Shown in pieces: positions 1 to 64,000 of a stretch of DNA of 64,000 bases. How positions within the stretch are numbered: the stretch's first letter is position 1; the number at the start of each line of letters is the position of its first letter. The stretch spans positions 192,001 through 256,000 of the forward strand of contig OY970208.1 of the NCBI GenBank assembly GCA_963713865.1, in the 5' to 3' direction. The translations under genes and the position numbers were made by a program. The notes beneath the pieces are model-generated. The model did no database searches. It saw nothing but the letters and a program-made list of their open reading frames with translations, and was not told the DNA's origin. The stretch is from an uncultured candidate division Zixibacteria bacterium (GTDB taxonomy: Bacteria > Zixibacteria > MSB-5A5 > RBG-16-43-9).

Positions 1-49
1 CTACCTGATCAATTATCTTTTCAAAGGTGGACCAGCACCGTGTAGTTGA
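1..49 (+). CDS. 3' end of a dockerin-domain protein (truncated by window start)
   Basis: Frame from nt 2 reads YLINYLFKGGPAPCS-stop, nearly identical to the dockerin tail of the C25 peptidase ending at 27967. Confidence 0.85.
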   Translation, partial: YLINYLFKGGPAPCS

Positions 50-169
50 AAAGGAAAATCGAAAACAGAAAAAAGGAAGAAAGAAGATGAAAAGACGTGA
101 GCATGATTCGTGTTTGGTGAGCGTGTCGGGGCAGTTCGCAGTGATAAGTTTTCAGCTTCGTTATATAGA

Positions 170-450
170 GTAGGGACAGAACAGTGTTCTGTCCCCAGGT
201 TATTTGCGACCCTGAGAGCGGTACTACGAAAAAGTATTAAGGATATTGAAGAAAAAATTCGTAGCGTTGCCGCTCCTGTCCTACGGATCAGTTTCTAGGA
301 TGGCAACTATGTTTTTAATTATAGGGGATGGATTTTCCCCCCACATCTTCAGGGCGAGGTATCCTTGCCCCTACAGATTTTTTACGACCCTGTCCAGCAG
401 TGGCTCCGCCAGACGTAGTCTCCTAATAGGAAAAGGGTCACACTACGAAA
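170..450. repeat. Cluster of GTAG/CTAC-tailed REP-like palindromes
   Basis: e.g. GTAGGGACAGAACAGTGTTCTGTCCC (170-195), AGGGCGAGGTATCCTTGCCCCTAC, GGGTCACACTACGAA. Confidence 0.75.
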
Positions 451-563
451 ATAAAGACTCCCTGTCAATTAACCTTGCTAAACAGATTCTCCTTTCTTAA
501 ATTTTACTTGAAGTAAATTACATAAAAAAGCAGAGTTTAACTTTCCCCTTAGAGTGCCTTGAA

Positions 564-1382
564 ATGAGTATAATCCAACCTAAACTTAAAAAAATCATCT
601 CCGCCAGCCGGAGAGTTGATCTTTTGAGCTTTTATCCGGATTATCTAATCCAGAGAATAGAAGAAATCGGTAAGGATAATATCCATACATTAGTTATCTG
701 GACTAAAAACCCTCTTAATATCTTCAAAAATAAACCCTTGAGAAAATATCTTAAAACCATAAACCAGCTTTATCTTCTATTGACTGTAACTGGCTTGGGA
801 GGAACTCCTTTAGAATCGAAAGCACCTGAGACTGATATGGTTTTAAAGAATTTACCAGATTTAGTAGATTTCTTAGGCTCTCCTTTGAGGCTGGCTTTAA
901 GGTATGACCCCTTAATCGAGGTGGTTTATGATAAAAAAAATCACCTGACCAACATAGACCTGAAGCTTTTTCATTATATTTTAAACTCCCTTTATCCCCT
1001 GGGTATAAAAAGGGTTATAACCTCCTTCGTTACTCTGTATCCTAAAGTCAGAAAACGTCTTAGTAAATATAATTTTCAGATGATGGAGCATCCTTTAGAA
1101 GAGATTGAAGGTTTCATTCTGAAAAAAATGACCCCACAGGCTGAAAAGCTTGGAATTGAAGTTTCCACTTGCGTCTTGCCGGAGATAACCTCAAAAGGTT
1201 GTATCGATGGTAAAACCCTGATGGAGCTTCTTCCTCAGAAAGAGCCTTGCTCTCTGGTCAAAGATAAGAGCCAGAGGATAAGCTGTCACTGCACTAAATC
1301 CGTAGATATTGGCAGGTGGTTTTCCTGTCATCATGGATGTTTATATTGTTATGGAAATCCAAGTCTAAAAAAAACTAATTGA
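564..1382 (+). CDS. DUF1848 family protein (radical-SAM-like, C-terminal CxxxCxYCY)
   Basis: IISASRRxD N-terminus, WTKNP, RYDP, GCID, C.C..SVDIG and CHHGCLYCYGN motifs. Confidence 0.85.
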   Translation: MSIIQPKLKKIISASRRVDLLSFYPDYLIQRIEEIGKDNIHTLVIWTKNPLNIFKNKPLRKYLKTINQLYLLLTVTGLGGTPLESKAPETDMVLKNLPDLVDFLGSPLRLALRYDPLIEVVYDKKNHLTNIDLKLFHYILNSLYPLGIKRVITSFVTLYPKVRKRLSKYNFQMMEHPLEEIEGFILKKMTPQAEKLGIEVSTCVLPEITSKGCIDGKTLMELLPQKEPCSLVKDKSQRISCHCTKSVDIGRWFSCHHGCLYCYGNPSLKKTN

Positions 1383-1516
1383 CCACCGTATAACTCCCTC
1401 TTATTACTAAAGATAATCCCTCTTAAGTCGATAATAAAATAGAGATTTATCTTTAAAATAATAAAATAAAAATATGTAACCCCGAAAGAGAAAACTTTTT
1501 TTGAAAGAGGTGAGCT

Positions 1517-3433
1517 GTGAGTCAAGTCGATGAAAACCTTACGACGGCTACGCCGGGCTCGGTCCCCCGTAGGGAAGAAAACAGGCCTCTGGAAAACTCT
1601 CAGGAGATCAGAGATAATCCTGAGGAAACTAAAATAGCAGTCGAAGAAAGAAAAGAAGAAAATCCTGAAAACCCAACTCAATCTATGAAGAAAAAAGAGG
1701 GTGATACCCAGAAGATTGAGATCCAGTCCCCGATCGAGGCGATGATTGAAAAGCCCGAACCAGTATCTTCAAAACCCGAAAGTATCGAAAGAGAAAATCT
1801 GGTAGAGAAAAAACCGAAAAGAACGAGAATTTATAAGAGAAAAGAGAGGTTGGATTCCCAGGACAGTGTCCCTGAAACACCTGCAGCGGATGAGATAAAG
1901 ACCGTTGAATCAGAAGCTGAGACACCGGAACTGGATACCTTCGATCAGCCCAAACCCTTAGAAGAGCAAAAAGTCTCAACTAAAGGGATTGCTCATTTCA
2001 GAGAGAATGTAATAAAGATAGCCGGCGGGTTTAAGATTCATTCCGGTGACGAGATGAGAATCGGGGAACGGGAGTTTGAGCTCAGGCGCTTAGATCCCAG
2101 CAAGAAACCTTTCTACTGGGGAGCTTTTGCTTTAGGGATTGTAATCTTGTTCTTCATCTTTCAGCTCAATTTTACAGGATACAAAGATTCCGGCAAGATC
2201 GTGGGAGCGGTGATTGATAAAGGCACAGGTGCATTTGTTCCCGGTGCTATTATCGAGCTTAAGAATCTGGGGAAAAAAATTCACTCTAACGATTTGGGAT
2301 TTTTCATACTGGATGCCCTGCCAGCTGGCACCTATGAGCTGCAAACCCAGTTTAAAGGATTTAAACCTTCAAGGGAGAATGCAGTAGTAGTAAAGAAACA
2401 GATCACCACTACCCTGGTGGAGCTCACTTCAGAAAGTGAAGGGGTCTTACCTGCTCAGACAGGCTCTGTAGAGAAAAGAACCGAACCTCAAACTAAACCG
2501 GGAACCCCTAATCTACCTTCAGCCTCAAAGTCACAGTCAGGTTCCATCAAAATAGAATCCAATGTTCCGGGCGTGATAGTTTTTATAGATGGAGAATACT
2601 TGGGAGTGGGGAATAACGTTTACGCAGACATCGCACCCGGCACTCATAATTTAAGGCTGGCTAAAGACAACTATCAGGACTGGACCGGTAATGTGACAGT
2701 CAAAGAGAAGAAAACCTCCGGGATAAAGGCAAACCTCCCTAAAATCGAAACCTCATCCAGCTCTGCTCTTTCTGCTAAAGAACAGACGGATTACTTCACT
2801 TCAGCTCAAAAAGAATTCGATGCCGGCAACTATGCCGGAGCAGTGGAAAATTTCAACAAAGGTCTCCTGGTTAATTCCGATAATCCGGAGGCTTATTTAG
2901 GAAGAGGAAATTCCTATCTTAAGATCGGTGATCAGACCAAAGCCCTGGCAGATTTCTCTCAGGGAGCTAAGCTGTTTGAGGAAAAAGGTAATTACAATAA
3001 AGCGGCTCTGTGTTATACTCAGACGCTGAATGTTACTCCAGGCGATTTTAATGCTCTTTACAGCCGGGCACAGGATTATATCAAAACTGGGGAATACGAA
3101 AAAGCAGTTACGGACCTGAAAAAGGTGACCGAACAAAATTCAAAATTTTTCAACGGGTTTATGGAATTAGGGAATGCCCAGTATAATTCCAAAGATTATT
3201 CAGGAGCAGTGGAAAGCTACTCTAAGGCTAAAAAGCTGAACTCCAACTCCAAACAGGTCTATGTTAAATTAGCACTTACCTACACTGCCAAGCAGGATAA
3301 ATCCGGGGCAAAGAAAAATTACGAGAAATTCAAAGAGCTTACCACTCTGGTTGACCGGGAAAGTATGAAAGACGACCCGGAATGGGTCAATGTCCTTAAA
3401 TTCTTAGGAGAGGAAACCGAAAAAGAATTTTAG
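1517..3433 (+). CDS. Membrane-anchored protein: disordered N-terminus, one TM helix, carboxypeptidase-regulatory-like domain, PEGA domain, TPR repeats
   Basis: RBS GAGGTG before GTG; TM FYWGAFALGIVILFFIF; G.IVGAVID..TG; PEGA-like IKIESNVPGVIVFIDG; multiple TPR helices. Confidence 0.8.
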   Translation: MSQVDENLTTATPGSVPRREENRPLENSQEIRDNPEETKIAVEERKEENPENPTQSMKKKEGDTQKIEIQSPIEAMIEKPEPVSSKPESIERENLVEKKPKRTRIYKRKERLDSQDSVPETPAADEIKTVESEAETPELDTFDQPKPLEEQKVSTKGIAHFRENVIKIAGGFKIHSGDEMRIGEREFELRRLDPSKKPFYWGAFALGIVILFFIFQLNFTGYKDSGKIVGAVIDKGTGAFVPGAIIELKNLGKKIHSNDLGFFILDALPAGTYELQTQFKGFKPSRENAVVVKKQITTTLVELTSESEGVLPAQTGSVEKRTEPQTKPGTPNLPSASKSQSGSIKIESNVPGVIVFIDGEYLGVGNNVYADIAPGTHNLRLAKDNYQDWTGNVTVKEKKTSGIKANLPKIETSSSSALSAKEQTDYFTSAQKEFDAGNYAGAVENFNKGLLVNSDNPEAYLGRGNSYLKIGDQTKALADFSQGAKLFEEKGNYNKAALCYTQTLNVTPGDFNALYSRAQDYIKTGEYEKAVTDLKKVTEQNSKFFNGFMELGNAQYNSKDYSGAVESYSKAKKLNSNSKQVYVKLALTYTAKQDKSGAKKNYEKFKELTTLVDRESMKDDPEWVNVLKFLGEETEKEF

Positions 3434-3515
3434 TTCTTATTTGGAGTGCGTCCATACGGATGCATTATAATTACAGATAATTCACTTCATCTCATCGCTA
3501 CACTCTAACAAAAAG

Positions 3516-3544
3516 ACCCCTGCCCCCTGGCGGGGGTTTTTATT
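3516..3544 (+). terminator. Probable rho-independent terminator
   Basis: ACCCCTGCC-CCCT-GGCGGGGGT followed by T run. Confidence 0.6.
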
Positions 3545-3750
3545 GGTAGAACAGGCATCCTTGCCTGTTTTGTTGTAGAAACCTTCAGGTTTCCATTCTT
3601 ATTAATCAAAATCGGTAGAACAGACCTTCTCTCTGTTCTACGAGTAAAATTACGTAGTTGCCCATGGTAGAACAGGCATCCTTGCCTGTTCTTTCAGTCA
3701 GACAAAAATGTCTGACTTACCAGCTATAAAGTGTAATGGAAACCTCAGGT
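3545..3750. repeat. REP-like cluster (GGTAGAACAGGCATCCTTGCCTGTT x2 plus variants)
   Basis: Identical 25-mer at 3545 and 3666; related copies at about 3614, 4545 and 9150. Confidence 0.75.
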
Positions 3751-3849
3751 ATCCATTTTTATAAGCACAGACACAACTCCTATGCAAGAAGGTAGATTCT
3801 TTTGAAAACCTTCCTTGACAAAATATAAAAAAAATGTAAGTTTTGAGTT

Positions 3850-4527
3850 ATGTGCGGACGTTATACCATAACCGTTAAAGAAGAAATCCTTATCCAGAGA
3901 TTCAAGGTTGAAGATTACCAGGGAGAGCATTTCCCCAGATTTAACGTTGCTCCCAGCCAGAACAATCCCGTAGTTTTAGTCAATGAAAAGAATAATAGAG
4001 CGATGTACCCTGTGAGATGGGGATTAATCCCTTCCTGGGCAAAAGAAGAGGCTATCGGGAACAAAATGATCAATGCCCGAATAGAAACAGTAGCTGAAAA
4101 ACCTACTTTCCGGACCGCTTTTTCTAAAAGGCGATGTTTAGTCCCTGCGGATGGGTATTACGAGTGGAGAAAAAACGGTAAACCGGGCAAAAAGCAGCCT
4201 TTCCGGATAGTCTTAAAATCCAGAGAGCTTTTTGCATTTGCCGGATTATGGGACCTCTGGAAGAATCCAGAAGGAGACACAATCCGCTCTTATACTATCG
4301 TCACCACAGAAGCGGATGAATTAGTGGGAAAGATTCATCCAAGGATGCCGATTATACTCAGACCCGAAAATGAAAATACCTGGATAGACCCTAATCTACA
4401 CGACCCTAATACCCTTATGAAACTCCTTTCCCCCTATCCTGCTGATTTAACCGAGATGTATGAAGTATCCTCTCTGGTAGGAAATCCAGGTGTTGACGTT
4501 GAGGATTGTATCCTGCCTGTTAAGTAA
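3850..4527 (+). CDS. SRAP (YedK/HMCES-like) abasic-site processing protein
   Basis: N-terminal MCGRY, RFNVAP, WGLIP.W, INAR.ET, RRCLVPADGYYEW, IH.RMP. Confidence 0.95.
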   Translation: MCGRYTITVKEEILIQRFKVEDYQGEHFPRFNVAPSQNNPVVLVNEKNNRAMYPVRWGLIPSWAKEEAIGNKMINARIETVAEKPTFRTAFSKRRCLVPADGYYEWRKNGKPGKKQPFRIVLKSRELFAFAGLWDLWKNPEGDTIRSYTIVTTEADELVGKIHPRMPIILRPENENTWIDPNLHDPNTLMKLLSPYPADLTEMYEVSSLVGNPGVDVEDCILPVK

Positions 4528-4598
4528 TAGTTGTTATTTAAAATGGTAGAACAGACATCTTGTCTATTCTTAACTTAATGTAGCGACTGTCTTGAAAA

Positions 4599-5524
4599 TC
4601 AAGCATTTTTTAAAATGGCATTACAGATAATTAGTAATTTGCGCATCACCGCAACCACGGCTACTTTTTTTGCCTTTCCTGAAGCTAATAACCTCTGATA
4701 AAACTCTTTTAGCTTCTGGTTAAATCTTATTGCTACCAAGACAGGCATATACAGGATCTTCTTATGAGTCCACGTCCTCCACTTATGAAGCTTTTACCTT
4801 TCCACTTGCCACTCTCTCGGTTGAAAGGTGACACCCCCGCCAACGCAGATATCTTTTTCCTATCTACTCTCCCCAACTCAGGTAAACAAGAAAGTAAACT
4901 TATAGCGGTGATAAATCCCATCCCTTTTTCCCTTCTTAAAAATCCAACCTTCCGCATAATCTGATCATCTTTTTGAGCTAATTCCTTTATCCTCTCATCC
5001 ATCAGCTCAAGCTCCTTCTCCAATACCTTGATTATCCTTTTAAGGCTTTTTGCCTTTTCCCTCTCTGCTATACGAAGCCTGTTTTTCTCTGCCACTACCA
5101 TTTCCTGCAACTCCTGCCGCCTTTTGATAAGCTCCTGAATCTCCAACTCCATCTCACTTATCTCCCCTAACTCCTCTAACTTCACCACCTGTCCAAATCT
5201 GGCTATAACCCGGGCATCAATCTTGTCCGTCTTCGCCAGTTTTCCTATCCCCCTGGCAAAATGCCTTACCCGTGCAGGATTAACTACATGAGCCTGAATC
5301 CCTAACTCTCTTAACATCCTCCTACAAACCCGCTCATACCCTCCTGATGCCTCCATAACTACCAACTCTACTTTGTTACCCCTTAACCAAGATATGAACT
5401 TCTTAATACCTTTCCTGGTGTTGCTGAAGGTCCGGCGGTGTGGATTAGCAGTATCATCTGCCAAAAGAATGCAAGCTTCAAGCTCCTCTGAACTAACGTC
5501 AATCCCGCAAACTATCTGTTGCAT
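4599..5524 (-). pseudogene. IS110 recombinase/transposase with one frameshift near 4760 (real or sequencing error)
   Basis: GIDVS, MEASG, KTDKIDA, ESG catalytic motifs; after GGRGLIR an alternative frame continues ILYMPVLVAIRFN...GKAKKVAVVAVMRKLL..NA-stop at 4599. Confidence 0.88.
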
Positions 5525-5554
5525 AACTACTCCTCCTTTAGTATAATTTAATTA

Positions 5555-5755
5555 ACTTGCCTCTGGTAGCCCATACTTGCTATGCGGTCTTTTTAACCAT
5601 TCGACTGTTCGAGCTTGCAGAGGCACAAGGGACCTTGCCGACGACCAAGCTACGAACGAGCTTTTAGCCCAAGTGCGACACGATCTGTCGGCAAGGTTCC
5701 CTTCCACCATTGGGTGAAGGGTATATCCCTTATTCACCTGTAAAATATAAACATA
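5555..5755 (-). ncRNA. Putative IS110 bridge RNA (ends approximate)
   Basis: 5' stem-loop (5712-5739), target-binding loop closed by stem 5631-42/5687-98, donor-binding loop closed by stem 5558-65/5618-25; loop guides match the element's own target and donor junctions. Confidence 0.85.
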
Positions 5756-5985
5756 ATATTCAATATACAAGTGCGACCCTTTCAGGGTCGCTTGATATAT
5801 GTGTAAGACAGTAACATCTGATTTGAAGCTTTTGTAGCGGAAACCCTCAGGTTTCCATTGGAAACTTAATATGACAGCCTTACCCTAACCCTATCTTAAA
5901 GAGAGAGGGAGAAGTATTTCCCTCCCCATAGCAGAGAGTCAGACAGGAATGTCTGATCTGCTATCGTTAGGCATAAAACACGCCG

Positions 5986-6678
5986 CTACTTAATCGCTTT
6001 GTGGATGGCACTCGCTCCAAAAAGCAGCCGTTTGAAGGTAACCTCCGAAAAACCGGCTTCTCTTATGATTTCTGCGTATTCTTCTGCTGGATAGAATCGG
6101 GGAATCGTCTGAGAAAGGTAAGTGTAAGCAGATTTGGAACCGGAGATTATCTGACCTACCGGTTTAACTGCCAACCGGATGTAGAGATGAAAGAATTTTC
6201 TGATGATTTTAGACTTCGGCTGGCTGGTCTCCACGCTCACAAATCTTCCCCCGGGTTTTAAAACCCTGTGAATTTCCTTGAGAGACTCAAGAAACTTATC
6301 GCGGTTAAGGTTTATATTCCGCACCGCAAATGAAATTGTCACCAGGTCAAAGGTATTATCCGGAAAAGGGAGGGTATTAATATCGGAGAGTATGAAAGTT
6401 ATACGGGATGACTCTTTTTTCTCCAGGGCTTTACGAATCATCGGAAAGCTGAAATCTGCAGCGAATACTTTAGTCTTTTCCGGAGCAAGCCTGCGAAGAT
6501 AAGAAGCCATCTCCCCGGTCCCAGAACAAATATCCATCCACATCTCCCCACCATCTGCAACTGATATTCTTGCTGCCTTTTTGCGCCAGAAAATATCCAT
6601 CCCGAAGGTCAAAATATGATTAACCAGCTCATAAGTCTGCGGAACCTCAGAAAAAATTTTTTTAATACCTTCTTGCAT
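5986..6678 (-). CDS. UbiE/MenG family methyltransferase
   Basis: YELVNHILTFG.D..WR, DICSGTG, LPFPDNTFD.VTISF..RN, AYTYL..TI..F. Confidence 0.9.
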   Translation of the reverse strand: MQEGIKKIFSEVPQTYELVNHILTFGMDIFWRKKAARISVADGGEMWMDICSGTGEMASYLRRLAPEKTKVFAADFSFPMIRKALEKKESSRITFILSDINTLPFPDNTFDLVTISFAVRNINLNRDKFLESLKEIHRVLKPGGRFVSVETSQPKSKIIRKFFHLYIRLAVKPVGQIISGSKSAYTYLSQTIPRFYPAEEYAEIIREAGFSEVTFKRLLFGASAIHKAIK

Positions 6679-6811
6679 AAGGCATTTTTATTGATGCGGA
6701 AATTGGATTTTCCCGCTTCTGGCGGAATCCTGATGACCTGCACAAAATCCAATTCGGGAATTCCAATTCCCGAATTAACAAGAAACATCGGACGTTACGT
6801 TTTGTTCTCTT

Positions 6812-7762
6812 TCATTCTAATACATACCCTTGAAAAGCTTTTACTGCCGATTGATACCCTTCCTCTATCCTCCACTGGATCGTCTTCTGGGAAAAATCCA
6901 GGGAGTCTCCCAAATCCTTATCCGGCTGAATCAGGATGGTTTTGTAAGCTCTATAAACATCCTCACTATTTTTCTTTTTAAGAGTAAAACCTTTTTCTTT
7001 TGCCTGTTCCACCAGATAGTTGATGGTTAAATACTCCTGAATGTCAGAGTTGAAAATCTCATTGATGGTAATTTCGGTTAAAGACCTTTTGGCAATCATC
7101 AAGAAGTTCTTGGAAGCCCTGGGATCCGGTTCTAATTTCGACAGCTGGCAGTTGACGATTATAACCTCTGTGGGGTCCTCATCCAGGATGTCACCCAGCG
7201 GGCTGACGTTCCGGACCCCGCCATCCACAAGGTTTTCAAGGTGCAAATTATTTTTCAGGTTAATCTCTTTGATCGGTTTCCAGATAAGAGGAATGGCAGT
7301 TGAGGCTAAAACCGCTTTTCTAAAATCCTCATCCTTGTCAAAATCAGAAGGCTTAAGCGCTTTATACTCGCCTGAAACCAGTAATACAACCCCAACTCTC
7401 AAATCATATTTATCTGACTTTACGTCTTTGAGAAAAACGTGCTGGTCTAATTTTTCCTTTAATGGCTTGTTGCTCAGAACCGATTTTGCGCCGAACAATA
7501 TTTTAAAGACTGCAGTCCAGGATATTTTCCCTTTATATACCTGGTCATTTGACATGTTATTCCATATCTCTTTTAATTTATCATACTTTTCCATCGCCAG
7601 CATAATCCCGTTTAAGGCACCCACCGATACGCCAGCTATGATGGAATAATCAAAGCCCGGGAATTTTTTTCTGATCTCTTCCTCGATATATTTTATTGCC
7701 CCAAACTGGAACGAGCCCCAGGCATTCCCCCCGCTTAAAACCAATGCTATCTTCCTCGACAT
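6812..7762 (-). CDS. Patatin-like phospholipase
   Basis: LVLSGG..G, GVSVG nucleophile, DGG motif. Confidence 0.9.
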   Translation of the reverse strand: MSRKIALVLSGGNAWGSFQFGAIKYIEEEIRKKFPGFDYSIIAGVSVGALNGIMLAMEKYDKLKEIWNNMSNDQVYKGKISWTAVFKILFGAKSVLSNKPLKEKLDQHVFLKDVKSDKYDLRVGVVLLVSGEYKALKPSDFDKDEDFRKAVLASTAIPLIWKPIKEINLKNNLHLENLVDGGVRNVSPLGDILDEDPTEVIIVNCQLSKLEPDPRASKNFLMIAKRSLTEITINEIFNSDIQEYLTINYLVEQAKEKGFTLKKKNSEDVYRAYKTILIQPDKDLGDSLDFSQKTIQWRIEEGYQSAVKAFQGYVLE

Positions 7763-7874
7763 AAACCCTCCCTTCGAATACTTATGATAATGATTTAGTT
7801 ACTTAGGTCAACCATCTCCGTCAAAGGCAGAGTGGTTGACATTTTTTTGTCTATTCAAAACCTCCGAACTTTTA

Positions 7875-8309
7875 TCATCGGTTATCAGATCCTCTGTCCT
7901 TTCCATAAGTGAATTCTCTGATGTGCATCCCGTAGATTTCATCAAAACCTAATTTTTTATAGAATGCTCCTTTATCCGGATCAGTGATTAAAACAATATC
8001 ATAATAACCCCTAAGATGCGAAATCGCCAGATTCACCAGATGCTTGCCAATCCCTTTTCCTTGATGGAGCTGGAGAACTTCAACCAGAGTGATAAAGGCA
8101 TGCATCGCTCCATCGCTAATTGCTGTAAGAAAACCTAAAAGCTTCCCCTTTTCCCTGGCAGTGATTATTAGATCAGACCCGGCTATAAGCCTACCTTTAA
8201 TCTTTGAGGAGGGAGGCGATTTCCAATTCTGGAAAAAGGAGTCAAGCTCATCCTGCATAACGCTGTCATTTATTTTATACTCGATCATCTCAAATTTTGT
8301 AGGTCGCAA
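7875..8309 (-). CDS. GNAT N-acetyltransferase (start uncertain)
   Basis: HQGKGIG acetyl-CoA motif, FYKKLGF. Confidence 0.8.
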   Translation of the reverse strand: MRPTKFEMIEYKINDSVMQDELDSFFQNWKSPPSSKIKGRLIAGSDLIITAREKGKLLGFLTAISDGAMHAFITLVEVLQLHQGKGIGKHLVNLAISHLRGYYDIVLITDPDKGAFYKKLGFDEIYGMHIREFTYGKDRGSDNR

Positions 8310-8365
8310 TCCCCGATGTATCAGAAGTCACCTTCTGTCTACAACATACTTATCCTACTATGCTC

Positions 8366-8833
8366 TCAACTCAAACTAAGTTCCATGAATATCGCACCCT
8401 TTACAGGATTGGGCCGATAAGGCTCAATTTCTTTAAAGCCCAAAGAGCGATAAAGCGCTATTGCTTCCTTCATCGAAGGAACAGTATCCAGAAGCATTTT
8501 GGAATAACCGAGCTTGCGCGCCTCCTCAATAATAGTCACTGCTAAACCTCTGCCGATCCCTTTCCCTTTAAATTCTGGTTTTACATATAACCTTTTCATC
8601 TCGCAGATACCTTCGCTGAATTTTCTCAAAGCAACGCATCCAGCTGTCTTCGTTTCGTATTCAGCTAAAAGCAGGCAGCCGTCAGGCGGAGCATAATCTC
8701 CCGGAAGCCCTGCCAGCTCTTTGTCGAAATTCTGAAAACAGAGGTCAAAATTTAGAGAACTGGCGTACTCTATGAACAATTCTTTAATCTGACCAAGTTG
8801 TTCTTCAGATTCAGCATAAACGAATTTTAACAT
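8366..8833 (-). CDS. GNAT N-acetyltransferase
   Basis: CEMKRLYV.PEFKGKGIG, AIALYRSLGF. Confidence 0.9.
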   Translation of the reverse strand: MLKFVYAESEEQLGQIKELFIEYASSLNFDLCFQNFDKELAGLPGDYAPPDGCLLLAEYETKTAGCVALRKFSEGICEMKRLYVKPEFKGKGIGRGLAVTIIEEARKLGYSKMLLDTVPSMKEAIALYRSLGFKEIEPYRPNPVKGAIFMELSLS

Positions 8834-9184
8834 TTCCTGATAATTCCTAAAATGTCAGACACTTTTTTGTCAAGCAGATCGCCTTTGATGAGATATGCTT
8901 AACCTGAGATCTACTGGAGTTTAAAACCTTAGTTTTATCTTGAATAATCATTGTAAAACACGGGATTTCTTTCTTGTAAACCTGGGGGTTTACACTCCCA
9001 AAACTATTTTGTCAAGTTTCTCTCATCGGGTATAAAGCCTGACGCTATTTTTTTTTCGTCTTCCTTTTTATGCTTTCCTTTTCCCCTTTTTTAGGGATTT
9101 AACCGCACTAACTTTAACACTTACCACCCAAATCCTTTATCTCGATAATGGTAGGACAGGCATCTTGTCTGTCCTTAGCTTAAC

Positions 9185-11358
9185 TCATTTACTCTCCAAC
9201 ATCCCCATCCCAAGAATCTTGAACAAAAACGCATAGATATCGCTTGATTCCTCGATGACTTTTGAGGTTGGCTTTCCACCACCGTGCCCGGCTTTGGTCT
9301 CCACCCGTAGTAAAACAGGATTGTCTCCTGCTGCTACAGATTGCAGGGCTGCGGCAAATTTTTTAGCATGTAAGGGTGCTACCCGGTCATCGGTATCTGC
9401 TGTGGTAATCAAAATTGGTGGATAGACCACTCCTTTTTTTACATTGTGCAAAGGTGAATAAGCATAAAGAAATTTGAACTGGTCCGGATTTACTTCTGCG
9501 TTTCCATATTCCGGTATCCAGTAGCGTCCCACGGTGAACTTATGATATCTCAGCATATCGATAACCGGAACCTGGCAGATAACCGCACCGAACAAGTCCG
9601 GTCGCTGGACCATGCAGGCCGCAACTAACAGACCGCCATTGCTCCCGCCACTGATCGCTAATTTTTTTGAGCTGGTATATCTATTTTTAATCAGCCATTC
9701 TGCCGCAGCTATAAAATCATCGAATACGTTCTGCTTTTTATCTAACATCCCTGCCTGGTGCCAGGCTTCACCATATTCATCCCCCCCGCGTAAATTCGCT
9801 ACAGCAAATACTCCACCGTTTTCCAGCCAGACCAGAACGGGATATAGAAAAATACGGGGTGATACTGCTGTTAAAACCACCGTAACCATAAAGGAGAACC
9901 GGATTATTCCCATCCAATTTGAGTCCTTTTTTGTGAACTATGAACATCGGTACCTTTGTGCCGTCCCTGGAAGTATAGAATACCTGCTCGGTTTCATATC
10001 CGGACAGGTCGAAATCGATTTTACTCTCAAAAAAAGGCGAGAGCTTCTCAGTTTCAAAATCATATCGAAAAATAGTCTGGGGATATAGAAAAGAAGTGAA
10101 CTCAAAAAACATCTCCTTATCTTTTTGTTCTGGCTGAAATACTCCCGATTGAACCTAAATCCGGTAATTTAATCTCTTTCAAAAAAACTCCATTCAGGTT
10201 ATGAAGCATCATTTTATGCTTAGCATCCTGCATATAAACCAGCACTAATTGATGGTTGACCATATCCGCAAAACTCAATACTTCTTTTTTCTGCGAGATA
10301 ATCTCTTTCCAGTTGTTTGGAGATGGATTATTTATATTAATCTGTATAATTCTGCCATTCGGGGCATCTAAATCCGTGCGAAAGTAGAACAGCGTATCGA
10401 GGTTGCTGATGAAAGTATAGTTGGCATCAGCTTTATCCAAGAGCTTGATGAATGGTCCGTTACTTTGTACCTCGCGGTAATAAATCCGGTTTTTCGGGTC
10501 AGTGCCGTGCTCCACAATCAGGACAAGATATTTTCCGTCCTCAGTGATAAAGGGCGTGAAATCAAATTCCTTTGTTTCTGGTTGTTCATAGATGAGCAGG
10601 TCTTCGGATTGAGAAGTGCCGAGTTTATGATAATAAACTCTACTGTAACTGTACTGATCCTCCTCTGGCACACTGCCCGGCTCAGGATAGCGATTATAAT
10701 AAAACCCCTGATTATTATGTTTCCAGGCAACATTGCTGAACTTAAGCCATTTTATAACCTCCGGGTATTCTTTCCCAGTTTCGATATTTAATATCCTGAC
10801 CTCCTGCCAGTCACTCCCGCTTTTTGAAATGCCATAAGCCAGGAGTTTACCATCCATACTGAAAGCCGGGATAGTCAGGGCTATGGTCCCATCCGGGCTG
10901 AGTTTATTGGGATCAATTACCATAATCGGTTTGCTGTTTAAACTTTCTTGCATGTAATACACCGATTGATTCTGCAGTCCATCGTTTTTGGTATAAAAGT
11001 ACCGTTCACCTTTTTTAATTGGCACAGAATATTTAGGATAATTCCACAATTTTGTCAATTTTGCCTTGATCTTTTCCCTTTGAGGAATGGAATTGAGAAA
11101 ATTGTAAGTCAATTTATTCTCCGCTTCCACCCAGGCCTGGGTCTCAGGAGAATCCGGATTTTCCAGCCAGCGGTAAGGATCAGCCACTTTAGTGCCGAAA
11201 TAATCATCCACCACATTATCCGTTTTTGCGACTGGATATTTAAACTTTTGAGCATAACTCAGGCTGAAAAGGGTAATCAGGACAAAACAAAACGCCAGTA
11301 AAGAAGAAAGAAAGCATACCTTAAAATCGATTCTTTTACTGTTGAATTTTCTTGGCAT
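9185..11358 (-). pseudogene. Prolyl oligopeptidase (S9A) split by two single-base insertions (about 10128 and 9836)
   Basis: Three consecutive ORFs give signal peptide, VADPYRWLE, beta-propeller, YGYGGFN, GGSNGG, DDRV and GHG; deleting one base at each break restores one frame. Confidence 0.88.
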
Positions 11359-11454
11359 TGCAGATCCTCCTTTAATAGATTTTCTAACCTCTGATTAACA
11401 CAGAGGGAATATATTAAAAGAGCATACTTTGTGCCAGCAAAAAATGGAGAAAAT

Positions 11455-11650
11455 AGGAGGGGCGTATTGCAATACGCCCCTACAAAAAATGTAGAGGAAG
11501 GCTTTAGCCTTCCATCATTCGCACAACAAATGAACCTGATCCCGCTTTTGGCGGGACAAGCAGGCTCGCGCTACGAAAAAATATTATATGGAGTGCATTG
11601 ACTGTGTTAATGCTTGATAGCGACCCTGAAGGGTCGCACTACGAAACCGG
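11455..11650. repeat. REP-like cluster including an empty perfect IS110 target (GTCGCACTACGAA, 11633-11645)
   Basis: GGGGCGTATTGCAATACGCCCCTAC; AGCGACCCTGAAGGGTCGCACTAC. Confidence 0.8.
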
Positions 11651-11708
11651 TAACCTCACCGTGCCCCAAGGTGGGATTAAGAAAAAACTGGAGGGCTGAA
11701 GACCTCTT

Positions 11709-12611
11709 CTACCTAAACCCGTAAATCTGTTTTGGGGCAAGGTATTGCGGGAATTTATCCAAAAGTAATAAGCGAACGCAGTAGCACAGATGGCAGGGGT
11801 CAACATATTTATCTTCAGTTTTAACCTGGTATTCTTTAGCTAAGAGAGCAGGACCGCCTTTAACCAGGGGAGCACAAATGGGATGTGAATCAGATTTGTA
11901 ATTCTTAACCAAACCCGCTAAAGGAGTCTCCCACATATTCCCGATACTCAACCCCTGGCAGAGGAATACGTTCCCATAAGGGTCCAGGTGAACCCTTTTA
12001 GGGTCTTTCAAATCCTCATAAGGACATTCGTTGAACTCTTCCCAATATCTTCCGGGCAACCCCCCGGTCAATTTCTCAACTGCCCTGCCTCTGAACATAG
12101 CACCACCACCGATAACTGGCAGCCCTTTTCCCTTTTTATCGTTTGTAATTATTTCAATTTTAGGTTTATCAATACAAATCGTATTAACTGGCATACCCAT
12201 CCTTTTCGCCACGTTCAATGCTATTCTGGCATAATTATCTTTATCCTCCTCAAAGTGATATAGATCGTTGCTTAAACTTAAATCCGAAATTTGTAAATCG
12301 CGCAGAGAAGCAAGCCATAGCTCTGCATCTTCATCTGAGATCGCCCAGTAGGCATTGGTAACTATCCCGGTTTTAAAATGCAGACCTGAACCTAATTTAA
12401 CGCCCTCGAGCATCAGCGGATAAAATAAAAATGGCTCACCCCCTTCAAAATATACCCATTCGATAGTCCCGATTTTGACTAATTCATTAAATACATTCTT
12501 GATTTGATTCAGAGTAAAAGTCCCCTTTGCTTTAGGACCGCTGTACACAAAACAATGGTCGCATTCAAAATTACAGGAATAGGTTAGAAGAAAATGGATA
12601 CCGGTTAGCAT
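11709..12611 (-). CDS. Radical SAM protein
   Basis: CNFECDHC, EGGEPFL, TNAYWA; RBS AGGAGG before ATG at 12611. Confidence 0.88.
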   Translation of the reverse strand: MLTGIHFLLTYSCNFECDHCFVYSGPKAKGTFTLNQIKNVFNELVKIGTIEWVYFEGGEPFLFYPLMLEGVKLGSGLHFKTGIVTNAYWAISDEDAELWLASLRDLQISDLSLSNDLYHFEEDKDNYARIALNVAKRMGMPVNTICIDKPKIEIITNDKKGKGLPVIGGGAMFRGRAVEKLTGGLPGRYWEEFNECPYEDLKDPKRVHLDPYGNVFLCQGLSIGNMWETPLAGLVKNYKSDSHPICAPLVKGGPALLAKEYQVKTEDKYVDPCHLCYCVRLLLLDKFPQYLAPKQIYGFR

Positions 12612-12753
12612 AATACCCTCCTTAATTCTATTCGCTAAACCCACTTTGCCCACAAGGTGGTTTAATCAAATGAGTGATTCTCTGTGGGGACAGAATCCGC
12701 CTCAGGTGGATTCTGTCCATTATAAAGACGCATTCGATGCGTCTCTACAATTC

Positions 12754-13404
12754 TTAAAACCCTAATTCCTCCCCCACCAAAATCACGGTTAATCTTCCTT
12801 TATCCCTCTCCCCCTCTATGACCAAAAGCTGGTTACACATCCGGTCGTATTCTGGAGGTCTGCACAGGTCATAATCGCAAAAGGCAGTATCTTTACAGGG
12901 AGTATTGAAATCCAGCCTCTGAGCATTCATTGGAGCAACCAGATTTCTGGTCCTTTCTATCCCCTCTTTCACATCTTTAACGATTTTGTTTATCCCGGCA
13001 ACGATTATCACCTTCTTTCCATAGCAAAGTCCGGCGATTTTATTTCCCATAGCGCTGATATTAATAAGCTCGCCCTTTAGGGTAACCGCATTGGTTCCGG
13101 AAAGAAAATAGTCTGCCCAAACCCCCTCCCTTCTTATTCTTAGACTCTCCTCCCTGGAAAGCTCAGGCAGGTATGGATTAAAAACCTTAAAGTTCCCCTG
13201 CATCAGCTCATCTATAAGGCCTATCTCCCTTAAGGTTAAAGAACCAGCCATACCGACCGTAGCCCCTTGAGGAATCATACTCAGGACCTTTTCCTTTGCC
13301 TCCTTACCGGTTTTTAAATAAAAGCTTTCGATATTGTTTCTTTTCAGATTTTCCAGAACTTGCGAAGAAAGCTTCTCGTAAAACCAGAGTTTATTTTTGT
13401 TCAT
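12754..13404 (-). CDS. LUD-domain (lactate utilization C/YkgG-like) protein
   Basis: GSLTL.EIG, ADYFLSGTNAVT..GEL.N, GINKIV, APMNA.RL, ILVGEELGF. Confidence 0.85.
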   Translation of the reverse strand: MNKNKLWFYEKLSSQVLENLKRNNIESFYLKTGKEAKEKVLSMIPQGATVGMAGSLTLREIGLIDELMQGNFKVFNPYLPELSREESLRIRREGVWADYFLSGTNAVTLKGELINISAMGNKIAGLCYGKKVIIVAGINKIVKDVKEGIERTRNLVAPMNAQRLDFNTPCKDTAFCDYDLCRPPEYDRMCNQLLVIEGERDKGRLTVILVGEELGF

Positions 13405-13679
13405 CTTTACCTCCATTTCTAACCATCCAATAAATAAAATTCTTTCATTTTGTCAAGATAATAGGAATCTGAAGTCGTCCAACTGTTTACCATTATTAAT
13501 GTTAGGCATATAGTCGTCGTTATCGAATGAGATATCTTAAGGCTGAAAACCATCATCCCGGGACCCGAAAAAGATGGACAAAGTATCTTCATTTTTATCT
13601 AAATATCAAAGGATAATAATAAAACTTCCTGTAATTTATCCGATAAATAAAATAAGCTGTTATCTTTTGAGATTTTTAC

Positions 13680-13707
13680 TTGACAAAACCGGTTTTTTAC
13701 GTATATT
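13680..13707 (+). promoter_or_regulatory. sigma70-like promoter giving a long csp 5' leader
   Basis: TTGACA-16-TATATT about 150 nt upstream of the cold-shock gene; hairpin ACCACGAGA..TTTCGTGGT in leader. Confidence 0.6.
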
Positions 13708-13856
13708 GATATTGTAAGGGATTAGAAGGAAAGAGTTAGTTGATTTTAAAATGCCTTAAAAGATTTTAATTGACCACGAGAGTTTTTAGTTTTGTGGTAT
13801 CTTTCGTGGTTTTTTTTGTTTTAACGTCAGGTTAGTGAAAGGTGGTGAATAAGATT

Positions 13857-14063
13857 TTGGCAGAAGGGAAAGTGAAGTGGTTCAACGAGGCTAAGGGATT
13901 CGGATTTATCGAGCTCAAGGAAGGGGGGAAAGACGTCTTTGTGCATTATTCCGTGATAAAATCAGAGGGATATAAGTCCCTGAAAGAGGGAGACGAGGTT
14001 AGCTTCGATATCACAGAAGGTCCTAAGGGACCGCAGGCAATTAATGTAGTTAAATTAGAATAG
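13857..14063 (+). CDS. Cold-shock protein (CspA family); TTG start favoured, GTG at 13842 possible
   Basis: [31 protein letters not shown]. Confidence 0.95.
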
Positions 14064-14097
14064 TCGATATAAGATTTACGATTTAACCGCATTATCG

Positions 14098-14130
14098 ACC
14101 CCTCCCGCATATAGGCGAGAGGGGTTTTTT
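14098..14130 (+). terminator. Rho-independent terminator after csp
   Basis: ACCCCTC...GAGGGGT stem followed by T run. Confidence 0.7.
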
Positions 14131-14365
14131 ATTATCAGGCTAAAGTCCAAAGCTTAAGGTTAAGAGATAAAGGCACGTAGCAGAAAACGGGCAGCAAATA
14201 GCTGATACGGGCTAATCGCGAACAGTGAATTGCCAATCACGACACCAAAAGTTTGCTTGACAATGAAGTATCCATTTCTATATTAATTAGCGTATTAGTT
14301 TGGAGAATAAGACGTTATCTATAGGAGCATCATTTACTGACAGTGGCTTTGGAGTTTGAATTTAA

Positions 14366-14439
14366 CGGGGTGTAGCGCAGCCTGGTAGCGCACATGGTTT
14401 GGGACCATGCTGTCGGAGGTTCAAATCCCCCCACCCCGA
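14366..14439 (+). tRNA. tRNA-Pro (TGG), no encoded CCA
   Basis: CGGGGTG/CACCCCG acceptor; CATGG-TT TGG GA-CCATG anticodon arm; GGTTCAAATC T-loop (one A-C mismatch in T stem). Confidence 0.93.
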
Positions 14440-14529
14440 GAAATACAGTGAGAAAGTGATTAGTGATAGAGTGATTAGACCATCCCCCACTAATCACTTA
14501 TTCACTAATCACTCAGTCATTAAACCTTC

Positions 14530-14603
14530 GCCCCCGTAGCTCAGGTGGATAGAGCATCTGCCTTCTAAGCAGAGGGTCGCCCGTTCGAATCGGGCCGGGG
14601 GTA
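14530..14603 (+). tRNA. tRNA-Arg (TCT), no encoded CCA
   Basis: GCCCCCG/CGGGGGT acceptor; TCTGC-CT TCT AA-GCAGA; GCCCG TTCGAAT CGGGC. Confidence 0.95.
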
Positions 14604-14643
14604 TATAAAGCAGTGATAAAGTGATTAGTGATTAGCAAAGACA

Positions 14644-15021
14644 ATGCAAGAGATAAATAGTTATAAAGATTTGGTAGTCTGGCAGAAGTCGCATCAATTG
14701 GTTAATAGGATTTTCGACTTGGTAGAGAATTTTCCCAAAACCAGAGGTGCAGAGATAGTCGCAAGTCAAGTTTTACGTTCCTGTTCATCAATCCCGGCTA
14801 ACCTGGCTGAGGGTTATGGTGGCAGAAAAGGTAATGAATTTATCAGTTATCTCTATCAGGCTCGGAGATCTATTCCTGAAACCGATTACTGGCTCTATCT
14901 AAGCTCTCAAAGGAAATACATCGACCAGAACGAATACGAAAAGCTATCCTCAGAATATTCTGAGGTGCTGAAGATGATAAACAGCATCATCTCAAAACTC
15001 AAGAGGCAGTTATCTTTTTAA
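14644..15021 (+). CDS. Four-helix-bundle protein (23S rRNA IVS protein / Avd-like family)
   Basis: SYKDLVVWQKS, Q..RS..SIPANLAEG.G, EF..YL..AR.S..ET.YWL. Confidence 0.92.
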   Translation: MQEINSYKDLVVWQKSHQLVNRIFDLVENFPKTRGAEIVASQVLRSCSSIPANLAEGYGGRKGNEFISYLYQARRSIPETDYWLYLSSQRKYIDQNEYEKLSSEYSEVLKMINSIISKLKRQLSF

Positions 15022-15229
15022 TCACTTTAATCACTCTTTCACTAATCACTTAATCACTTGCTGAAGTAATGAAGGAATAGAAATAATAATATAAAAACGC
15101 TTGAAACATAGGTAGAAAGTGAATATAAAACTAATATAATCAATTTACCTACTACGGATAACTTAAAAGTAAAGAGGAAAATATCTTTTTTTTAATCACT
15201 CTCTCACTAATCACTTAATCACTTACTAT

Positions 15230-15308
15230 GGTGGGTGTAGCTCAGCCTGGTTAGAGCATCAGGTTGTGGCCCTGAGGGTCGCGGGTTCAAATCCCGTCAC
15301 CCACCCCA
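15230..15308 (+). tRNA. tRNA-His (GTG) with G-1 and encoded CCA
   Basis: G-GTGGGTG/CACCCAC-C-CCA; TCAGG-TT GTG GC-CCTGA; GCGGG TTCAAAT CCCGT. Confidence 0.95.
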
Positions 15309-15499
15309 GAAATACAGTGATTAGTGATTGGTGATTAGTCAACAACAGACCTATAACTTCTTAAATTTCCTGTTCATAAATTCTATTTTTAATCTAAAGT
15401 TTTTGTCTTTTTTTCTTGACAAATTCTGCCTGTCACTCTATTATTTTAAGTAGAGAATTAGGAACAAAACCTTTCAAAAATTTAGCAAAGGAGTTAAAG

Positions 15500-16231
15500 A
15501 TGAAACCAAAGACCTTTTGCTGGTTAATTTTCTTATTGGTTTTATTCCTCACCTTTGCCAATTCCCAGGCACAGATTACTTCTATCAATATAATACCGCC
15601 AAATCCCACTACTGACGACAGTGTAACGGTTATTGTCGAAGTAGGTGTACCATCAGGTTGTAATCATGTCCTAAAAGGTCCCCAATGGTTATGGAACGAT
15701 CTTTATGGGAATTCACACATTGTTCTTGAAATATCTCACTGGTTCGTTAGTCAACCCTGTACCCAATGGCCCCACATCGTATCTGTAACATTTAATCTGG
15801 GCAAGCTGCAAGCGGACTCCTATTCACTGCATATCGCAACTATTTATCATCAACTGGTTACTGATACACCTCAGATTAGTTATTCCGACACCCTGTTACA
15901 ATTCACAGTAACTCCACCTACTTATATCAATGGAGAGGAAGGTCCGGTGCCTGGGAAATTTGAGTTATTCCAGAACTACCCTAACCCTTTCAATCAGATT
16001 ACCCAGATCGGATTTACTCTTGAAAATTCAGCTTTTGTTGATCTGACAATTTATGACCTTCTGGGAAGAAAGGTAAAAACTTTGGTCTCAGAAAATCTGC
16101 CCACGGGTTATAAATCTGTATTATGGGATGGCACTGATGAATCGGGTAAAGAGGTGGCTTCGGGAATTTACTTGTATGAGCTGAAGGCTGGGGACCTCTC
16201 CAGCAGTAAAAAGTTAGTTTTACTGAAGTAA
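15500..16231 (+). CDS. Secreted protein with T9SS type-A / FlgD-Ig-like C-terminal sorting domain
   Basis: RBS AAGGAG, signal peptide, FELFQNYPNPFN...IYDLLGRKVKTLV...WDGTD..G..VASGIY.Y...KKLVLLK. Confidence 0.88.
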   Translation: MKPKTFCWLIFLLVLFLTFANSQAQITSINIIPPNPTTDDSVTVIVEVGVPSGCNHVLKGPQWLWNDLYGNSHIVLEISHWFVSQPCTQWPHIVSVTFNLGKLQADSYSLHIATIYHQLVTDTPQISYSDTLLQFTVTPPTYINGEEGPVPGKFELFQNYPNPFNQITQIGFTLENSAFVDLTIYDLLGRKVKTLVSENLPTGYKSVLWDGTDESGKEVASGIYLYELKAGDLSSSKKLVLLK

Positions 16232-16402
16232 TAAGTTATCTGGAGATAGGAGATTAGTAGCAGTAGGTCAGGAGCCCTATACTCCTGACCTACTGCTATT
16301 TTACCAAATCGGAAATCCTTAACTATCTTACTCCCTTTCGTATTATATAACCAATTGCGAAACTCATCCCCTTTGAGCACCCCCAGCTTCTTTACCTCAT
16401 TA

Positions 16403-16579
16403 CTAACTGGTCACAGATCCCTCAAACCTTTCCTTGAGGTTTATGAGTTCATTGTTAATCATTATTTCATTTACGTGGTATCTTTTGTACAACTCCTCCA
16501 TGGCTCTCATATTGCCATTTCTTGCTTGCTCACGCAAGACTCTAAACCTCTCTTGATACTTCATTGGTTTTCCGTGCAC
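16403..16579 (-). CDS. Small hypothetical protein, 58 aa (not in ORF track)
   Basis: AAGGAGG RBS 5 nt before GTG; MHGKPMKYQERFRVLREQARNGNMRAMEELYKRYHVNEIMINNELINLKERFEGSVTS; upstream TTGACT-17-TAAATT. Confidence 0.65.
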   Translation of the reverse strand: MHGKPMKYQERFRVLREQARNGNMRAMEELYKRYHVNEIMINNELINLKERFEGSVTS

Positions 16580-17044
16580 GGTTTCCTCCTTATCCTGTAG
16601 CTTTTTTTGAGCATCCCCTCCACCGTAATCTTTTCAAAGGGGAAGATATCAGAGTACTCCTAAAAAAGGTTCTGTTCACAAAAAGAGGGCCTCTGTGAAC
16701 TCCCCTTACCATCCCATAGAAACCCTAAAAAGGGAAGGAATTAATGAACCGATTTGCGTGTCCGAGATTTCCACAAACATAAATCCTACTCTTTCTAAAA
16801 TCGTTCTTTAAACGCTCGCTTACAGAACGCCCACCAGTGATGTTAGCCGATTAACATATCTAATTTAGCCAATCCCCTCTGCTAAGTCAACTAAAAAATC
16901 AAAACTGGTCAAGTTTTTCCTTGCACCAAATTGTGTATCCCGACAAGGGGCTTAGTAGTAGCTCAGAAGCTCTGTGCTCCTGACATTTTATTTGACAAAT
17001 ACTCAGACGAACCCGTCTGGAGGAAGAGTACCCTACCTGCGAGG

Positions 17045-18462
17045 TTACTTTAAGCGATCAAGGAACGAGTCGATCTTGCGTGCAACTTTTTCCGCTGCTG
17101 GCGGGTCGTAATTCGAAAGAACGATGATTACATAGTCGGTTTCAGGATTGGTTTCCACATAGGCATTAATTCCGGGAGCACCGCCCGCTATGGCGATGCC
17201 ATGCTGGTTTATTTCCTCCGAAGTTTTGGGCGCAGAGAGCTTGTTCCCCTTTAGTGCAGCAACTAATTTTAAAAGATCGTCAGCTGTGGAATACCCGCCT
17301 CCCGCAGAGCTTCCGCGTGCCGGACGGGTGTAGATGTTATTGCGCCTGGGCTCGCCTGGATGATCGTTTTCATCCCAGTTGTTGGTATAACCACTTGCCA
17401 CATTCTCCGCTGGCACGTCAGCCTCGAGGTGGGTCGTGTTCTCCATTCCGGCAATCTTATAGATATGATCACGGACATAATCGAAATAGGTCTGTCCGCT
17501 CACCTTTTCGATGATTAACCCGAGGACTATGTACCCGCCATTAGAGTATTGGCGATTCGTGCCTGGCTCGAACAGGAGCGGCTCATCCCCAAAGAGCAAC
17601 AGATAGTCAGACAAGGGTCCTGATCCGGTCTTTTGGAGTGGACTGATACTTCTCACCAAAGAAATCTCCTATTCCGGAAGTCATGTCCAGCAGATGGCGG
17701 ATCGTCACTTTCTCAGCCGCTTCCTTATTGGGATAATCCGGAAGATATTTGCCGATTGGGTCTTCCAATCTGAGTTCACCTTTTCCCTCAAGCTGTTCAA
17801 TCGCGATGCGGGTCAGGAATTTGTTGATCGAACCCAGGTTAAAGCGCGTATCCACACGGTTAGGGACGTTATATTCTTTACTTGCCAGGCCATAAGCTTT
17901 CCGGAAGATCGGATTTTCCCCTTTTGCGAGCAGAACCACTCCGGAGAAACTATCCTCAACTGATAATCCCCTCCATAAAAATCCCGATCTCTTTCAGCAT
18001 CTCCGCTTCGGTTATGGTGGACATCGGAACGTTAAGATCAGGCGGTCCGTCAAGGCGCATTATCCTTATGCCGAGGAGTTTATAAGGTTCACTCTTTTCG
18101 AACTCGAAGACAAGCTCAAGCCACGACTCCTTTGCAGAGCGGGCAACCAGCTTGATCGCATCCGTGCTCTGCTTGAGGATTTTTACCGGCTCTAATGTCT
18201 CCTGGTCGCTTTTAATCTGCCGATATACAGCCATGCGCTCTTCGATAGGACGCTCCTTAAGGGTGTTGGGAGCGAAGTTCTGCTCTAAATATGTTCGCAT
18301 GTCATTCTCGTTATTGCTGTTGAATGCGCTGAAATACGATTCAGCCCGCTTGCCAGCGATGGTCTCGGGAAAGCGAATTGCTGGTTCATCACCAGCACAC
18401 ACCACACCAGCGAAAACCAAAATCGCTATCAGGGATATGGATGCTGTAAAGCTTTTTTTCAT
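17045..18462 (-). pseudogene. Serine hydrolase (beta-lactamase family) split by two single-base insertions (about 17968 and 17615)
   Basis: Signal peptide; FNLGSINK (SxxK); YSNGGY; SAGGGYST; one extra G and one extra C in short homopolymers break the frame; appears more GC-rich than flanks. Confidence 0.85.
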
Positions 18463-18505
18463 TGCTTTCTCCTCTCCTTAAAGGACTTCCGACAATATAC
18501 TATGT

Positions 18506-18533
18506 TTTACACCACCAACACAACTGAGTTCCC
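18506..18533 (-). promoter_or_regulatory. Candidate ECF-sigma promoter of serine hydrolase
   Basis: GGGAAC-17-GTAAA about 45 nt upstream of ATG. Confidence 0.45.
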
Positions 18534-18888
18534 ACTTTTTTATTCGGGATGGAAAACACTTTGAGCGAAGTAGGTCAGGAATACAGGGTTTCAGAACCAC
18601 AACTATTATTTTTAATATAATCAGTTGCGAAACTCATCTCAAGGTGATACTTTGAATACATTTTAAAATCTGAGGTTTTGAGTTTGAGTATTAAAAGTTA
18701 AGTTCCTAAAACAAATGTTGACTTGATCCCTCAAGTAAAAACAATCGTTTTGAAAAAGAAATTTCCTTCTAAAAAAGTATAATTCCCGTAAATAAATATT
18801 GAAGGGAAAAATTTATTTAGAAAATTTAAGTTTTGCATTTCTATAACTAATTTTTCAAAAGTTTAAAAAATAACAAAAGGAGGTAAAA

Positions 18889-19365
18889 ATGCCAGCAGAA
18901 GAAAGAAAAAGCGAAATCGGAAAAGTCGCAAAAGAATTTACCTTAAAAGACCAGAATGGAAAAGATTTTAAGCTATCTTCATTCAGCGGAAAAAGAGTGC
19001 TTCTTTCTTTCCACCCTCTTGCCTGGACCGATGTATGTGCCAAACAGATGAAATCCCTGGAAGATAACCGGGAAATCTTGGGTTCATTGAATACCGTAGC
19101 CCTTGGTATTAGCGTTGATACGGTGCCATCCAAAAAAGCCTGGGCTAAAAGTCTGGGAATTGAAAATACCCCTCTGTTATCAGATTTCTGGCCCCACGGC
19201 GAGGTAGCAAAACTTTACGGGATTTTCCGGGAGAAAAATGGATTCTCCGAAAGGGTAAATATAATCATTGACGAAAACCAGAAAATCGTATTTTTCAGGG
19301 TTTATGAGATAAGCCAGCTCCCGGATATGAATGAGATCATAGATTTTATAAAAAATCTTAAGTGA
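18889..19365 (+). CDS. Peroxiredoxin (AhpE-like, AhpC/TSA family)
   Basis: FHPLAWTDVC, GISVD, LLSDFWPHGEVA..YG. Confidence 0.9.
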   Translation: MPAEERKSEIGKVAKEFTLKDQNGKDFKLSSFSGKRVLLSFHPLAWTDVCAKQMKSLEDNREILGSLNTVALGISVDTVPSKKAWAKSLGIENTPLLSDFWPHGEVAKLYGIFREKNGFSERVNIIIDENQKIVFFRVYEISQLPDMNEIIDFIKNLK

Positions 19366-19369
19366 TATT

Positions 19370-19418
19370 GGAGTGTAAAACTTTAGTTTTACCGGTAAAC
19401 CTGAAGGTTTATACTCCT
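19370..19418. repeat. GGAG-tailed REP-like doublet
   Basis: GGAGTGTAAAACTTTAGTTTTACC-GGTAAACCTGAAGGTTTATACTCC; related copies at about 8916-8999, 35170-35222 and 62669-62748. Confidence 0.75.
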
Positions 19419-19515
19419 ATGTTTGTTTTAAGTAGAGGCAGGGTATATGCCCTGCTTCAGCAGAGAACTTTTAAACCTTTGAGCTTTTCAATTCCCTTCT
19501 AATTTTCAAGTATTG

Positions 19516-20673
19516 ATGAAAACCATAAATTTCATCTTCTTTTTTACTATTGTCTTGGCAGTCTACGGACTGGTCAATTATTATATTTTCATCCGGGGAT
19601 GGCAGTCAATACCCCCGGGTTCTCCTCTAAGAGCATATTATCTGATATTATTCTTGATTTTCGCTTCCTCTTTTATAGCTGGCAGGATATTGGAAAGATT
19701 CTGGCTTTCCATACCCAGTAATGTATTGATATGGATAGGCTCTTTCTGGCTGGCTGCAATGTTATACTTTTTCCTGATTATCCTGTTATTAGATTTTTTA
19801 AGACTGATCAACCACTGGCTTCCGTTTTTCCCCTCTTTCATAACCGGAGATTATGTAAGAGCAAAACAGATGATAACTCTTGTATCTATAGGGATTGTTT
19901 CGATTCTACTCACTGCAGGATATATAAACTCGCTAAACCCCCGCATAAAAACACTTTATTTGACTATCCCCAAGCCAGTTGATATTCCAACATCCGTAAA
20001 CCTCGTGATTGCATCAGACATCCATCTCGGGACCCTTATAAGTAACTCAAGATTTAATCAGATAGTTGACCGCATAAACCGGCTTAAGCCTGACATTGTC
20101 CTTTTGCCCGGAGATATCGTGGATGAGGACTTGGCTCCAGTCATAAAATATAACCTGGGCCAGGCACTCAGGAACATAAAATCGACATTCGGAGTCATTG
20201 CCATCACCGGCAATCATGAATATATCGGAGGAGTTGAAAAAGCGTGTAAATATCTGGAAGACCACAATGTAACGGTCTTGAGGGATAGTGCTATAAAAAT
20301 CAACAACAGCTTTTATATTATAGGCAGAGAAGATAGAAGTATAAAAAGCTTTACAGGTAAAATAAGAAAACCACTGAAAGAATTACTGACCAAAGTCGAT
20401 AAGAGTTATCCTCTCATCTTATTGGACCATCAGCCCTTTAATCTGGAGCAAGCAGTCGAAAACGGCATAGACCTTCAGATTTCAGGCCATACCCATCATG
20501 GCCAGCTCTGGCCCTTTAATTATATCACCAATATGATTTACGAGGTAAGCTGGGGATACAAAAAGAAAGAAAATACGCAGGTGTATGTCTCTTCCGGCGT
20601 TGGCACCTGGGGTCCCCCAGTGCGCCTGGGCAACAGACCGGAAATAGTGAATATAAAATTGAGTTTTAAGTAG
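19516..20673 (+). CDS. Membrane-anchored metallophosphoesterase (YkuE-like)
   Basis: N-terminal TM helices; SDIHLG, GDIVD, GNHE, HQP, SGHTH.GQ. Confidence 0.92.
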   Translation: MKTINFIFFFTIVLAVYGLVNYYIFIRGWQSIPPGSPLRAYYLILFLIFASSFIAGRILERFWLSIPSNVLIWIGSFWLAAMLYFFLIILLLDFLRLINHWLPFFPSFITGDYVRAKQMITLVSIGIVSILLTAGYINSLNPRIKTLYLTIPKPVDIPTSVNLVIASDIHLGTLISNSRFNQIVDRINRLKPDIVLLPGDIVDEDLAPVIKYNLGQALRNIKSTFGVIAITGNHEYIGGVEKACKYLEDHNVTVLRDSAIKINNSFYIIGREDRSIKSFTGKIRKPLKELLTKVDKSYPLILLDHQPFNLEQAVENGIDLQISGHTHHGQLWPFNYITNMIYEVSWGYKKKENTQVYVSSGVGTWGPPVRLGNRPEIVNIKLSFK

Positions 20674-20679
20674 ATTATT

Positions 20680-20716
20680 GTGGGGATAGAATCCGCCTCA
20701 GGCGGATTCTGTCCCT
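20680..20716. repeat. REP-like palindrome with TCCGCCTCAGGCGGA centre (five copies in window)
   Basis: Copies at 12684-12718, 20680-20716, 23542-23582, 30750-30789, 58317-58357. Confidence 0.8.
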
Positions 20717-20809
20717 TTACTTTCTATCACATGAATCCTAAAGTTTGGTCATTCCTCTTTTATTTAAAGGAGAGGGACTAAGGGTGAGGTTCTCCTTTGA
20801 ACTTTTTTA

Positions 20810-21283
20810 TTATTGTATTACCCTTCTCCCCCCTAAATATCTTTTCGCATAATATTTTTCTTCCAGGGAAGAGATGATCACCCCCTGGGAGGAAGAGGAA
20901 TGGACAAACCGGTTATCCCCGATATAGATTCCCACATGGAAAGGGGTAAAACCATCCTCAGTGAAAAAAACTAAATCGCCAAAGGAAAGATTCTCCCTGT
21001 CGACTTTCTTCACTATTTTGTAAAGATTTTCAGTATTTGAGGGCAGAGAAATTCCTGAATATCTGCGATAAACCTCATGCACTAAAGCTGAGCAATCGTA
21101 TTTGGAATAAGGCTCCCCTAAATATGATTCTATTATCCGCGTCATCTTGACTTTATCGATTTTCGTCTCCGGAGGAGTATAAACAGAAGGATGAGTGGTA
21201 TATCTGGGATAAGATACACAGCTAACCAGTAAAAAGAAAAACAGGGAGAGGTAACTTATTTTTTTGATTAAATTTAATTTCAT
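20810..21283 (-). CDS. NlpC/P60 family lipoprotein
   Basis: Lipobox LVSC; LG.PY, DCSALV, GDLVFF, HVGIYIG, FVHSSSS.GV. Confidence 0.9.
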   Translation of the reverse strand: MKLNLIKKISYLSLFFFLLVSCVSYPRYTTHPSVYTPPETKIDKVKMTRIIESYLGEPYSKYDCSALVHEVYRRYSGISLPSNTENLYKIVKKVDRENLSFGDLVFFTEDGFTPFHVGIYIGDNRFVHSSSSQGVIISSLEEKYYAKRYLGGRRVIQ

Positions 21284-21460
21284 CTACGACCTGTTAGAAT
21301 TCTAATTCGTATCACTGCGAATTCACCGGCGGGGACAAACCCCGCCCCTGCATTTTTTTGTGTGGGAATTGGATTTTTCCGCTTATAGCGGAATCCTGGT
21401 GACCCGCACATCATAGTTTCTATCTTATCGGATATAGAACCCAATACTATATATAACATA

Positions 21461-22783
21461 CTAATCTCCATTCAGACCCGTTTCAGATAACATTTTCTCA
21501 AATTTTGATACACATTTCCCGTCCCTATCGTATCTGGAAAGGTATTTTATGAAATCCTCATAGTATAAAATTTTCCCTTTGAAATCCTTATAAATTTCCC
21601 TGATCAGTTTATTCCAGTTTTCATCCCCGATCTCTCTGCGCACTTTGTCCAGGACATAAGGGCCTTTTCCGTAAATGACCGCACCCTTTTCCTTTGTATT
21701 CAGAAAATCGACTTTGATTATCGGTATATCCTTGTCTGTGCCGGCAAATTCTTTATATGTATCCAGTCCCTGATTTAATCCGGTGATAAAAGCATCTTCT
21801 CCTTTTGTTTGCTCAAGATAGATAAGCCTTAAATAATGCGGTAAGGATAACAGGAAAAACCAGAATCCTTTTCCATAAAGTTTAAAAAATACCCCGGCCG
21901 CAGTCCATTGAGCTGCGATGGATAAATGAAGATTATCGTAATAACCCTGCTTGAACGCCTGGATGAACGTCGAGCCGATCATAAGAAGACCGGTTGCGAT
22001 ATTCGTTCCCTCCATTTCGGGAATCTCAACCAGGGTCAGGCGATTATGCGGGTATTCTCCGATATATTCATTATAGAACTTTAGAGCGGCACAGGCTTCG
22101 GAAATAATTTTTTCCCTTTCCACTTTATCGACTGTAGCAGAATAAAGATAGACCTCTTTTCCACCGCATTTTTTAAAAGTCTCATTATACACACCTGTTT
22201 TTGCAATGACCAGAGGCAGTTTGAATACCGGAATTTTGCTCTCGTAGGTAAATTGGGAATGCTCAGGCGAGGTTTTCTTTTCAATCAAATCTCCTGCGGA
22301 AAAAACAATATAACCAGGCGGTACTTCCGCCCTAAGCTTGAACCTAAAAATATTATCCATGATGAGAGGATACCAGCGATTCCCCCGGTCAAAAATCATC
22401 AGACTGTCTTTCAATCCACCAGACGGAAAAGAATACTCAAAATCTATTTTAAAATCACGGCTTAGCCTCAATGCAGGTGGGATGGTTAAGCTTAAAGTAT
22501 CTTTACCCGTGAATTTATAAGAAAGATCAATCCAGCCACCTTTTGTTTTAGATTTCACCGACTTTATTTCTGCATTTGAACTCAGTATCAAATCGATTGT
22601 ATTAAAGGTATCAGCCCTGTGAAGCGTTAATCCAGCCCTGACCAGTAACTGACTATCGGGCAAATCTAAATTTACCGTAACTTCAGAGGAAGTTATCTCT
22701 ATCCGGGAAGTTTGACAAAACCCATTCTGCCCGATAAATAGGTACAAAATACATATCAATATTATTGAATTAAAATTGCGCAT
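21461..22783 (-). CDS. Secreted M1-aminopeptidase-like protein lacking HExxH
   Basis: Signal peptide; WYP, GEYP..RLTLVE, IYGKGPYVL..VR.EIGD; HLSIAAQW in place of HExAHQW. Confidence 0.75.
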   Translation of the reverse strand: MRNFNSIILICILYLFIGQNGFCQTSRIEITSSEVTVNLDLPDSQLLVRAGLTLHRADTFNTIDLILSSNAEIKSVKSKTKGGWIDLSYKFTGKDTLSLTIPPALRLSRDFKIDFEYSFPSGGLKDSLMIFDRGNRWYPLIMDNIFRFKLRAEVPPGYIVFSAGDLIEKKTSPEHSQFTYESKIPVFKLPLVIAKTGVYNETFKKCGGKEVYLYSATVDKVEREKIISEACAALKFYNEYIGEYPHNRLTLVEIPEMEGTNIATGLLMIGSTFIQAFKQGYYDNLHLSIAAQWTAAGVFFKLYGKGFWFFLLSLPHYLRLIYLEQTKGEDAFITGLNQGLDTYKEFAGTDKDIPIIKVDFLNTKEKGAVIYGKGPYVLDKVRREIGDENWNKLIREIYKDFKGKILYYEDFIKYLSRYDRDGKCVSKFEKMLSETGLNGD

Positions 22784-22862
22784 ATTTCCTCCATTGTAAC
22801 ACGACCTTTCCAGGGTCGCCCGCGAGGGCGGGGACAAGCCCCGTCCCTGCGCGATTAGGCAG

Positions 22863-23480
22863 CTAATCTGTTAATTTAACACTTATCGCCACACCATCAC
22901 CAATCGGTAATATGGTGCTGAACAAACGCTTATCCGAAAATATTTGCTGGTTGTATTTATGGATTGGCTCACTGAGTTCTTCTCCAATCCCCATAGGTTT
23001 AAATAACGCATCATCCGCTATAATCAATCCATTCTTTCTGGTTATTTCAATACATCGATCTAACATCTGGGAATATAACTTCTTATCAGAATCCTGAAGT
23101 ATCAAATCAAAAGGTCCTTTAATCTGATCGATGATTATATTCGCATCACCCCATATCAAATCAACAAACTCAGATAACTCTGTTTCCACAATATTTTTTC
23201 TGGTTATCTCTAAAAATTCTTTTTTCTGCTCGATAGATATCAACTTACCACCTGTAGTACGAAGTGCTTCTGCCAGCCAAACCGTGGAATAACCCAGGCA
23301 GGTGCCAAATTCCAGTACCCTTTTAGCCTGTATCATTTGAATTAGTAAACTTAAAAGCCTGCCAGCCTGTAATCCGATATTAGGGCTGGTATCGTTCCTT
23401 GTATTCTGCTGATGAATAATTTTAACTAATTGCTCATTGCCTGCAGGGATTAAGCTCTCTATATATTCTATTATACTCAT
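22863..23480 (-). CDS. Class I SAM O-methyltransferase
   Basis: VLEFGTCLGYSTVWLA, FDLILQD.DK, GLIIADD, LPIGDG. Confidence 0.9.
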   Translation of the reverse strand: MSIIEYIESLIPAGNEQLVKIIHQQNTRNDTSPNIGLQAGRLLSLLIQMIQAKRVLEFGTCLGYSTVWLAEALRTTGGKLISIEQKKEFLEITRKNIVETELSEFVDLIWGDANIIIDQIKGPFDLILQDSDKKLYSQMLDRCIEITRKNGLIIADDALFKPMGIGEELSEPIHKYNQQIFSDKRLFSTILPIGDGVAISVKLTD

Positions 23481-23605
23481 TTTAAAACTCCTTCATTGCT
23501 TTTCGTAGAACAACTCTTTCAGGTTCACTTTACGGTTTTGCGCAGGGACAGAATCACGCCTGAGGCGGATTCTGTCCTTGCACCTCGCAAGGCTGAAACC
23601 TTGCC

Positions 23606-24844
23606 CTACATTCTTATTTGTATATTTTCCATCTTCCTTGTTCCTTCGGAGAGGCCAAAATAAAAAACAACTCCGGCTACAATTGCCAGAATTGCACCAA
23701 AGGAAAAAGCCACAGCTGCACCAAAACCCTGCCAGAGGAAACCCATAATCAAGCTGGCAGGCAGAGCACATAATCCCACTGCCCCATGATAGAACCCATA
23801 AGCAGTTCCTCTTTTATCCTTATCCTTCACCATATCAGCTACAAAAGCCCGCAGGGCTCCGTCTGAGATACCATAATAAACTCCATATAAAGCAAAAAGT
23901 CCCCAGATATGCAAAGCCTGAGTGGCAAAAGCAAAACCTAAATAAGCTAACCCATAGACTGTAAACCCAATGAGAATAACTTTTTTTCTGCCAATCCTGT
24001 CTGATAAAATCCCGGCGGGAATAGAAGATAAAGTATACACCAGATTGAAAAAACCCCAGAGCAAAGGGATAAGAATTAAATTCACCCCTAAGCCTTTGGC
24101 TCTCAAGAATAAAAAGGCATCACTGGAATTACCCAGGGTGAAAATCGCCACTATCAGAATGAAAATTTTGAACTTATTATCAAATTCAATGCCCTTTTTC
24201 CTTTCTGAAATAACACTTTCTTTTTTTCTGATTTTTATCTCCTTAACCCACAGAAACAAAACCAAAACCGAGAAAAAAGCTGGGATTGAGGCTAATAAAA
24301 AAAGATGCCTGTAGTTTTTATTTAAAAGGGGTAAAAAAAGAAATGCTAAAAGTGGACCAAAGATTGCCCCGGCAGAATCCATGGCCCGGTGAAGTCCAAA
24401 AGAAGTTCCCCGTCTTCTTTCGTCAGAAGATTCAGCGATTAAAGCATCCCGGGGAGAGGTCCGCACCCCCTTTCCCACGCGATCCCCAAACCTTAAGAAA
24501 AGAACCTGCAAGCCAGAAGTAACTAAAGCTAAAAGTGGCTTGCTAATTGAGGAAAGTGAATATCCCAGGATAACTATCGGCTTTCTTTTTCCGATCTTAT
24601 CTGAAAACCATCCCGAGAAAATTTTAAATAGACTGGCAGTGCTCTCTGCCACTCCTTCGATTAATCCCACAACGACCTTGCTGGAATGGAGTACCTCAGT
24701 CAGAAATACCGGTAATAAAGGATAAACCATATCTGAGGAGATATCAGTGAGAAAACTTACCAAGCCTAAGAAGAAGATATTCTTCTTTATTCCGAAAAAA
24801 AGGCTCTCGTTCCTGCTTTTGTCTTCTTTATTTTCCTTATCCAT
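23606..24844 (-). CDS. MFS transporter
   Basis: About 12 TM; GWFSDKIGKRK, DRVGKGVRTSPRDALIA, GILSDRIGRK. Confidence 0.92.
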   Translation of the reverse strand: MDKENKEDKSRNESLFFGIKKNIFFLGLVSFLTDISSDMVYPLLPVFLTEVLHSSKVVVGLIEGVAESTASLFKIFSGWFSDKIGKRKPIVILGYSLSSISKPLLALVTSGLQVLFLRFGDRVGKGVRTSPRDALIAESSDERRRGTSFGLHRAMDSAGAIFGPLLAFLFLPLLNKNYRHLFLLASIPAFFSVLVLFLWVKEIKIRKKESVISERKKGIEFDNKFKIFILIVAIFTLGNSSDAFLFLRAKGLGVNLILIPLLWGFFNLVYTLSSIPAGILSDRIGRKKVILIGFTVYGLAYLGFAFATQALHIWGLFALYGVYYGISDGALRAFVADMVKDKDKRGTAYGFYHGAVGLCALPASLIMGFLWQGFGAAVAFSFGAILAIVAGVVFYFGLSEGTRKMENIQIRM

Positions 24845-25189
24845 AAAATTTATATTCAATCCTAAAACAGATTTAAAGACAGTATATATTTATCCTTTTA
24901 AACCGTCAAGGATTTTGTAATTTGGAAATCTCTGAAAAGTATCATAACGGGTGATTCGGGAGTAACCTTGCCTAACTGGAGATCCGAATGGATTCTCTTG
25001 ATTTTCAAGGGGTTAGGGTAAACCATAATCCCTGAGAACTTATATACTCAAGTATTTTAGTCTATTGTTCGACTTTATAAAGAGAAACCAGATAAAATTT
25101 ACTTGACAAATCGAGAAATTTTAGTAAATTAAAGTTGCTTTAGTTTGTTATTTGTTTCAGAACATCAATTAAAAGATCGGAGGAGGAAG

Positions 25190-27967
25190 ATGATTAAATC
25201 AAAGTTAGTTTTAGCATTGTTGATTGCGATATTGATTTTATTTTTCGCAAAACCGCTTTTATCTGAGAACAGCTACAAAGTCCAGTATAAAGCTGAATTC
25301 TCAAAAGAAAACTTTTCATTTGATAAACTGAAGGGGTATGATAGAATAAGGTTTAAAGAGGGGACCTATCTGACTGATGTTGCCAAACCAATGCTGCCAT
25401 CCAGAGAAATCCAGATAGCCATTCCAGCCGGGATGAAGGTCACAAATGTTTATGCTTCGGATACTAAAAGTGAGGAAATCTTTGGTGAATATAATATCTT
25501 TCCTGCTCAACCACCAGCAAGAACAAGCCTTTCAGAGGATGAAATTAAGTTTGTGGAACCAGACATAGAGACATATAGATCAACCCAGCCCTATCCTTCA
25601 AAATTGGTGGAGTTCATTCGACAGAGCGATTTAGCCGGTCAAAGTATAGCCTATTTCAGGCTTTACCCTCTACAGTATGTCCCTGGAGAAAAAAGGTTAG
25701 AACTTTACACTTCAATCTCTGTTGTTCTGGAAGGCACTCCTGGATACGAATGTGGTGATTACCTCTCACCTAATATCACTGAGGAAGATAGAGAAATCTA
25801 TGAGGAGATGGTCAAAGAGATAGTGGTAAACCCTGAGGAGGTTCAGTTAAGCACCGGAATGAAGTTGGGCAAAATAACTGCCCTTCCCCCTGGTTCCTAT
25901 CAGCATGTGATCATCACCCATTCTTTGTATGCTTCAGCTTTTCAGCCCTTAGTTGAGTGGCACACCAAAAAGGGGGTAAAAGATACAGTGGTTTGTACCT
26001 CTGATATCTATGCCAATTACAGTGGAGCAACCAACCAGGAAAAGATACGCAACTTCATTATCGATGCCCATTCAACCTGGGGAGCAATTTATTACCTTTT
26101 GGGAGGCGAAGATGGTTCTGTGCCCTTTGAATTCAGAACCTATTATAGTGAAAGCGCACCCAGTGATCAATATTATTCTGACTATGACGATGACTGGACG
26201 CATGAGGTCTTTGTAGGCAGAATCCCCGCAGGAAGCTCGAATTCGGTTACGACCTTCGTCAACAAAGTTCTAAAATATGAGACTGACCCTCCTCGAACAG
26301 ACTACCCTCTGGATGTTCTGTTAGTAGGAATGGATCTGGATGCAAGCACGCCAGAGGAGGAATTGAAGGAATCTATTGCTTCCTATATTCCTGCAAGGTT
26401 TAATATAACCAAAGTGTATGATAGCTATTCTGGTAACCACAAAACCGACGTTATCAACGCTCTTAATGCTGGTCAAAACCTGGTGAATCATGCAGACCAT
26501 TCCAACATCACTGTCATGGGTACAGGATACTTTAACCACAACCTGGATATCAATCAAACCAATGTGAATGCACTAACCAATGACAATCAGATGTCCATCA
26601 TAGTTTCCACTGGTTGCGACCCAAATGCAATGGATGCCACCGACTGCATTGCTGAGACCTTTGTCGAATCCAATCCATATCAAGCTGGAGTAGCTTTTAA
26701 CGGCAACACTCGCAGTGGTTGGTATAGCCCAGGTGAACCGAGCAGCCTCTCCAGTATATTGGATATGCAGTGGTGGGCGGCGCTTTTTATACGCAATAAA
26801 TATAACCTCGGTCAAACTTTAGTAGATAGTAAGCATAATTTTTACACTTCTACTGATATACAGAAACAATGTGAATGGGTCTTCAACCTTCTGGGAGAGC
26901 CGGAGATGCCAATCTGGACAGATGAGCCGGATAGTTTTGCAGTTACCTTCTCTTCCTTGCTTCCAGTTGGATCTTCCTCCTTTCTGGTCCATGTTGAGGA
27001 TTCTACTACACATACCGCCGTGTCTCAGGCTTACATCTGTTTATGGAAAGGAAACGAAGTCTATCTCACCGGATACACCAACACACTCGGTAATATAACT
27101 TTCAATCCTTCACCAGCTACCCAGGGAACGATGTATGTAACTGTAACCAAGCACAATTATCTTCCCTACGAAGGTCAAGCCAGCGTAGCCAGTCCGGTCC
27201 TTACCACTCAAAAGGCAACAGATATAGAAGAGACTAATGCAACCCTCCATGGCCGTTTGGATAATGATTTTGGATATGAAACAACTTGCTGGCTTTTCTG
27301 GGACACAGACGCTGGTGAACCATATTCCTACAGCGAATCCATAGGAGTATTTACCAACGGTTCAGAGTTCAGCAATGACCTCACCAGTCTGACAGAAGGA
27401 ACCCTTTATTATTACACCGCTAAAGGATTTAATATCGTAGGCTGGGGCAGTGGAGCAGAACTTAAATTTTTGACCAAACCAATCCCACCAACTGATCTTT
27501 CTCCAGATTCAATCACTTCCTGTTCTATAAAGCTTCTCTGGAATAAACATACCTCGGCTGATAAAACGATCATCGAAAGAAATGATACTCTGGTCTGGGC
27601 AAGAGGAGAAGGGACAGTAATCTACAACGATACCGGTTCAAACTGTAAAGATACCGGGCTGGCACCTTTAACTCAATACTATTATCAAGCCTGGTCATAT
27701 AGCGAAGAAGGAGAGTTGTATCAATACAGCGATGATTTTGATACCTCAAATACAATCACACTTTTCAAACATGGCGATGTTAATGCAGATAGGGCGATAA
27801 CTGTGTCAGATGTGATATTTCTGATTAACTATCTCTTTAAGGGAGGACCTGAGCCACAACCAATGCAGGCAGGAGATGCTAATTGTGACGGTAAAGTTAC
27901 TGTTGGCGATGTAGTCTATTTAATCAATTATCTTTTCAAAGGTGGACCGCAACCACCAGTTTGCTGA
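25190..27967 (+). CDS. C25 (gingipain-family) cysteine peptidase with propeptide, Ig/FN3-like domains and C-terminal dockerin
   Basis: RBS GGAGGAGG; signal peptide; Y.LLGG, SDQYY, VFVGRIP, HADH, STGC, NLLGEP; duplicated GDVNAD/GDANCD..DV..LINYLFKGGP. Confidence 0.9.
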   Translation: MIKSKLVLALLIAILILFFAKPLLSENSYKVQYKAEFSKENFSFDKLKGYDRIRFKEGTYLTDVAKPMLPSREIQIAIPAGMKVTNVYASDTKSEEIFGEYNIFPAQPPARTSLSEDEIKFVEPDIETYRSTQPYPSKLVEFIRQSDLAGQSIAYFRLYPLQYVPGEKRLELYTSISVVLEGTPGYECGDYLSPNITEEDREIYEEMVKEIVVNPEEVQLSTGMKLGKITALPPGSYQHVIITHSLYASAFQPLVEWHTKKGVKDTVVCTSDIYANYSGATNQEKIRNFIIDAHSTWGAIYYLLGGEDGSVPFEFRTYYSESAPSDQYYSDYDDDWTHEVFVGRIPAGSSNSVTTFVNKVLKYETDPPRTDYPLDVLLVGMDLDASTPEEELKESIASYIPARFNITKVYDSYSGNHKTDVINALNAGQNLVNHADHSNITVMGTGYFNHNLDINQTNVNALTNDNQMSIIVSTGCDPNAMDATDCIAETFVESNPYQAGVAFNGNTRSGWYSPGEPSSLSSILDMQWWAALFIRNKYNLGQTLVDSKHNFYTSTDIQKQCEWVFNLLGEPEMPIWTDEPDSFAVTFSSLLPVGSSSFLVHVEDSTTHTAVSQAYICLWKGNEVYLTGYTNTLGNITFNPSPATQGTMYVTVTKHNYLPYEGQASVASPVLTTQKATDIEETNATLHGRLDNDFGYETTCWLFWDTDAGEPYSYSESIGVFTNGSEFSNDLTSLTEGTLYYYTAKGFNIVGWGSGAELKFLTKPIPPTDLSPDSITSCSIKLLWNKHTSADKTIIERNDTLVWARGEGTVIYNDTGSNCKDTGLAPLTQYYYQAWSYSEEGELYQYSDDFDTSNTITLFKHGDVNADRAITVSDVIFLINYLFKGGPEPQPMQAGDANCDGKVTVGDVVYLINYLFKGGPQPPVC

Positions 27968-28157
27968 AAAAAGCAATTTATAGCTTGAGTTCTACCGGGG
28001 CACGTAATAACGTGCCCCTTTGTTGTAACATTCTTATGGTCCAGCTTGATGCGGATCCTTTTTAATCCTGCCCTTTAAAATGGCGAGTAAAATAATAGGG
28101 ACAATTTGTGAATTGTCCCTATTATTTCTTTTGATTTTGAAAAATTAAGACTTCGAC

Positions 28158-28718
28158 CTACTTCAGAAACGAAATCTTCCCCTTGGTGTTATCAAACCCC
28201 GGATAAATCGACTGGGCGACTTTATCTTGAGCCTTCACTAACTGCAGGACGTTAGATGGGGGGAATAAAGTAGTATCCAGAGTTACGCTTCCTTCACCTG
28301 ATCCCTTTTTCAGAGTAAAATAAAGCCGGGCGATCTCATTATTCCCCTTGGATAGATAAATATCCGCTGCCGAAATAGTGCTGATTAAAGCGATAAGCAC
28401 CCTCTGAGTTTTCGCATCGATGTTAGGATTCTTTAAGGCAAATTTATCCACCGGGGTGTTGGTAAAACCAATAGAATCCAGAGAAATGGGGCTTTTACCG
28501 GTACCGTATTTTAAGGGCACAACAATGGCTGTGATGTTCTCATCATTCAACAGGCTCACTTTAGCCACAACCTTGTCACTCCCTGGTTTCTGGTCAACTA
28601 CCACACTCACCATATCCAGTTTACCAAATGGGTCATTCGCTTTGTCCGACCAGACGATGGAGAAAGACGTGAGGAGTAGCAGAATCGCAAGATAAAGGGT
28701 TATATACGTTTTTTTCAT
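28158..28718 (-). CDS. Secreted cohesin-like domain protein
   Basis: RBS GGAGGG; signal peptide; beta-rich V.L.NDE.ITAIVVPL.Y..LDSIGF..T, G..EIARLYF, LDTT.FPP. Confidence 0.6.
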   Translation of the reverse strand: MKKTYITLYLAILLLLTSFSIVWSDKANDPFGKLDMVSVVVDQKPGSDKVVAKVSLLNDENITAIVVPLKYGTGKSPISLDSIGFTNTPVDKFALKNPNIDAKTQRVLIALISTISAADIYLSKGNNEIARLYFTLKKGSGEGSVTLDTTLFPPSNVLQLVKAQDKVAQSIYPGFDNTKGKISFLK

Positions 28719-29124
28719 CCCTTCCCTCCTTAGCATTATGATTAGAGCTTAAGTTCAATTATCATTCCAGCCTTTAGAAGCTCACAAAGATTTATTTTAA
28801 GAAATCTGCGGGGCTTCCCTGCCCCTCAAAGCTGGTCTTCCCCTTCTAAATCGTTCGCTTTTTTGCGAAGATTTTATTTTTAATGAATTGACCTTTCTTG
28901 AGTACACCTCCTTGTTTCAAGTTACTTAATTTTTTTCAATCGGCTTATCTGGGCTATCATATATAATTTTCGTCAGAAATCATATAATCTTTAGGCAGGC
29001 AATTCCTTGCATCCTAAAGCTCTTTTTTATATTAACTTTTATAACATTTCCGCTTGGAACAGCTTAGCCCTCTAACGAACCCTGCAAACTCAGTCTCTTT
29101 TTTAATTCGTTTTATTCAAATCGC

Positions 29125-30624
29125 TTATCTTCTAAAAAGAGTATCAGGAATTATTCCCGGATACTCCGTCTCAATCCGGGCAAGAATCTCTTTATACTTT
29201 TTCTCATCCTTCAACTCCTGCTGATAGATTCTCACAAGATTGAGAAGGGAATTCAGTCCGGCCTCTGTCCCTGGATTTTTTTCTGCTATTTTTAATAAAA
29301 TAGATACTGCTTTATCCCATTCTTTTTGTAAGGTACAGAGCTTGGCTTTCTGGCTCTCTATCAAAATTGCAAAAGGTTTATCTTTATATTTATTCAGGAG
29401 CTGATCATAATGTTCAATACCTTTTTCAAAAGACTCCTTAGCTAAGGCTTTATTTTCTTTGAGGTAATATGCAACTACTTTCAAAGGAGACTCTAATCCC
29501 TCCGTGGTCAAAGGATAATTGACCATTAACCAATTGTACTCATTGAGGGATCTCTCCCACTCTCCAGTGTTCTCATAGATCTGGGCAATCAGGTATTGAG
29601 AGGTGGCAATAAATCGATCTGTTTCTGGATAAAGTTTTTGCACCCTGGAAAGCTCCTGCTTAGCCCTGGAATAATCTTTCTTTTGTAAATATATCATCCC
29701 GATCTTCATCTGAGCTTCAGCCTTAGAGGAGGAATCAGGGGATGAATTAATCACCCGATAGAAAGTCAACAGGGAATTCTTTTCATCTTTCAGATAGTCA
29801 TAATATATATTTCCAACCTGTAAAAGGACCGAGCCGGGGGTTTGTCCGGTTGAATCTTTTGCAGTTTCTAAAATCACAATCGACTCTTCCCAGAGGTTCT
29901 GAAATTGATATGCCCGGGCTAAACTTAAGGTAGCTGCCAAAGAGACTTGAGTATTAGGATAAGTGCGGATCAGGTTTTGAAAATATTTTTGGACATACTC
30001 AAATTCACTCTCCCTTCTGGCTTTTTCTTCTCCTGGAGAAAAAAGCTGGATCAGATGGTTGGGTACAGAAAAAATATCCGGGTCAGGCAGTCTTTTTTTC
30101 ATTACCGCCGGGTAATTATCTAAAAGCTGATGATAAGTCTGAACGGCTTTTTCCTTTTCATTTCTTTTCTCGTAGATCTGGGCTAAGCCTAATAGAGCAT
30201 TTTTACCTTGATTTTTGCTTTCGGGATATTTTCTCAGAACATTTTCTAAAGATCTCTGAGCCGAGTCGAAATCTTTTTGCATAATATAAAGCTCGGCTAT
30301 GCGCAGTTCAGCTGATGCGGCAATATCGGAGATGTCCTTTTCTAAAGGTACCCCCGGCTGAGTAGAAGCCAAAGCCACTACCTCTTGGTAGGATTGAACA
30401 ACCTTTTTAAAATCAGCCGGAGCAGCGGCTTTTAAATTTATAGACAAAACCTTCCTCATCTTCTCTGACTTGTAGAAATTTTTCTCAATCTTATAGCGCA
30501 GGGAAAGGTTTTTTTGATTTGAACAGGAAGATGTCAGAATAAATACGCTGACAAAGAGAAGAAAAGTTATAAAATAGAAAACCTTCCCAGAATATATCCA
30601 GGGGATATTTATTTTTCTTTTCAA
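29125..30624 (-). CDS. TPR-repeat lipoprotein
   Basis: Hydrophobic leader ending TSSC; repeated YP.S/T TPR units. Confidence 0.8.
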   Translation of the reverse strand: MKRKINIPWIYSGKVFYFITFLLFVSVFILTSSCSNQKNLSLRYKIEKNFYKSEKMRKVLSINLKAAAPADFKKVVQSYQEVVALASTQPGVPLEKDISDIAASAELRIAELYIMQKDFDSAQRSLENVLRKYPESKNQGKNALLGLAQIYEKRNEKEKAVQTYHQLLDNYPAVMKKRLPDPDIFSVPNHLIQLFSPGEEKARRESEFEYVQKYFQNLIRTYPNTQVSLAATLSLARAYQFQNLWEESIVILETAKDSTGQTPGSVLLQVGNIYYDYLKDEKNSLLTFYRVINSSPDSSSKAEAQMKIGMIYLQKKDYSRAKQELSRVQKLYPETDRFIATSQYLIAQIYENTGEWERSLNEYNWLMVNYPLTTEGLESPLKVVAYYLKENKALAKESFEKGIEHYDQLLNKYKDKPFAILIESQKAKLCTLQKEWDKAVSILLKIAEKNPGTEAGLNSLLNLVRIYQQELKDEKKYKEILARIETEYPGIIPDTLFRR

Positions 30625-30799
30625 TTTATTTTCTCCATAAGTCCCTCTCTTTTTTAAAGAGAGGGTAGAGGTAAGTTCTTTTTATCAATTTTTATCCGGC
30701 ATAAAGTCTGATAATACTTTTTTTACTCCTGTATCAATCCTAATATATTGTAGGAATAGAACCCACCTGAGGCGAATTCTGTCCCTGCACTTCTTATGT

Positions 30800-32053
30800 T
30801 TATAAATTCTCTCTCATGGCACAGAAATCACCACACATACCGCACTTGCGGTAATCGGCCGGGATTTTTCCTCTTTTCTCCTTTGTTTTTTCAGGGTCTA
30901 AACTTAAGGCTATCATCTTTTCCCATTCAAAGGATTTGCGAGCTTTTGAGATATCCTCATCTATATTTTTAACACCTTTTATCCCTTTGGCAATGTCAGC
31001 CGCATGGGCAGCGATCCTGGAGGCGATAATCCCTTCTCTTACATCCTCTAAACTCGGTAAAGTAAGATGTTCTGCTGGAGTCACATAACAGAGAAAGTCA
31101 GCACCATAGGCACCAGCAATGGCTCCGCCTATGGCAGAGACGATATGGTCATATCCGGGAGCGCAGTCTATAACCAGAGGTCCTAATACATAAAAGGGAG
31201 CCTCCTCACACAATTTCTTCTCCAGAAGGACATTTGCCTCTATCTCTTGAATGGGGATATGGCCTGGTCCTTCCACCATTGCGAAAACCCCCTTTTCTCT
31301 TGCTCTCTGAACCAGTTCTCCCAAAACTAAAAGCTCATCCATCTGCACCCGGTCAGTTGAATCTGCAATCGAGCCAGGTCTTAAGCCATCCCCTAAGCTT
31401 AGGGTGGCATTATACGATTTTACCAGGTCTAAAAGCTCATCATAATATTCATACAGAGGGTTTTCCTTTTGATTTACTTTCATCCACCGGGCTAAAAAAG
31501 AGCCTCCCCGGCTGACAATCCCGGTTAGCCTTTTTTTTCTCTCTATAGTCTGCAGAGCTCTTTTAGTCAACCCGCAATGCACCGTAATGAAATCAACCCC
31601 GGTCTCTAAATGATCCTCTATAACCGAAAAAAGCTCCTCCTTTTTCATTCCCTCCGAGCTTTTACCCTGTTTAGCTAAATTGCATACAGCCTCATAGATC
31701 GGCACAGTCCCGATTGGAATTATGGATTTATTCAAAATCTCAATCCTCAAATCCCTGATATTCCCTCCGGTGGAGAGATCCATAACTGTGTCTGCTCCGT
31801 ATTTGATAGAAACTTCTAATTTTTTTAATTCTAAATCGAAATCTACAAAATCGGGTGAGGTGCCTAAATTAGCATTGATCTTAGTCCTTAATCCCTTTCC
31901 TATACCCACCGGTTTTATATTCTTATGCAAGCGATTTTTAAGGATAACGATTCTACCAGATTTAATATTTTCAGTGAGGAAGTCTATGGAGACCTTCTCT
32001 TCCAGAGCAATATTTTCAAGCTCATCCTTGCTTAAAAATTCAAATTCAGACAT
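30800..32053 (-). CDS. thiC: Phosphomethylpyrimidine synthase
   Basis: KINANLGTS, GADTVMDLSTG, IGTVPIY, IVSRGGS, SLGDGLRPG, EGPGH, YVTPAEHL, CGMCGDFC. Confidence 0.92.
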   Translation of the reverse strand: MSEFEFLSKDELENIALEEKVSIDFLTENIKSGRIVILKNRLHKNIKPVGIGKGLRTKINANLGTSPDFVDFDLELKKLEVSIKYGADTVMDLSTGGNIRDLRIEILNKSIIPIGTVPIYEAVCNLAKQGKSSEGMKKEELFSVIEDHLETGVDFITVHCGLTKRALQTIERKKRLTGIVSRGGSFLARWMKVNQKENPLYEYYDELLDLVKSYNATLSLGDGLRPGSIADSTDRVQMDELLVLGELVQRAREKGVFAMVEGPGHIPIQEIEANVLLEKKLCEEAPFYVLGPLVIDCAPGYDHIVSAIGGAIAGAYGADFLCYVTPAEHLTLPSLEDVREGIIASRIAAHAADIAKGIKGVKNIDEDISKARKSFEWEKMIALSLDPEKTKEKRGKIPADYRKCGMCGDFCAMRENL

Positions 32054-32272
32054 TTATCCTTCACCTTCTTCCTTATGGGTCGTAGAGCTTTTCCCGACTT
32101 TTCACACTATTAATATCGGCCTAAATTAATACGTTAATACCCCTTATAACTTTTGTCAAGGATTAAATCCTAAAAAAAGGTTCAATGGTTCAAGGTTTCC
32201 AAAAGTTAAAAAAAGATAATAATGAATAATAAGACTTTCCTCTCAGATTTTCCTTTATTTTCTATTTTTTTC

Positions 32273-32301
32273 TTGACAACTGCACTAATGTGCAGTATAC
32301 T
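32273..32301 (+). promoter_or_regulatory. lexA promoter with palindromic operator filling the spacer
   Basis: TTGACA-17-TATACT; ACTGCAC-TAAT-GTGCAGT at 32279-32296. Confidence 0.8.
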
Positions 32302-32384
32302 AATTTAGGCAATAGGCAAAAGTCTAAAGTCTTGAAAAGACTATAGACTTAAGACTATAGACTGTTTTTAATGGAGGAGAGTAA

Positions 32385-32996
32385 ATGAAAGAATTAACCC
32401 AAAGACAGAAAGAGGTGTTGGATTTTATCTCCGAGATGACGGAGAAAAAGGGATTCCCTCCTACCATAAGGGAGATAGGTCAAAAATTTAAGATCACCTC
32501 TACTAACGGGGTAAGGGCGATCTTATCCGCTTTGAGCAGTAAAGGTTATATTCACCGGAAACCTTTAATTTCCAGAGGGATCGAACTTTTAAAGGCGGTC
32601 AGGCCTGATCTGGTCTATGTCCCTTTAGTGGGAAGGATATCCGCAGGATTGCCGGTTTTAGCAGTGGAGAATATCGAAGGTAACATAGGTATTGATAAAA
32701 CCCTTTTCCCCGGGGATGGGATTTTCTTTTTAAAAGTAATTGGAGATAGTATGAAGGATGCCGGAATTTTAAATGGAGATTATGTTCTTGCCCAACAGCA
32801 AAAGACTGCGGAGAAAGGGGAGATAGTAGTAGCTATGATCGGAAGTGAGGCAACGGTTAAAAGATTTTTCCCGGAAAAGAATAGAGTGAGATTGGAGCCG
32901 GCTAATCCGGAATATGGTCCCATAATCGTGGAGAAGAAAACTCCTGATTTTTTCATCGCTGGGAAGGTCATCGGACTTCTGAGAAAATACCGGTAG
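32385..32996 (+). CDS. lexA: SOS repressor LexA
   Basis: LTQRQ..VL.FI, PPTIREI, Ala-Gly cleavage site (ISAG.P), GDSM, ATVK. Confidence 0.96.
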   Translation: MKELTQRQKEVLDFISEMTEKKGFPPTIREIGQKFKITSTNGVRAILSALSSKGYIHRKPLISRGIELLKAVRPDLVYVPLVGRISAGLPVLAVENIEGNIGIDKTLFPGDGIFFLKVIGDSMKDAGILNGDYVLAQQQKTAEKGEIVVAMIGSEATVKRFFPEKNRVRLEPANPEYGPIIVEKKTPDFFIAGKVIGLLRKYR

Positions 32997-33127
32997 GTTG
33001 CAGGGGTAATTCATGAATTACCCCTGCAAGTAACAAAGCTTGGGCAGGAGTTGAACTCCTGTCCAAGCAGGAGAACCTTTATCCAATATCCGATTTCTGT
33101 CATTAGTAATATCTTTTGCGAATAATT

Positions 33128-33377
33128 ATGTATCAGAATATAGAAGAGCCAATTGAGGTCTTAGCTCTGTTCCAGCAAGGGAAAATCCTGCCCCTTAAGT
33201 TCAGATGGAAAGGAAGAACTTATAAGATTAAGCGTTCTGGAAAATAAATGGAAAAGCGATGCCGGAGAAAAAAACTGCTGGTATTTTTCAGTCTGCGACT
33301 CTGCCTCTAATCTTTTTCAGTTAACCTATAATGAAGAATATCATACCTGGCAACTGACCAGTCTCTGGGTGGAATAA
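33128..33377 (+). pseudogene. Small lexA-linked protein (DUF6504-like), one extra base at about 33235
   Basis: MYQNIEEPIEVLALFQQGKILPLKFRWKGRTYKIKR + LENKWKSDAGEKNCWYFSVCDSASNLFQLTYNEEYHTWQLTSLWVE; 82 aa when one T is removed. Confidence 0.7.
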
Positions 33378-33484
33378 AATCCGGAGTGCAAAAGCACGTA
33401 ATCTGTGTCTTGAGACTTGCTTTTGCCTATTTTTATTCATTTGAGAAGTATATTACTGAAGATAAGATGATTTCAAATCGCAAA

Positions 33485-33682
33485 TCATTTATAACACTGT
33501 AAAAATCTCTTTAACGATCGATCGTAAGTCTTTTCCACCTCTTTGGGGAAAAAACAGGCTGGAAGCTGTTTTGAGCTCCAATGGTATCTCAAACACTCAC
33601 AGCATCTTCCCTTTCTCTCGCAGGACTCATAAGTACAGACACAATCAGTTAAATTATCTGTTAAATTGTCACATTGTTTCAT
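33485..33682 (-). CDS. Small Cys-rich protein (DUF6485-like)
   Basis: RBS GAGGAG; C.CTY..C.RKG.CCEC..YH...QLPACFF...EKTYDRS. Confidence 0.8.
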   Translation of the reverse strand: MKQCDNLTDNLTDCVCTYESCERKGRCCECLRYHWSSKQLPACFFPKEVEKTYDRSLKRFLQCYK

Positions 33683-33835
33683 AGAAACTCCTCATTTATT
33701 GCAGAGCTAGGAGCCCTGTCTACACTCCTGTATATTTGGTAATCCCTGACCTTGCCCACAAGGTGGGATTCTTAGACCCATCTTGAGGGCAAGATGGGTC
33801 TACCTACTCCCCCCATAGAGGGAAAGGGAACTCAT

Positions 33836-34600
33836 TCAGAAAACCTTCACCGGTACTTTAATCTCTTTCTCAGTTTGTTCAGCAATTTTATACAATACTT
33901 CTTTAGGAATTTTCTCAATCCCTTTATCCGGCACCGGACGGTCGCAGGTATAGATTTGAACCTCTCTGGGTTTTATTATTTTTAATTTCGAAATCCATTC
34001 ATCTACTTCTTCATCTATTGTATTATCTACCCTTCCTTTAACAAAAATAGTTTGGATTACAATATCTTTCAACTTTTTAAAGCCTTCCACCATCTTTTTA
34101 AGACTCAAGCTTTTATGAGGATGATTTAAAGCCCTCCAGGTTTTCTCTGTGCCGCAATCCAATTTCATTATCCTGAGGTCTAATTTCTCAAGAGCTTTTC
34201 TTATTTCGGGTTGATCCACAGTTGAAGAATTTGACAAAACGGCAACTTTGACTGAAGGAACATATTTATCCCTTACCTTCTTGACTATATCCACCATCTC
34301 AGAAAATTCAGGATGAAGAGTTGGTTCTCCGTTTCCAGAGAAGGTAATAAAATTTATATTTTTATCTTTTTCCAGATAATTCTCTAATGCAATTTTCACT
34401 TCTTCTGGAGTAGGTAGGTCCTCAATCTTCTCTGTAAGTTCCAAAGCATGGATATCAGTATAACCATAATGGCAGTAAATACAATTATAAGAGCATAGCT
34501 TATAATCAGCCGGCATCAGATTTATACCCAGAGAAGGACCCAATCTCCTGGATTTTATTGGACCATAAATTATTTCTTTTTGTAAAGCCAACAAGTTCAT
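33836..34600 (-). CDS. Radical SAM protein
   Basis: YGPI.SRRLG.SLGIN, CSYNCIYC, FSGNGEPTLHP. Confidence 0.9.
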   Translation of the reverse strand: MNLLALQKEIIYGPIKSRRLGPSLGINLMPADYKLCSYNCIYCHYGYTDIHALELTEKIEDLPTPEEVKIALENYLEKDKNINFITFSGNGEPTLHPEFSEMVDIVKKVRDKYVPSVKVAVLSNSSTVDQPEIRKALEKLDLRIMKLDCGTEKTWRALNHPHKSLSLKKMVEGFKKLKDIVIQTIFVKGRVDNTIDEEVDEWISKLKIIKPREVQIYTCDRPVPDKGIEKIPKEVLYKIAEQTEKEIKVPVKVF

Positions 34601-34830
34601 ATCAATCCTTTCTCTTATGCAACCAATATATGTTTCCTCAAAGCCCAAAAATTATACTTATTTAAGGGATTAAAGTCAATAAAAAATCCCTGGCTCAATA
34701 GTGTATATTAATTGTGAAAAATTTTCTTGGAGTTGAAACTTCATCTTCTTCAGGTTTAGCTTAAATTTAGATTTGTTTTATCTAACTTTAAGACTTATAT
34801 TATCATAAATTTTCAAATCGAGGTAGAGAT

Positions 34831-35166
34831 ATGAAGCTGATTAGTTATAAGAAAGTTAAAGCGGAAAAAATTGACGACCCTCAGTCAAAGGATGTTAAGA
34901 TAAGATGGGCGATCAATAAAGAAGATGGTGCCCCAAATTTTGCCCTGCGGGTTTTTGAGCTTAAGCCCGGTGGTTATACTCCTTATCACTCTCACAAATG
35001 GGAACATGAGGTCTTCATCAAAAAGGGAAAGGGGAAACTACTCTGGGAGGGTAAAAGTATACCTCTTAAGGAAGGGGATATTATTTTCATTCCCGGTGGA
35101 GAAAAACATCAATTCCTAAATAACTCCAGAGGAGTTTTAGAATTTCTCTGTATGATACCACTTTAA
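34831..35166 (+). CDS. Cupin domain protein
   Basis: TPYHSH.WEHE, IFIPGGEKHQF. Confidence 0.9.
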   Translation: MKLISYKKVKAEKIDDPQSKDVKIRWAINKEDGAPNFALRVFELKPGGYTPYHSHKWEHEVFIKKGKGKLLWEGKSIPLKEGDIIFIPGGEKHQFLNNSRGVLEFLCMIPL

Positions 35167-35239
35167 CCTGGAGTGTAAACCTTCAGGTTTACCATAAGAT
35201 AAAGCTAAAGCTTTATATTCCAGATTCGAGAGGGAAAAT

Positions 35240-36505
35240 ATGAAAACAAAAATTCTATTCTTTTTATTCTTTTCTATTTTCTGTTTATATAATCCTGTTA
35301 AAGCAGATAATCAGGAGGCAAACTTGGAAACAAAAGTAAAAGAGGTTCAACAATATTTGAAAGAGAATAACCTTCCCGCCTGGCTTTTATATGACTTCAA
35401 GGGGATAAACCCGATTGCAGTTGATTTTCTTAACCTGAAAGGTCTTAAGACCAGAAGATGGTATTATCTTATCAGAGCTGAAGGAGAGCCAACCGTTTTA
35501 GTGCACAAAATAGAAGAGCAGGGTTTTAAAAACATCCCTGGAAAACTCATCACCTATGTAAGCTGGGAAGACTTAAAAGAAAAGTTAAAAGAGCTCCTCT
35601 CAGGAGTAAAAACAGTGGTAATGGAATACTCTTTTGAAAACAATATCCCATATATTTCCAGAGTAGATGCTGGGACAATCGAGCTGATCAGAAGCTATGG
35701 AGTAGAAATTGTCTCCTCTGCTGATTTAGTTCAGTATTTTCAAGCTCGCTTGAATCAGGCCCAGTACCTTTCCCATAAAGAAGCTGCGCAAATCCTGATG
35801 AAGATCAAAGATGAAGCCTTTGAGTTTATCGCACAAAGGATCAAAAATAAAAAGGATGTGGACGAATTCGAAGTGGTTCAATTTATCCAGAATCGGATGA
35901 ATGAATCTGGAATGGCTAAGGAGGAGGATTTAATCTGTGCGGTCAATGAAAACAGCGGGAATCCCCATTATACCCCCACTCCGGCTGAGAATAAAAAAAT
36001 AAAAGAAGGTGATTTTGTACTCCTGGATATATGGGGGAAAATGAAGAAAGAGAAATCGATCTATGCGGATATCACCTGGACCGGTTTTGTAGGTGAAGAG
36101 GTCCCGGAGAAATATGTGCATATATTCAATATAGTGAAACAGGCAAGGGATGTAGCTCTTAATTTTCTCAAAGATAAATGGGTACAAGGAGAAAAGGTAA
36201 AAGGCTGGGAGGTGGATAAAGCCTGCAGAGATTTTATCGTCAAAGCGGGCTTTGGTGAAAATTTTACCCACCGAACCGGACATAGCCTGGGAACCGAAGA
36301 CCACGGAAATGGAGTCAATATAGACAACCTGGAGACCAAAGACGAAAGGAAGATAATCCCCGGAATAGGTTTTTCAATTGAGCCGGGAATCTATTTAAAG
36401 GAATTTGGAGTAAGAAGCGAGATTAATATCCACGTAAAAGACAAAGAGATTGAGGTAACCACTCTTCCCCTGCAGGAAGAGATAATCCCGGTTTTAAAAC
36501 TTTAG
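35240..36505 (+). CDS. M24 family Xaa-Pro aminopeptidase
   Basis: PHY, LLDIWG, YADITW, HRTGHSLG, FSIEPGIY, GVRSE. Confidence 0.92.
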   Translation: MKTKILFFLFFSIFCLYNPVKADNQEANLETKVKEVQQYLKENNLPAWLLYDFKGINPIAVDFLNLKGLKTRRWYYLIRAEGEPTVLVHKIEEQGFKNIPGKLITYVSWEDLKEKLKELLSGVKTVVMEYSFENNIPYISRVDAGTIELIRSYGVEIVSSADLVQYFQARLNQAQYLSHKEAAQILMKIKDEAFEFIAQRIKNKKDVDEFEVVQFIQNRMNESGMAKEEDLICAVNENSGNPHYTPTPAENKKIKEGDFVLLDIWGKMKKEKSIYADITWTGFVGEEVPEKYVHIFNIVKQARDVALNFLKDKWVQGEKVKGWEVDKACRDFIVKAGFGENFTHRTGHSLGTEDHGNGVNIDNLETKDERKIIPGIGFSIEPGIYLKEFGVRSEINIHVKDKEIEVTTLPLQEEIIPVLKL

Positions 36506-36525
36506 AAACCCAAGGGGGTGATAAA

Positions 36526-36930
36526 ATGTTTAAAAGATTGCATCTTGCATTATTTCTTTCAGCTTTAACCTTTATACCTTTGATCTGCCTTAATGCCCAG
36601 GAAAAATCCAATCTGGAGGTAACTGAGATCTTATTAGGAACCGGACTGGAGAACAGAGAGGTAACTGGCGTAGATACGACTTTTTCAGCAGACGTTGGTA
36701 AAATCTATTGTTGGACCAAGATAACCGGTGCAGCTTCAGAAACTCAAATTGCACATCATTGGTTTTTCGAAGACAAGGAAGTGGTGAAAATCGATATCTC
36801 GGTGAAATATCCAAGCTATCGCTGCTGGAGCATCAAGACCATCTATCCGGAGATGAAAGGTAACTGGAAAGTGGAGGTAAAAGATTCAGAGGGAAAAACC
36901 TTAGGCTCGATCAGTTTCACGGTTAAGTAG
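36526..36930 (+). CDS. DUF2914-like secreted protein
   Basis: Signal peptide; IYCWT.I, H.W, YRCWS.K, GNWKVEV.D..G..L..I.F.V. Confidence 0.8.
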   Translation: MFKRLHLALFLSALTFIPLICLNAQEKSNLEVTEILLGTGLENREVTGVDTTFSADVGKIYCWTKITGAASETQIAHHWFFEDKEVVKIDISVKYPSYRCWSIKTIYPEMKGNWKVEVKDSEGKTLGSISFTVK

Positions 36931-37035
36931 AATTTAGGATGAACTGTTCAAATGACTTTAGTCAGGTTATGCACTTACGCTCTTAAAGACATAGGGGTTC
37001 AACATTTTGAACCCCTACTATTTTAAAAATTTCGT

Positions 37036-37728
37036 ATGCAAATAGACCTCATCCAGATCGAAAGAAAATACGGAAAGCCAAAATCTTTAAGGATGTCTTT
37101 TCCTTTAAATTCAAAAGAATTTAAAAATCTCAAAGATAGCATGAAAGATGGCAGGGATTCAGATGTAACCTTATTTATTTTTAAAAATAGAAAAGTCGCC
37201 GTCATTGCCAAACCCTGGTATGAAGAAGGGCTCTATAGAGCACCCAGTGGAGGATGGAAACCTGGTGAGAGCCTGGAGGAGGTGGCTTTAAGGGAAGGTT
37301 ATGAAGAAACCGGGACAAAAATAAAATTACAGAGATATATCTTGAGAATCGAGGTCACCTTTTCACATAGCCATAAAGAGGTAATCTGGACCTCACACAT
37401 CTTCACTGCCAAATACCTCTCAGGTAAACTCCAGCCAATCGACAAAAGGGAGATAAAAGAGGTTAAACTCTTAACCTTAAAAGAGCTTTCTTACTTAAAA
37501 CCACTTTTGTTAAAAACTGGTTCTGGAGGGTTAGCTTACCGGGCAGCTTTAACTGAGAAAGCACTTGAGGAGATCAAAGAACGTAGGGGCGACCTTTATG
37601 GTCGCTCGCGGGAGGGGACAAGCCCCTCCCCTACGAAAACAACTACCAAATATAAAAGAGCAGGCACAGGGGCCTGCCCCTACTTTTTTAACCTGTTTAC
37701 TGTTTATCGTATGCTGTTTACTATTTAA
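37036..37728 (+). CDS. NUDIX hydrolase; C-terminal about 48 codons run through REP sequence
   Basis: Nudix box GGWKPGESLEEVALREGYEETG. Confidence 0.85.
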   Translation: MQIDLIQIERKYGKPKSLRMSFPLNSKEFKNLKDSMKDGRDSDVTLFIFKNRKVAVIAKPWYEEGLYRAPSGGWKPGESLEEVALREGYEETGTKIKLQRYILRIEVTFSHSHKEVIWTSHIFTAKYLSGKLQPIDKREIKEVKLLTLKELSYLKPLLLKTGSGGLAYRAALTEKALEEIKERRGDLYGRSREGTSPSPTKTTTKYKRAGTGACPYFFNLFTVYRMLFTI

Positions 37729-38641
37729 ACCTCTTCGGTGACCACTTCTCCCATTCGATCACAACTGGAGCAGCTACAAACCAGGATGAATAGGTTCCTT
37801 CTAAAACTCCTATTAGCAGGGTCAAAGCAAAATCATGTACCACCTCACCCGCAAAAATATAAATTGCCAGAACCGCTAAAAAGACAGTCCCTCCGGTGAT
37901 GATAGTCCGGCTTAAAACTTCATTTATGCTGGTATTTATAGTCCCGGCAAAATCTCCCTTCTTACGAAAGAGCTTAAGGTTCTCCCTTATCCGATCATAG
38001 ACCACAACTGTATCTGTCAGAGAATAACCGGCTATGGTCAAAAGAGCAGTTACGATCAGAAGGGTTATCTCCTTATGCAAGATGAATAGTATCCCCAAAA
38101 TCGATAAAATATCATGAAAAGTAGCGGCAGTAGCGGCAACACCAAATCGGAAATCAAATCTTATCCAGATATAAACTAAAATACCTGCCAGGGCAATAAT
38201 CAACGCCCACTGAGCTTGTTTCTGGAGTATCTTACCCACAGCCGGACCCACCTCGTCCACAGAATCTTTACGGAAAGTATTATCCGGAAACTCCTTTTTC
38301 AGAATATTCAAGACTTCATCCGCGATTTTACTACCTGTTTCCACAGTACTTTTCAACCGGATCAAAAAGAAATAAGGAATTCCTCTTTGAAGTTCAGTTA
38401 TCTCGGCATCTCCATATCCATTTCTAATTAGAACTTCCCTTACCTGTCCGATCTGAACAGGTTTCTCAAAACTTCCCTGAATCATAGTCCCGCCAGCAAA
38501 ATCGATACCCATATTAGCTTTACCTAAAAAAATGAAAGCAAAGGCGACTATTCCTAAAATAATCAGGATTCCAGAAAAGGCAAAAGCATAATACCTCATA
38601 CCAACGAAATTGATATTAGTCTTTTTGATTATCTCAAACAT
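37721..38641 (-). CDS. secF: Protein translocase subunit SecF
   Basis: GIDFAGG, VGPAVG, HD, GYSL.DTVVVYDRIREN, GTYSS. Confidence 0.96.
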   Translation of the reverse strand: MFEIIKKTNINFVGMRYYAFAFSGILIILGIVAFAFIFLGKANMGIDFAGGTMIQGSFEKPVQIGQVREVLIRNGYGDAEITELQRGIPYFFLIRLKSTVETGSKIADEVLNILKKEFPDNTFRKDSVDEVGPAVGKILQKQAQWALIIALAGILVYIWIRFDFRFGVAATAATFHDILSILGILFILHKEITLLIVTALLTIAGYSLTDTVVVYDRIRENLKLFRKKGDFAGTINTSINEVLSRTIITGGTVFLAVLAIYIFAGEVVHDFALTLLIGVLEGTYSSWFVAAPVVIEWEKWSPKRFK

Positions 38642-38666
38642 AGTTTATCCTTTAATAAAATGTAGG

Positions 38667-40307
38667 TTAAATGCTTAAGCTCTTATAATTTTTCCGAATA
38701 TTAAAAATCAGTTTAGTTACAACTACCGCAGTAAACAAACTGATTATCACTCCTAAACTCAAAGTAACTGCGAATCCTTTAATCGGTCCAGTTCCAAACT
38801 GGAAAAGAACAGCTGCGGTTATCAGGGTGGTAACATGGGAATCGATAACCGTAAGGAGTGCCCTTTTGTATCCAGCATCAATTGCAGCTCTTATAGTCTT
38901 TCCGGTTCTCATCTCTTCTCTGATCCTCTCGAAAATCAATACATTTGAATCGACTGACATACCCATAGTTAAGATAATTCCTGCAATACCTGGCAGGGTT
39001 AGAGTAGCATGCAAACCCGCTAAAGCAGCCAAAAGATAGATTAAATTCAAAATCAGGGCAAAATCTGCTATTATCCCGGATAATCTGTAATAGATAGCCA
39101 TAAATATTATAACTAATCCGATTCCAAAAATCCCTGCCTTTATACCTTTATTAATAGAATCCTGTCCCAAGGATGGTCCAACTACCCGGTTCTCTATTAT
39201 TTTAACTGGAGCTGGTAGAGCACCTGCTCTCAAGACCACAGCTAAATCCCGGGCATTCTCAATCGTGCCACTACTTCCCAACTCTATAACTCCGCTCTCC
39301 CTGATTTTTGCTCGTATGATGGGAGCTGATTCCACTTTCCCATCCAGGGTAATGGCTAAGGGTTTATCTATGTTTGCGCCGGTAAGCTGAGCGAACTTTC
39401 TCCCTCCTTCTTTAGTGAGGGTGAAATTAACCTGAGGTCTGCGGAACTGGTCAAAATTCTCTCTGGCATCAGTAAGATATTTGCCTGAGAGCTCCACTTT
39501 CTTCTTTAAAAGATAAAGCATCTGATAATCCACTCCCCGGACAGGCTCAGTGGAAGTTGCCCAGGTTAAGGTGTCATCTTCTGGTATTACCTCCAAAACC
39601 AGAGGGTTCCTGAGATATTGATCTATCCTGAGTTTTTCATCTGCCGGAACCAGGAAATAATTGGTGCCAGAAGACTCTAAAAGTGAAGTAAAAGGTTTAT
39701 CAGAAACCTCCCCCTCTTCCTCCTTTGTAGAAGTTGTATCAGCAGTCTCTTTCGAGAAAAGGTCTTTGACCATTTCTTTGGTTTTCTCTTTTTTCTCAGA
39801 AGGTTTCACCTCTTTCCCTTTCTGTGCTAATACTGCATCTATCTTGTTAAATATCTCTTTGGTATTTTCCGGAGTCTCTAAAAGCTTGAATTCTAATTGG
39901 GCGGTTTGACCGATGAGATTTTGAGCTCTTTCCACATCCTGTAATCCGGGTAATTCTACAACAATTCTATCTTCCCCCTGTTTTTGAATAAGAGGCTCAG
40001 CCACTCCGAACTGATCAATCCGGTTCCGGATAATCTCTAAAGCCCGTTCCACAGCATCCTTGCTTTCTTCTGGTTTTAGTTTAGTCTTATCCACCTGCAG
40101 AACTACATGCATTCCTCCTTGTAAATCCAGACCTAACTTAATCCCTTTAAGCTCTAAATTCTGAAGTCCCTGAGGGTCTTTCTCTTTTAAAATTATCTTC
40201 TCCGTCTCGGTTAGCGACCAGAGCCTCAGGGATGGATAAAGATACCAGATAGAGGCAATGATTAGAAAAAGAGTAATCAGGGTAAGCCAGAGTTGTGATC
40301 TTTTCAT
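38667..40307 (-). CDS. secD: Protein translocase subunit SecD
   Basis: LGLDLQGG, RIDQFGVAEP, LRAGALPAP, VGPSLG, VDSNVLIFERIREE. Confidence 0.96.
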   Translation of the reverse strand: MKRSQLWLTLITLFLIIASIWYLYPSLRLWSLTETEKIILKEKDPQGLQNLELKGIKLGLDLQGGMHVVLQVDKTKLKPEESKDAVERALEIIRNRIDQFGVAEPLIQKQGEDRIVVELPGLQDVERAQNLIGQTAQLEFKLLETPENTKEIFNKIDAVLAQKGKEVKPSEKKEKTKEMVKDLFSKETADTTSTKEEEGEVSDKPFTSLLESSGTNYFLVPADEKLRIDQYLRNPLVLEVIPEDDTLTWATSTEPVRGVDYQMLYLLKKKVELSGKYLTDARENFDQFRRPQVNFTLTKEGGRKFAQLTGANIDKPLAITLDGKVESAPIIRAKIRESGVIELGSSGTIENARDLAVVLRAGALPAPVKIIENRVVGPSLGQDSINKGIKAGIFGIGLVIIFMAIYYRLSGIIADFALILNLIYLLAALAGLHATLTLPGIAGIILTMGMSVDSNVLIFERIREEMRTGKTIRAAIDAGYKRALLTVIDSHVTTLITAAVLFQFGTGPIKGFAVTLSLGVIISLFTAVVVTKLIFNIRKNYKSLSI

Positions 40308-40598
40308 TTTTAAAACACTCCTTAATTTAAACCTTCATCTCTACAAGCCGTATCCCGCCAAACGGCGGGATTATTGCCTAAAAAAACAAATCATTCACAA
40401 TCAGAATTAGAAAATATATTAAAAATCCTTAAAGTCAACACAAAATATATATTTTTTACGAACTTTACAGCTGGCTTGTTAGGTAGTTTATAAATTTTGC
40501 TTTATGGATGGAGTTACCTTGTTCTTGTCTTAATCTATGCTTGACAATTCAATTAAGTTATAATTATATATGAAAAAGTTATCGAACTTTGTGATTCT

Positions 40599-42761
40599 AT
40601 GCCTATAGACAAAGCTGAGATATTAAATTATATGGCTGAAAAAGCCTATCGACCCCTGAAAATAAGGGAATTAGCCAGGGGGATGAAGATATCTGAGGAT
40701 AATTACCGTTATTTTCGCCGGACTGTCCGTTCGATGATCCAGGAGGGGTTAATCGTCAAAATCCGGAAAAACCGTTTAGGTCTGCCAGAAAAGCTCAATT
40801 TAGTCGTAGGTAAGCTTATCACTAATAAGTCTGGATTTGGTTTTGTTCAATCAGAGGATGGAACAGAAGAAATCTATATAAGCTCAGATGATCTGGGGAC
40901 TGCCCTGCATGGTGACAAGGTGGTGGTTAGAATTTATGGCAAAAGAACCGGGAAAAGCAGAGAAGGCACGGTTCTAAAAATCCTGGAAAGGGCTAATCGA
41001 ATCCTGGTAGGAACATTTAAACATGGAAAACATTTCGATTTCGTCCAGCCAGATGACAAAAGGTTTACCAGAGATATCTATATCTTAGACTCAGGTGAGG
41101 CTAAGGAAAGGCAAAAGGTAGTAGTCTCCTTAGAGGATTGGCAGGACAAATATCTGAATCCTGAAGGAAAAGTTGTGGAGGTGTTGGGTTATCCAGATGA
41201 GCCAGGCGTGGATATTTTAACCCTGATTAAAGAATACCAGTTGCCTTTAGAATTTCCGGAGACAGTGGAAAGGGAGGCAGAAAGACTCTCGCAGAAAATC
41301 CCGGAATTAGAATATCGCACCCGGGTTGATTCCCGTGATAAAATCTGCTTCACTATAGATCCCTGGGATGCCAAAGACCACGATGATGCCGTGTCCTTGG
41401 AGAAGTTAAAAAATGGAAACCATCTCTTAGGAGTACATATAGCGGATGTCTCCTATTATGTAAAAGAAAACACTAAATTAGATAAAGAAGCTCTCTCCAG
41501 AAGTAACAGCGTCTATTTGGTAGATAGAGTAATCCCGATGTTGCCAGAAAAACTATCTAACCAGATCTGCAGTTTAAGACCTGAAGAGGAGAAATTAACC
41601 TATTCCTGTATTATCGAGATGGATCCGAAAGGTAAAGTAATCAAATACCAGATGGTTGAGAGCATCATCCAGAGCCGGGCGAAATTGAATTACGATGAAG
41701 TGCAATCCTTTTTCGATACCGGCAAGATTAATAAAAATCTTTCAGGTTTGGAAGAGACCTTAAAAGAGATGCTGAAATTGAGCCAGATTCTTCACCGGAA
41801 AAGGATAGCCCGGGGAAGCTTAGACTTCGACTTACCAGAGGTTAAAGTCCTTATGGGCAAGGATGGAAGAGTTTTAGATATCTTCAAAGAAGAAAGGTTA
41901 GAAAGCCATAGATTGATTGAGGAATTCATGCTTCTGGCAAACCAGTGCGTGGCAAAGTACGCCAGTTCTTTAGTCGTTCCTTTCCTCTATCGGGTGCATG
42001 AACAACCGGATAAGGAGAAGATTGAAAATTTTTCAGAATTTGTCTCCACCTTGGGTTACCGCACATCTTTTCAAAAAAAAGATGAATTTATCACCCCTAA
42101 AAAAATTCAGAAATTCTTAAAATCGGTTGAGGGAACTCCCCAGGAAGAGCTGATGAACGAGTTACTTTTAAGGTCTTTGAAAAAAGCCTGTTATCAGCCA
42201 GAGAATATTGGACATTTCGGCTTAGCCTTTTCTCATTACACCCATTTCACCTCTCCGATCCGCAGGTACCCGGACCTTATAATTCACCGTCTCTTAAAAG
42301 AGCTAAAGGAAAATGGTCGCTATACAGCAGAGAGAAATTCTTTTCTTCAAGAGAGATTGCCTCTTATCGGAAAGCTTACCTCTGAGCGGGAAAGGTTAGC
42401 AGATGAAGTAGAACAGGAATCGGTCAAGCTTAAACAGATTGAATTTTTAAAAGATAAATTGGGCGAGGTCTTTGACGGGGTTATCTCTGGAATCCTCCCC
42501 TTTGGTTTCTTCGTCAGGTTGGATGAACTTTTAGCTGAGGGGATGGTCCGCTTAAGCCTGCTGGAAGATGATTATTATAAATTTGAAGAGAAAAACAGAA
42601 GATTAGTGGGCAGGCATACCAGAAAAGTATTGAAACTGGGCGACCGGGTTAAAGTCCAGTTAATCAGGGTAAACAAAGAGGAAAGGGAGATAGATTTTAA
42701 CCTGGTAACCGGGAAAAAAGATTTTAAGAAAAGTAGAAAAAGGAAGAAATTGAGATACTGA
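40599..42761 (+). CDS. rnr: Ribonuclease R
   Basis: N-terminal HTH and CSDs; TIDP.DAKD.DDA, IEEFMLLAN, HFTSPIRRYPD, S1 domain, basic tail. Confidence 0.95.
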   Translation: MPIDKAEILNYMAEKAYRPLKIRELARGMKISEDNYRYFRRTVRSMIQEGLIVKIRKNRLGLPEKLNLVVGKLITNKSGFGFVQSEDGTEEIYISSDDLGTALHGDKVVVRIYGKRTGKSREGTVLKILERANRILVGTFKHGKHFDFVQPDDKRFTRDIYILDSGEAKERQKVVVSLEDWQDKYLNPEGKVVEVLGYPDEPGVDILTLIKEYQLPLEFPETVEREAERLSQKIPELEYRTRVDSRDKICFTIDPWDAKDHDDAVSLEKLKNGNHLLGVHIADVSYYVKENTKLDKEALSRSNSVYLVDRVIPMLPEKLSNQICSLRPEEEKLTYSCIIEMDPKGKVIKYQMVESIIQSRAKLNYDEVQSFFDTGKINKNLSGLEETLKEMLKLSQILHRKRIARGSLDFDLPEVKVLMGKDGRVLDIFKEERLESHRLIEEFMLLANQCVAKYASSLVVPFLYRVHEQPDKEKIENFSEFVSTLGYRTSFQKKDEFITPKKIQKFLKSVEGTPQEELMNELLLRSLKKACYQPENIGHFGLAFSHYTHFTSPIRRYPDLIIHRLLKELKENGRYTAERNSFLQERLPLIGKLTSERERLADEVEQESVKLKQIEFLKDKLGEVFDGVISGILPFGFFVRLDELLAEGMVRLSLLEDDYYKFEEKNRRLVGRHTRKVLKLGDRVKVQLIRVNKEEREIDFNLVTGKKDFKKSRKRKKLRY

Positions 42762-42831
42762 ATTAAAATTAAATAAAGATTGCCAAAGAGTTTTATTTCT
42801 GTTATTTTTTAACCGATTTTAAAAGCTTATT

Positions 42832-44301
42832 ATGATGGATAAACGCAAAATTCTGAGCATAAGTAAATCTGGGGAGTTTCAGAAGGAGCTTAAGAAAATC
42901 CTGCAGGATTTTGAGATTATTTCAACTCAGGACAGCACCGAAGGTCTTAAAAAACTCAAAGAGGAGCCTTCTGAAATTGCTATCCTGGATTCCCGCATAG
43001 AGGACTTCCCCTGCGATAGCCTGATAAAAAAGATATTAATCAAAAATCCAAAAACCAACATCCTGGTGGCTTTAGAGGACCAGGATGAACAGGGGGACAT
43101 CTTCATCCGATGCGGGGCAGACGATCTTTTAAAATTACCCTTAATCAGCGAAGAAATCAACTTAAAGGTAAAAAAACTAATCAATGAAAAAGATTTCTTG
43201 GAATCCTGTGGTTTGGTTGGAAAATCAGAGGAGCTGAAGAAAATCGCTGAGGCAGTTCTGCAGGTTTCTCCTACTAATATCACGGTTTTGATAACCGGTG
43301 AAAGTGGCACTGGCAAGGAACTGGTTGCAAGAGCTATTCATAACAACAGTTTGAGAAAAGATAATCCCTTTATAGCCGCCAACTGCGGGGCTTTAGCAGA
43401 GGGAGTTTTAGAAAGCGAGCTTTTCGGCCATGAAAGGGGAGCATTCACCGGAGCGGTAAGCCGGAGAGAAGGATTCTTCGAAAGAGCAGATAAGGGAACT
43501 ATCTTCTTAGACGAAATTGCAGAAATAAAGCCAGCTACACAGGTCAAGCTTTTACGGGTATTAGAGGAGAAAAGTTTTTTAAGGGTTGGAGGAATCAAGG
43601 ATGTCAAGATCGATGTCCGGGTTATTGCAGCAACGAATAGGGACATAGAAAAAGAAGTGCAGGAAGGGAATTTTCGAAAAGACCTTTACTTCAGGTTATG
43701 CGTGGTCAAGATCGACATCCCTCCTTTAAGGGAAAGGACCAAGGACATACCTATACTGGTATATGATTTCATCCAGAAGCTAAACCAGGCAAGCACGAAA
43801 AAAATTTCAGGTGTTACCGAAGATGCTATGGAGCTTTTATTGAAATATCACTGGCCCGGAAACGTAAGGGAGCTAAAGAATTTTTTAGAAAGTATGCTCG
43901 TTTTTTCTGCAGACCGCTTTATAGAAGCCCGGGATGTTTTAAAATATATCGAGAAGAAGGTTCAGACCGAAAGCTATCTGCCGGTTCTGACGGGCAAAAC
44001 AGTGGCTATGGCTGAGCATGAGCTAATCTACCAGGCTCTCTTAGGCTTAAGAAAAGAGATCTCTGAGCTGAGAAAAGTATTTCTAGAAGAGAGAAGCTTA
44101 GAACTTATAGCCAAAGAAGATAAAAAAGGGAAAGAGCTTGAGATAAAGCCTCAACTCAGTATAGAGGAAATGGAAAAAGAGCTTATCGCTAAGACCTTGA
44201 AGGAAACTGGAAACAATCGGAAAAGAGCTGCCAAAATTCTGGGAATTGGCGAGAGAACTTTATACCGGAAAATCGATAAATATGGGCTGAGATCCCATTA
44301 A
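42832..44301 (+). CDS. Sigma54-dependent Fis-family activator with degenerate receiver domain
   Basis: GESGTGKE, ESELFGHERGAFTGA, WPGNVREL, C-terminal HTH. Confidence 0.93.
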   Translation: MMDKRKILSISKSGEFQKELKKILQDFEIISTQDSTEGLKKLKEEPSEIAILDSRIEDFPCDSLIKKILIKNPKTNILVALEDQDEQGDIFIRCGADDLLKLPLISEEINLKVKKLINEKDFLESCGLVGKSEELKKIAEAVLQVSPTNITVLITGESGTGKELVARAIHNNSLRKDNPFIAANCGALAEGVLESELFGHERGAFTGAVSRREGFFERADKGTIFLDEIAEIKPATQVKLLRVLEEKSFLRVGGIKDVKIDVRVIAATNRDIEKEVQEGNFRKDLYFRLCVVKIDIPPLRERTKDIPILVYDFIQKLNQASTKKISGVTEDAMELLLKYHWPGNVRELKNFLESMLVFSADRFIEARDVLKYIEKKVQTESYLPVLTGKTVAMAEHELIYQALLGLRKEISELRKVFLEERSLELIAKEDKKGKELEIKPQLSIEEMEKELIAKTLKETGNNRKRAAKILGIGERTLYRKIDKYGLRSH

Positions 44302-44338
44302 AATTTTTGAATTGTTTTATTCTTTTCTTTTATCTTTC

Positions 44339-46000
44339 ATGCGAAAGTTTACAATTTGTTTTTTTATTCTGTTTTTTGTCCACTCTTGCACGGTTTTTTC
44401 TCAAACCATCTCCTCCCAGCTCTATGAAAATGAAGAAGATATAGAAGATGGATTCTTATCTGGAGAGCTGACCTATGATGAATACATAGAGCTTCTGGAC
44501 CTTCTCAGAGAAGGTGTAGCTTTTAATTCTCCGCAAAAAGACCGCTTGCTATTTTTGCCCGATTTAAGCCAATCCGAAATAGACCAGGCTCCAGACACTT
44601 CAAGCAACATCTATCTTTCAGAGATAAACCTGCGCACTTATCCAGTAGCTAAAAGCTTTTTTCTACCAGAGATGTTAAACCAGACTCAAGGCAGGGTCTC
44701 CATTCAATCCCAGCAGAGATTTGACCGGAATCAGTCTTACAATTTCGTCCTGGCCGAATTCAAATTAAAAAATAAGCTCCGGTTTAATATCCAGCTACAA
44801 AAGGAGGGTTCATCTGACCCCTTGATAAAAAAGAGGGGGTTGGAGCTTTCATCTTTCCCCTTCCTGAAAAGAGTGGTATTAGGCAACTTTGATAAAAAAA
44901 TAGGACTGGGTTTAAACATAGGTTATCATCCCTTCTTGAAATCAGGGGGACAGGATGAAAAAAATACTTTTCTCTATCCAGTCTCAGGAAGATATAACGG
45001 CATTTTAATGGAATCGAAATTCGGTTTTTTCTCTCCGGAGTTTATCCTTTCAAAGAATAAAAAAGGTGATTTTTCTGAAGAGCTCTGGGCATTAAATCTA
45101 CAATTTTCTAACCGGGGATTGAACTTCGGAATATTGCGCTCTGAAGGCAGTTTAAGAAATCTATCAAATCATTCCTCCTTTTATGACAGGAATTCAAGCT
45201 TTTATCTCAAAGTTAGAAAAGAAAAAATTGGTTTTGCCGGCGAATATTCCTTATTAAACAATGGTGGCAAGGGGTGGGCATCCATATTGACTTTAAAAGA
45301 TAAATCTTACTTCCTGGAATTATCCGGCTGGAGTTATACGGATAATTATTTACATCTTTTCGGAGCAGGTCTCTCCAATCCAGATTATACCTATATAGAA
45401 ATAGAGGACGTGGGATATGAATATCCCTCCAGAGAAATGGGCGAGAATGGAATAATGCTCAAATCAGATTATCTTCTTTCCCCTGATCTTTCCTTTGATT
45501 TCAAATTTAGCCAGTGGAAAGAAAATCCTCACTCCCCCTATAAGCTCAGACAAAAAATAGGACTAAAAATTACTTCATCTGAGAAGATAAAAGCCGGATT
45601 GGAATATCTCTATTCTGACTCCGATTTGGAAGAGGAGGGACAAGCTCAAAATCTCTTTACCTCCACTTTCATATTAAAACCCCAAGAAAAAAGTTCTTTT
45701 CGACTGATAACCAGATACGGGAAAAGGAGACTTTCTACTTCAACTGGCCAAAGAAGTTCTTTTGAACTCCAACTTCGCTCAGACTTAGAATGGTTTTCAC
45801 CTTTTCTTCTCATCCTCTGGGTTAGATATAAAGATAACGACCTGTCTCTGGCTAAAAATGGATACTGGGATCTACGAATTCAGGAAAGCTTTTCCCTTTT
45901 CCGGGGTTCTCTTTTTAAAGGCGAGTATTTTATTAAATTCAACTCTGTGGAAAGAAATAAAGTGCAGGGTGCCAAGTTCTGGCTGGAGGTGGGCTTTTGA
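44339..46000 (+). CDS. Hypothetical outer-membrane beta-barrel protein
   Basis: Signal peptide, alternating amphipathic strands, terminal Phe. Confidence 0.65.
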   Translation: MRKFTICFFILFFVHSCTVFSQTISSQLYENEEDIEDGFLSGELTYDEYIELLDLLREGVAFNSPQKDRLLFLPDLSQSEIDQAPDTSSNIYLSEINLRTYPVAKSFFLPEMLNQTQGRVSIQSQQRFDRNQSYNFVLAEFKLKNKLRFNIQLQKEGSSDPLIKKRGLELSSFPFLKRVVLGNFDKKIGLGLNIGYHPFLKSGGQDEKNTFLYPVSGRYNGILMESKFGFFSPEFILSKNKKGDFSEELWALNLQFSNRGLNFGILRSEGSLRNLSNHSSFYDRNSSFYLKVRKEKIGFAGEYSLLNNGGKGWASILTLKDKSYFLELSGWSYTDNYLHLFGAGLSNPDYTYIEIEDVGYEYPSREMGENGIMLKSDYLLSPDLSFDFKFSQWKENPHSPYKLRQKIGLKITSSEKIKAGLEYLYSDSDLEEEGQAQNLFTSTFILKPQEKSSFRLITRYGKRRLSTSTGQRSSFELQLRSDLEWFSPFLLILWVRYKDNDLSLAKNGYWDLRIQESFSLFRGSLFKGEYFIKFNSVERNKVQGAKFWLEVGF

Positions 46001-47703
46001 GAAAACTTAATTTTGGATTTATTATTGCAATCTTACTGCTTTTAGTTCAAGCTCAAACTTCTTTGAGCAAAGTAGTAATCAACGAAGTTTTAGCTAACGA
46101 GCCTTCCTCTGAAACAAAATTAGAATGGGTAGAGCTTTTCAATCTTGACAGTTCAGCAGTTGACCTGGGTGGCTGGACCTTCATAAGCAAACAAGATACA
46201 ACTGTATTTCCTTCTGGAACATCAATTCCGGGGAAAGATTATCTCATCTTAGCCCGGAAGCTGGTTTCCGTCCTTCCTGATACAGAGAGTTTCGAATATC
46301 ACTGGGGGAACGGGAGTGGGGTCTGGGGAGACTGTCCTGAAGAAGATTACCCTGCAATTGAAGTAAAATTCTCTTTAACCAATACTGCAGGAACTGTAAC
46401 TCTAATCGACCAAGAACAGAATAGCTCAAGCTTTTCCTGGAATAAAGATCCAGGAGATGGTATTTCCTGGGAAAGGATTTTGCCCTCAGTTGAGGATAGT
46501 CTATCCAACTGGGGATTCTGCATTTATTCCGGGGGAAGCACACCCGGGAAAGTAAACTCCCTGACTCCAGTTCCAAACGATCTTTCGATTTCATCCGAAG
46601 ACCTTTCTTTAGAGCCGCAATCTCCTGAAGAAAACCAGACCTTTGAAGTTAAAGTCAAAGTAAAAAATTCAGGCAATTCAACCTCAGAGGAAAATCAGCT
46701 TTACTTTTTCTGCGATTATAATTTCGATGGAAGATTGGAGGAAAACGAGACTTTAAGTTCACCTATTCATATTCCTCCTTTAATTTTAAATCAGGAGACA
46801 ACATTTGTAAAGGAACTCTCTTTGTCAAAAGGTAATTACAGATTATATGCACAGACAGGAGAAGATGATAAAGATTATAACAATCAGGCATTTATTAATC
46901 TTCGCATAGGTTCTATCCTGCCGGATGTTATCATAAATGAATTTTTGTGCTCGCCGAACGATAACCAGCCCGAATGGGTTGAACTTTATAATCGATCCGA
47001 TACTTTAATCAATCTGAAAAATTATCTTTTTGGAGACTCTGTAGCCCAGAGTCTTATAACCAATGAAGACCTGAATTTGCATGCTCACGATTACTTAATC
47101 TTAACTGAAAACTATTCACTCTTTCTATCCAGTTATCCGGAGGCAAATTGCAGCCTAATCGAGCCTGAAACCTGGCATATTCTGAATAACACCGGTGACC
47201 GGATTATCCTTAAAGATAGCCTGGGTTTTGTAATAGATGAAGTAAGTTATAATTCTGGAGTAGATATAAAGGGAGTATCTCAGGAAAGAATCAGTTCAGA
47301 AAGGATATCTTCAGATCAGGACAACTGGTGGAGATCAGTTGATCCTGCAGGCTCTACCCCATGTAAGATGAACAGCATTCAGGATTCACCTTCTTCAGAT
47401 GAGATAAAAGTAGAGATAAACCCTGACCCATTCTCCCCGGATGGAGATGGATTTGAGGACCAGACCAGGATAAAATATACTATTCCTTTCAGGTCTGAGC
47501 TGACTCTGATAATTTATGATGTAAAAGGAAGGCTGGTCAAAACTTTAATGGACAAAGAACCCCAGATCTCCGGAGAAATTTTCTGGGAAGGGGAGGATGA
47601 TCAGGGGAGAAAAGTAAAAGTAGGCATCTATATCTTGTATTTGGAAGTCTCAGGCTCAAAAAATCTCTCAAAAAAATCAACTGTTGTTGTAGCCAGAAGA
47701 TAG
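45997..47703 (+). CDS. Secreted lamin-tail-domain protein with type-B-like/FlgD C-terminal domain
   Basis: Two INE...EWVEL.N LTD repeats, GSTP, CARDB-like Ig, FSPDGDG.ED...IYDVKGRLV...GIYI. Confidence 0.85.
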   Translation: MRKLNFGFIIAILLLLVQAQTSLSKVVINEVLANEPSSETKLEWVELFNLDSSAVDLGGWTFISKQDTTVFPSGTSIPGKDYLILARKLVSVLPDTESFEYHWGNGSGVWGDCPEEDYPAIEVKFSLTNTAGTVTLIDQEQNSSSFSWNKDPGDGISWERILPSVEDSLSNWGFCIYSGGSTPGKVNSLTPVPNDLSISSEDLSLEPQSPEENQTFEVKVKVKNSGNSTSEENQLYFFCDYNFDGRLEENETLSSPIHIPPLILNQETTFVKELSLSKGNYRLYAQTGEDDKDYNNQAFINLRIGSILPDVIINEFLCSPNDNQPEWVELYNRSDTLINLKNYLFGDSVAQSLITNEDLNLHAHDYLILTENYSLFLSSYPEANCSLIEPETWHILNNTGDRIILKDSLGFVIDEVSYNSGVDIKGVSQERISSERISSDQDNWWRSVDPAGSTPCKMNSIQDSPSSDEIKVEINPDPFSPDGDGFEDQTRIKYTIPFRSELTLIIYDVKGRLVKTLMDKEPQISGEIFWEGEDDQGRKVKVGIYILYLEVSGSKNLSKKSTVVVARR

Positions 47704-47979
47704 GTTTTTATGAAAGCTTTTACATTCATACTGATTTTGAGCTTCATACCTCTTAAACTCACTTTTTCTGCCTTTGAAGAAAAACCCGGCAGTGCCAGAA
47801 GTTTTAGCCTGGGGGGAGCCACCACTTCCTTAAGCTTAGAAGCTTCTAATCTTTTTTCCAATCCTGCCTCACTTGGACTTTTAACTAAAAGAGAAATACA
47901 GCTAAGCTGGTCTAAATTGTTTGGCTTGGAAGAGCTTTCCTCTGGCGATTTCTATTTCACATTTCCTCTGAATAAAAGA

Positions 47980-49426
47980 TGTAATCGCAATATAATAATG
48001 TCCTGTTTTAGCAAAGCAGAAATGTCCTATTTAGAGATTGCCATAGTATCTTTTTCCAAAGGAGGATATTATGGCAGGGAAGGACATAATAAAGATGAGC
48101 CAGGAGGAGCTAAAGAGGATAAATGTGATTCACCAGGCAATTGACAAGGGTTTAACTCAAGTAGAGGCAGCTGGGATATTAGGTTTAAGCGATAGGCAGG
48201 TCAGAAGAATAATAAAGCGGGTGATAGAAGAAGGCGACCGAGGTATAGTCCACAGATCTCGAGGAAAACCATCGCATAATATGACACCGGATATGATAAA
48301 GACAAGGGTTCTTGAGCTTTATGAGGAGAGATATGCAGGATTTGGTCCGACCTTAGCGACAGAGAAGCTTTTAGAGATAGACAAGATAGGTTTAAGTCGA
48401 GAGACCTTAAGGAACTGGCTCAAGGAGAAAGGGATAGAGTACCGGGGTCGAAAGAGAAAGGCTCATCGTCAGTGGCGTCAGAGGAGGCGTTATTTTGGCG
48501 AGATGATCCAGCTGGACGGTTCTCATCATGATTGGCTGGAGAGCAGGGGTCCGGAATGTGTTCTTATGGGTTATGTGGATGACGCTACCGGTAATGTCTT
48601 TGCAAGATTTTATCCTTATGAAGGCACCATTCCAGCTATGGACAGTTTTAAACGTTATATCAAAAAATATGGTATTCCGCTGAGCATATATTTAGACAAG
48701 CATACCACATATAAATCAACTAAGAAGCCTTCTATAGAAGACCAGCTTAAGGGAATAGAGCCGTTGAGTGAGGTTGCCAGAGCTTTTAAGGAATTGGGAG
48801 TTAAGATTATCTATGCCCATTCTCCTCAGGCTAAGGGGAGGATAGAGAGACAATTCAGGACTTTCCAGGATCGCCTAATAAAGGAGATGAGGCTAAGAGG
48901 TATTAAGACCATAGAAGAAGCCAATCGACTCTTAAGATACTACCTGCCCATATATAATAAGCGATTCAGCTTTAGGGCGGCAGAAGAGCTTGATCTTCAT
49001 AGACCTGTTCCCATAGCTCTTAACCTGGATCGAATACTATGCTTTAAGACCGAAAGGGCTTTAAGGAACGACTTCACGGTAGCGCATAATAACAGGCTCT
49101 ATCAGATAAAGGATAATGTAAGAACTAACAATGTGATAGTAGAAGATATGATAGATGGCTCTATGCTAATTACCTATAAAGATACCATCTTGAAGTTTAA
49201 AGAGATTATCATCAGGCCTAAGAGAGAAAAAGAAACTCCAAAACTACCCATATTAAAACTCAAAACGGCTTATATACCTCCAGTGGATCATCCCTGGCGG
49301 AAGTTTAAGGTTAATTCACAATATAGACCTTATGAACAAAAAGAACAAAAGCTACTATTAACTAAAACATGAAAACAGGACATTTTAACTTTGTAGAAAT
49401 TAGGACATTTTAATCTTGCTATAACA
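47980..49426 (+). mobile_element. IS1202-family (ISNCY) insertion sequence with 17-bp target duplication
   Basis: TGT..ACA ends, imperfect IRs with repeated AATGTCC; TTCCTCTGAATAAAAGA at 47963-47979 and 49427-49443. Confidence 0.92.
48071..49372 (+). CDS. IS1202/ISNCY DDE transposase
   Basis: HTH, GFGPTLA.EKL, QLDGS.H.W, VDDAT, YLDK, SPQAKGRIER.F.T.QDRL. Confidence 0.93.
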   Translation: MAGKDIIKMSQEELKRINVIHQAIDKGLTQVEAAGILGLSDRQVRRIIKRVIEEGDRGIVHRSRGKPSHNMTPDMIKTRVLELYEERYAGFGPTLATEKLLEIDKIGLSRETLRNWLKEKGIEYRGRKRKAHRQWRQRRRYFGEMIQLDGSHHDWLESRGPECVLMGYVDDATGNVFARFYPYEGTIPAMDSFKRYIKKYGIPLSIYLDKHTTYKSTKKPSIEDQLKGIEPLSEVARAFKELGVKIIYAHSPQAKGRIERQFRTFQDRLIKEMRLRGIKTIEEANRLLRYYLPIYNKRFSFRAAEELDLHRPVPIALNLDRILCFKTERALRNDFTVAHNNRLYQIKDNVRTNNVIVEDMIDGSMLITYKDTILKFKEIIIRPKREKETPKLPILKLKTAYIPPVDHPWRKFKVNSQYRPYEQKEQKLLLTKT

Positions 49427-50035
49427 TTCCTCTGAATAAAAGATTGACCTTGGGGACAGGATATAATATCTTTGGGAAAAATGATTACTATCAGGAGAAT
49501 CTGGTAATATTGGGAATAGGAATAAAAGTGTGTGAATCGATTTCATTGGGAACGAATTTAAAATATTTTCAACTCTCTTTTCCTCTACCCTATGGTGATT
49601 ACAGGGCTTTAGGAATTGACCTGGGCTCCCTTTTCAGGATAAAAGACAAGGCTCAGCTCGGATTAGCCTTGAAAAACATAAACCAGCCTGAACTGATAGA
49701 GAATTCAGAGAAAATCCCTTTCTCCTATTCAGCAGGAATTTCGCTGTATCCTTACAAACAGGTTCTTCTCTCCGCAGATTTATATAAAACTGAATCTGAG
49801 GAAGAGGAGTTCAGGTTCGGACAGGAGATAAAACTTTTTTCTAACCTGGCATTAAGATTCGGGATGAAAAGTGCTCCAGCTTGCTATTCCTTAGGTACTG
49901 GAGTGGAATTAGAAAAATTGAGATTGGATTATGGATATTTAAGCCATCCAGTTTTAGGTGGAAGTCACAAGGTTACTTTATCATTGAACTTTTAGAGAGT
50001 CGTCTTTTATTATTTGAACTAAAAGGAGCAGTCAA

Positions 50036-50950
50036 ATGGTAATGAAAAGCACACTTCTTTTTCTTTCCCGTCAGGAGAAGCTTAAAAATTTTGTCCTGGG
50101 ATTTGAGTTCGCCCAGAGGGTTTCAAGAAGGTTTGTCTCCGGTGAGACTCAGGAAGATGCAATTCAGGCAGTAAAAGATTTGAATCGTAAGGGGTTTTTC
50201 GCAACACTGGACCGATTAGGAGAAAACGTCACCAGCGAGGAAGAAGCCATCAAAGCTGCGGATGATTATATTCTTCTTCTGGACAGAATCCAGGAAAATG
50301 GAATTGACTCCAACGTTTCCTGCAAGCTCACCCAGATGGGGCTGGACCTGGGCGTTGATTTCTGTTTGAACAATGTCAGAAGGATCGTGGAGAAAGCGAA
50401 AAAATATCACAATTTCGTTCGTATTGATATGGAAGATTCACCTCGAACTGATAAAACTTTGCAGATTTGCTATGCCTTACACCAAGAATACCCGGAGGTA
50501 GGTGCGGTGATCCAGTCTTATCTTTACCGAAGCGAAGAAGACGTTAGAAAACTATTAGAACAGAAAATCAGGATAAGATTGTGCAAAGGTGCTTATAAAG
50601 AACCCAGAGCAGTAGCATTTCAAAAGAAAAAACAGGTTGATGACAACTTTGTTAAATTGATGAAAATGATGTTAAAAAGCGGGATTTATCACGGAATTGG
50701 CACCCATGATGATAAGATGATTCAGGCAACCATCGAATTTTCAAAAAAAGAAAATATAGATAAAGCTGATTTTGAATTCCAGCTTCTTTACGGGATAAGA
50801 AGAGAGCTTCAGGAGGAATTAGTCAGGCAGGGTTACAATGTAAGAATTTACACTCCCTACGGCGACCAGTGGTATCCATATTTTATGCGCCGGCTGGCAG
50901 AACGACCAGCTAACCTGTTCTTTGTGGCTAAAAATTTCTTCCGGAGATAA
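50036..50950 (+). CDS. Proline dehydrogenase (monofunctional)
   Basis: RFVSGE, LGE, KLTQ.GL, RIDMED, RLCKGAY.E, THD, FQLLYG, YFMRRLAERP. Confidence 0.94.
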   Translation: MVMKSTLLFLSRQEKLKNFVLGFEFAQRVSRRFVSGETQEDAIQAVKDLNRKGFFATLDRLGENVTSEEEAIKAADDYILLLDRIQENGIDSNVSCKLTQMGLDLGVDFCLNNVRRIVEKAKKYHNFVRIDMEDSPRTDKTLQICYALHQEYPEVGAVIQSYLYRSEEDVRKLLEQKIRIRLCKGAYKEPRAVAFQKKKQVDDNFVKLMKMMLKSGIYHGIGTHDDKMIQATIEFSKKENIDKADFEFQLLYGIRRELQEELVRQGYNVRIYTPYGDQWYPYFMRRLAERPANLFFVAKNFFRR

Positions 50951-51018
50951 TCTGTTTGTCGTCGGGTCAGGAGACCCGACGACCACATCAAATTAATTTA
51001 GAGGATACTGGAGGTTTT

Positions 51019-52182
51019 ATGGAGACCTTCAACCATATCAGAGCAAATATGGAGGAAGAGGAAGAAAGATATTTAGCTCCTTATGCTATGAAAAGTAAGG
51101 AGACTTTGGGTAGGAAATATAAAGAAGAAGACCATCCCTACCGTTCTTTTTTCCAGAGGGATAGGGATCGGATAATCCATTCTTCTGCTTTTCGCAGATT
51201 GGAATATAAAACCCAGGTCTTTGTCAATCATGAGGGGGACCATTACCGTACCCGCTTAACCCACACCATCGAGGTAGCCCAGATCTCCCGCGCTTTAGCC
51301 CGGGCTTTAAAGCTGAATGAAGATTTGACCGAAGCCATTGCCTTAGCTCATGACCTGGGTCATACTCCTTTTGGACATTCAGGCGAGGAGACTTTGAATG
51401 AGATAATGAGAGCACATGGTGGTTTTGAGCATAACCGCCAATCCTTGAGAGTGGTCGATCTGTTAGAGGAAAGGTATCCTGAATTTCCTGGCTTAAATTT
51501 AACCTATGAGGTCAGAGAGGGTATCATAAAACATGAGACAATTTACGACAGGCCAGTTCCGGCAGAATTCAATCCCAAATCCTGTCCCACCCTGGAATGC
51601 CAGGTTGTAAATTTAGCTGATGAGATCGCTTATACCTCCCATGATATCGATGATGGGTTGCGTTCCATGGTTTTAACTGAAGAGGAGCTTAACGAAGTTG
51701 AACTCTGGAGGGAAACTGTAGAGCAGATAGAAAAAAAATATAAAGACTTGACTCCTTATCAGAAAATCAGCCAGGCCGTGAGGATGATTATTAACCAGGA
51801 GGTAACTGACGCCATCCGGGAAACCACCTCTCGATTAAATAAATCTCAGGTCAAAACTGTAGATGAAGTCCGCACCTTCGGAGAAAATCTCTTATCCTTT
51901 AGCCCGGAACTGAAGAAACTAAATTCCCAGTTGAAGATGTTTTTATTTAATAAGATGTACCGCCATTATCGGATGATAAGAATGGCAGACAAGGCTAAGA
52001 GGATAATCACCCAGTTATTTCAGGTCTATCAGAACAATCCTGATCAGCTGCCTCCCCACACTTTAGAGAAATTCAAGGAGTACGATAAGATGCAGGTGAT
52101 CTGTGACTATATAGCCGGGATGACCGATAGATTTGCGCTTCAGGAATACAAGAAGCTTTTTGACCCTTTTGAAAGGGTCTGA
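51019..52182 (+). CDS. dgt: dGTP triphosphohydrolase-like protein
   Basis: RBS GGAGG; FQRDRDRIIHS.AFRRL..KTQVF, RLTH, HDLGHTPFGH.GE, DYIAGMTD. Confidence 0.92.
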   Translation: METFNHIRANMEEEEERYLAPYAMKSKETLGRKYKEEDHPYRSFFQRDRDRIIHSSAFRRLEYKTQVFVNHEGDHYRTRLTHTIEVAQISRALARALKLNEDLTEAIALAHDLGHTPFGHSGEETLNEIMRAHGGFEHNRQSLRVVDLLEERYPEFPGLNLTYEVREGIIKHETIYDRPVPAEFNPKSCPTLECQVVNLADEIAYTSHDIDDGLRSMVLTEEELNEVELWRETVEQIEKKYKDLTPYQKISQAVRMIINQEVTDAIRETTSRLNKSQVKTVDEVRTFGENLLSFSPELKKLNSQLKMFLFNKMYRHYRMIRMADKAKRIITQLFQVYQNNPDQLPPHTLEKFKEYDKMQVICDYIAGMTDRFALQEYKKLFDPFERV

Positions 52183-52332
52183 TCCCTTAGGTAAGAGATT
52201 GCATCAAGTATGAAGCTGTTTGCATAAAAAATTTCTCCAGTTTTACTTGTATCCGCAAAATTATCAAGATTTCTCAAGTCTTGCAAAATGCAATATCTGA
52301 AATTTAGTTTTTCAATTTTGTATCTTGCTTGA

Positions 52333-52439
52333 AATCAGATAATTAGAAAACCTGTTAGCTTTCCTGCTCATTATTTTAACGATTTTCCTTCCACCTAAAA
52401 CCTGTCGCCTCTTTCCTCTTAGCAGGCATAGGTTTTGCT
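52333..52439 (+). promoter_or_regulatory. Candidate sigma54 promoter with upstream IHF site
   Basis: AGGCATAGGTTTTGCT (GG-N10-GC, 52424-52439); AATCAG-ATAA-TTA (WATCAR-N4-TTR) at 52333-52345. Confidence 0.6.
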
Positions 52440-52474
52440 CAAATGTTATTTTAGAAAACAGCGAAGGAGGATAT

Positions 52475-52840
52475 ATGGAATGCTACTTCTATGGAACTAT
52501 AAGAATAGGGGAGGAGAAGGAAAGGTTCAATGGGGTGGTATCCTTCGCCATACCTGATTTAGGGATCATCTTCCGGGCGCAGTACAAAGGCTCTCCTCCT
52601 GAATGTGAATATGCCAGTCTCTTAGCCCTTCTGGAGTTCATAGAACAGAACCCGAATCTGTTCAAGAGTAAAAGAATAGAAATTTACGGTGACAGTTTTA
52701 TGGTAGTTCATCAGGTTAATATGCAGATGCACTGTGCCAAAGAGTTAGAGCCTTACCGCAATATGGCACTGGGCTATAAAAAGAAAATCCCTTATGTATT
52801 GAACTGGATTCCAAAACATGATAATCCGGCATTGATTTAA
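52475..52840 (+). CDS. RNase H-like domain protein with degenerate active site
   Basis: RBS AGGAGG; EY.SLL.LLE, IEIYGDS..VV.QV, WIPK.DN; first Asp replaced by Tyr and last Asp absent. Confidence 0.75.
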   Translation: MECYFYGTIRIGEEKERFNGVVSFAIPDLGIIFRAQYKGSPPECEYASLLALLEFIEQNPNLFKSKRIEIYGDSFMVVHQVNMQMHCAKELEPYRNMALGYKKKIPYVLNWIPKHDNPALI

Positions 52841-52871
52841 TAATAGATAGGGGTTAGGGTGGGGAAACTAC

Positions 52872-52903
52872 AGGAGAGGGTTTTAAAACCCTCTCCTTTT
52901 TTT
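52872..52903 (+). terminator. Rho-independent terminator
   Basis: AGGAGAGGGTTTT/AAAACCCTCTCCT followed by T run. Confidence 0.75.
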
Positions 52904-53145
52904 GTAGGGGTAGACCTGTGTGTTTACCCTGATAAATTTGGGGCGAACACATAGGTTCGCCCCTACCTTCAATTCATCAGTGTCATTGCGAGGAGTCCCG
53001 CCAACGGCGGGACGACGAAGCAATCTACCTTCAGCGGGACATGCTTGACTTGCGGAGTTTTTACTTCCTCAAGTGTCCGTTATCCACCGCAGGTAGATTA
53101 ACCCGACGGTGACCTCACCCCAAACCACTCCTGTGAGGAGAGGGA
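52904..53145. repeat. Mixed REP-like cluster
   Basis: GTAGGGGTAGACC..., GGGGCGAACACATAGGTTCGCCCCTAC, TGTCATTGCGAGGAG..GACGAAGCAATC, CCTCACCCC..GGAGAGGG. Confidence 0.7.
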
Positions 53146-53254
53146 ATACACAATCTCCATTTAATTTCACATCCGCTATCTGCCATTCGTCATTATCATT
53201 GACAGAGTCAATCTATTTTGCTAACTTTTCTTGTGGAATCAGGATAGGAAAAAG

Positions 53255-54241
53255 ATGAAATACTTAGAATTCATAACCCAGATAGAAAAAGGGAAAATCT
53301 CTCCTCTGTATCATTTTACCGGAGAAGAGGAACTTCTGAAGCGGGAAGCCGTTGAAAAACTGATAGGGCTTTTGATCGAGCCACCCCTGAAGAGCTTCAA
53401 CCTGGATTTTATCCAGGCACGGGAGTCCAAAGCTGAGGAGATAATAAACCTGTGTGCTACCCTTCCTTTTGGCTCCCGGAAAAGGATGGTGGTAGTCTAT
53501 GATATTCAGAAGCTTCATCCCAAGCACAAGGATGAGCTTTCCAGATACTTTCCCCATATCCCTGAATCAAGCTGTTTAGTTGTAATTTCAAACAGGGTTG
53601 ACAAGAGGTTAAAATTCTATCAGGATTTAAAAAAGGAAGCCACTGAAGTTGAATTCTCGCTCCTTTTGGATGAGGAGGTTTTGGACTGGATTAATGAGAG
53701 AGTTGAAAAATATCGAAAAAAGATGGAACCTAAAGGGGTTGCGTTATTGCTGGAAACAGTAGGTAATAATCTTTATGAACTTTCCAATGAGCTTGAAAAG
53801 TTATCCATCTATGTCCAGGATAAAGAGCTGATCGATTTAAAGGATATTGAAAATGTTGTTGGTTATACTAAAACCGAGAATGTCTTTCAGTTGAATCAGG
53901 CAATCGGTGAAAAAAAGCTTAACCGGGCATTAAAGATCTTGAAGGACCTCTCCCTTTCCAAAGGAAAAGAATCCGGCATTATCTTCATGCTCGGGGATCA
54001 TTTCCTCAAGCTTTATCAGATTAAAGCTTCTGCCGAGAAGAATATGTACAATCTGGCTCATCTTTTAAGAATTTATTACGGTTCGGTGCAGGAATATCAG
54101 AATCAGGCAAAAAATTTCAGCTTGGAGCAGTTGGAAAAAGGGCTCTCCCTTATTTACCAGGCAGACTTAGATTTGAAATCAGGGAAAATGCCCCAGAAAT
54201 TTTTAGTGGAGCTTTTAATCTATGAGCTGTGCCGTTTGTGA
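53255..54241 (+). CDS. holA: DNA polymerase III delta subunit
   Basis: PLY.F.GEE, FNLD, TLPF...RMVVV, L.NELEKL, NVFQL..AI, AD..LKSG. Confidence 0.9.
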   Translation: MKYLEFITQIEKGKISPLYHFTGEEELLKREAVEKLIGLLIEPPLKSFNLDFIQARESKAEEIINLCATLPFGSRKRMVVVYDIQKLHPKHKDELSRYFPHIPESSCLVVISNRVDKRLKFYQDLKKEATEVEFSLLLDEEVLDWINERVEKYRKKMEPKGVALLLETVGNNLYELSNELEKLSIYVQDKELIDLKDIENVVGYTKTENVFQLNQAIGEKKLNRALKILKDLSLSKGKESGIIFMLGDHFLKLYQIKASAEKNMYNLAHLLRIYYGSVQEYQNQAKNFSLEQLEKGLSLIYQADLDLKSGKMPQKFLVELLIYELCRL

Positions 54242-54286
54242 ATCTGGGAAAAACCTGTTTCTAAAAAGTTTAGCCCGGTAAAAAAC

Positions 54287-54314
54287 CGGGAATATTTTTT
54301 ATCTTAAATTGTAT
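54287..54314 (+). promoter_or_regulatory. Candidate autoregulatory ECF promoter (copy 1)
   Basis: CGGGAATATTTT-N10-TTGTAT just upstream of ECF gene; same motif before VIT-vWA gene. Confidence 0.65.
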
Positions 54315-54322
54315 TGTAACTG

Positions 54323-54916
54323 ATGGAAGTTCTGATGGCGGAGAAAAGGTTTAGAACTAAATCTGAGGAGCCGGAGGAAAAACTAATAGCTAAAGCCAAA
54401 AGAGGGGATATCTATTCTTTTGAAAGGCTGGTGGAAAAATATCAGAAGAAAATCTATTACCTGGCACTGCGTATGACCAGATCGCATGAGGCCGCAGATG
54501 ACCTGGCACAGGAAGCTTTTATCAAAGCGTTCTATGCTCTGAAATCCTTTAAGGAAGGCTTCAGTTTCTCAGCCTGGGTTTATAAGATCTGTATGAACCT
54601 GACCCTGAATTATCTTAAAAGACAGAAATTCACCATTCCGGAAAGCCAGCTTCCAGAAAACTATTTTGAATCTTTGAACCACAAGGATAAAGATGATTTT
54701 TCAGACCAGTTAGTCAAAGAGGAGCTGAGAAAAAAAATTGAGCAGGAAATAGATAATCTGCCCCCGGATTTTAAAGCAGTCTTTATATTGAAAACCTATG
54801 AAGATTTAAGTTACGAACAGATAGCTCAGGCTTTGAAGATCTCTAAGGGAACCGTAATGTCCCGGCTGTTCCGGGCAAGGGAGAGAATGCAGAGGAGTTT
54901 AAAAGGTTATCTATGA
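54323..54916 (+). CDS. ECF RNA polymerase sigma factor
   Basis: GD..SF..LV.KY, ADDLAQEAFIKA, FSAWVYKI..N, LSYEQIA..L.IS.GTVMSRL.RAR. Confidence 0.94.
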   Translation: MEVLMAEKRFRTKSEEPEEKLIAKAKRGDIYSFERLVEKYQKKIYYLALRMTRSHEAADDLAQEAFIKAFYALKSFKEGFSFSAWVYKICMNLTLNYLKRQKFTIPESQLPENYFESLNHKDKDDFSDQLVKEELRKKIEQEIDNLPPDFKAVFILKTYEDLSYEQIAQALKISKGTVMSRLFRARERMQRSLKGYL

Positions 54917-54922
54917 AAGAAG

Positions 54923-56071
54923 GTGGGAAAATTGAAGTGTGAGGATTTTGACAAATTACTCCATCTTTATTTCGATGGAGAGCTGAAAGAAAAAGAGTTT
55001 GAAAAGATAGAAGAACATCTTTTGAGCTGCCAAAGGTGTGCTGAAAAGCTGCAGGAGCTTAAAAACCTGGAGGAAGAGGTCAAAGGGATAAAGATGCCCG
55101 AGCCTTCTGGCACCTACTGGAAAACCTTTACCGAGGAGGTTAGAAACAAGATCATCCTGAGCAGGAAAAAATCTTTCTGGGCAAAAATTAAGTCTGGCTG
55201 GGAGTCATTTTTCTACTACTCGCCAGCTAAGCTGAGAATAGCCGCCGGAATTGCCTCAGTCCTTTTAGTCTTTATCGTAGGCAAGCTTTACTGGGACTAT
55301 AAAGGAAAAGAATTGGAAGAAATAAGGTCTTTGAGAATGGAGAAATCTTTAAGCTCTCAAGTCCCCAAAAAAGTTGAATACCCAGCCCCAGCAATTAAGG
55401 AGTCTGCTCAGGTTGGGAATCAAATAAAGGAATCAACCATTGTCGAACAGAAATTGCCATTACCAGAAGAAAAAATCAAGGATAAAACAAAAAAAGAGGC
55501 TGGACAAGGCAAAATCATAGTGCCTGAGTCAACTATAACTGTTACTGCTGAAAGACCAAAGATCGAGAAAGGGGTGACTGCAAATTTAAGGACTGTAACT
55601 CAAGCAGAATTAGCTATAAAACCTCCAGGTGTGCCAGAAACAACTATCCAAGTTCAGAAATTACCAGAAGAAAAGAAAGCCATTAAAGTATTAGCAGAAC
55701 AAACTATTTCAACAAAAAAAATAGGTGAGGAATTATATCCTTCTGAAGGTGTAAGATATTATATGCCTGTTAAAACCTGGATTAGAGCTTTGAATGAAAA
55801 AGATACTTTAGTGGAAGTAGATACCCTGAAAAAAGTGATTACTTCCTGGAAAGAATTTTTTGAAAAAAAGCAAAAACCCGAATGGATTCCTGAAGGATTT
55901 TCACAAATTGCGATTGCTTATCAGCTTCTTTTCCTCAAGACCAAAGACCAGGTTCTACTGCAAGAAGGGATTGAGCTTCTGAAAAAATATAATGAGTCTG
56001 CAACTGACCAGAGAATTAAGGAGGAATTTGGTAAGAAAATTGAAGAGCTGGAGAATTTGAAGAAAAAATAA
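54923..56071 (+). CDS. Zinc-finger (HxxxCxxC) anti-sigma factor with one TM and extracytoplasmic domain
   Basis: C......L..Y.DGEL...IEEHL.SCQRC; TM IAAGIASVLLVFIVG; adjacent to ECF gene. Confidence 0.88.
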   Translation: MGKLKCEDFDKLLHLYFDGELKEKEFEKIEEHLLSCQRCAEKLQELKNLEEEVKGIKMPEPSGTYWKTFTEEVRNKIILSRKKSFWAKIKSGWESFFYYSPAKLRIAAGIASVLLVFIVGKLYWDYKGKELEEIRSLRMEKSLSSQVPKKVEYPAPAIKESAQVGNQIKESTIVEQKLPLPEEKIKDKTKKEAGQGKIIVPESTITVTAERPKIEKGVTANLRTVTQAELAIKPPGVPETTIQVQKLPEEKKAIKVLAEQTISTKKIGEELYPSEGVRYYMPVKTWIRALNEKDTLVEVDTLKKVITSWKEFFEKKQKPEWIPEGFSQIAIAYQLLFLKTKDQVLLQEGIELLKKYNESATDQRIKEEFGKKIEELENLKKK

Positions 56072-56078
56072 ATTTTTT

Positions 56079-56107
56079 CGGGAATATTTTCCTTCCTTGA
56101 TTTGTAT
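56079..56107 (+). promoter_or_regulatory. Candidate ECF promoter (copy 2)
   Basis: CGGGAATATTTT-N11-TTGTAT upstream of VIT-vWA gene. Confidence 0.65.
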
Positions 56108-56140
56108 AGGGAGTAGAAAAACCTTTTCAAGGAGGGAATT

Positions 56141-58291
56141 ATGAAAAAAGTAAGTCTTATAATCAGCTTCTTCCTGCTCTTAACTTCAAATATCTGGGCT
56201 GATGGATTCATTATCCCCGTGCCTCGCTATCCGGAAGAGCCACCTCCCCCTTATCTTTCGATCAAATATCATAACGTGGAGATCAAAATCGACAATCAGG
56301 TAGCCCAAACCACTGTCGATCAGGTTTTCAAAAACGATTATCCTCACGATTTAGAGGGAACTTATATCTTTCCCCTGCCTGAAGATGCCAGCATCTCCAG
56401 ATTCTCTATGTTTATTAAAGGGGAAGAGATAAAAGGGGAAATTCTGGATAGAGAAAAAGCCAAAAGAATCTATGAGGAGATAGTCAGGAGAAGAAAAGAC
56501 CCGGCTCTTTTGGAATATTATAATCAGGGGATGTTCCGAGCCCGGGTCTATCCCATACCAGCCCATGGCGAGACCAGGATAAAATTAGGATATTCTCAGA
56601 TCTTGAAATTGGAAAACGGGCTCTGCGAATACAACTATTCACTTTCCACTGAGAAATTCTCCCGGAACCCTTTAGAAAGTGTGAGAATCGAGCTGGTGAT
56701 AAACTCGGATACCCCCATTAAAAACGTCTATTCTCCAACTCAGGACATAAGGGTCGAGAGAGAAAATGACCATAGAGTCAAGGTCTCTTACTTTGAAGAG
56801 AATACCAAACCGAATAAAGATTTTGTCCTGTATTACACTCTATCCGAAGAAGAAATAGGTTTCACCCTTTTAAGCTATCAGGACGAAAAAGAGGGGAATT
56901 TCTTTATGGCTCTGTTCTCCCCTCAACTCCAGAGAGCTGAGAAACCGATCCGGAAAAAAATCATTTTCCTTTTAGATACCTCTGGCAGTATGCAGGGCGA
57001 GAAGATCAAACAGGCTAAAAACGCCTTGATCTTCTGCCTGAACGGCTTAAATCCCGGAGACAGCTTCAACCTTATCGATTTTGACGACCGCATAAAAACC
57101 TTCAAAGAAAGGCTATTGCTCGCTACCAAAGAAAACATTGATTCAGGCGTTAAATTTATCCAGGGCTGTGAGGCAGAAGGTGGAACAGACATTAATTCAG
57201 CACTTTTGGAAGGCTTAGAAAAACTCAATCCTGAAGACAGAACTTCCTATATAATATTTTTGACAGATGGCCTACCTACAGTTGGTGTAACAGATATCAA
57301 AAAGATTTTGGAAAACGTCAAAGCAAGGAACAGCAATGGCAGGATTTTTGTCTTCGGCGTTGGATTCGACGTCAACACCCATTTCTTAGACCGCTTGGCT
57401 AAAGACAATCACGCTGCTTCTGATTATGTAACTCCATCTGAGGATATTGAGGTAAAAGTTTCAAGCTTTTATAAGAAAATCTCCAATCCCATATTATCTG
57501 ATTTAAGCTTGAAATTCTCCGGGGTTAAAACCTTTGACCTCTACCCTGGAGAGCTGCCCGATCTTTTCAGTGGCTCTCAGATAATCGTTTTAGGGAAATA
57601 CGAAGGTGAAGGTATATCTTTTGCCACTTTATCCGGATACACAAACGCAGGAAAAGAAGTCTACTCTTATAAAGTTAAATTTTCTCCTGCTGAACAGAAT
57701 AATTTTATCCCCCGGCTTTGGGCAATGAGACGGATTGGCTATTTGTCAGACCAGATCAGACTATATGGGAAAAATACGGAATTGGTTGATGAGATTGTGC
57801 ATCTTTCAAAAAGATATGGCATTATCACTCAATACACCTCCTTTCTTGTTGACACTGATCGCTCAATAAATGTTACAGCAGATAGACCAATAATCGAAAA
57901 GGGTGTAACTTCTAATCTTCGGACTATGACCGGCTCAGAAGCAGTTTATCAAGCTCTAAAGGCTCAGGAACTGCAAAGTGCTCCAGTTGTTCCAGATAGA
58001 TACACCGATTCCTCAGGTAAAGAGAAAAAAGTAACTGAAGTAAAACAAGTGGCAAACAAGACCTTTTTCAAAAAAGGTGAGATCTGGGTGGATAGCGAGT
58101 ATGATACTAAACTTAAGACTATAAAAATTCAAAGGTTTAGCCTGGCTTATTTTGAATTGGCTAAAAAATTTCCGGAATTTGAGAAATATCTCTCTTTAGG
58201 TGATAAGGTTATCTTCGTGTTCAAGGGTAAAGTGATTAAGATAGCTGACCAGGGAGAGGAAAAAATTGAGGTTCTGAATGAATTAAAGTAG
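56141..58291 (+). CDS. Secreted VIT and vWA domain protein
   Basis: Signal peptide; VIT (EGTYIFPLP.DA, RKDPALLEY); MIDAS DTSGS, GGT.I..AL, FLTDG.PT; RLWA.RRI. Confidence 0.92.
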   Translation: MKKVSLIISFFLLLTSNIWADGFIIPVPRYPEEPPPPYLSIKYHNVEIKIDNQVAQTTVDQVFKNDYPHDLEGTYIFPLPEDASISRFSMFIKGEEIKGEILDREKAKRIYEEIVRRRKDPALLEYYNQGMFRARVYPIPAHGETRIKLGYSQILKLENGLCEYNYSLSTEKFSRNPLESVRIELVINSDTPIKNVYSPTQDIRVERENDHRVKVSYFEENTKPNKDFVLYYTLSEEEIGFTLLSYQDEKEGNFFMALFSPQLQRAEKPIRKKIIFLLDTSGSMQGEKIKQAKNALIFCLNGLNPGDSFNLIDFDDRIKTFKERLLLATKENIDSGVKFIQGCEAEGGTDINSALLEGLEKLNPEDRTSYIIFLTDGLPTVGVTDIKKILENVKARNSNGRIFVFGVGFDVNTHFLDRLAKDNHAASDYVTPSEDIEVKVSSFYKKISNPILSDLSLKFSGVKTFDLYPGELPDLFSGSQIIVLGKYEGEGISFATLSGYTNAGKEVYSYKVKFSPAEQNNFIPRLWAMRRIGYLSDQIRLYGKNTELVDEIVHLSKRYGIITQYTSFLVDTDRSINVTADRPIIEKGVTSNLRTMTGSEAVYQALKAQELQSAPVVPDRYTDSSGKEKKVTEVKQVANKTFFKKGEIWVDSEYDTKLKTIKIQRFSLAYFELAKKFPEFEKYLSLGDKVIFVFKGKVIKIADQGEEKIEVLNELK

Positions 58292-58701
58292 TGGAACTCT
58301 TCAGAGTTGTAGACTTGCAGGTACAGAATCCGCCTCAGGCGGATTCTGTACCTTGCATATTTGTAAGGACAATTCATGAATTACCCCTACGTAAACCCAT
58401 TAGGGCAAACACACCTCTCTGCCTCAACTAATTCAAGTGGCCGTCGGGTCCCCTGACCCGATGGAAACCTCACCCCAACCCGCTCCTTACAAAGGAGAGT
58501 GAACAAATCCTTCCCCTATTTTTTATTCGATACTCTAACTCAGGTTTTCGGTATCAGCTACTCAATTTCTATTTTTTTAAACCTTGAACCTTCAAACCTT
58601 TGAATTCTTGAACCTCTATTTTTTAAATATCTATTGACAAAGTTTAAAATTTGATTTTTATTTTCGGTTAAGGAAATTAAAATCGCTTTTCAGGTGGAAA
58701 G

Positions 58702-59442
58702 ATGAAATGGAAAGGACTACTCCTGATTTTTACGTTCCTCTTCTTAGCCTGTATAAAAACCGAGAAGAAAGGCTCTTCTATGGAAAATAAGTCCGAGTTA
58801 GATTCAGAAGGAATGATTGAGAAAAGGGATTTGATGGTTAAATCCCAGATCGAGAGCCGTGGTGTCAAAGACCCTCTGGTTTTAAAGGCGATGAGAAAAG
58901 TTCCCCGGCATCTGTTTGTGCCTAAGAGTTTTCGTGAAGAATCTTATGCAGATGAGCCTTTGCCCATTGGAGAAAATCAAACCATCTCCCAGCCCTATAT
59001 AGTTGCTTTGATGACCGAGCTTTTAGGCTTGAAAGGAGGGGAGAAAGTCTTAGAGATAGGAACTGGCTCAGGTTATCAGGCTGCCATCTTGGCTGAAATA
59101 GCAAAAGAGGTTTACAGTATAGAGATTGTCTGCACCTTAGCAGAAAGAGCTGAAAGTACCCTGAAGGAATTAGGATATAAAAATATCACCATAAAATGCG
59201 CAGATGGTTATCAGGGCTGGAAAGAGCATTCCTCTTTTGATGGAATTCTCGTAACTGCTGCACCTGATCATATCCCCCAACCCTTAATCGACCAGCTCAA
59301 AATCGGGGGAAGATTAGTTATCCCGGTTGGAGAGCTTTTTCAGGAACTAATTCTGGTTACCAAAACTGATAAAGGTATAAAGAAAGAGGATGTTATCCCG
59401 GTTCGATTTGTGCCGATGACCGGCGAAGCTGAAAAGAAATGA
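58702..59442 (+). CDS. pcm: Protein-L-isoaspartate O-methyltransferase with lipoprotein-like leader
   Basis: [41 protein letters not shown]. Confidence 0.93.
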
Positions 59443-59465
59443 AACTCGAAAAAGATAAATTCGTA
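59440..59465 (+). promoter_or_regulatory. Candidate SigW-like ECF promoter of pspC operon
   Basis: TGAAAC-N16-CGTA. Confidence 0.6.
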
Positions 59466-59488
59466 TAACCAAGAAAAAAGAGGTAGAT

Positions 59489-59854
59489 ATGGACAAGAAG
59501 CTTTATCGTTCCACAAAAAACACAATGATCGCCGGGGTCTGCGGTGGTGTGGGCGAGTATTTCAATATAGATCCAACCATCGTTCGGCTCTTAGCCGTGC
59601 TTTTGATCTTCGCCGAAGGGATCGGACTTCTGCTTTATATCATCGCCTGGATAATCGTGCCCCGGGCAGAAGCAATCGAAGGTGAGGTTCAGGTGGTTAA
59701 AGAGACCAACTCGAAAAAATACTTGCCCGGCTTGATCTTAATTGGAGTTGGGGTTATATTCTTGCTCAACAATTTCATCCCCTGGTTTCACTTTCATTTC
59801 ATCTGGCCTTTGATCCTTATACTTCTGGGAGTATTCCTGTTAGTAAAAGCTTAA
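59489..59854 (+). CDS. PspC domain protein with C-terminal LiaF/LiaI-like TM segment
   Basis: KLYRS....IAGVCGG..EYFNIDPTIVR, YIIAWII.P; GLILI..G..FLL.N..WPLILI. Confidence 0.9.
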   Translation: MDKKLYRSTKNTMIAGVCGGVGEYFNIDPTIVRLLAVLLIFAEGIGLLLYIIAWIIVPRAEAIEGEVQVVKETNSKKYLPGLILIGVGVIFLLNNFIPWFHFHFIWPLILILLGVFLLVKA

Positions 59855-59897
59855 ATCCGAAAAACGGAGACCACGAGCCGTCGTAGGAGGAGATCGT

Positions 59898-60809
59898 ATG
59901 AAAATATCCAGGATAAGAAGCGGGGTAATTTTACTTTCGATTGGGCTGGTTTTACTCCTGAACAATTTGGATTATGTTGACTGGTCGGTCTGGCTTTCCA
60001 TCTTATCTTTATGGCCAGTCTTACTAATCGCCATCGGCATAGAAAAAATCTTTGCTAAGACCACCTTAAGCTTTTTAACCATCCTTTCCCCGATTTTGTT
60101 ATTTTTAGCTATTCTGGGCCCGGCTTATTTTTATTTTAACCAGAAGGAGGAACCTAATTATTCGGGAAAAACTTTTAACTGGGAAAAAGAGATGAACCTC
60201 CCTTTTAAAAAAGGTTATGCCTCTTTAGATTTTAAGGCTGGGACATTAAAAACCGATGTTTGCCAGGACAAACTCATCCTGGCTAACTTAGATTACTGGA
60301 AAAGGGTACCTCTTTGTCTTTACAATTATTCTGAGACGGATAGCATTATTCGATTAGATATTAAAGATGTCGACCGTTTCTGGAGTGGATGGTTTAGACC
60401 CGGTTTTAAAAGCAGGCATACCTGGAGCATTCAGCTTTCTGAAAAAATCCCCTGGGAATTAGAGATCGAGAATGCGGCCATGAGCGGAGAACTGGATTTC
60501 TCCAGGCTTATTCTTGAGAAATTGGCTATCGATTCAGATGCCAGCAAGCTTAAAGTTAAATTTGGAGATAGAGCCAAGAGTTTAAAAATCAGGATAGAGT
60601 CAGATGCCTCCAAATTAGAACTTTTGATACCAAAGGTCGTTGGCTTGCAGATTGAAAATCGGGCTTCGTTAAGCTCTACCGATTTTGAGAATATCTCCAT
60701 CAATCATGAAGGGGAAAGATACTGGACCTCCAATTACTCCTCTGCCTCATCTAAAATCGAGATATCTCTGCGGGGTGGAATCTCCAAACTCGAGGTAGCC
60801 GGCTATTGA
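59898..60809 (+). CDS. LiaF/DUF5668-like membrane protein with toast-rack-like beta domain
   Basis: G..LLLNNL...LWPVLLIAIGI; beta-repeat C-terminal region. Confidence 0.75.
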   Translation: MKISRIRSGVILLSIGLVLLLNNLDYVDWSVWLSILSLWPVLLIAIGIEKIFAKTTLSFLTILSPILLFLAILGPAYFYFNQKEEPNYSGKTFNWEKEMNLPFKKGYASLDFKAGTLKTDVCQDKLILANLDYWKRVPLCLYNYSETDSIIRLDIKDVDRFWSGWFRPGFKSRHTWSIQLSEKIPWELEIENAAMSGELDFSRLILEKLAIDSDASKLKVKFGDRAKSLKIRIESDASKLELLIPKVVGLQIENRASLSSTDFENISINHEGERYWTSNYSSASSKIEISLRGGISKLEVAGY

Positions 60810-61804
60810 TCTCTTCCCCAATGATAAAAATATTCAAATGGTTCTCTCATAAAATCAATTTTACGGGGCGAGTAGCCCTTCATGTCTGTTTAAAATGGCT
60901 TAACCACCTGTGCTTGCCAGGTCCCCCGACCTGGCAAGTTTTTCGTCGGGTCAGGGGACCCGCCGATCACAGAAACTTGCTGAACTTATTTAGGACAGGC
61001 ATTTCTGCTCACTTGAATTCTTCAGCTTTTCAATATATTTTTATCTTATTTTTGTCATCTTTATTTTCATTTGCTTTAAACTGTTCCAGGGAAAAGACAG
61101 ATGCTTATGCTAAAATAATCCAGCATAAAAAGCTTTTGGTGGGAACAGATGCCACCTATCCTCCCTTTGAATCCAAGGATGCAGGCACTGGCAAGATAGT
61201 GGGATTCGATATAGACCTGATGGATGCCATTTGTGATAAATTAGGGATTAAAAGCGAATATATAGTAGTCCCATTTGACGGGATTGTCTCCGGTTTAAAT
61301 AATAATAAATATGATGCCATAATCTCTTCCTTTACCATCACCCCCCAACGTGAGACTATTGTCAATTTCTCCAAGCCCTATTACCAGGCAAGCCAGTCAA
61401 TAGCAGTAAGACTTGACCAGCAAAAGATAAATTCTTTAATAGACCTTAAAGGTAAAAGAGTTGGCGTTCAGTTAGGCACCACCGGTGAGCTTTTAGCTAA
61501 AAAGATAGAAGGTGCCGAAATAATCTCATTCGATAACATCGGAGCCGCTTTTATCGATTTAGAGAACCGGAAATTAGATGCCATAATCAACGATAAACCC
61601 ACCTCTCAGAGAATCATAGCCCTGCGGGGTAACGCTAAGTTAGTTGGACCCGACCTCTCCTCAGAAAATTATGGAATTGCAGTAAGAAAGGGAGAAAAAA
61701 GACTATTAGAAGCCATCAATAATGCCCTTTCCGATTTACAGCTTTCTGGTAAAATTGATGATTTGAACAAAAAGTGGTTCTCAATTCAGACCAGGATTCA
61801 ATAG
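60806..61804 (+). CDS. Polar amino-acid ABC transporter substrate-binding protein (true start uncertain)
   Basis: VGTDATYPPFE, GFDIDL, FDGIV.GL, TITP.R, GVQLGTTG, YGIAVRKG. Confidence 0.9.
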   Translation: MISSPMIKIFKWFSHKINFTGRVALHVCLKWLNHLCLPGPPTWQVFRRVRGPADHRNLLNLFRTGISAHLNSSAFQYIFILFLSSLFSFALNCSREKTDAYAKIIQHKKLLVGTDATYPPFESKDAGTGKIVGFDIDLMDAICDKLGIKSEYIVVPFDGIVSGLNNNKYDAIISSFTITPQRETIVNFSKPYYQASQSIAVRLDQQKINSLIDLKGKRVGVQLGTTGELLAKKIEGAEIISFDNIGAAFIDLENRKLDAIINDKPTSQRIIALRGNAKLVGPDLSSENYGIAVRKGEKRLLEAINNALSDLQLSGKIDDLNKKWFSIQTRIQ

Positions 61805-61960
61805 CCAAAATCTGGAGCGCATCAGCCTGTCGAAGTTAACCTTGAGGCTGATGCTTTTTCTAAATAATAGAGAGAAATCAGCAAGAGCAAGCTCTTGCAC
61901 TTCAGATAAAACTACAACATTCTCCTTGACTTCTCATTAACACTCCTTAAATTTTCAACT

Positions 61961-62656
61961 ATGTCTTTTCAAGAAATCTTCTATTGGATTTCCCTTCAGC
62001 TTCAAATTCTTAAAAATATCTTTATTTTCTTAGCTCCTGCTATTCCGATGACCATTAAATTAACTCTGGTTGCCTTTGCCATGGCTCTCTTATTAGGTCT
62101 TTTCGTAGGCATAGCCCGGCTTTCACACAGAGGTCTAATCAAAGCTCTATCTAAAATCTATGTGGATGTTTTGAGGGGCATTCCACTTTTGGTTCAGATA
62201 TTCTTTATATACTTTGGTTTGGGGAAGATTTTGAATTTAGACCGGTTCTTAGCCGGGGTAATAGCCATCGGTGTCTGTTATTCTGCCTATTTAGCTGAGA
62301 TAATAAGGGCTGGGATTCAGGCAATCCACAAAGGTCAATATCAGGCTGCCTTATCTTTGGGAATGACCCGTTATCAGACTATGAGGTATGTGATTTTGCC
62401 CCAATCGTTAAGGATAATAATCCCGCCAGTAGCCAATGAATTCATTGCTTCCTTGAAAGATAGTTCTTTAGTTTCCATAATCGGGTTAAGGGAGTTAACC
62501 CGTGCTGGCAGGGAATATTACTCCCAGTATTTTGTGGATTTCCAGACCTGGCTGGTGGTTGGCATAATTTATCTAATAATGACTCTGAGCTTATCCAGAT
62601 TAGTTTCTTACCTGGAGAAAAAATACAAAGTGCATGGTTATGGAATCTCGCATTGA
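61961..62656 (+). CDS. Polar amino-acid ABC transporter permease
   Basis: RGIPLLVQ, AYLAEIIRAGI.AI.KGQ.QAA.SLG, LKDSSL. Confidence 0.93.
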   Translation: MSFQEIFYWISLQLQILKNIFIFLAPAIPMTIKLTLVAFAMALLLGLFVGIARLSHRGLIKALSKIYVDVLRGIPLLVQIFFIYFGLGKILNLDRFLAGVIAIGVCYSAYLAEIIRAGIQAIHKGQYQAALSLGMTRYQTMRYVILPQSLRIIIPPVANEFIASLKDSSLVSIIGLRELTRAGREYYSQYFVDFQTWLVVGIIYLIMTLSLSRLVSYLEKKYKVHGYGISH

Positions 62657-62755
62657 TTCTATGAAAATGGAGTATAAACCTTTAGGTTTATTTAAGATTA
62701 ATTCAAATTTTCAATTTACCTATAGTAAAACTAAAGTTTTACACTCCCGAATAAA

Positions 62756-63484
62756 ATGATTATTCAGACTAAAGAAATCAGTAAAATATTCGGTGAATTT
62801 ATCGCTTTAGATAAAATCACCCTCGAGGTTGAAAAAGGCGAAGTTGTGGTGATAATCGGGCCATCTGGCTCTGGGAAAAGCACCTTGCTTCGCTGTTTAA
62901 ATGGTCTGGAAAAAGTCGATTCCGGGGAGATCGTTATTGATGGGATAAAATTAGATAAAGATAAAAAGAATATTTATAAGGTCAGAGAGGAAATCGGGAT
63001 GGTCTTTCAGGAATTTAACCTTTTTCCCCATCTTACGGTTTCAGGAAACCTCTGTTTAGCCCAGGAGGTTGTAAGAAAGAGAAATAAATCTGACTCTGAG
63101 AAAATCTCTTTGGAACTTCTAAATAAGGTTGGGCTGTTTAATAAAAAAGACTCTTTCCCTAATCAGCTTTCAGGTGGTCAGCAGCAGAGAGTAGCCATAG
63201 CCCGGGCATTAGCAATGAATCCCAAAATAATGCTCTTTGATGAGCCAACCTCAGCCTTAGACCCGGAGATGATTGGTGAGGTCTTGGAAGTAATGAAAAT
63301 TCTGGCAAAAGAAGGGATGACTATGCTGGTGGTTACTCATGAGATCGGATTTGCCAGAGAGGTTGCTAACCGGATAATCTTTATAGACCAGGGGAAGATT
63401 ATAGAAGAGGGAAAAACTGAGACTATTTTAAATTCCCCCCAGAATCCCCGCACCATTGCTTTTTTGAGTAAAGTTTTGAAATAG
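62756..63484 (+). CDS. Polar amino-acid ABC transporter ATP-binding protein (GlnQ-like)
   Basis: [31 protein letters not shown]. Confidence 0.95.
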
Positions 63485-63769
63485 TTTTCCTCTCCCTTGT
63501 CCTACAACGGAGACTATGTTTGGCGAAGCCACCGTAGGAATGGGAGGGAATAAGGAGAGGGTGAAGTCATTTTAATTTACCCCTCTCCCTAACCCTCTCC
63601 CACAAGCCGTTAAAAGCTTTTCGGTCCTGCGGAGGCTTCGCTCCTCGTAGAGGGGAGAAATCTCACCCATATTCTCTCCTTAAAAAGAGAAAATTCTTAG
63701 GAACGTATTGCAATACGCTCCTATATTAAAAAAGACAGACTGGAAACCTGTCCTACTGATTTAGAAAAC

Positions 63770-63797
63770 AAAAAAGCCTCCACTGGAGGCTTTTTTT
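63770..63797. terminator. Bidirectional rho-independent terminator
   Basis: AAAAAAGCCTCC-ACT-GGAGGCTTTTTTT between convergent genes. Confidence 0.8.
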
Positions 63798-63841
63798 AAA
63801 TATAATTTAAGGTTTATTGTTTTATTATTCTATCTCTTGAA

Positions 63842-64000
63842 TTAGAGCGCTTCCCCACTTTCAGGTTGCAGCTTTTCCTCAAGTGGTGGCTGTTCAAACT
63901 CTTCAAACTGCGGGAAAACCTCCTCCTCTGGAGGTGCAGGTTCAAATTCTTCAAACAGAGGGGCAAGTTCCTCTTCTAAAAATGAAATCTCAGGCTCTAA
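63842..64000 (-). CDS. 3' end of a protein with acidic Pro/Glu-rich tail (truncated by window end)
   Basis: Open frame LEPEISFLEEELAPLFEEFEPAPPEEEVFPQFEEFEQPPLEEKLQPESGEAL-stop preceding the terminator. Confidence 0.65.
   Translation of the reverse strand, partial: LEPEISFLEEELAPLFEEFEPAPPEEEVFPQFEEFEQPPLEEKLQPESGEAL

Follow-up and report, generated by a model that had tools for sequence, protein, structure and literature searches.

The window, the whole 64,000-nt stretch of DNA analysed here, carries at 4582-5771 on the minus strand an apparent insertion with a recombinase gene and a long non-coding left end, which raises the question of whether this is a mobile element of the IS110 group whose own RNA directs it to a repetitive sequence of its host. 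The original prediction, made from the letters of the sequence, had proposed a bridge RNA of the IS621 type programmed against a host REP, and all the coordinates and strings that it named for 4582-5771 are present in the sequence on the minus strand. Taken together, the evidence makes it very probable that 4582-5771 is an IS110-group insertion sequence that moves by bridge-RNA-guided serine/DEDD recombination, in the manner of IS621.

Boundaries of the element and its recombinase gene

The element comprises 1,188 bp plus one shared CT, with a CT core dinucleotide at either end. The left core (5770-5771, minus strand) is placed by the sequence and by the single CT of two metagenome contigs in which the site is empty, and the right core (4582-4583, minus strand) by the sequence and by comparison of copies. 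Read on the minus strand, the left terminus is GGGTCGCA followed by CT-TGTAT, and the right terminus is ACAGTCG-CT followed by ACATT. The left end is 245 nt long, whereas the right end, from the stop codon to the core, has only 15 nt (4584-4598, minus strand) and terminates in the left donor half-site ACAGTCG (4590-4584). This terminus is conserved in the sister elements of G001 and G008 and in one E. coli relative. In the available part of PMC11208160, the IS110 group is distinguished from IS1111 by a left non-coding end far longer than the right and by the lack of long subterminal inverted repeats; by the unequal length of its ends, the present element belongs with the IS110 group.

Membership of the IS110 family, as originally proposed, is borne out by the protein. 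A 263-aa open reading frame (4733-5524, minus strand) contains the DEDD RuvC-like domain and the Tnp-domain serine, as identified by Pfam and by alignment to IS621, and the C-terminal part of the recombinase lies in a shifted frame, within a 49-aa open reading frame (4599-4748, minus strand). In Pfam, the window reading frame matches the N-terminal DEDD RuvC-like domain PF01548 at 6.3e-27 and, truncated as it is, the C-terminal Tnp domain PF02371 at 1.3e-07. The two parts are continuous in another genomic copy of the element, copy C (genome 1081803-1082993), which encodes an uninterrupted 308-aa recombinase with every catalytic residue kept; its product scores 211.4 bits against the NCBIfam model NF033542 (“IS110 family RNA-guided transposase”), for which the cut-off is 140. 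The recombinase aligns over its full length with the IS621 chain 8wt6_A (E 1.5e-36, 129 bits). Residues D9, E58, D100, D103 and S238 are invariant across 30 relatives and align with IS621 D11, E60, D102, D105 and S241, the catalytic roles of which are taken from the available part of PMC11208158. S238 sits in an ESG motif and is aligned to S241, the serine nucleophile.

The original prediction gave a length of about 308 aa “once repaired”. The length was right, and no frame repair is needed because copy C already encodes the intact protein. Two other descriptions were overstated. The enzyme is not unusually compact, 308 aa being typical of a clade whose members have 305-320 aa, and its lineage is not an isolated one, 6,351 sequence relatives having been found in 8,000 scored candidates, the nearest with 76% identity.

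The host genome carries three copies of the element, 100% identical over 1,190 nt but for one indel. This is the loss of 1 nt that shifts the reading frame, AAA becoming AA on the minus strand at 4758-4759 (alignment column 1012 of the copies); it is common to the window copy and copy B and is absent from copy C. As a result, the window-copy recombinase is short by 54 C-terminal residues, invariant positions among them. Metagenome contigs of X1, X2 and X3 that span 4758/4759 all have the extra base and hence an intact frame. The reading that the frameshift is programmed was rejected, since in copy C and in the metagenome contigs the gene is open in one frame throughout. It is also possible, if somewhat doubtful, that the shift arose during assembly or polishing, as an error at a short run of A, and that all three copies are truly intact. 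The difference is a single base, the host genome is a metagenome-type assembly (a single 2.72-Mb contig, 94% completeness), and every X1, X2 or X3 contig covering the position has the extra base. However, a run of three bases is short for a homopolymer error, the full run is present in copy C of the same assembly, and the metagenome contigs come from populations that are not necessarily of the same strain. If the deletion is genuine, which is the preferred reading, the window copy would be mobile only with enzyme supplied in trans by copy C.

A two-loop RNA at the left end and its guides

With a folding energy of -85.1 kcal/mol (z = -4.9), equalled by 0 of 200 shuffles, the left end forms two stem-loops, each with an internal loop, and the four guide strings lie on both sides of the two internal loops. 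The target-binding stem-loop (5632-5697, minus strand) consists of a basal stem, a bulged A, the internal loop and an apical hairpin, GGGCU-AAA-AGCUC, and the donor-binding stem-loop occupies 5559-5624 on the same strand; both are delimited by the fold, by an RNA model (R1) and by covariation. R1 was built from a single sequence with the loops left open, and was searched near the loci of relatives at E <= 1. Full-length matches stand immediately upstream of the recombinase gene at 54 of 80 genome loci and 54 of 79 metagenome loci (108/159). The alignment has 52 distinct rows, with pairing in 89.8% of its cells, compared with 66.1% when shuffled and 31-43% when slid; these pair counts are biased toward the structure because the covariation alignment was fitted to R1. 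In relatives, helices 1-2 of the target stem-loop are paired in 93.3% and 88.6% of cells, and helices 3-5 of the donor stem-loop in 87.0%, 81.6% and 92.8%. Compensatory changes, on both sides of a pair, occur at 35 of 40 pairs, which is reached by none of 500 shuffles. The donor loop is conserved among relatives in sequence as well (AACAGTTGC... / YAT..GCAAGG.). A scan of 4300-6100 against Rfam 15 at E <= 10 returned chance-level matches only, with no bridge-RNA family among them. Fold and covariation agree with the predicted two-loop bridge-RNA architecture with a CT core, and the RNA does form two loops that expose the guides. These data support the identification of the left-end RNA as a bridge RNA with two guide-bearing loops, for which expression, binding by the recombinase and a requirement in recombination are predicted.

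The left target guide, GUCGCACU (5672-5679, minus strand; DNA GTCGCACT), consists of 6 nt from the left target and the CU core; it is identical to the top strand GTCGCA-CT and matches at 8 of 8 positions at the site. The right target guide, UUCGUAG (5650-5656, minus strand), is the complement of CT-ACGAA and is supported by the observed right flanks, matching the consensus site and two observed flanks at 7 of 7 positions and the three in-genome flanks at 4-6 of 7. Together the target-loop guides spell GTCGCA-CT-ACGAA. Their assignment, unchanged from the original prediction, is in accord with the flanks of insertions and with 24 exact sites in the genome.

The donor loop matches the ends of the element itself. 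The left donor guide, ACAGUCG (5602-5608, minus strand), has 7 nt, identical at 7 of 7 positions to those that immediately precede the right CT (4590-4584); it has an A where a pair with the core C would be formed, as is the case in several relatives. The right donor guide, AU-[A]-G-CAAG (5576-5583, minus strand), was read against the solved IS621 scheme in the available part of PMC11208158: CAAG pairs with CTTG, the G wobbles with T, the A bulges, and AU pairs with the AT of TGTAT. The donor guides as first assigned (ACAGTCG at 5608-5602 and TAGCAAG at 5582-5576) and their one G·T wobble hold good. The accompanying statement that the distal bases are unmatched does not, because the right donor guide reads AU/[A bulge]/G·T/CAAG. 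In each of 61 cases among relatives, a single match to the donor-loop 7-mer lies downstream of the gene, and CT comes next. The handshake bases conform to the same scheme at their first position: in the target loop (CU at 5649-5648) the C is complementary to donor position 7 (G), and in the donor loop (UA at 5575-5574) the U is complementary to target position 7 (A). Neither loop has a complementary second handshake base. Relatives obey the handshake rule in 35 of 36 and 56 of 58 cases, as does the present element for the first base.

The two ends may also share a promoter. A -10-like hexamer, TATATT, lies in the left end (5762-5767, minus strand), and a -35-like TTGATT overlaps the recombinase stop codon (4597-4602, minus strand). 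Only with the ends joined in a circle do these form TTGATT-17-TATATT, with a 17-nt spacer and 9 of 12 consensus matches; no promoter scoring at least 9/12 was found in the integrated form. By analogy with the right-end/left-end promoter of IS621 described in the available part of PMC11208160, a role as a junction promoter is inferred. Under the mechanism proposed here, joining of the ends after excision would create this promoter, from which an RNA of ~180 nt would be transcribed from the left end. The first internal loop would then pair with both strands of the host repeat GTCGCA-CT-ACGAA, at the CTAC foot of REP-like hairpins, and the second with the element's own joined ends, ACAGTCG-CT-TGTAT. 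The recombinase, bound to this RNA, would catalyse strand exchange at the CT core, and exchange at that position would leave one CT at each end of the element and duplicate nothing else.

Occupied and empty target sites

A REP-like hairpin, GCGACCC-TGAAA-GGGTCGC (GCGACCCTGAAAGGGTCGC; 5773-5791, minus strand), with 8 pairs and a loop of 3, stands directly left of the window insertion, and its 3' arm plus an A (5777-5772, GTCGCA) constitutes the left target half-site. The right half-site of the window copy is ACATT (4577-4581, minus strand), which matches the guide at 2 of 5 positions beyond the core. GTAG is the defining tetranucleotide of REP heads. Insertion at the CTAC/GTAG foot of a REP-like hairpin, as originally claimed, is supported by the flanks of copies. 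All three genomic copies have CT at both ends and each follows a GCGACCCTGAAAGGGTCGC-type hairpin. Their left flanks are GTCGCA, TTCGCA and GTCACA and their right flanks ACATT, ACGAG and ACGAT; among occupied sites, right-target positions 12-14 vary and CT-AC is constant. Near-identical copies also occur in metagenome contigs, and those of X1-X3 are flanked by the same hairpin type as the genome copies. L096 has the right flank ACGAA, the copy of X3 record 14 lies between GGGTCGCA (left) and ACGAA (right), and those of X2 record 12 and X1 record 8 are preceded by GGGTCGCA in different surroundings. With these flanks compared, the other copies prove to occupy sites related to GTCGCACTAC, in keeping with the prediction.

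The empty allele of the window site is preserved in contigs from two metagenomes. X3 record 13 and X4 record 15 read ...AATGTAG followed by TGCGACCC..., with one CT between GGGTCGCA and ACATT. Because the empty allele already has ACATT, this imperfect half-site was not altered after insertion. The presence of the element is polymorphic, with related populations showing the window site empty and the element at other sites.

The host repeat itself is abundant. The 13-mer GTCGCACTACGAA occurs 24 times exactly and 59 times at no more than one mismatch in the 2.72-Mb host genome, compared with means of 0 and 1.9, respectively, for 30 permuted 13-mers. It is located at the CTAC foot of REP-like hairpins, CTAC coming directly after the hairpin arm plus A, and most copies adjoin hairpins; its extragenic location was judged by eye for the contexts listed. 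One unoccupied perfect target lies in the window at the same hairpin type (11633-11645, plus strand; genome position 203633). All 8 other genomes of the host's family contain the exact 13-mer, and none of 32 genomes outside the family does. REP elements, or repetitive extragenic palindromes, are mobilised by RAYT transposases. Six open reading frames of the host genome score above the cut-off of NF047646 (REP-associated tyrosine transposase, RAYT). None of the six has the 13-mer (at up to 2 mismatches) within 600 nt, and a single one has a REP1-like hairpin, ~120 nt upstream.

None of the three in-genome copies is at a perfect site, while 24 perfect sites stand empty. The idea that occupied sites are imperfect through re-excision from perfect ones was dropped because three copies are too few and because metagenome copies do occupy perfect sites. 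Occupied sites with 1-3 mismatches provide natural data on mismatch tolerance. A search with the RNA model found no further copies or stubs in 8 other genomes of the host's family, which are fragmented assemblies; of related elements, these genomes show right-end tips alone, located where contigs begin.

The hairpin beside each insertion could be taken to mean that the protein recognises the REP hairpin or sequence and that complementarity to the RNA loops is incidental. A short hairpin is found at every occupied left flank seen (three in the genome, three in contigs) but at only 10 of the 24 perfect sites, and for ISPpu10 a stem-loop at the target is reported, in the available part of a 2026 preprint, to be a further determinant. 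Such a requirement, however, would supplement RNA guidance rather than supplant it. Moreover, the target loops of relatives predict very different real right flanks: the predicted flank agrees with the real one at a mean of 4.44 of 5 positions (38 of 59 perfect), whereas permuted pairings agree at 1.49 +/- 0.14. In the host genome, the sister stub L004 also differs in its left target guide, which agrees with the likewise different flank of the stub itself. Choice of the site by the protein in place of the RNA is therefore highly improbable, and the target loop remains the preferred determinant.

It could also be argued that the family survives in this genome as a relic that can no longer move, the match between guide and target being a record of past activity only. 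Such a history would fit the frameshift that the window copy shares with copy B, with its loss of invariant positions, and none of the sequencing runs listed is recorded as RNA. Comparison of the metagenome contigs with the element gave no circle-junction joint, a comparison in which contigs cannot reveal rare forms. On the other hand, the gene of copy C is intact, the three copies are otherwise identical, the frame is unbroken in contigs of three metagenomes, and the empty window site and alternative insertions in related populations point the same way. Extinction of the family is very unlikely in light of these data, and a family that is still active is favoured.

Known relatives and a sister stub

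The closest parallel among characterised systems is IS621 of Escherichia coli, also of the IS110 group. The two share the same two protein domains and catalytic residues, a long left end with a short right end, and the CT core. In the available parts of PMC11208158 and PMC11208160, further parallels are evident. The stem-loops of IS621 have 65 and 68 nt, compared with 66 and 66 nt here, within a bridge RNA of 177 nt (PMC11208158). Its right donor guide likewise joins CAAG and AU with a bulge and a G·T wobble, position 7 of each DNA is complementary to the first handshake base of the loop that binds the other, and a promoter, here predicted, is split over the joined ends. The IS621 target ATCAGGCCTAC and the E. 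coli REP sequences quoted in PMC11208160 place its insertion between CT and AC of the CTAC foot of a REP hairpin, which agrees with the original statement that IS621 also targets REPs and puts both insertions at the same relative position.

There are also clear differences from IS621. The guides specify GTCGCA-CT-ACGAA here and ATCAGGC-CT-AC in IS621; the right target guide has 7 nt, compared with 4 nt in wild-type IS621; and, unlike IS621, the element has a left target guide that matches at 8/9 positions. The pair with the core C that IS621 has is missing from the left donor guide, and the bulge of the right donor guide is one base rather than two. The protein has 308 aa, compared with 326 aa, and its similarity to IS621 is distant (129 bits). 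The host of IS621 is Escherichia coli; the present host, an environmental bacterium, is uncultured and has a G+C content of 40%. A Providencia relative's protein is no nearer IS621 (114 bits, compared with 129 bits for the protein of this element). A search of E. coli genomes with the Providencia relative led to an IS110 pseudogene other than IS621, L184, in which the target loop predicts CT-GAGCT and the real flank is GAGCT; the alignment of the RNA model to this locus is weak (8.7 bits, E 0.62).

REP targeting by the IS110 group is already a described theme, with ISPpu9 and ISPpu10 of Pseudomonas putida as further cases. According to the available part of PMC12288879, each is present in several copies at one fixed position of a species-specific REP, and the present element resembles them as a multicopy, REP-targeting member of the IS110 group. 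The stem-loop beside the ISPpu10 target, reported to add specificity, would fit the hairpin at every occupied site seen here. The REP sequences and guides are different, however, and the present element shows no counterpart of ssr9, the additional sRNA module of ISPpu9. The uncharacterised IS110 relatives from metagenomes and metagenome-assembled genomes (nearest P0002, 76%) have the same length class, domains, donor loop and right-end terminus, but differ in their target loops and insertion sites.

The proposal of a candidate new bridge recombinase is valid as far as candidacy goes, but the enzyme is not exceptional, being one among thousands, and its clade may already figure among the predicted orthologues in the supplementary tables of PMC11208160. 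The element is an ordinary addition to the known bridge recombinases and leaves the accepted mode of action of such elements unchanged. It does provide a natural, self-consistent example, with the full guide code, 24 perfect empty sites, mismatched occupied sites, an empty allele and a retargeted sister. Since this full set of natural evidence is available in one genome and public metagenomes, the small (308-aa) recombinase would be a convenient candidate for bench work.

The sister is represented by the stub L004 (genome 596639-596745), the left end of an element aimed at a second REP family. The stub begins with ATGCCC-CT, retains the left end as far as its own guide, TTGCCC-CT, and then continues with the matching right target ACAAT, so that it terminates exactly at the core of its own target guide. 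In the available literature on stubs or self-targeting of bridge-RNA elements, including the accessible part of PMC12288879, no stub of the L004 type was found, and one may still have been published. By construction of the guide, the DNA of a left target guide is a perfect copy of the left half-site plus core. It is conceivable, if unlikely, that the recombinase occasionally uses the guide-coding CT as a false left junction and deletes from there through the right-end CT, a course of events that L004 would fit. If this were general, bridge-RNA elements would carry an inbuilt site of self-truncation, and stubs would be its countable footprints.

The element and its recombinase

The original prediction described an IS110-group element with a REP-aimed bridge RNA of the IS621 type, and the observation is confirmed, and its interpretation supported, by the element's copies, the predicted RNA fold, the matches between guides and flanks, and the target repeat. 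All features of membership that can be tested in sequence were found, supporting a model in which the element would work like IS621. Both REP targeting by IS110-group elements and guidance by bridge RNAs were already established.

The element is a 1,190-nt unit (window 4582-5771, minus strand) with CT at both termini; its neighbours are genes for a SRAP peptidase (3850-4527, plus strand) and a UbiE-type methyltransferase (6678-5986, minus strand). The recombinase gene, on the minus strand, occupies two frames of 263 aa (5524-4733) and 49 aa (4748-4599), the 263-aa part matching Pfam DEDD_Tnp_IS110 (6.3e-27) and Transposase_20 (1.3e-07). The host genome, a single contig of 2,723,046 bp with 40% G+C, carries three copies that differ solely at one base: the run is AAA in copy C (genome 1081803-1082993) and AA in both copy B (genome 2436498-2437687) and the window copy. 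With the extra base, as in copy C, the gene is a single open frame of 308 aa. The AA in the window copy therefore costs it the last 54 residues, barring an assembly error. Such an error may explain the one-base deletion in the window copy; the AA is shared with copy B, and the extra base is present in all contigs that cover the frameshift place, from three metagenomes.

The 308-aa protein scores 211.4 bits against the NCBIfam model NF033542, "IS110 family RNA-guided transposase" (cut-off 140). Its residues 6-307 align both with the IS621 transposase of known structure (8wt6_A, E 1.5e-36) and with ISCro4 (E 1.4e-34). Five residues invariant in 30 relatives (D9, E58, D100, D103 and S238) align opposite the DEDD motif and serine nucleophile residues of IS621 that are named in the accessible text of PMC11208158. 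The nearest relative outside the host genome is 76% identical, and the majority share 40-48% identity. The enzyme had also been proposed to be a compact recombinase from a distant lineage. This proposal was overstated: relatives make up 6,351 of the 8,000 scored candidates and are mostly 305-320 aa long, and the lineage is therefore populous and the 308-aa size typical.

Bridge RNA fold and guide assignments

The 247 nt from the left CT to the start codon have a predicted fold of -85.1 kcal/mol (z = -4.9), with 0 of 200 shuffled sequences equally stable. The predicted order is a 5' hairpin followed by two stem-loops. Stem-loop 1 (window 5697-5632, minus strand) is built from a basal stem of 11 bp, a bulged A, a 5-bp stem and an internal loop with UGUCGCACU on its 5' side and UUCGUAGCU on its 3' side, closed by the hairpin GGGCU-AAA-AGCUC. 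Stem-loop 2 (window 5624-5559, minus strand) has stems of 7 bp and 6 bp and an internal loop that bears AACAGUCGAA and CAUAGCAAGUA and is closed by a 5-bp hairpin. The four guide strings first read from the sequence each lie on the expected side of these predicted loops, the first loop carrying the target guides, which would pair with the insertion site, and the second the donor guides, which would pair with the joined element ends. Just 5' of the target-binding stem-loop, on the minus strand, two mutually exclusive hairpins are predicted at window 5713-5738 and 5699-5721 (left-end positions 34-59 and 51-73), both using CCCUUCACC; the alternatives for this region are GGUGAA..GGG/CCC..UUCACC or CCCUUCACC/GGUGGAAGGG, either of which may correspond to the 5' stem-loop of IS621.

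Joining of the right and left ends places TTGATT (4602-4597), which overlaps the recombinase stop codon, 17 nt from TATATT (5767-5762), and the pair agrees with the consensus at 9 of 12 positions; no integrated form exceeds 8 of 12. We infer that TTGATT-17-TATATT may act as a promoter at the junction. According to the accessible text of PMC11208160, a promoter is likewise split across the joined ends of IS621.

Additional evidence came from relatives, using a covariance model of 139 positions and 40 pairs, built solely from the window element's RNA and with no pairing imposed on the loops. With E no higher than 1, the full-length model matched just upstream of the gene, on the gene strand, at 54 of 80 reference-genome loci and at 54 of 79 metagenome loci; one additional match was weak and on the minus strand. 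In an alignment made by fitting to the model, and so biased towards the structure, 89.8% of cells in 52 distinct reference-genome rows pair, compared with 66.1% in shuffled controls and 31-43% in controls slid by 1-3 columns, which carry the same fit. Two-sided changes occur at 35 of the 40 pairs, and 0 of 500 shuffles match any of these measures.

The guides were analysed in 74 usable matches, after removal of 35 of the 109 model matches for a loop segment that could not be parsed or a minus-strand position. The 7-mer on the 5' side of the donor loop has exactly one occurrence within 800 nt beyond the gene in 61 of the 74, and CT directly follows it in 61 of 61; there were zero or multiple occurrences in 11, and the contig end was reached in 2. 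Among 59 deduplicated rows, the right flank predicted from the 3' side of the target loop agrees with the real bases after CT at a mean of 4.44 of 5 positions (38 perfect, 12 with four matches, 6 with three and 3 with two), against 1.49 +/- 0.14 (maximum 1.97) in 1,000 permutations. The assigned loop positions are therefore guides in the clade.

The donor loop can be compared with that of IS621, where the right donor guide consists of AU, two flipped-out U, a G·T wobble and CAAG (accessible text of PMC11208158). The element has a single A between AU and G-CAAG, and its guide faces CT-TG-T-AT. The G-T wobble originally read here corresponds to the IS621 wobble and stands; the distal bases, described as unmatched, in fact pair once a bulge of one base is allowed for. 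The right target guide is followed by the handshake base C, which complements G at donor position 7 and not A at target position 7, and the right donor guide by the handshake base U, which complements A at target position 7. In 56 of 58 relatives, the target-guide handshake and donor position 7 form a complementary pair, G:C (55) or A:T (1). The donor-guide handshake faces target position 7 as C:G in 31, A:T in 4 and T:G in 1 of the 36 rows with a left guide ending in CT or TT, 23 of 59 being left out for uncertain register. The element falls in the rarer A:U handshake class, which is a compensatory change. Two features differ from IS621: the left donor guide carries A in place of the core C of IS621 and most relatives, as is also the case at loci L088, L021, L070 and L113, and the second handshake base is not complementary in either loop.

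Insertion sites and the target repeat

The window copy is flanked by GGGTCGCA-CT on the left and CT-ACATT on the right, copy B by GGTTCGCA-CT and CT-ACGAG, and copy C by GGGTCACA-CT and CT-ACGAT; all three left flanks are the 3' arm of a GCGACCCTGAAAGGGTCGC-type hairpin. A partial copy on a metagenome contig (L096, 99% identity) has the right flank CT-ACGAA. Three further insertion contexts are supplied by public contigs aligned to the window, from metagenomes X1-X4, which show presence only and the best-matching of which may be the source sample. X3 record 14 holds the entire element with GGGTCGCA on its left and ACGAATTTG on its right, and X2 record 12 and X1 record 8 have GGGTCGCA in the left flank in differing contexts. 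In X3 record 13 and X4 record 15, the SRAP side continues up to 4583 and then runs straight into TGCGACCCTTTCAGGG... These two contigs are the empty form of the window site, GGGTCGCA-CT-ACATT with one CT, showing that insertion was precise at CT and that the poorly matching ACATT predates the element's arrival. A contig from X1 joins 5857 to 4544, with 13 other letters replacing 4545-5856, and represents an allele of this intergenic region that lacks both the repeat and the element.

Among 40 relatives' genomes, the complete element was found in the host genome only. Right-end tips of related elements (84-94% identity) stand at contig starts in two relatives, three in G001 and one in G008, and are followed by CT-ACATC, CT-ACTAT, CT-ACTAT and CT-ACAAA. 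In all right flanks observed, CT-AC is constant and positions 12-14 are variable. The short hairpin was present at every occupied left flank observed, a count of few sites in which the contig-derived flanks had been picked by likeness to the window's flank. This fits, in small numbers, a 2026 preprint on ISPpu10, whose accessible text describes a stem-loop beside the target as an extra determinant.

The target motif GTCGCACTACGAA occurs in the host genome 24 times exactly, 59 times with at most one mismatch and 101 times with at most two; 30 permuted 13-mers averaged 0 exact and 1.9 with at most one mismatch. It is found at the foot of several hairpin types, with a short GCGACCC...GGGTCGC hairpin at 10 of the 24 perfect sites. 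The motif is present in 8 of 8 other genomes of the host's family, at 9-22 exact copies each, and in 0 of 32 genomes that belong to the same order or class but to other families. CTAC, whose complement is GTAG, begins with the core CT. According to the accessible text of PMC11208160, the IS621 target is ATCAGGC-CT-AC and the quoted E. coli REPs end in ...GGCCTAC, giving IS621 the same relative insertion place in E. coli REPs. Six ORFs in the host genome exceed the NCBIfam cut-off for REP-associated tyrosine transposase (RAYT); because the repeat flanks none of the six, it is named REP-like.

Unoccupied target motifs within the window lie at 437-449 (one mismatch), 11565-11577 (two) and 11633-11645 (none), the flank of the perfect site resembling that of the occupied site on L096. 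Another short hairpin-like repeat, of the AGAACAGACATCTTGTCT type, adjoins the element on its right (minus strand, window 4549-4569, GACAAGATGTCTGTTC region) and recurs beside several target motifs elsewhere in the genome, for example near 101660, 531425 and 628572.

Sister elements and a second repeat family

A lone left-end stub of a sister IS110 element lies at genome 596639-596745 (L004), with 77% identity to left-end positions 1-92 and the left flank ATGCCC-CT. The left target guide of the stub, UUGCCCCU, agrees with the flank of the stub itself and differs from the guide of the window element. The left-target-guide DNA of the stub, TTGCCC-CT, forms its exact end and is followed by ACAATATTT, the matching right target. 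In this single case, the end at the guide CT together with the matching right target suggests that the recombinase deleted the stretch between the guide-coding DNA and the right end.

A second, CTAC-ended REP-like family consists of the palindrome GTAGGGGCA-loop-TGCCCCTAC followed by AA, at sites such as genome 489494-489526, 1750034 and 2429174. Its 11-mer TGCCCCTACAA has 21 exact occurrences genome-wide, and 161 when up to one mismatch is allowed. The stub's guide matches this family, which is apparently what the sister element targets. The complete second palindrome also lies in frame within a RAYT-like ORF (L012, genome 489123-489794; NF047646 score 61 bits, under the cut-off of 80), where it encodes ...VGAGLKPAPT...

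An E. coli locus considered as IS621 (L184, NZ_AP019189.1, 1888865-1890831) was rejected, being a different IS110-family pseudogene. Roughly one in five complete E. coli genomes carries it (1,033 of 5,426 at a coverage of 80% or more). Its right-end terminus, CAAGACAGTTG-CT, is the same as the element's, and the right flank predicted from its target loop, GAGCT, is the one it has.

Follow-up and report, generated by a model that had tools for sequence, protein, structure and literature searches.

Receptor-like TonB-box segments in an anti-sigma factor and an exported VIT-vWA protein of Zixibacteria

Our sequence comparisons indicate that an anti-sigma factor and an exported VIT-vWA protein, encoded side by side behind an ECF sigma factor gene in a Zixibacteria genome, each reproduce, in a piece called segment A here, the TonB box and plug entry of TBDR1, a TonB-dependent receptor of the same genome. 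The shared copies point to an undescribed wiring of gene control to the TBDR1 transporter system. A full-text search of the literature found no description of this arrangement, in agreement with a preliminary description of the DNA that knew of none. Positions below refer to the window, the whole 64,000-nt stretch of DNA that was analysed; all features lie on its forward strand.

The sigma factor gene (54323..54916) encodes 197 aa with sigma-70 regions 2 and 4 only (Pfam Sigma70_r2, E 9e-19; Sigma70_r4_2, E 5e-16). Among NCBIfam models it scores highest against those of the RpoE/SigW type, yet under their equivalog cut-offs. After a gap of 6 nt follows the gene for a single-pass zf-HC2 anti-sigma factor of 382 aa (54923..56071; Pfam zf-HC2, E 1e-7). 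The adjoining genes, the N-terminal zf-HC2 domain and the one membrane helix are those of an ECF sigma factor paired with a class I (zf-HC2) anti-sigma factor. Together with its AF2 model, the anti-sigma sequence resolves into an anti-sigma domain (residues 1-96), a membrane helix at about 101-125 that is part of a long modelled helix (101-143), a disordered, predicted periplasmic linker of 125 residues (143-267, at 55349..55723; pLDDT < 50 over these residues) and a helical-repeat C-terminal domain (270-382) that finds generic helical-repeat matches alone, with Z up to 11.

The third gene (56141..58291) encodes an exported VIT-vWA protein of 716 aa (Pfam VIT, E 1e-31; VWA, E 3e-16). It is composed of a signal peptide, an ITIH1-like body (residues 22-565), a disordered linker (residues 566-617, at 57836..57991; pLDDT < 50 over these residues) and a small C-terminal domain (620-716), and its AF2 model has a pLDDT of 78.5. 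Foldseek matches the body to inter-alpha-inhibitor heavy chain 1 (PDB 6fpy; E 9e-40, TM-score 0.45/0.52), whose fold it has in common. The protein described here differs from heavy chain 1 in being bacterial and periplasmic, in its extra disordered linker with the receptor copy, and in its small C-terminal domain. Both domains of the VIT-vWA (ITIH-like) class are present and the predicted metal-ion site is intact, the candidate MIDAS residues D279, S281, S283, T349 and D376 being invariant across 73 sequences. The Pfam matches thus agree with the identities first proposed for the three genes, and their order is kept in all 33 loci with a vWA match (34 loci fetched). Taken jointly with the whole mimicry explanation given below, we consider it an even call that these three proteins form a conserved Zixibacteria envelope-signalling unit.

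The segment that links the second and third proteins is short and well defined. Positions 55535-55600 translate to ITVTAERPKIEKGVTANLRTVT (anti-sigma residues 205-226) and positions 57866-57931 to INVTADRPIIEKGVTSNLRTMT (VIT-vWA residues 576-597). As the preliminary description had reported, these 22-residue peptides are identical at 17 residues, 9 of which use different codons; their DNA agrees at 48 of 66 nucleotides, with a longest exact common run of 7 nt. The two proteins are otherwise unrelated, as had also been claimed. BLASTP of the whole proteins returns the peptide stretch as the single significant match (18/32 identical, E 2e-8; runner-up E 0.34), and a comparison of their family profiles finds nothing in common (hhalign E 0.58). 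The diverged codons, and the recurrence of the peptide in orthologues, support the earlier view that selection acts on the peptide and argue against a recent DNA copy. In the AF2 models both copies sit in low-confidence (pLDDT < 50) linkers flanked by folded parts, the anti-sigma copy about 80 residues past the membrane helix. Degenerate echoes had been claimed within the anti-sigma factor as well, and these are weakly supported: echo 1, IKESTIVEQKLPLPEEKIK (55424..55480), is similar to echo 3, VPETTIQVQKLPEEKKAIK (55631..55687), with a score of 40 that is attained by 5 of 1000 shuffles, and the core PETT..VQK.PE.K of echo 3 also appears when the aligned orthologues are condensed into a consensus. 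The score of repeat 2 against repeat 3 is attained by 55 of 1000 shuffles, and that of repeat 1 against repeat 2 by 415 of 1000.

What had been described as a resemblance to the TonB box and plug entry of receptors proved to be true homology, and the homologous receptor is encoded in the same genome. Besides the anti-sigma factor and the vWA protein, the peptide matched the TonB-box position of TBDR1 and a second receptor, TBDR2. An HMM built solely from TBDR1 orthologues matched TBDR1, TBDR2, the anti-sigma factor (E 3.7e-10) and the vWA protein (E 2.4e-8) alone at E < 1e-3 among the 15,346 ORFs of this genome. Segment A corresponds to the TonB-box and plug-entry position of TBDR1, with 18 of 22 residues identical in the anti-sigma factor and 16 of 22 in the vWA protein, and the Plug match of the TBDR1 ORF begins directly after the peptide, at residue 40. 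Different codons encode 9 of the 18 residues that the anti-sigma factor shares with TBDR1 and 10 of the 16 that the vWA protein shares with it; for anti-sigma factors and their own TBDR1 in two relatives the figures are 28/48 (G025) and 35/49 (G026). A wider search, of the G026 anti-sigma factor against 1.84 billion representatives, gave as best match beyond its anti-sigma relatives a protein of 1,114 aa (71% identity, query 215-288 on residues 112-183) with the domains CarboxypepD_reg (31-102), Plug (138-241) and barrel (586-1050). TBDR1 itself is composed of a CarboxypepD_reg extension, plug and barrel, the extension being judged from its N-terminal ORF and from Pfam on the relative P0176. 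In this genome its gene is split by a one-base frameshift, so TBDR1 may be inactive here, or the frameshift may be an assembly error. Neither the anti-sigma factor nor the vWA protein has a Plug or barrel domain in Pfam or a barrel in its AF2 model, which upholds the earlier statement that neither is a barrel receptor; what they share by homology with a TonB-dependent receptor is its TonB box and plug entry, and not its complete Plug and 22-strand barrel.

Orthologues of the anti-sigma factor and of the vWA protein have the peptide too, a point that the preliminary description had proposed to check, and protein-level selection keeps it. Copies equalled by 0 of 300 shuffles are present in the anti-sigma factors of 12 of 26 genomes and in the vWA proteins of 5 of 26. 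The vWA copy is far rarer than the anti-sigma copy. At E < 1e-3, segment A is found in 8 of 120 clusters of vWA homologues and segment B, described next, in 1 of 120; most are without any copy. Segment B (LK.Q.GFV...LH[IV][RK]GGRAGEV) is the next plug segment of the receptor, lacks the TonB box and replaces A in the same slot in nine anti-sigma orthologues (8 of 42 protein clusters plus G209). Simple pairing of A with A across loci is not upheld, since A/B, B/A, A/none and B/none are all found among partners paired by the length of their contig. It is possible to see in this patchy distribution, in the replacement of A by B and in the degenerate copies of many orthologues (such as G206, P0016, P0020 and P0029) a leftover without function, either from a captured fragment of a receptor gene or from gene conversion. 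We disfavour this reading as barely credible, because the codons have diverged while protein identity in this genome is still 73-82%, and because segment A is near-invariant in the otherwise 56-95% identical anti-sigma factors of f1, the family of this genome.

The copies also extend well beyond a TonB box. Anti-sigma factors of family f7 contain 70-80 contiguous residues of their own TBDR1, from the TonB box to IRGGR, at about 70% identity over 69-80 residues and with diverged codons (Smith-Waterman scores 220, 225 and 104; reached by 0 of 300 shuffles). The segment A of f7 is strongly unlike that of f1. In the vWA copies of P0055, P0075, P0083, G026 and G029 the TonB-box core is lost and the stretch after it is kept. 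Judged by these sequences, segment B without a TonB box, the f7 copies of about 75 residues and the vWA copies without the core count against reading the segments as TonB boxes only. Another possibility is docking to TBDR1 itself, in which the anti-sigma pseudo-plug, and the vWA copy, would replace the N-terminal TBDR1 plug strands pulled from the barrel, tying the anti-sigma factor to an active transporter and giving surface signalling without a signalling domain. Such docking would suit the N-terminal plug origin of both A and B, which f7 has contiguously, as well as the length of the linker and the distance of the copy from the membrane helix. The long f7 copies are more constrained than a short docking motif would require, and the N-terminal part of the plug is its force-labile part. 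We nevertheless think docking unlikely, given that f1 anti-sigma factors retain A alone or B alone and that the f7 copy is a weak match to the curated Plug model of Pfam (E 0.067 over positions 4-42).

Conserved motifs suggest that the sigma factor controls its own operon and the vWA gene. Ahead of the sigma/anti-sigma operon lies a predicted ECF-type promoter, GGAATA-N14-TTGTA (54289..54313), whose -10 element ends about 9 nt before the ATG; of 33 orthologous regions upstream of the sigma gene, 29 have GGAAT-N17-GTAT in the corresponding position. A second predicted promoter of this type lies in the 69 nt that separate the anti-sigma and vWA genes (56081..56106), and 30 of 33 loci have GGAAT-N15-18-[TGC]GTA no more than 160 nt upstream of the vWA gene. 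From this conservation we infer that the promoters belong to this ECF sigma factor, which would be autoregulatory, and that the vWA gene is probably its direct target. Genome-wide, GGAATA-N13-15-TTGTA has 9 matches, and only 3 are intergenic: one lies ahead of the sigma gene, one ahead of the vWA gene and one ahead of a 235-aa ORF heading exbB-exbD-exbD-tonB; second-order Markov simulations give 1-9 chance matches of the relaxed motif per genome. The motif precedes the TonB operon in 7 of 7 f1 relatives, a conservation that may reflect their relatedness within one family. The same pattern is before this operon in 0 of 13 f3/f4 genomes and was not found near exbB in f7/f8, where the mimic is longest.

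A conserved vWA target gene is one of several observations that could be taken to mean that the vWA protein is the reader of segment A. Its metal-ion site, with the invariant candidate MIDAS residues and the ITIH1-like body around it, would bind an acidic residue of the segment in the anti-sigma factor or in TBDR1 and protect it as RseB does, and the copy in its linker would compete from within the protein; conserved Glu/Asp residues are indeed present within segment A. The scarcity of copies among vWA homologues speaks against this, as does the AF2 model, in which the linker (pLDDT 33-40) is undocked from the body, and we judge it very unlikely.

We favour, at about a balanced probability, an explanation by molecular mimicry: the anti-sigma factor would copy the TBDR1 N-terminus in its linker, the sigma factor would report the load on TonB and TBDR1, and the vWA protein would feed back. 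Whatever engages the exposed TBDR1 N-terminus would also engage the anti-sigma factor, and the likeliest partner would be the C-terminal domain, encoded at 429606-429944 of contig C1, of the TonB from the exbB-exbD-exbD-tonB operon. The load might be sensed through competition for TonB, or through a pull of TonB on the linker. A competing copy would come from the vWA protein that the sigma factor induces, and in f1 the sigma factor may also raise exbBD-tonB expression. Alternatively, the anti-sigma factor may resemble unassembled TBDR1, such that surplus receptor titrates a protecting chaperone or activates a protease, leading to anti-sigma proteolysis. The disordered, exposed position of the copies is compatible with this, A or B alone suffices as client mimicry predicts, and the order of sigma factor, anti-sigma factor and periplasmic protein resembles rpoE-rseA-rseB. 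Yet it would leave the promoter before exbBD-tonB unexplained, the conservation is above what is usual for degrons, and no candidate protease or chaperone was identified; we regard it as quite improbable.

A known system close to this one is cell-surface signalling of the FecA/FecR/FecI type, where an ECF sigma factor and a single-pass anti-sigma factor are likewise linked to a TonB-dependent receptor and TonB. In a 2025 model of FecR (PMC12036975), the regulator becomes free for proteolysis when TonB exerts force through the TonB box of the receptor. The present locus differs from FecA/FecR/FecI in that the TonB box and plug entry are in the anti-sigma factor itself, which by Pfam is zf-HC2 only and not of the FecR type. 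Transducers were reportedly described in a 2024 paper as binding and protecting the anti-sigma factor. With TBDR1 at 1.476 Mb and the sigma gene at 0.246 Mb of contig C1, about 1.23 Mb apart, the receptor adjacency of FecIRA-type loci is absent, and the N-terminal extension of TBDR1 is of the CarboxypepD_reg type. In RpoE-RseA-RseB, the operon order is sigma factor, single-pass anti-sigma factor and periplasmic protein; the order here is the same, and the sigma factor scores highest against models of that type, but the third gene encodes a VIT-vWA protein and not RseB, and we know of no outer-membrane-protein copy in RseA. Colicins and other bacteriocins are non-receptor proteins that engage TonB with a TonB box in a disordered region. 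Those are toxins hijacking import, whereas the proteins that copy a receptor of their own cell in this genome, and well beyond the TonB box, are a housekeeping regulator and its output.

A further parallel is ECF255, which, according to the supplement of Casas-Pastor et al. 2021 (PMC7826278), has a sigma factor, a one-helix anti-sigma factor with a TonB-system element and an exported vWA neighbour, and is 98% Bacteroidetes. The exported vWA neighbour is thus also present here. As described there, the ECF255 anti-sigma factor has a TonB C-terminal domain, the reader, whereas the one studied here has what such a reader reads, a TonB box with plug entry; Pfam finds no TonB_C in our anti-sigma factor or vWA protein and no CarboxypepD_reg-like domain in the anti-sigma factor. 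The promoters differ too (TATGGAT at -35 and GCATCT at -10 for ECF255; GGGAATA/TTGTAT here). Somewhat short of an even chance, in our view, is the broader proposal of 'pseudo-plug' sensing: the anti-sigma factor would carry, as a disordered copy, the receptor part that TonB grips and pulls, and the state of the transporter or of TonB would therefore be read directly by mimicry, without a receptor signalling domain and with feedback by the vWA protein. Together with ECF255 this would make a family of sigma switches built from both halves of the TonB-box/TonB-domain pair.

The arrangement joins ECF sigma/anti-sigma switches, TonB-dependent transport and VIT-vWA proteins, and it hints at what the ITIH-like VIT-vWA proteins of bacteria may do. 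A defined peptide, a receptor and a TonB gene are now at hand for binding tests. It may also help to explain the TonB-domain anti-sigma factors of Bacteroidetes, so far known from classification only. If the mimicry is true, these cells would monitor TonB load or transporter activity via a transporter handle copied into a regulator.

The three genes of the locus carry the domains that the preliminary description gave them: an ECF sigma factor (window 54323-54916; Sigma70_r2 and r4_2 in Pfam), a zf-HC2 anti-sigma factor (54923-56071) and a signal-peptide-bearing VIT-vWA protein (56141-58291). The 22-residue peptides reported from the last two, at 55535-55600 and 57866-57931, are exact translations of the DNA. 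They agree at 17 of 22 residues (48 of 66 nucleotides), and 9 of those 17 are indeed encoded by different codons; the longest stretch of DNA that they have in common is 7 nt. The peptide is also the sole significant BLASTP stretch between two proteins described as otherwise unrelated (E 2e-8; the next stretch has E 0.34), and the anti-sigma and vWA family profiles have nothing in common. It is therefore an insert held in common, with no trace of shared protein descent, and its sharing is far from chance. For the degenerate echoes proposed elsewhere in the anti-sigma factor, support was weak. A 121-aa ORF without a Pfam match (window 52475-52840) is flanked by a dGTPase-like gene and by holA (DNA polymerase III delta).

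In the source genome, a single contig (C1) of 2.72 Mb with 40% G+C, a motif scan of all stop-to-stop ORFs recovered a third copy of the peptide, SITVVAERPIIDKGVTANLRTITSEQIARMP, in a 1,029-residue ORF (C1:1476252-1479338) that we call TBDR1, one of eight Plug-domain receptors encoded there. This copy lies directly before the Plug match and runs into its start, which is the TonB-box/plug-entry position (segment A). The anti-sigma copy agrees with it at 18 of 22 residues and the vWA copy at 16 of 22, about half of the identical residues being in different codons, and a more distant version occurs in TBDR2, a second receptor of the TBDR1 type. An HMM built solely from TBDR1 orthologues of the order matched, at E below 1e-3, only TBDR1, TBDR2, the anti-sigma factor and the vWA protein among 15,346 genome ORFs. 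The likeness to a TonB box that had been proposed thus reflects true homology to a receptor that this cell itself encodes. Relatives of the anti-sigma and vWA proteins are named Zixibacteria in their source records.

TBDR1 is itself split in the source genome (C1:1475972-1479341; locus L013 7973-11342) into parts that are out of frame, one with the signal peptide and CarboxypepD_reg (L013 7973-8287), the other with the TonB box, plug and barrel (8271-11342). The break, at about L013 8276-8282, reads CAGAACGACT, where the relatives' reading frame implies one A fewer, and is either an assembly error or the mark of a pseudogene. Orthologues occur in 34/34 genomes of the order, and the relatives have intact open frames, usually 1,100-1,200 residues long if the contig reaches far enough. 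Between the plug and barrel matches, at about residues 350-560 (L013 about 9300-9900), TBDR1 has long Asp/Asn/Gly-rich repeats, such as NGNGKWD and DIDGDGVYD, that look like calcium-binding repeats. Behind it (L013 11361-14969; C1:1479360-1482968) follow an 881-aa protein, which weakly matches a type IX secretion C-terminal region (E 1e-4 to the PorZ model), and an outer-membrane protein resembling PorV (E 3e-9 to PorV in Pfam).

For the vWA protein, AF2 modeling (pLDDT 78.5) leaves residues 566-617 below pLDDT 50. This stretch, with the peptide at residues 576-597, connects a body that resembles ITIH1 (Foldseek match 6fpy, E 9e-40) with a small domain at the C-terminus (620-716). In the anti-sigma model, residues 143-267 are below pLDDT 50 and run from the membrane helix to a helical-repeat C-terminal domain with generic structure matches only; here the peptide occupies residues 205-226. 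Because both lie within such low-confidence stretches, the copies are, as modeled, linear elements of short or medium length within flexible linkers in the periplasm, with folded parts on each side. The TonB box of TBDR1 relatives is likewise flanked, by the CarboxypepD_reg extension on one side and the plug on the other. The C-terminal domain of the vWA protein was rejected as a recognisable TonB domain (vWA family against TonB_C, hhalign E 0.5).

Receptor-derived segments thus stand in exposed linkers of two non-receptor proteins of one sigma circuit, where they would mimic the receptor N-terminus. Since the TonB C-terminal domain is what normally reads a TonB box, our best reading is that TonB engages the anti-sigma linker. 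Such engagement would link the sigma factor's activity to the TonB/TBDR1 system, and the vWA copy would compete, much as the preliminary description had imagined a decoy; we judge the chances of this reading to be about even. A complex prediction of the TonB C-terminal domain with anti-sigma residues 190-270, run without controls, scored 0.02 against a mark of 0.32 and tips the balance in neither direction.

The order sigma, anti-sigma, vWA is kept in 33/33 loci with a vWA match, among 34 loci fetched from the order and two further families. Segment A is almost unchanged in many of 31 aligned anti-sigma orthologues. Some anti-sigma factors carry only segment B, the next conserved plug piece of TBDR1 (LK.Q.GFV...LH[IV][RK]GGRAGEV), in the same alignment slot as A. 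It is possible, though rather unlikely, that the anti-sigma segment docks on TBDR1 itself, replacing the receptor's own extracted plug strands. Counted at E below 1e-3 with the HMMs made from TBDR1 alone, A was found in 21 and B in 8 of 42 anti-sigma protein clusters, and in 6 and 1, respectively, of 34 species genomes. For the vWA protein the corresponding numbers were 8 and 1 of 120 clusters and 3 and 0 of 33 species genomes, and both segments together were found in none of these four sets. Weaker matches, of the IL.TQVGFV type (E 0.03-0.6), are present in anti-sigma and vWA linkers of family f3; among background ORFs, none outside the receptors scores at E below 1.

Most vWA homologues have unrelated sequence of equal length at the peptide position, and some vWA copies have lost the TonB-box core and kept the stretch that follows. 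A further alternative, which we consider improbable, would be that the vWA protein reads the segment through its metal-ion site. Mixed pairs, seen when partners are matched by the length of their contig, rule out that the anti-sigma and vWA proteins of a locus invariably share one segment type. When the TBDR1 N-terminus of each of 26 genomes was compared with that genome's own proteins, the anti-sigma score exceeded all 300 shuffles in 12 genomes (7/8 in f1, the family of the source genome, 2 in f3 and 3/3 in f7) and the vWA score did so in 5 (4 in f1 and 1 in f3), a few further genomes being marginal.

Long copies are found in family f7, where the anti-sigma linkers of three genomes (G025, G026 and G027) hold a contiguous 50-80 residues of their own TBDR1, from upstream of the TonB box through the IRGGR motif (Smith-Waterman scores 220, 225 and 104); that of G026 adds second and third partial tandem copies. 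Segment A in f7, AG[RK]KAEIRKEVATSQVKVAAEEIEK, bears little resemblance to its f1 counterpart, and within each of the two families receptor and anti-sigma factor agree on the family's own version. The segments match the lineage's own receptor. Different codons encode 28 of 48 identical residues in G025 and 35 of 49 in G026. The receptor-derived segments have been kept by selection on the protein, and a functionless relic is very unlikely. In a search of 1.84 billion representatives, anti-sigma relatives ranked first for the G026 anti-sigma factor, and the best other match was a 1,114-residue receptor (Pfam CarboxypepD_reg 31-102, Plug 138-241, barrel 586-1050) with 71% identity over receptor residues 112-183. 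We infer, as the simplest history, that the anti-sigma gene long ago captured a fragment of a receptor gene (A and B), after which lineages kept different parts under protein-level selection.

A protease or chaperone might also recognise the receptor and its copies in common, which we think unlikely. Anti-sigma factors with B only, vWA copies without the TonB-box core and the long f7 copies favour these three alternatives, docking on TBDR1, the metal-ion site and a shared protease or chaperone, over a pure TonB-box reading. The TonB-box reading first proposed is partly supported: homology to one of the cell's own receptors is proven, and binding is predicted.

The promoters bear on how the circuit is wired. 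A dyad, GGGAATAWT-N13-TTGTAT, stands about 34 nt ahead of the sigma start codon in 29/33 loci. In most relatives the -10 element ends about 9 nt 5' of the sigma ATG (window 54289-54325), so near that the transcript of the sigma and anti-sigma genes may have little or no leader. A second sigma-type motif (window 56081-56106) lies in the 69-nt gap 5' of the vWA gene, which is preceded by such a motif in 30/33 loci. Core-motif counts were used instead of a position weight matrix from related sigma promoters, which over-fitted the spacer. GGAATA-N13-15-TTGTA has nine genome-wide matches, with simulations yielding 1-9; only three of the nine are intergenic, and these lie directly 5' of the sigma gene, of the vWA gene and of the first ORF (235 residues) in an exbB-exbD-exbD-tonB operon. 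The TonB-operon site is present in 7/7 f1 relatives, with a variable spacer, and in 0/13 f3/f4 genomes by the same pattern. No sigma-type motif was found near exbB in f7/f8, nor a sigma-type promoter 5' of TBDR1 in the source genome. The circuit's promoter type is thus also ahead of the vWA gene and, in f1, of the TonB operon. The predicted control of the vWA gene by the sigma factor is well supported; its predicted control of the TonB operon in f1 follows less firmly.

The protein heading this operon (L088 7706-8413; C1:432205-432912) has no Pfam or NCBIfam match and is matched in 30/34 genomes of the order, and an H+-pyrophosphatase gene comes next after tonB, whose C-terminal domain is encoded at C1:429606-429944. 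In the closest relative, G208, two tandem TonB-type genes end the exbBD operon (C11:78695-79845). The source genome further encodes a 174-aa ORF (C1:1176750-1177271, L009) whose signal peptide is lipoprotein-like and whose TonB C-terminal domain shares about 55% identity with its counterpart in the operon TonB. This lipoprotein-type paralogue was ruled out as a general dedicated reader, its full-length form occurring only in the source genome, 1/34 of the order.

Colicin-type TonB boxes and RpoE-RseA-RseB are background parallels to this circuit. Full-text searches of openly available papers found no anti-sigma factor that itself bears a TonB box or a copy of the plug, and none of the titles retrieved for Zixibacteria and TonB concerns such an arrangement. 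Closest in working principle is FecIRA-type cell-surface signalling, in which TonB is reported to release the sigma regulator via the receptor's TonB box (PMC12036975). In contrast, the regulator here is other than FecR-type and has the TonB box within itself, and the receptor is encoded away from the sigma gene. Closest in architecture is ECF255 of Bacteroidetes, where an anti-sigma factor with a single helix bears a TonB C-terminal domain and is neighboured by an exported vWA protein (PMC7826278 supplement). Our anti-sigma factor carries the complementary element, TonB_C was found neither in it nor in the vWA protein, and the promoter differs.

The system is best filed as receptor-linked ECF signalling built on molecular mimicry, with contact between the segment and TonB as a prediction from sequence. 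Because it offers defined peptides and partners for testing, its interest is high.
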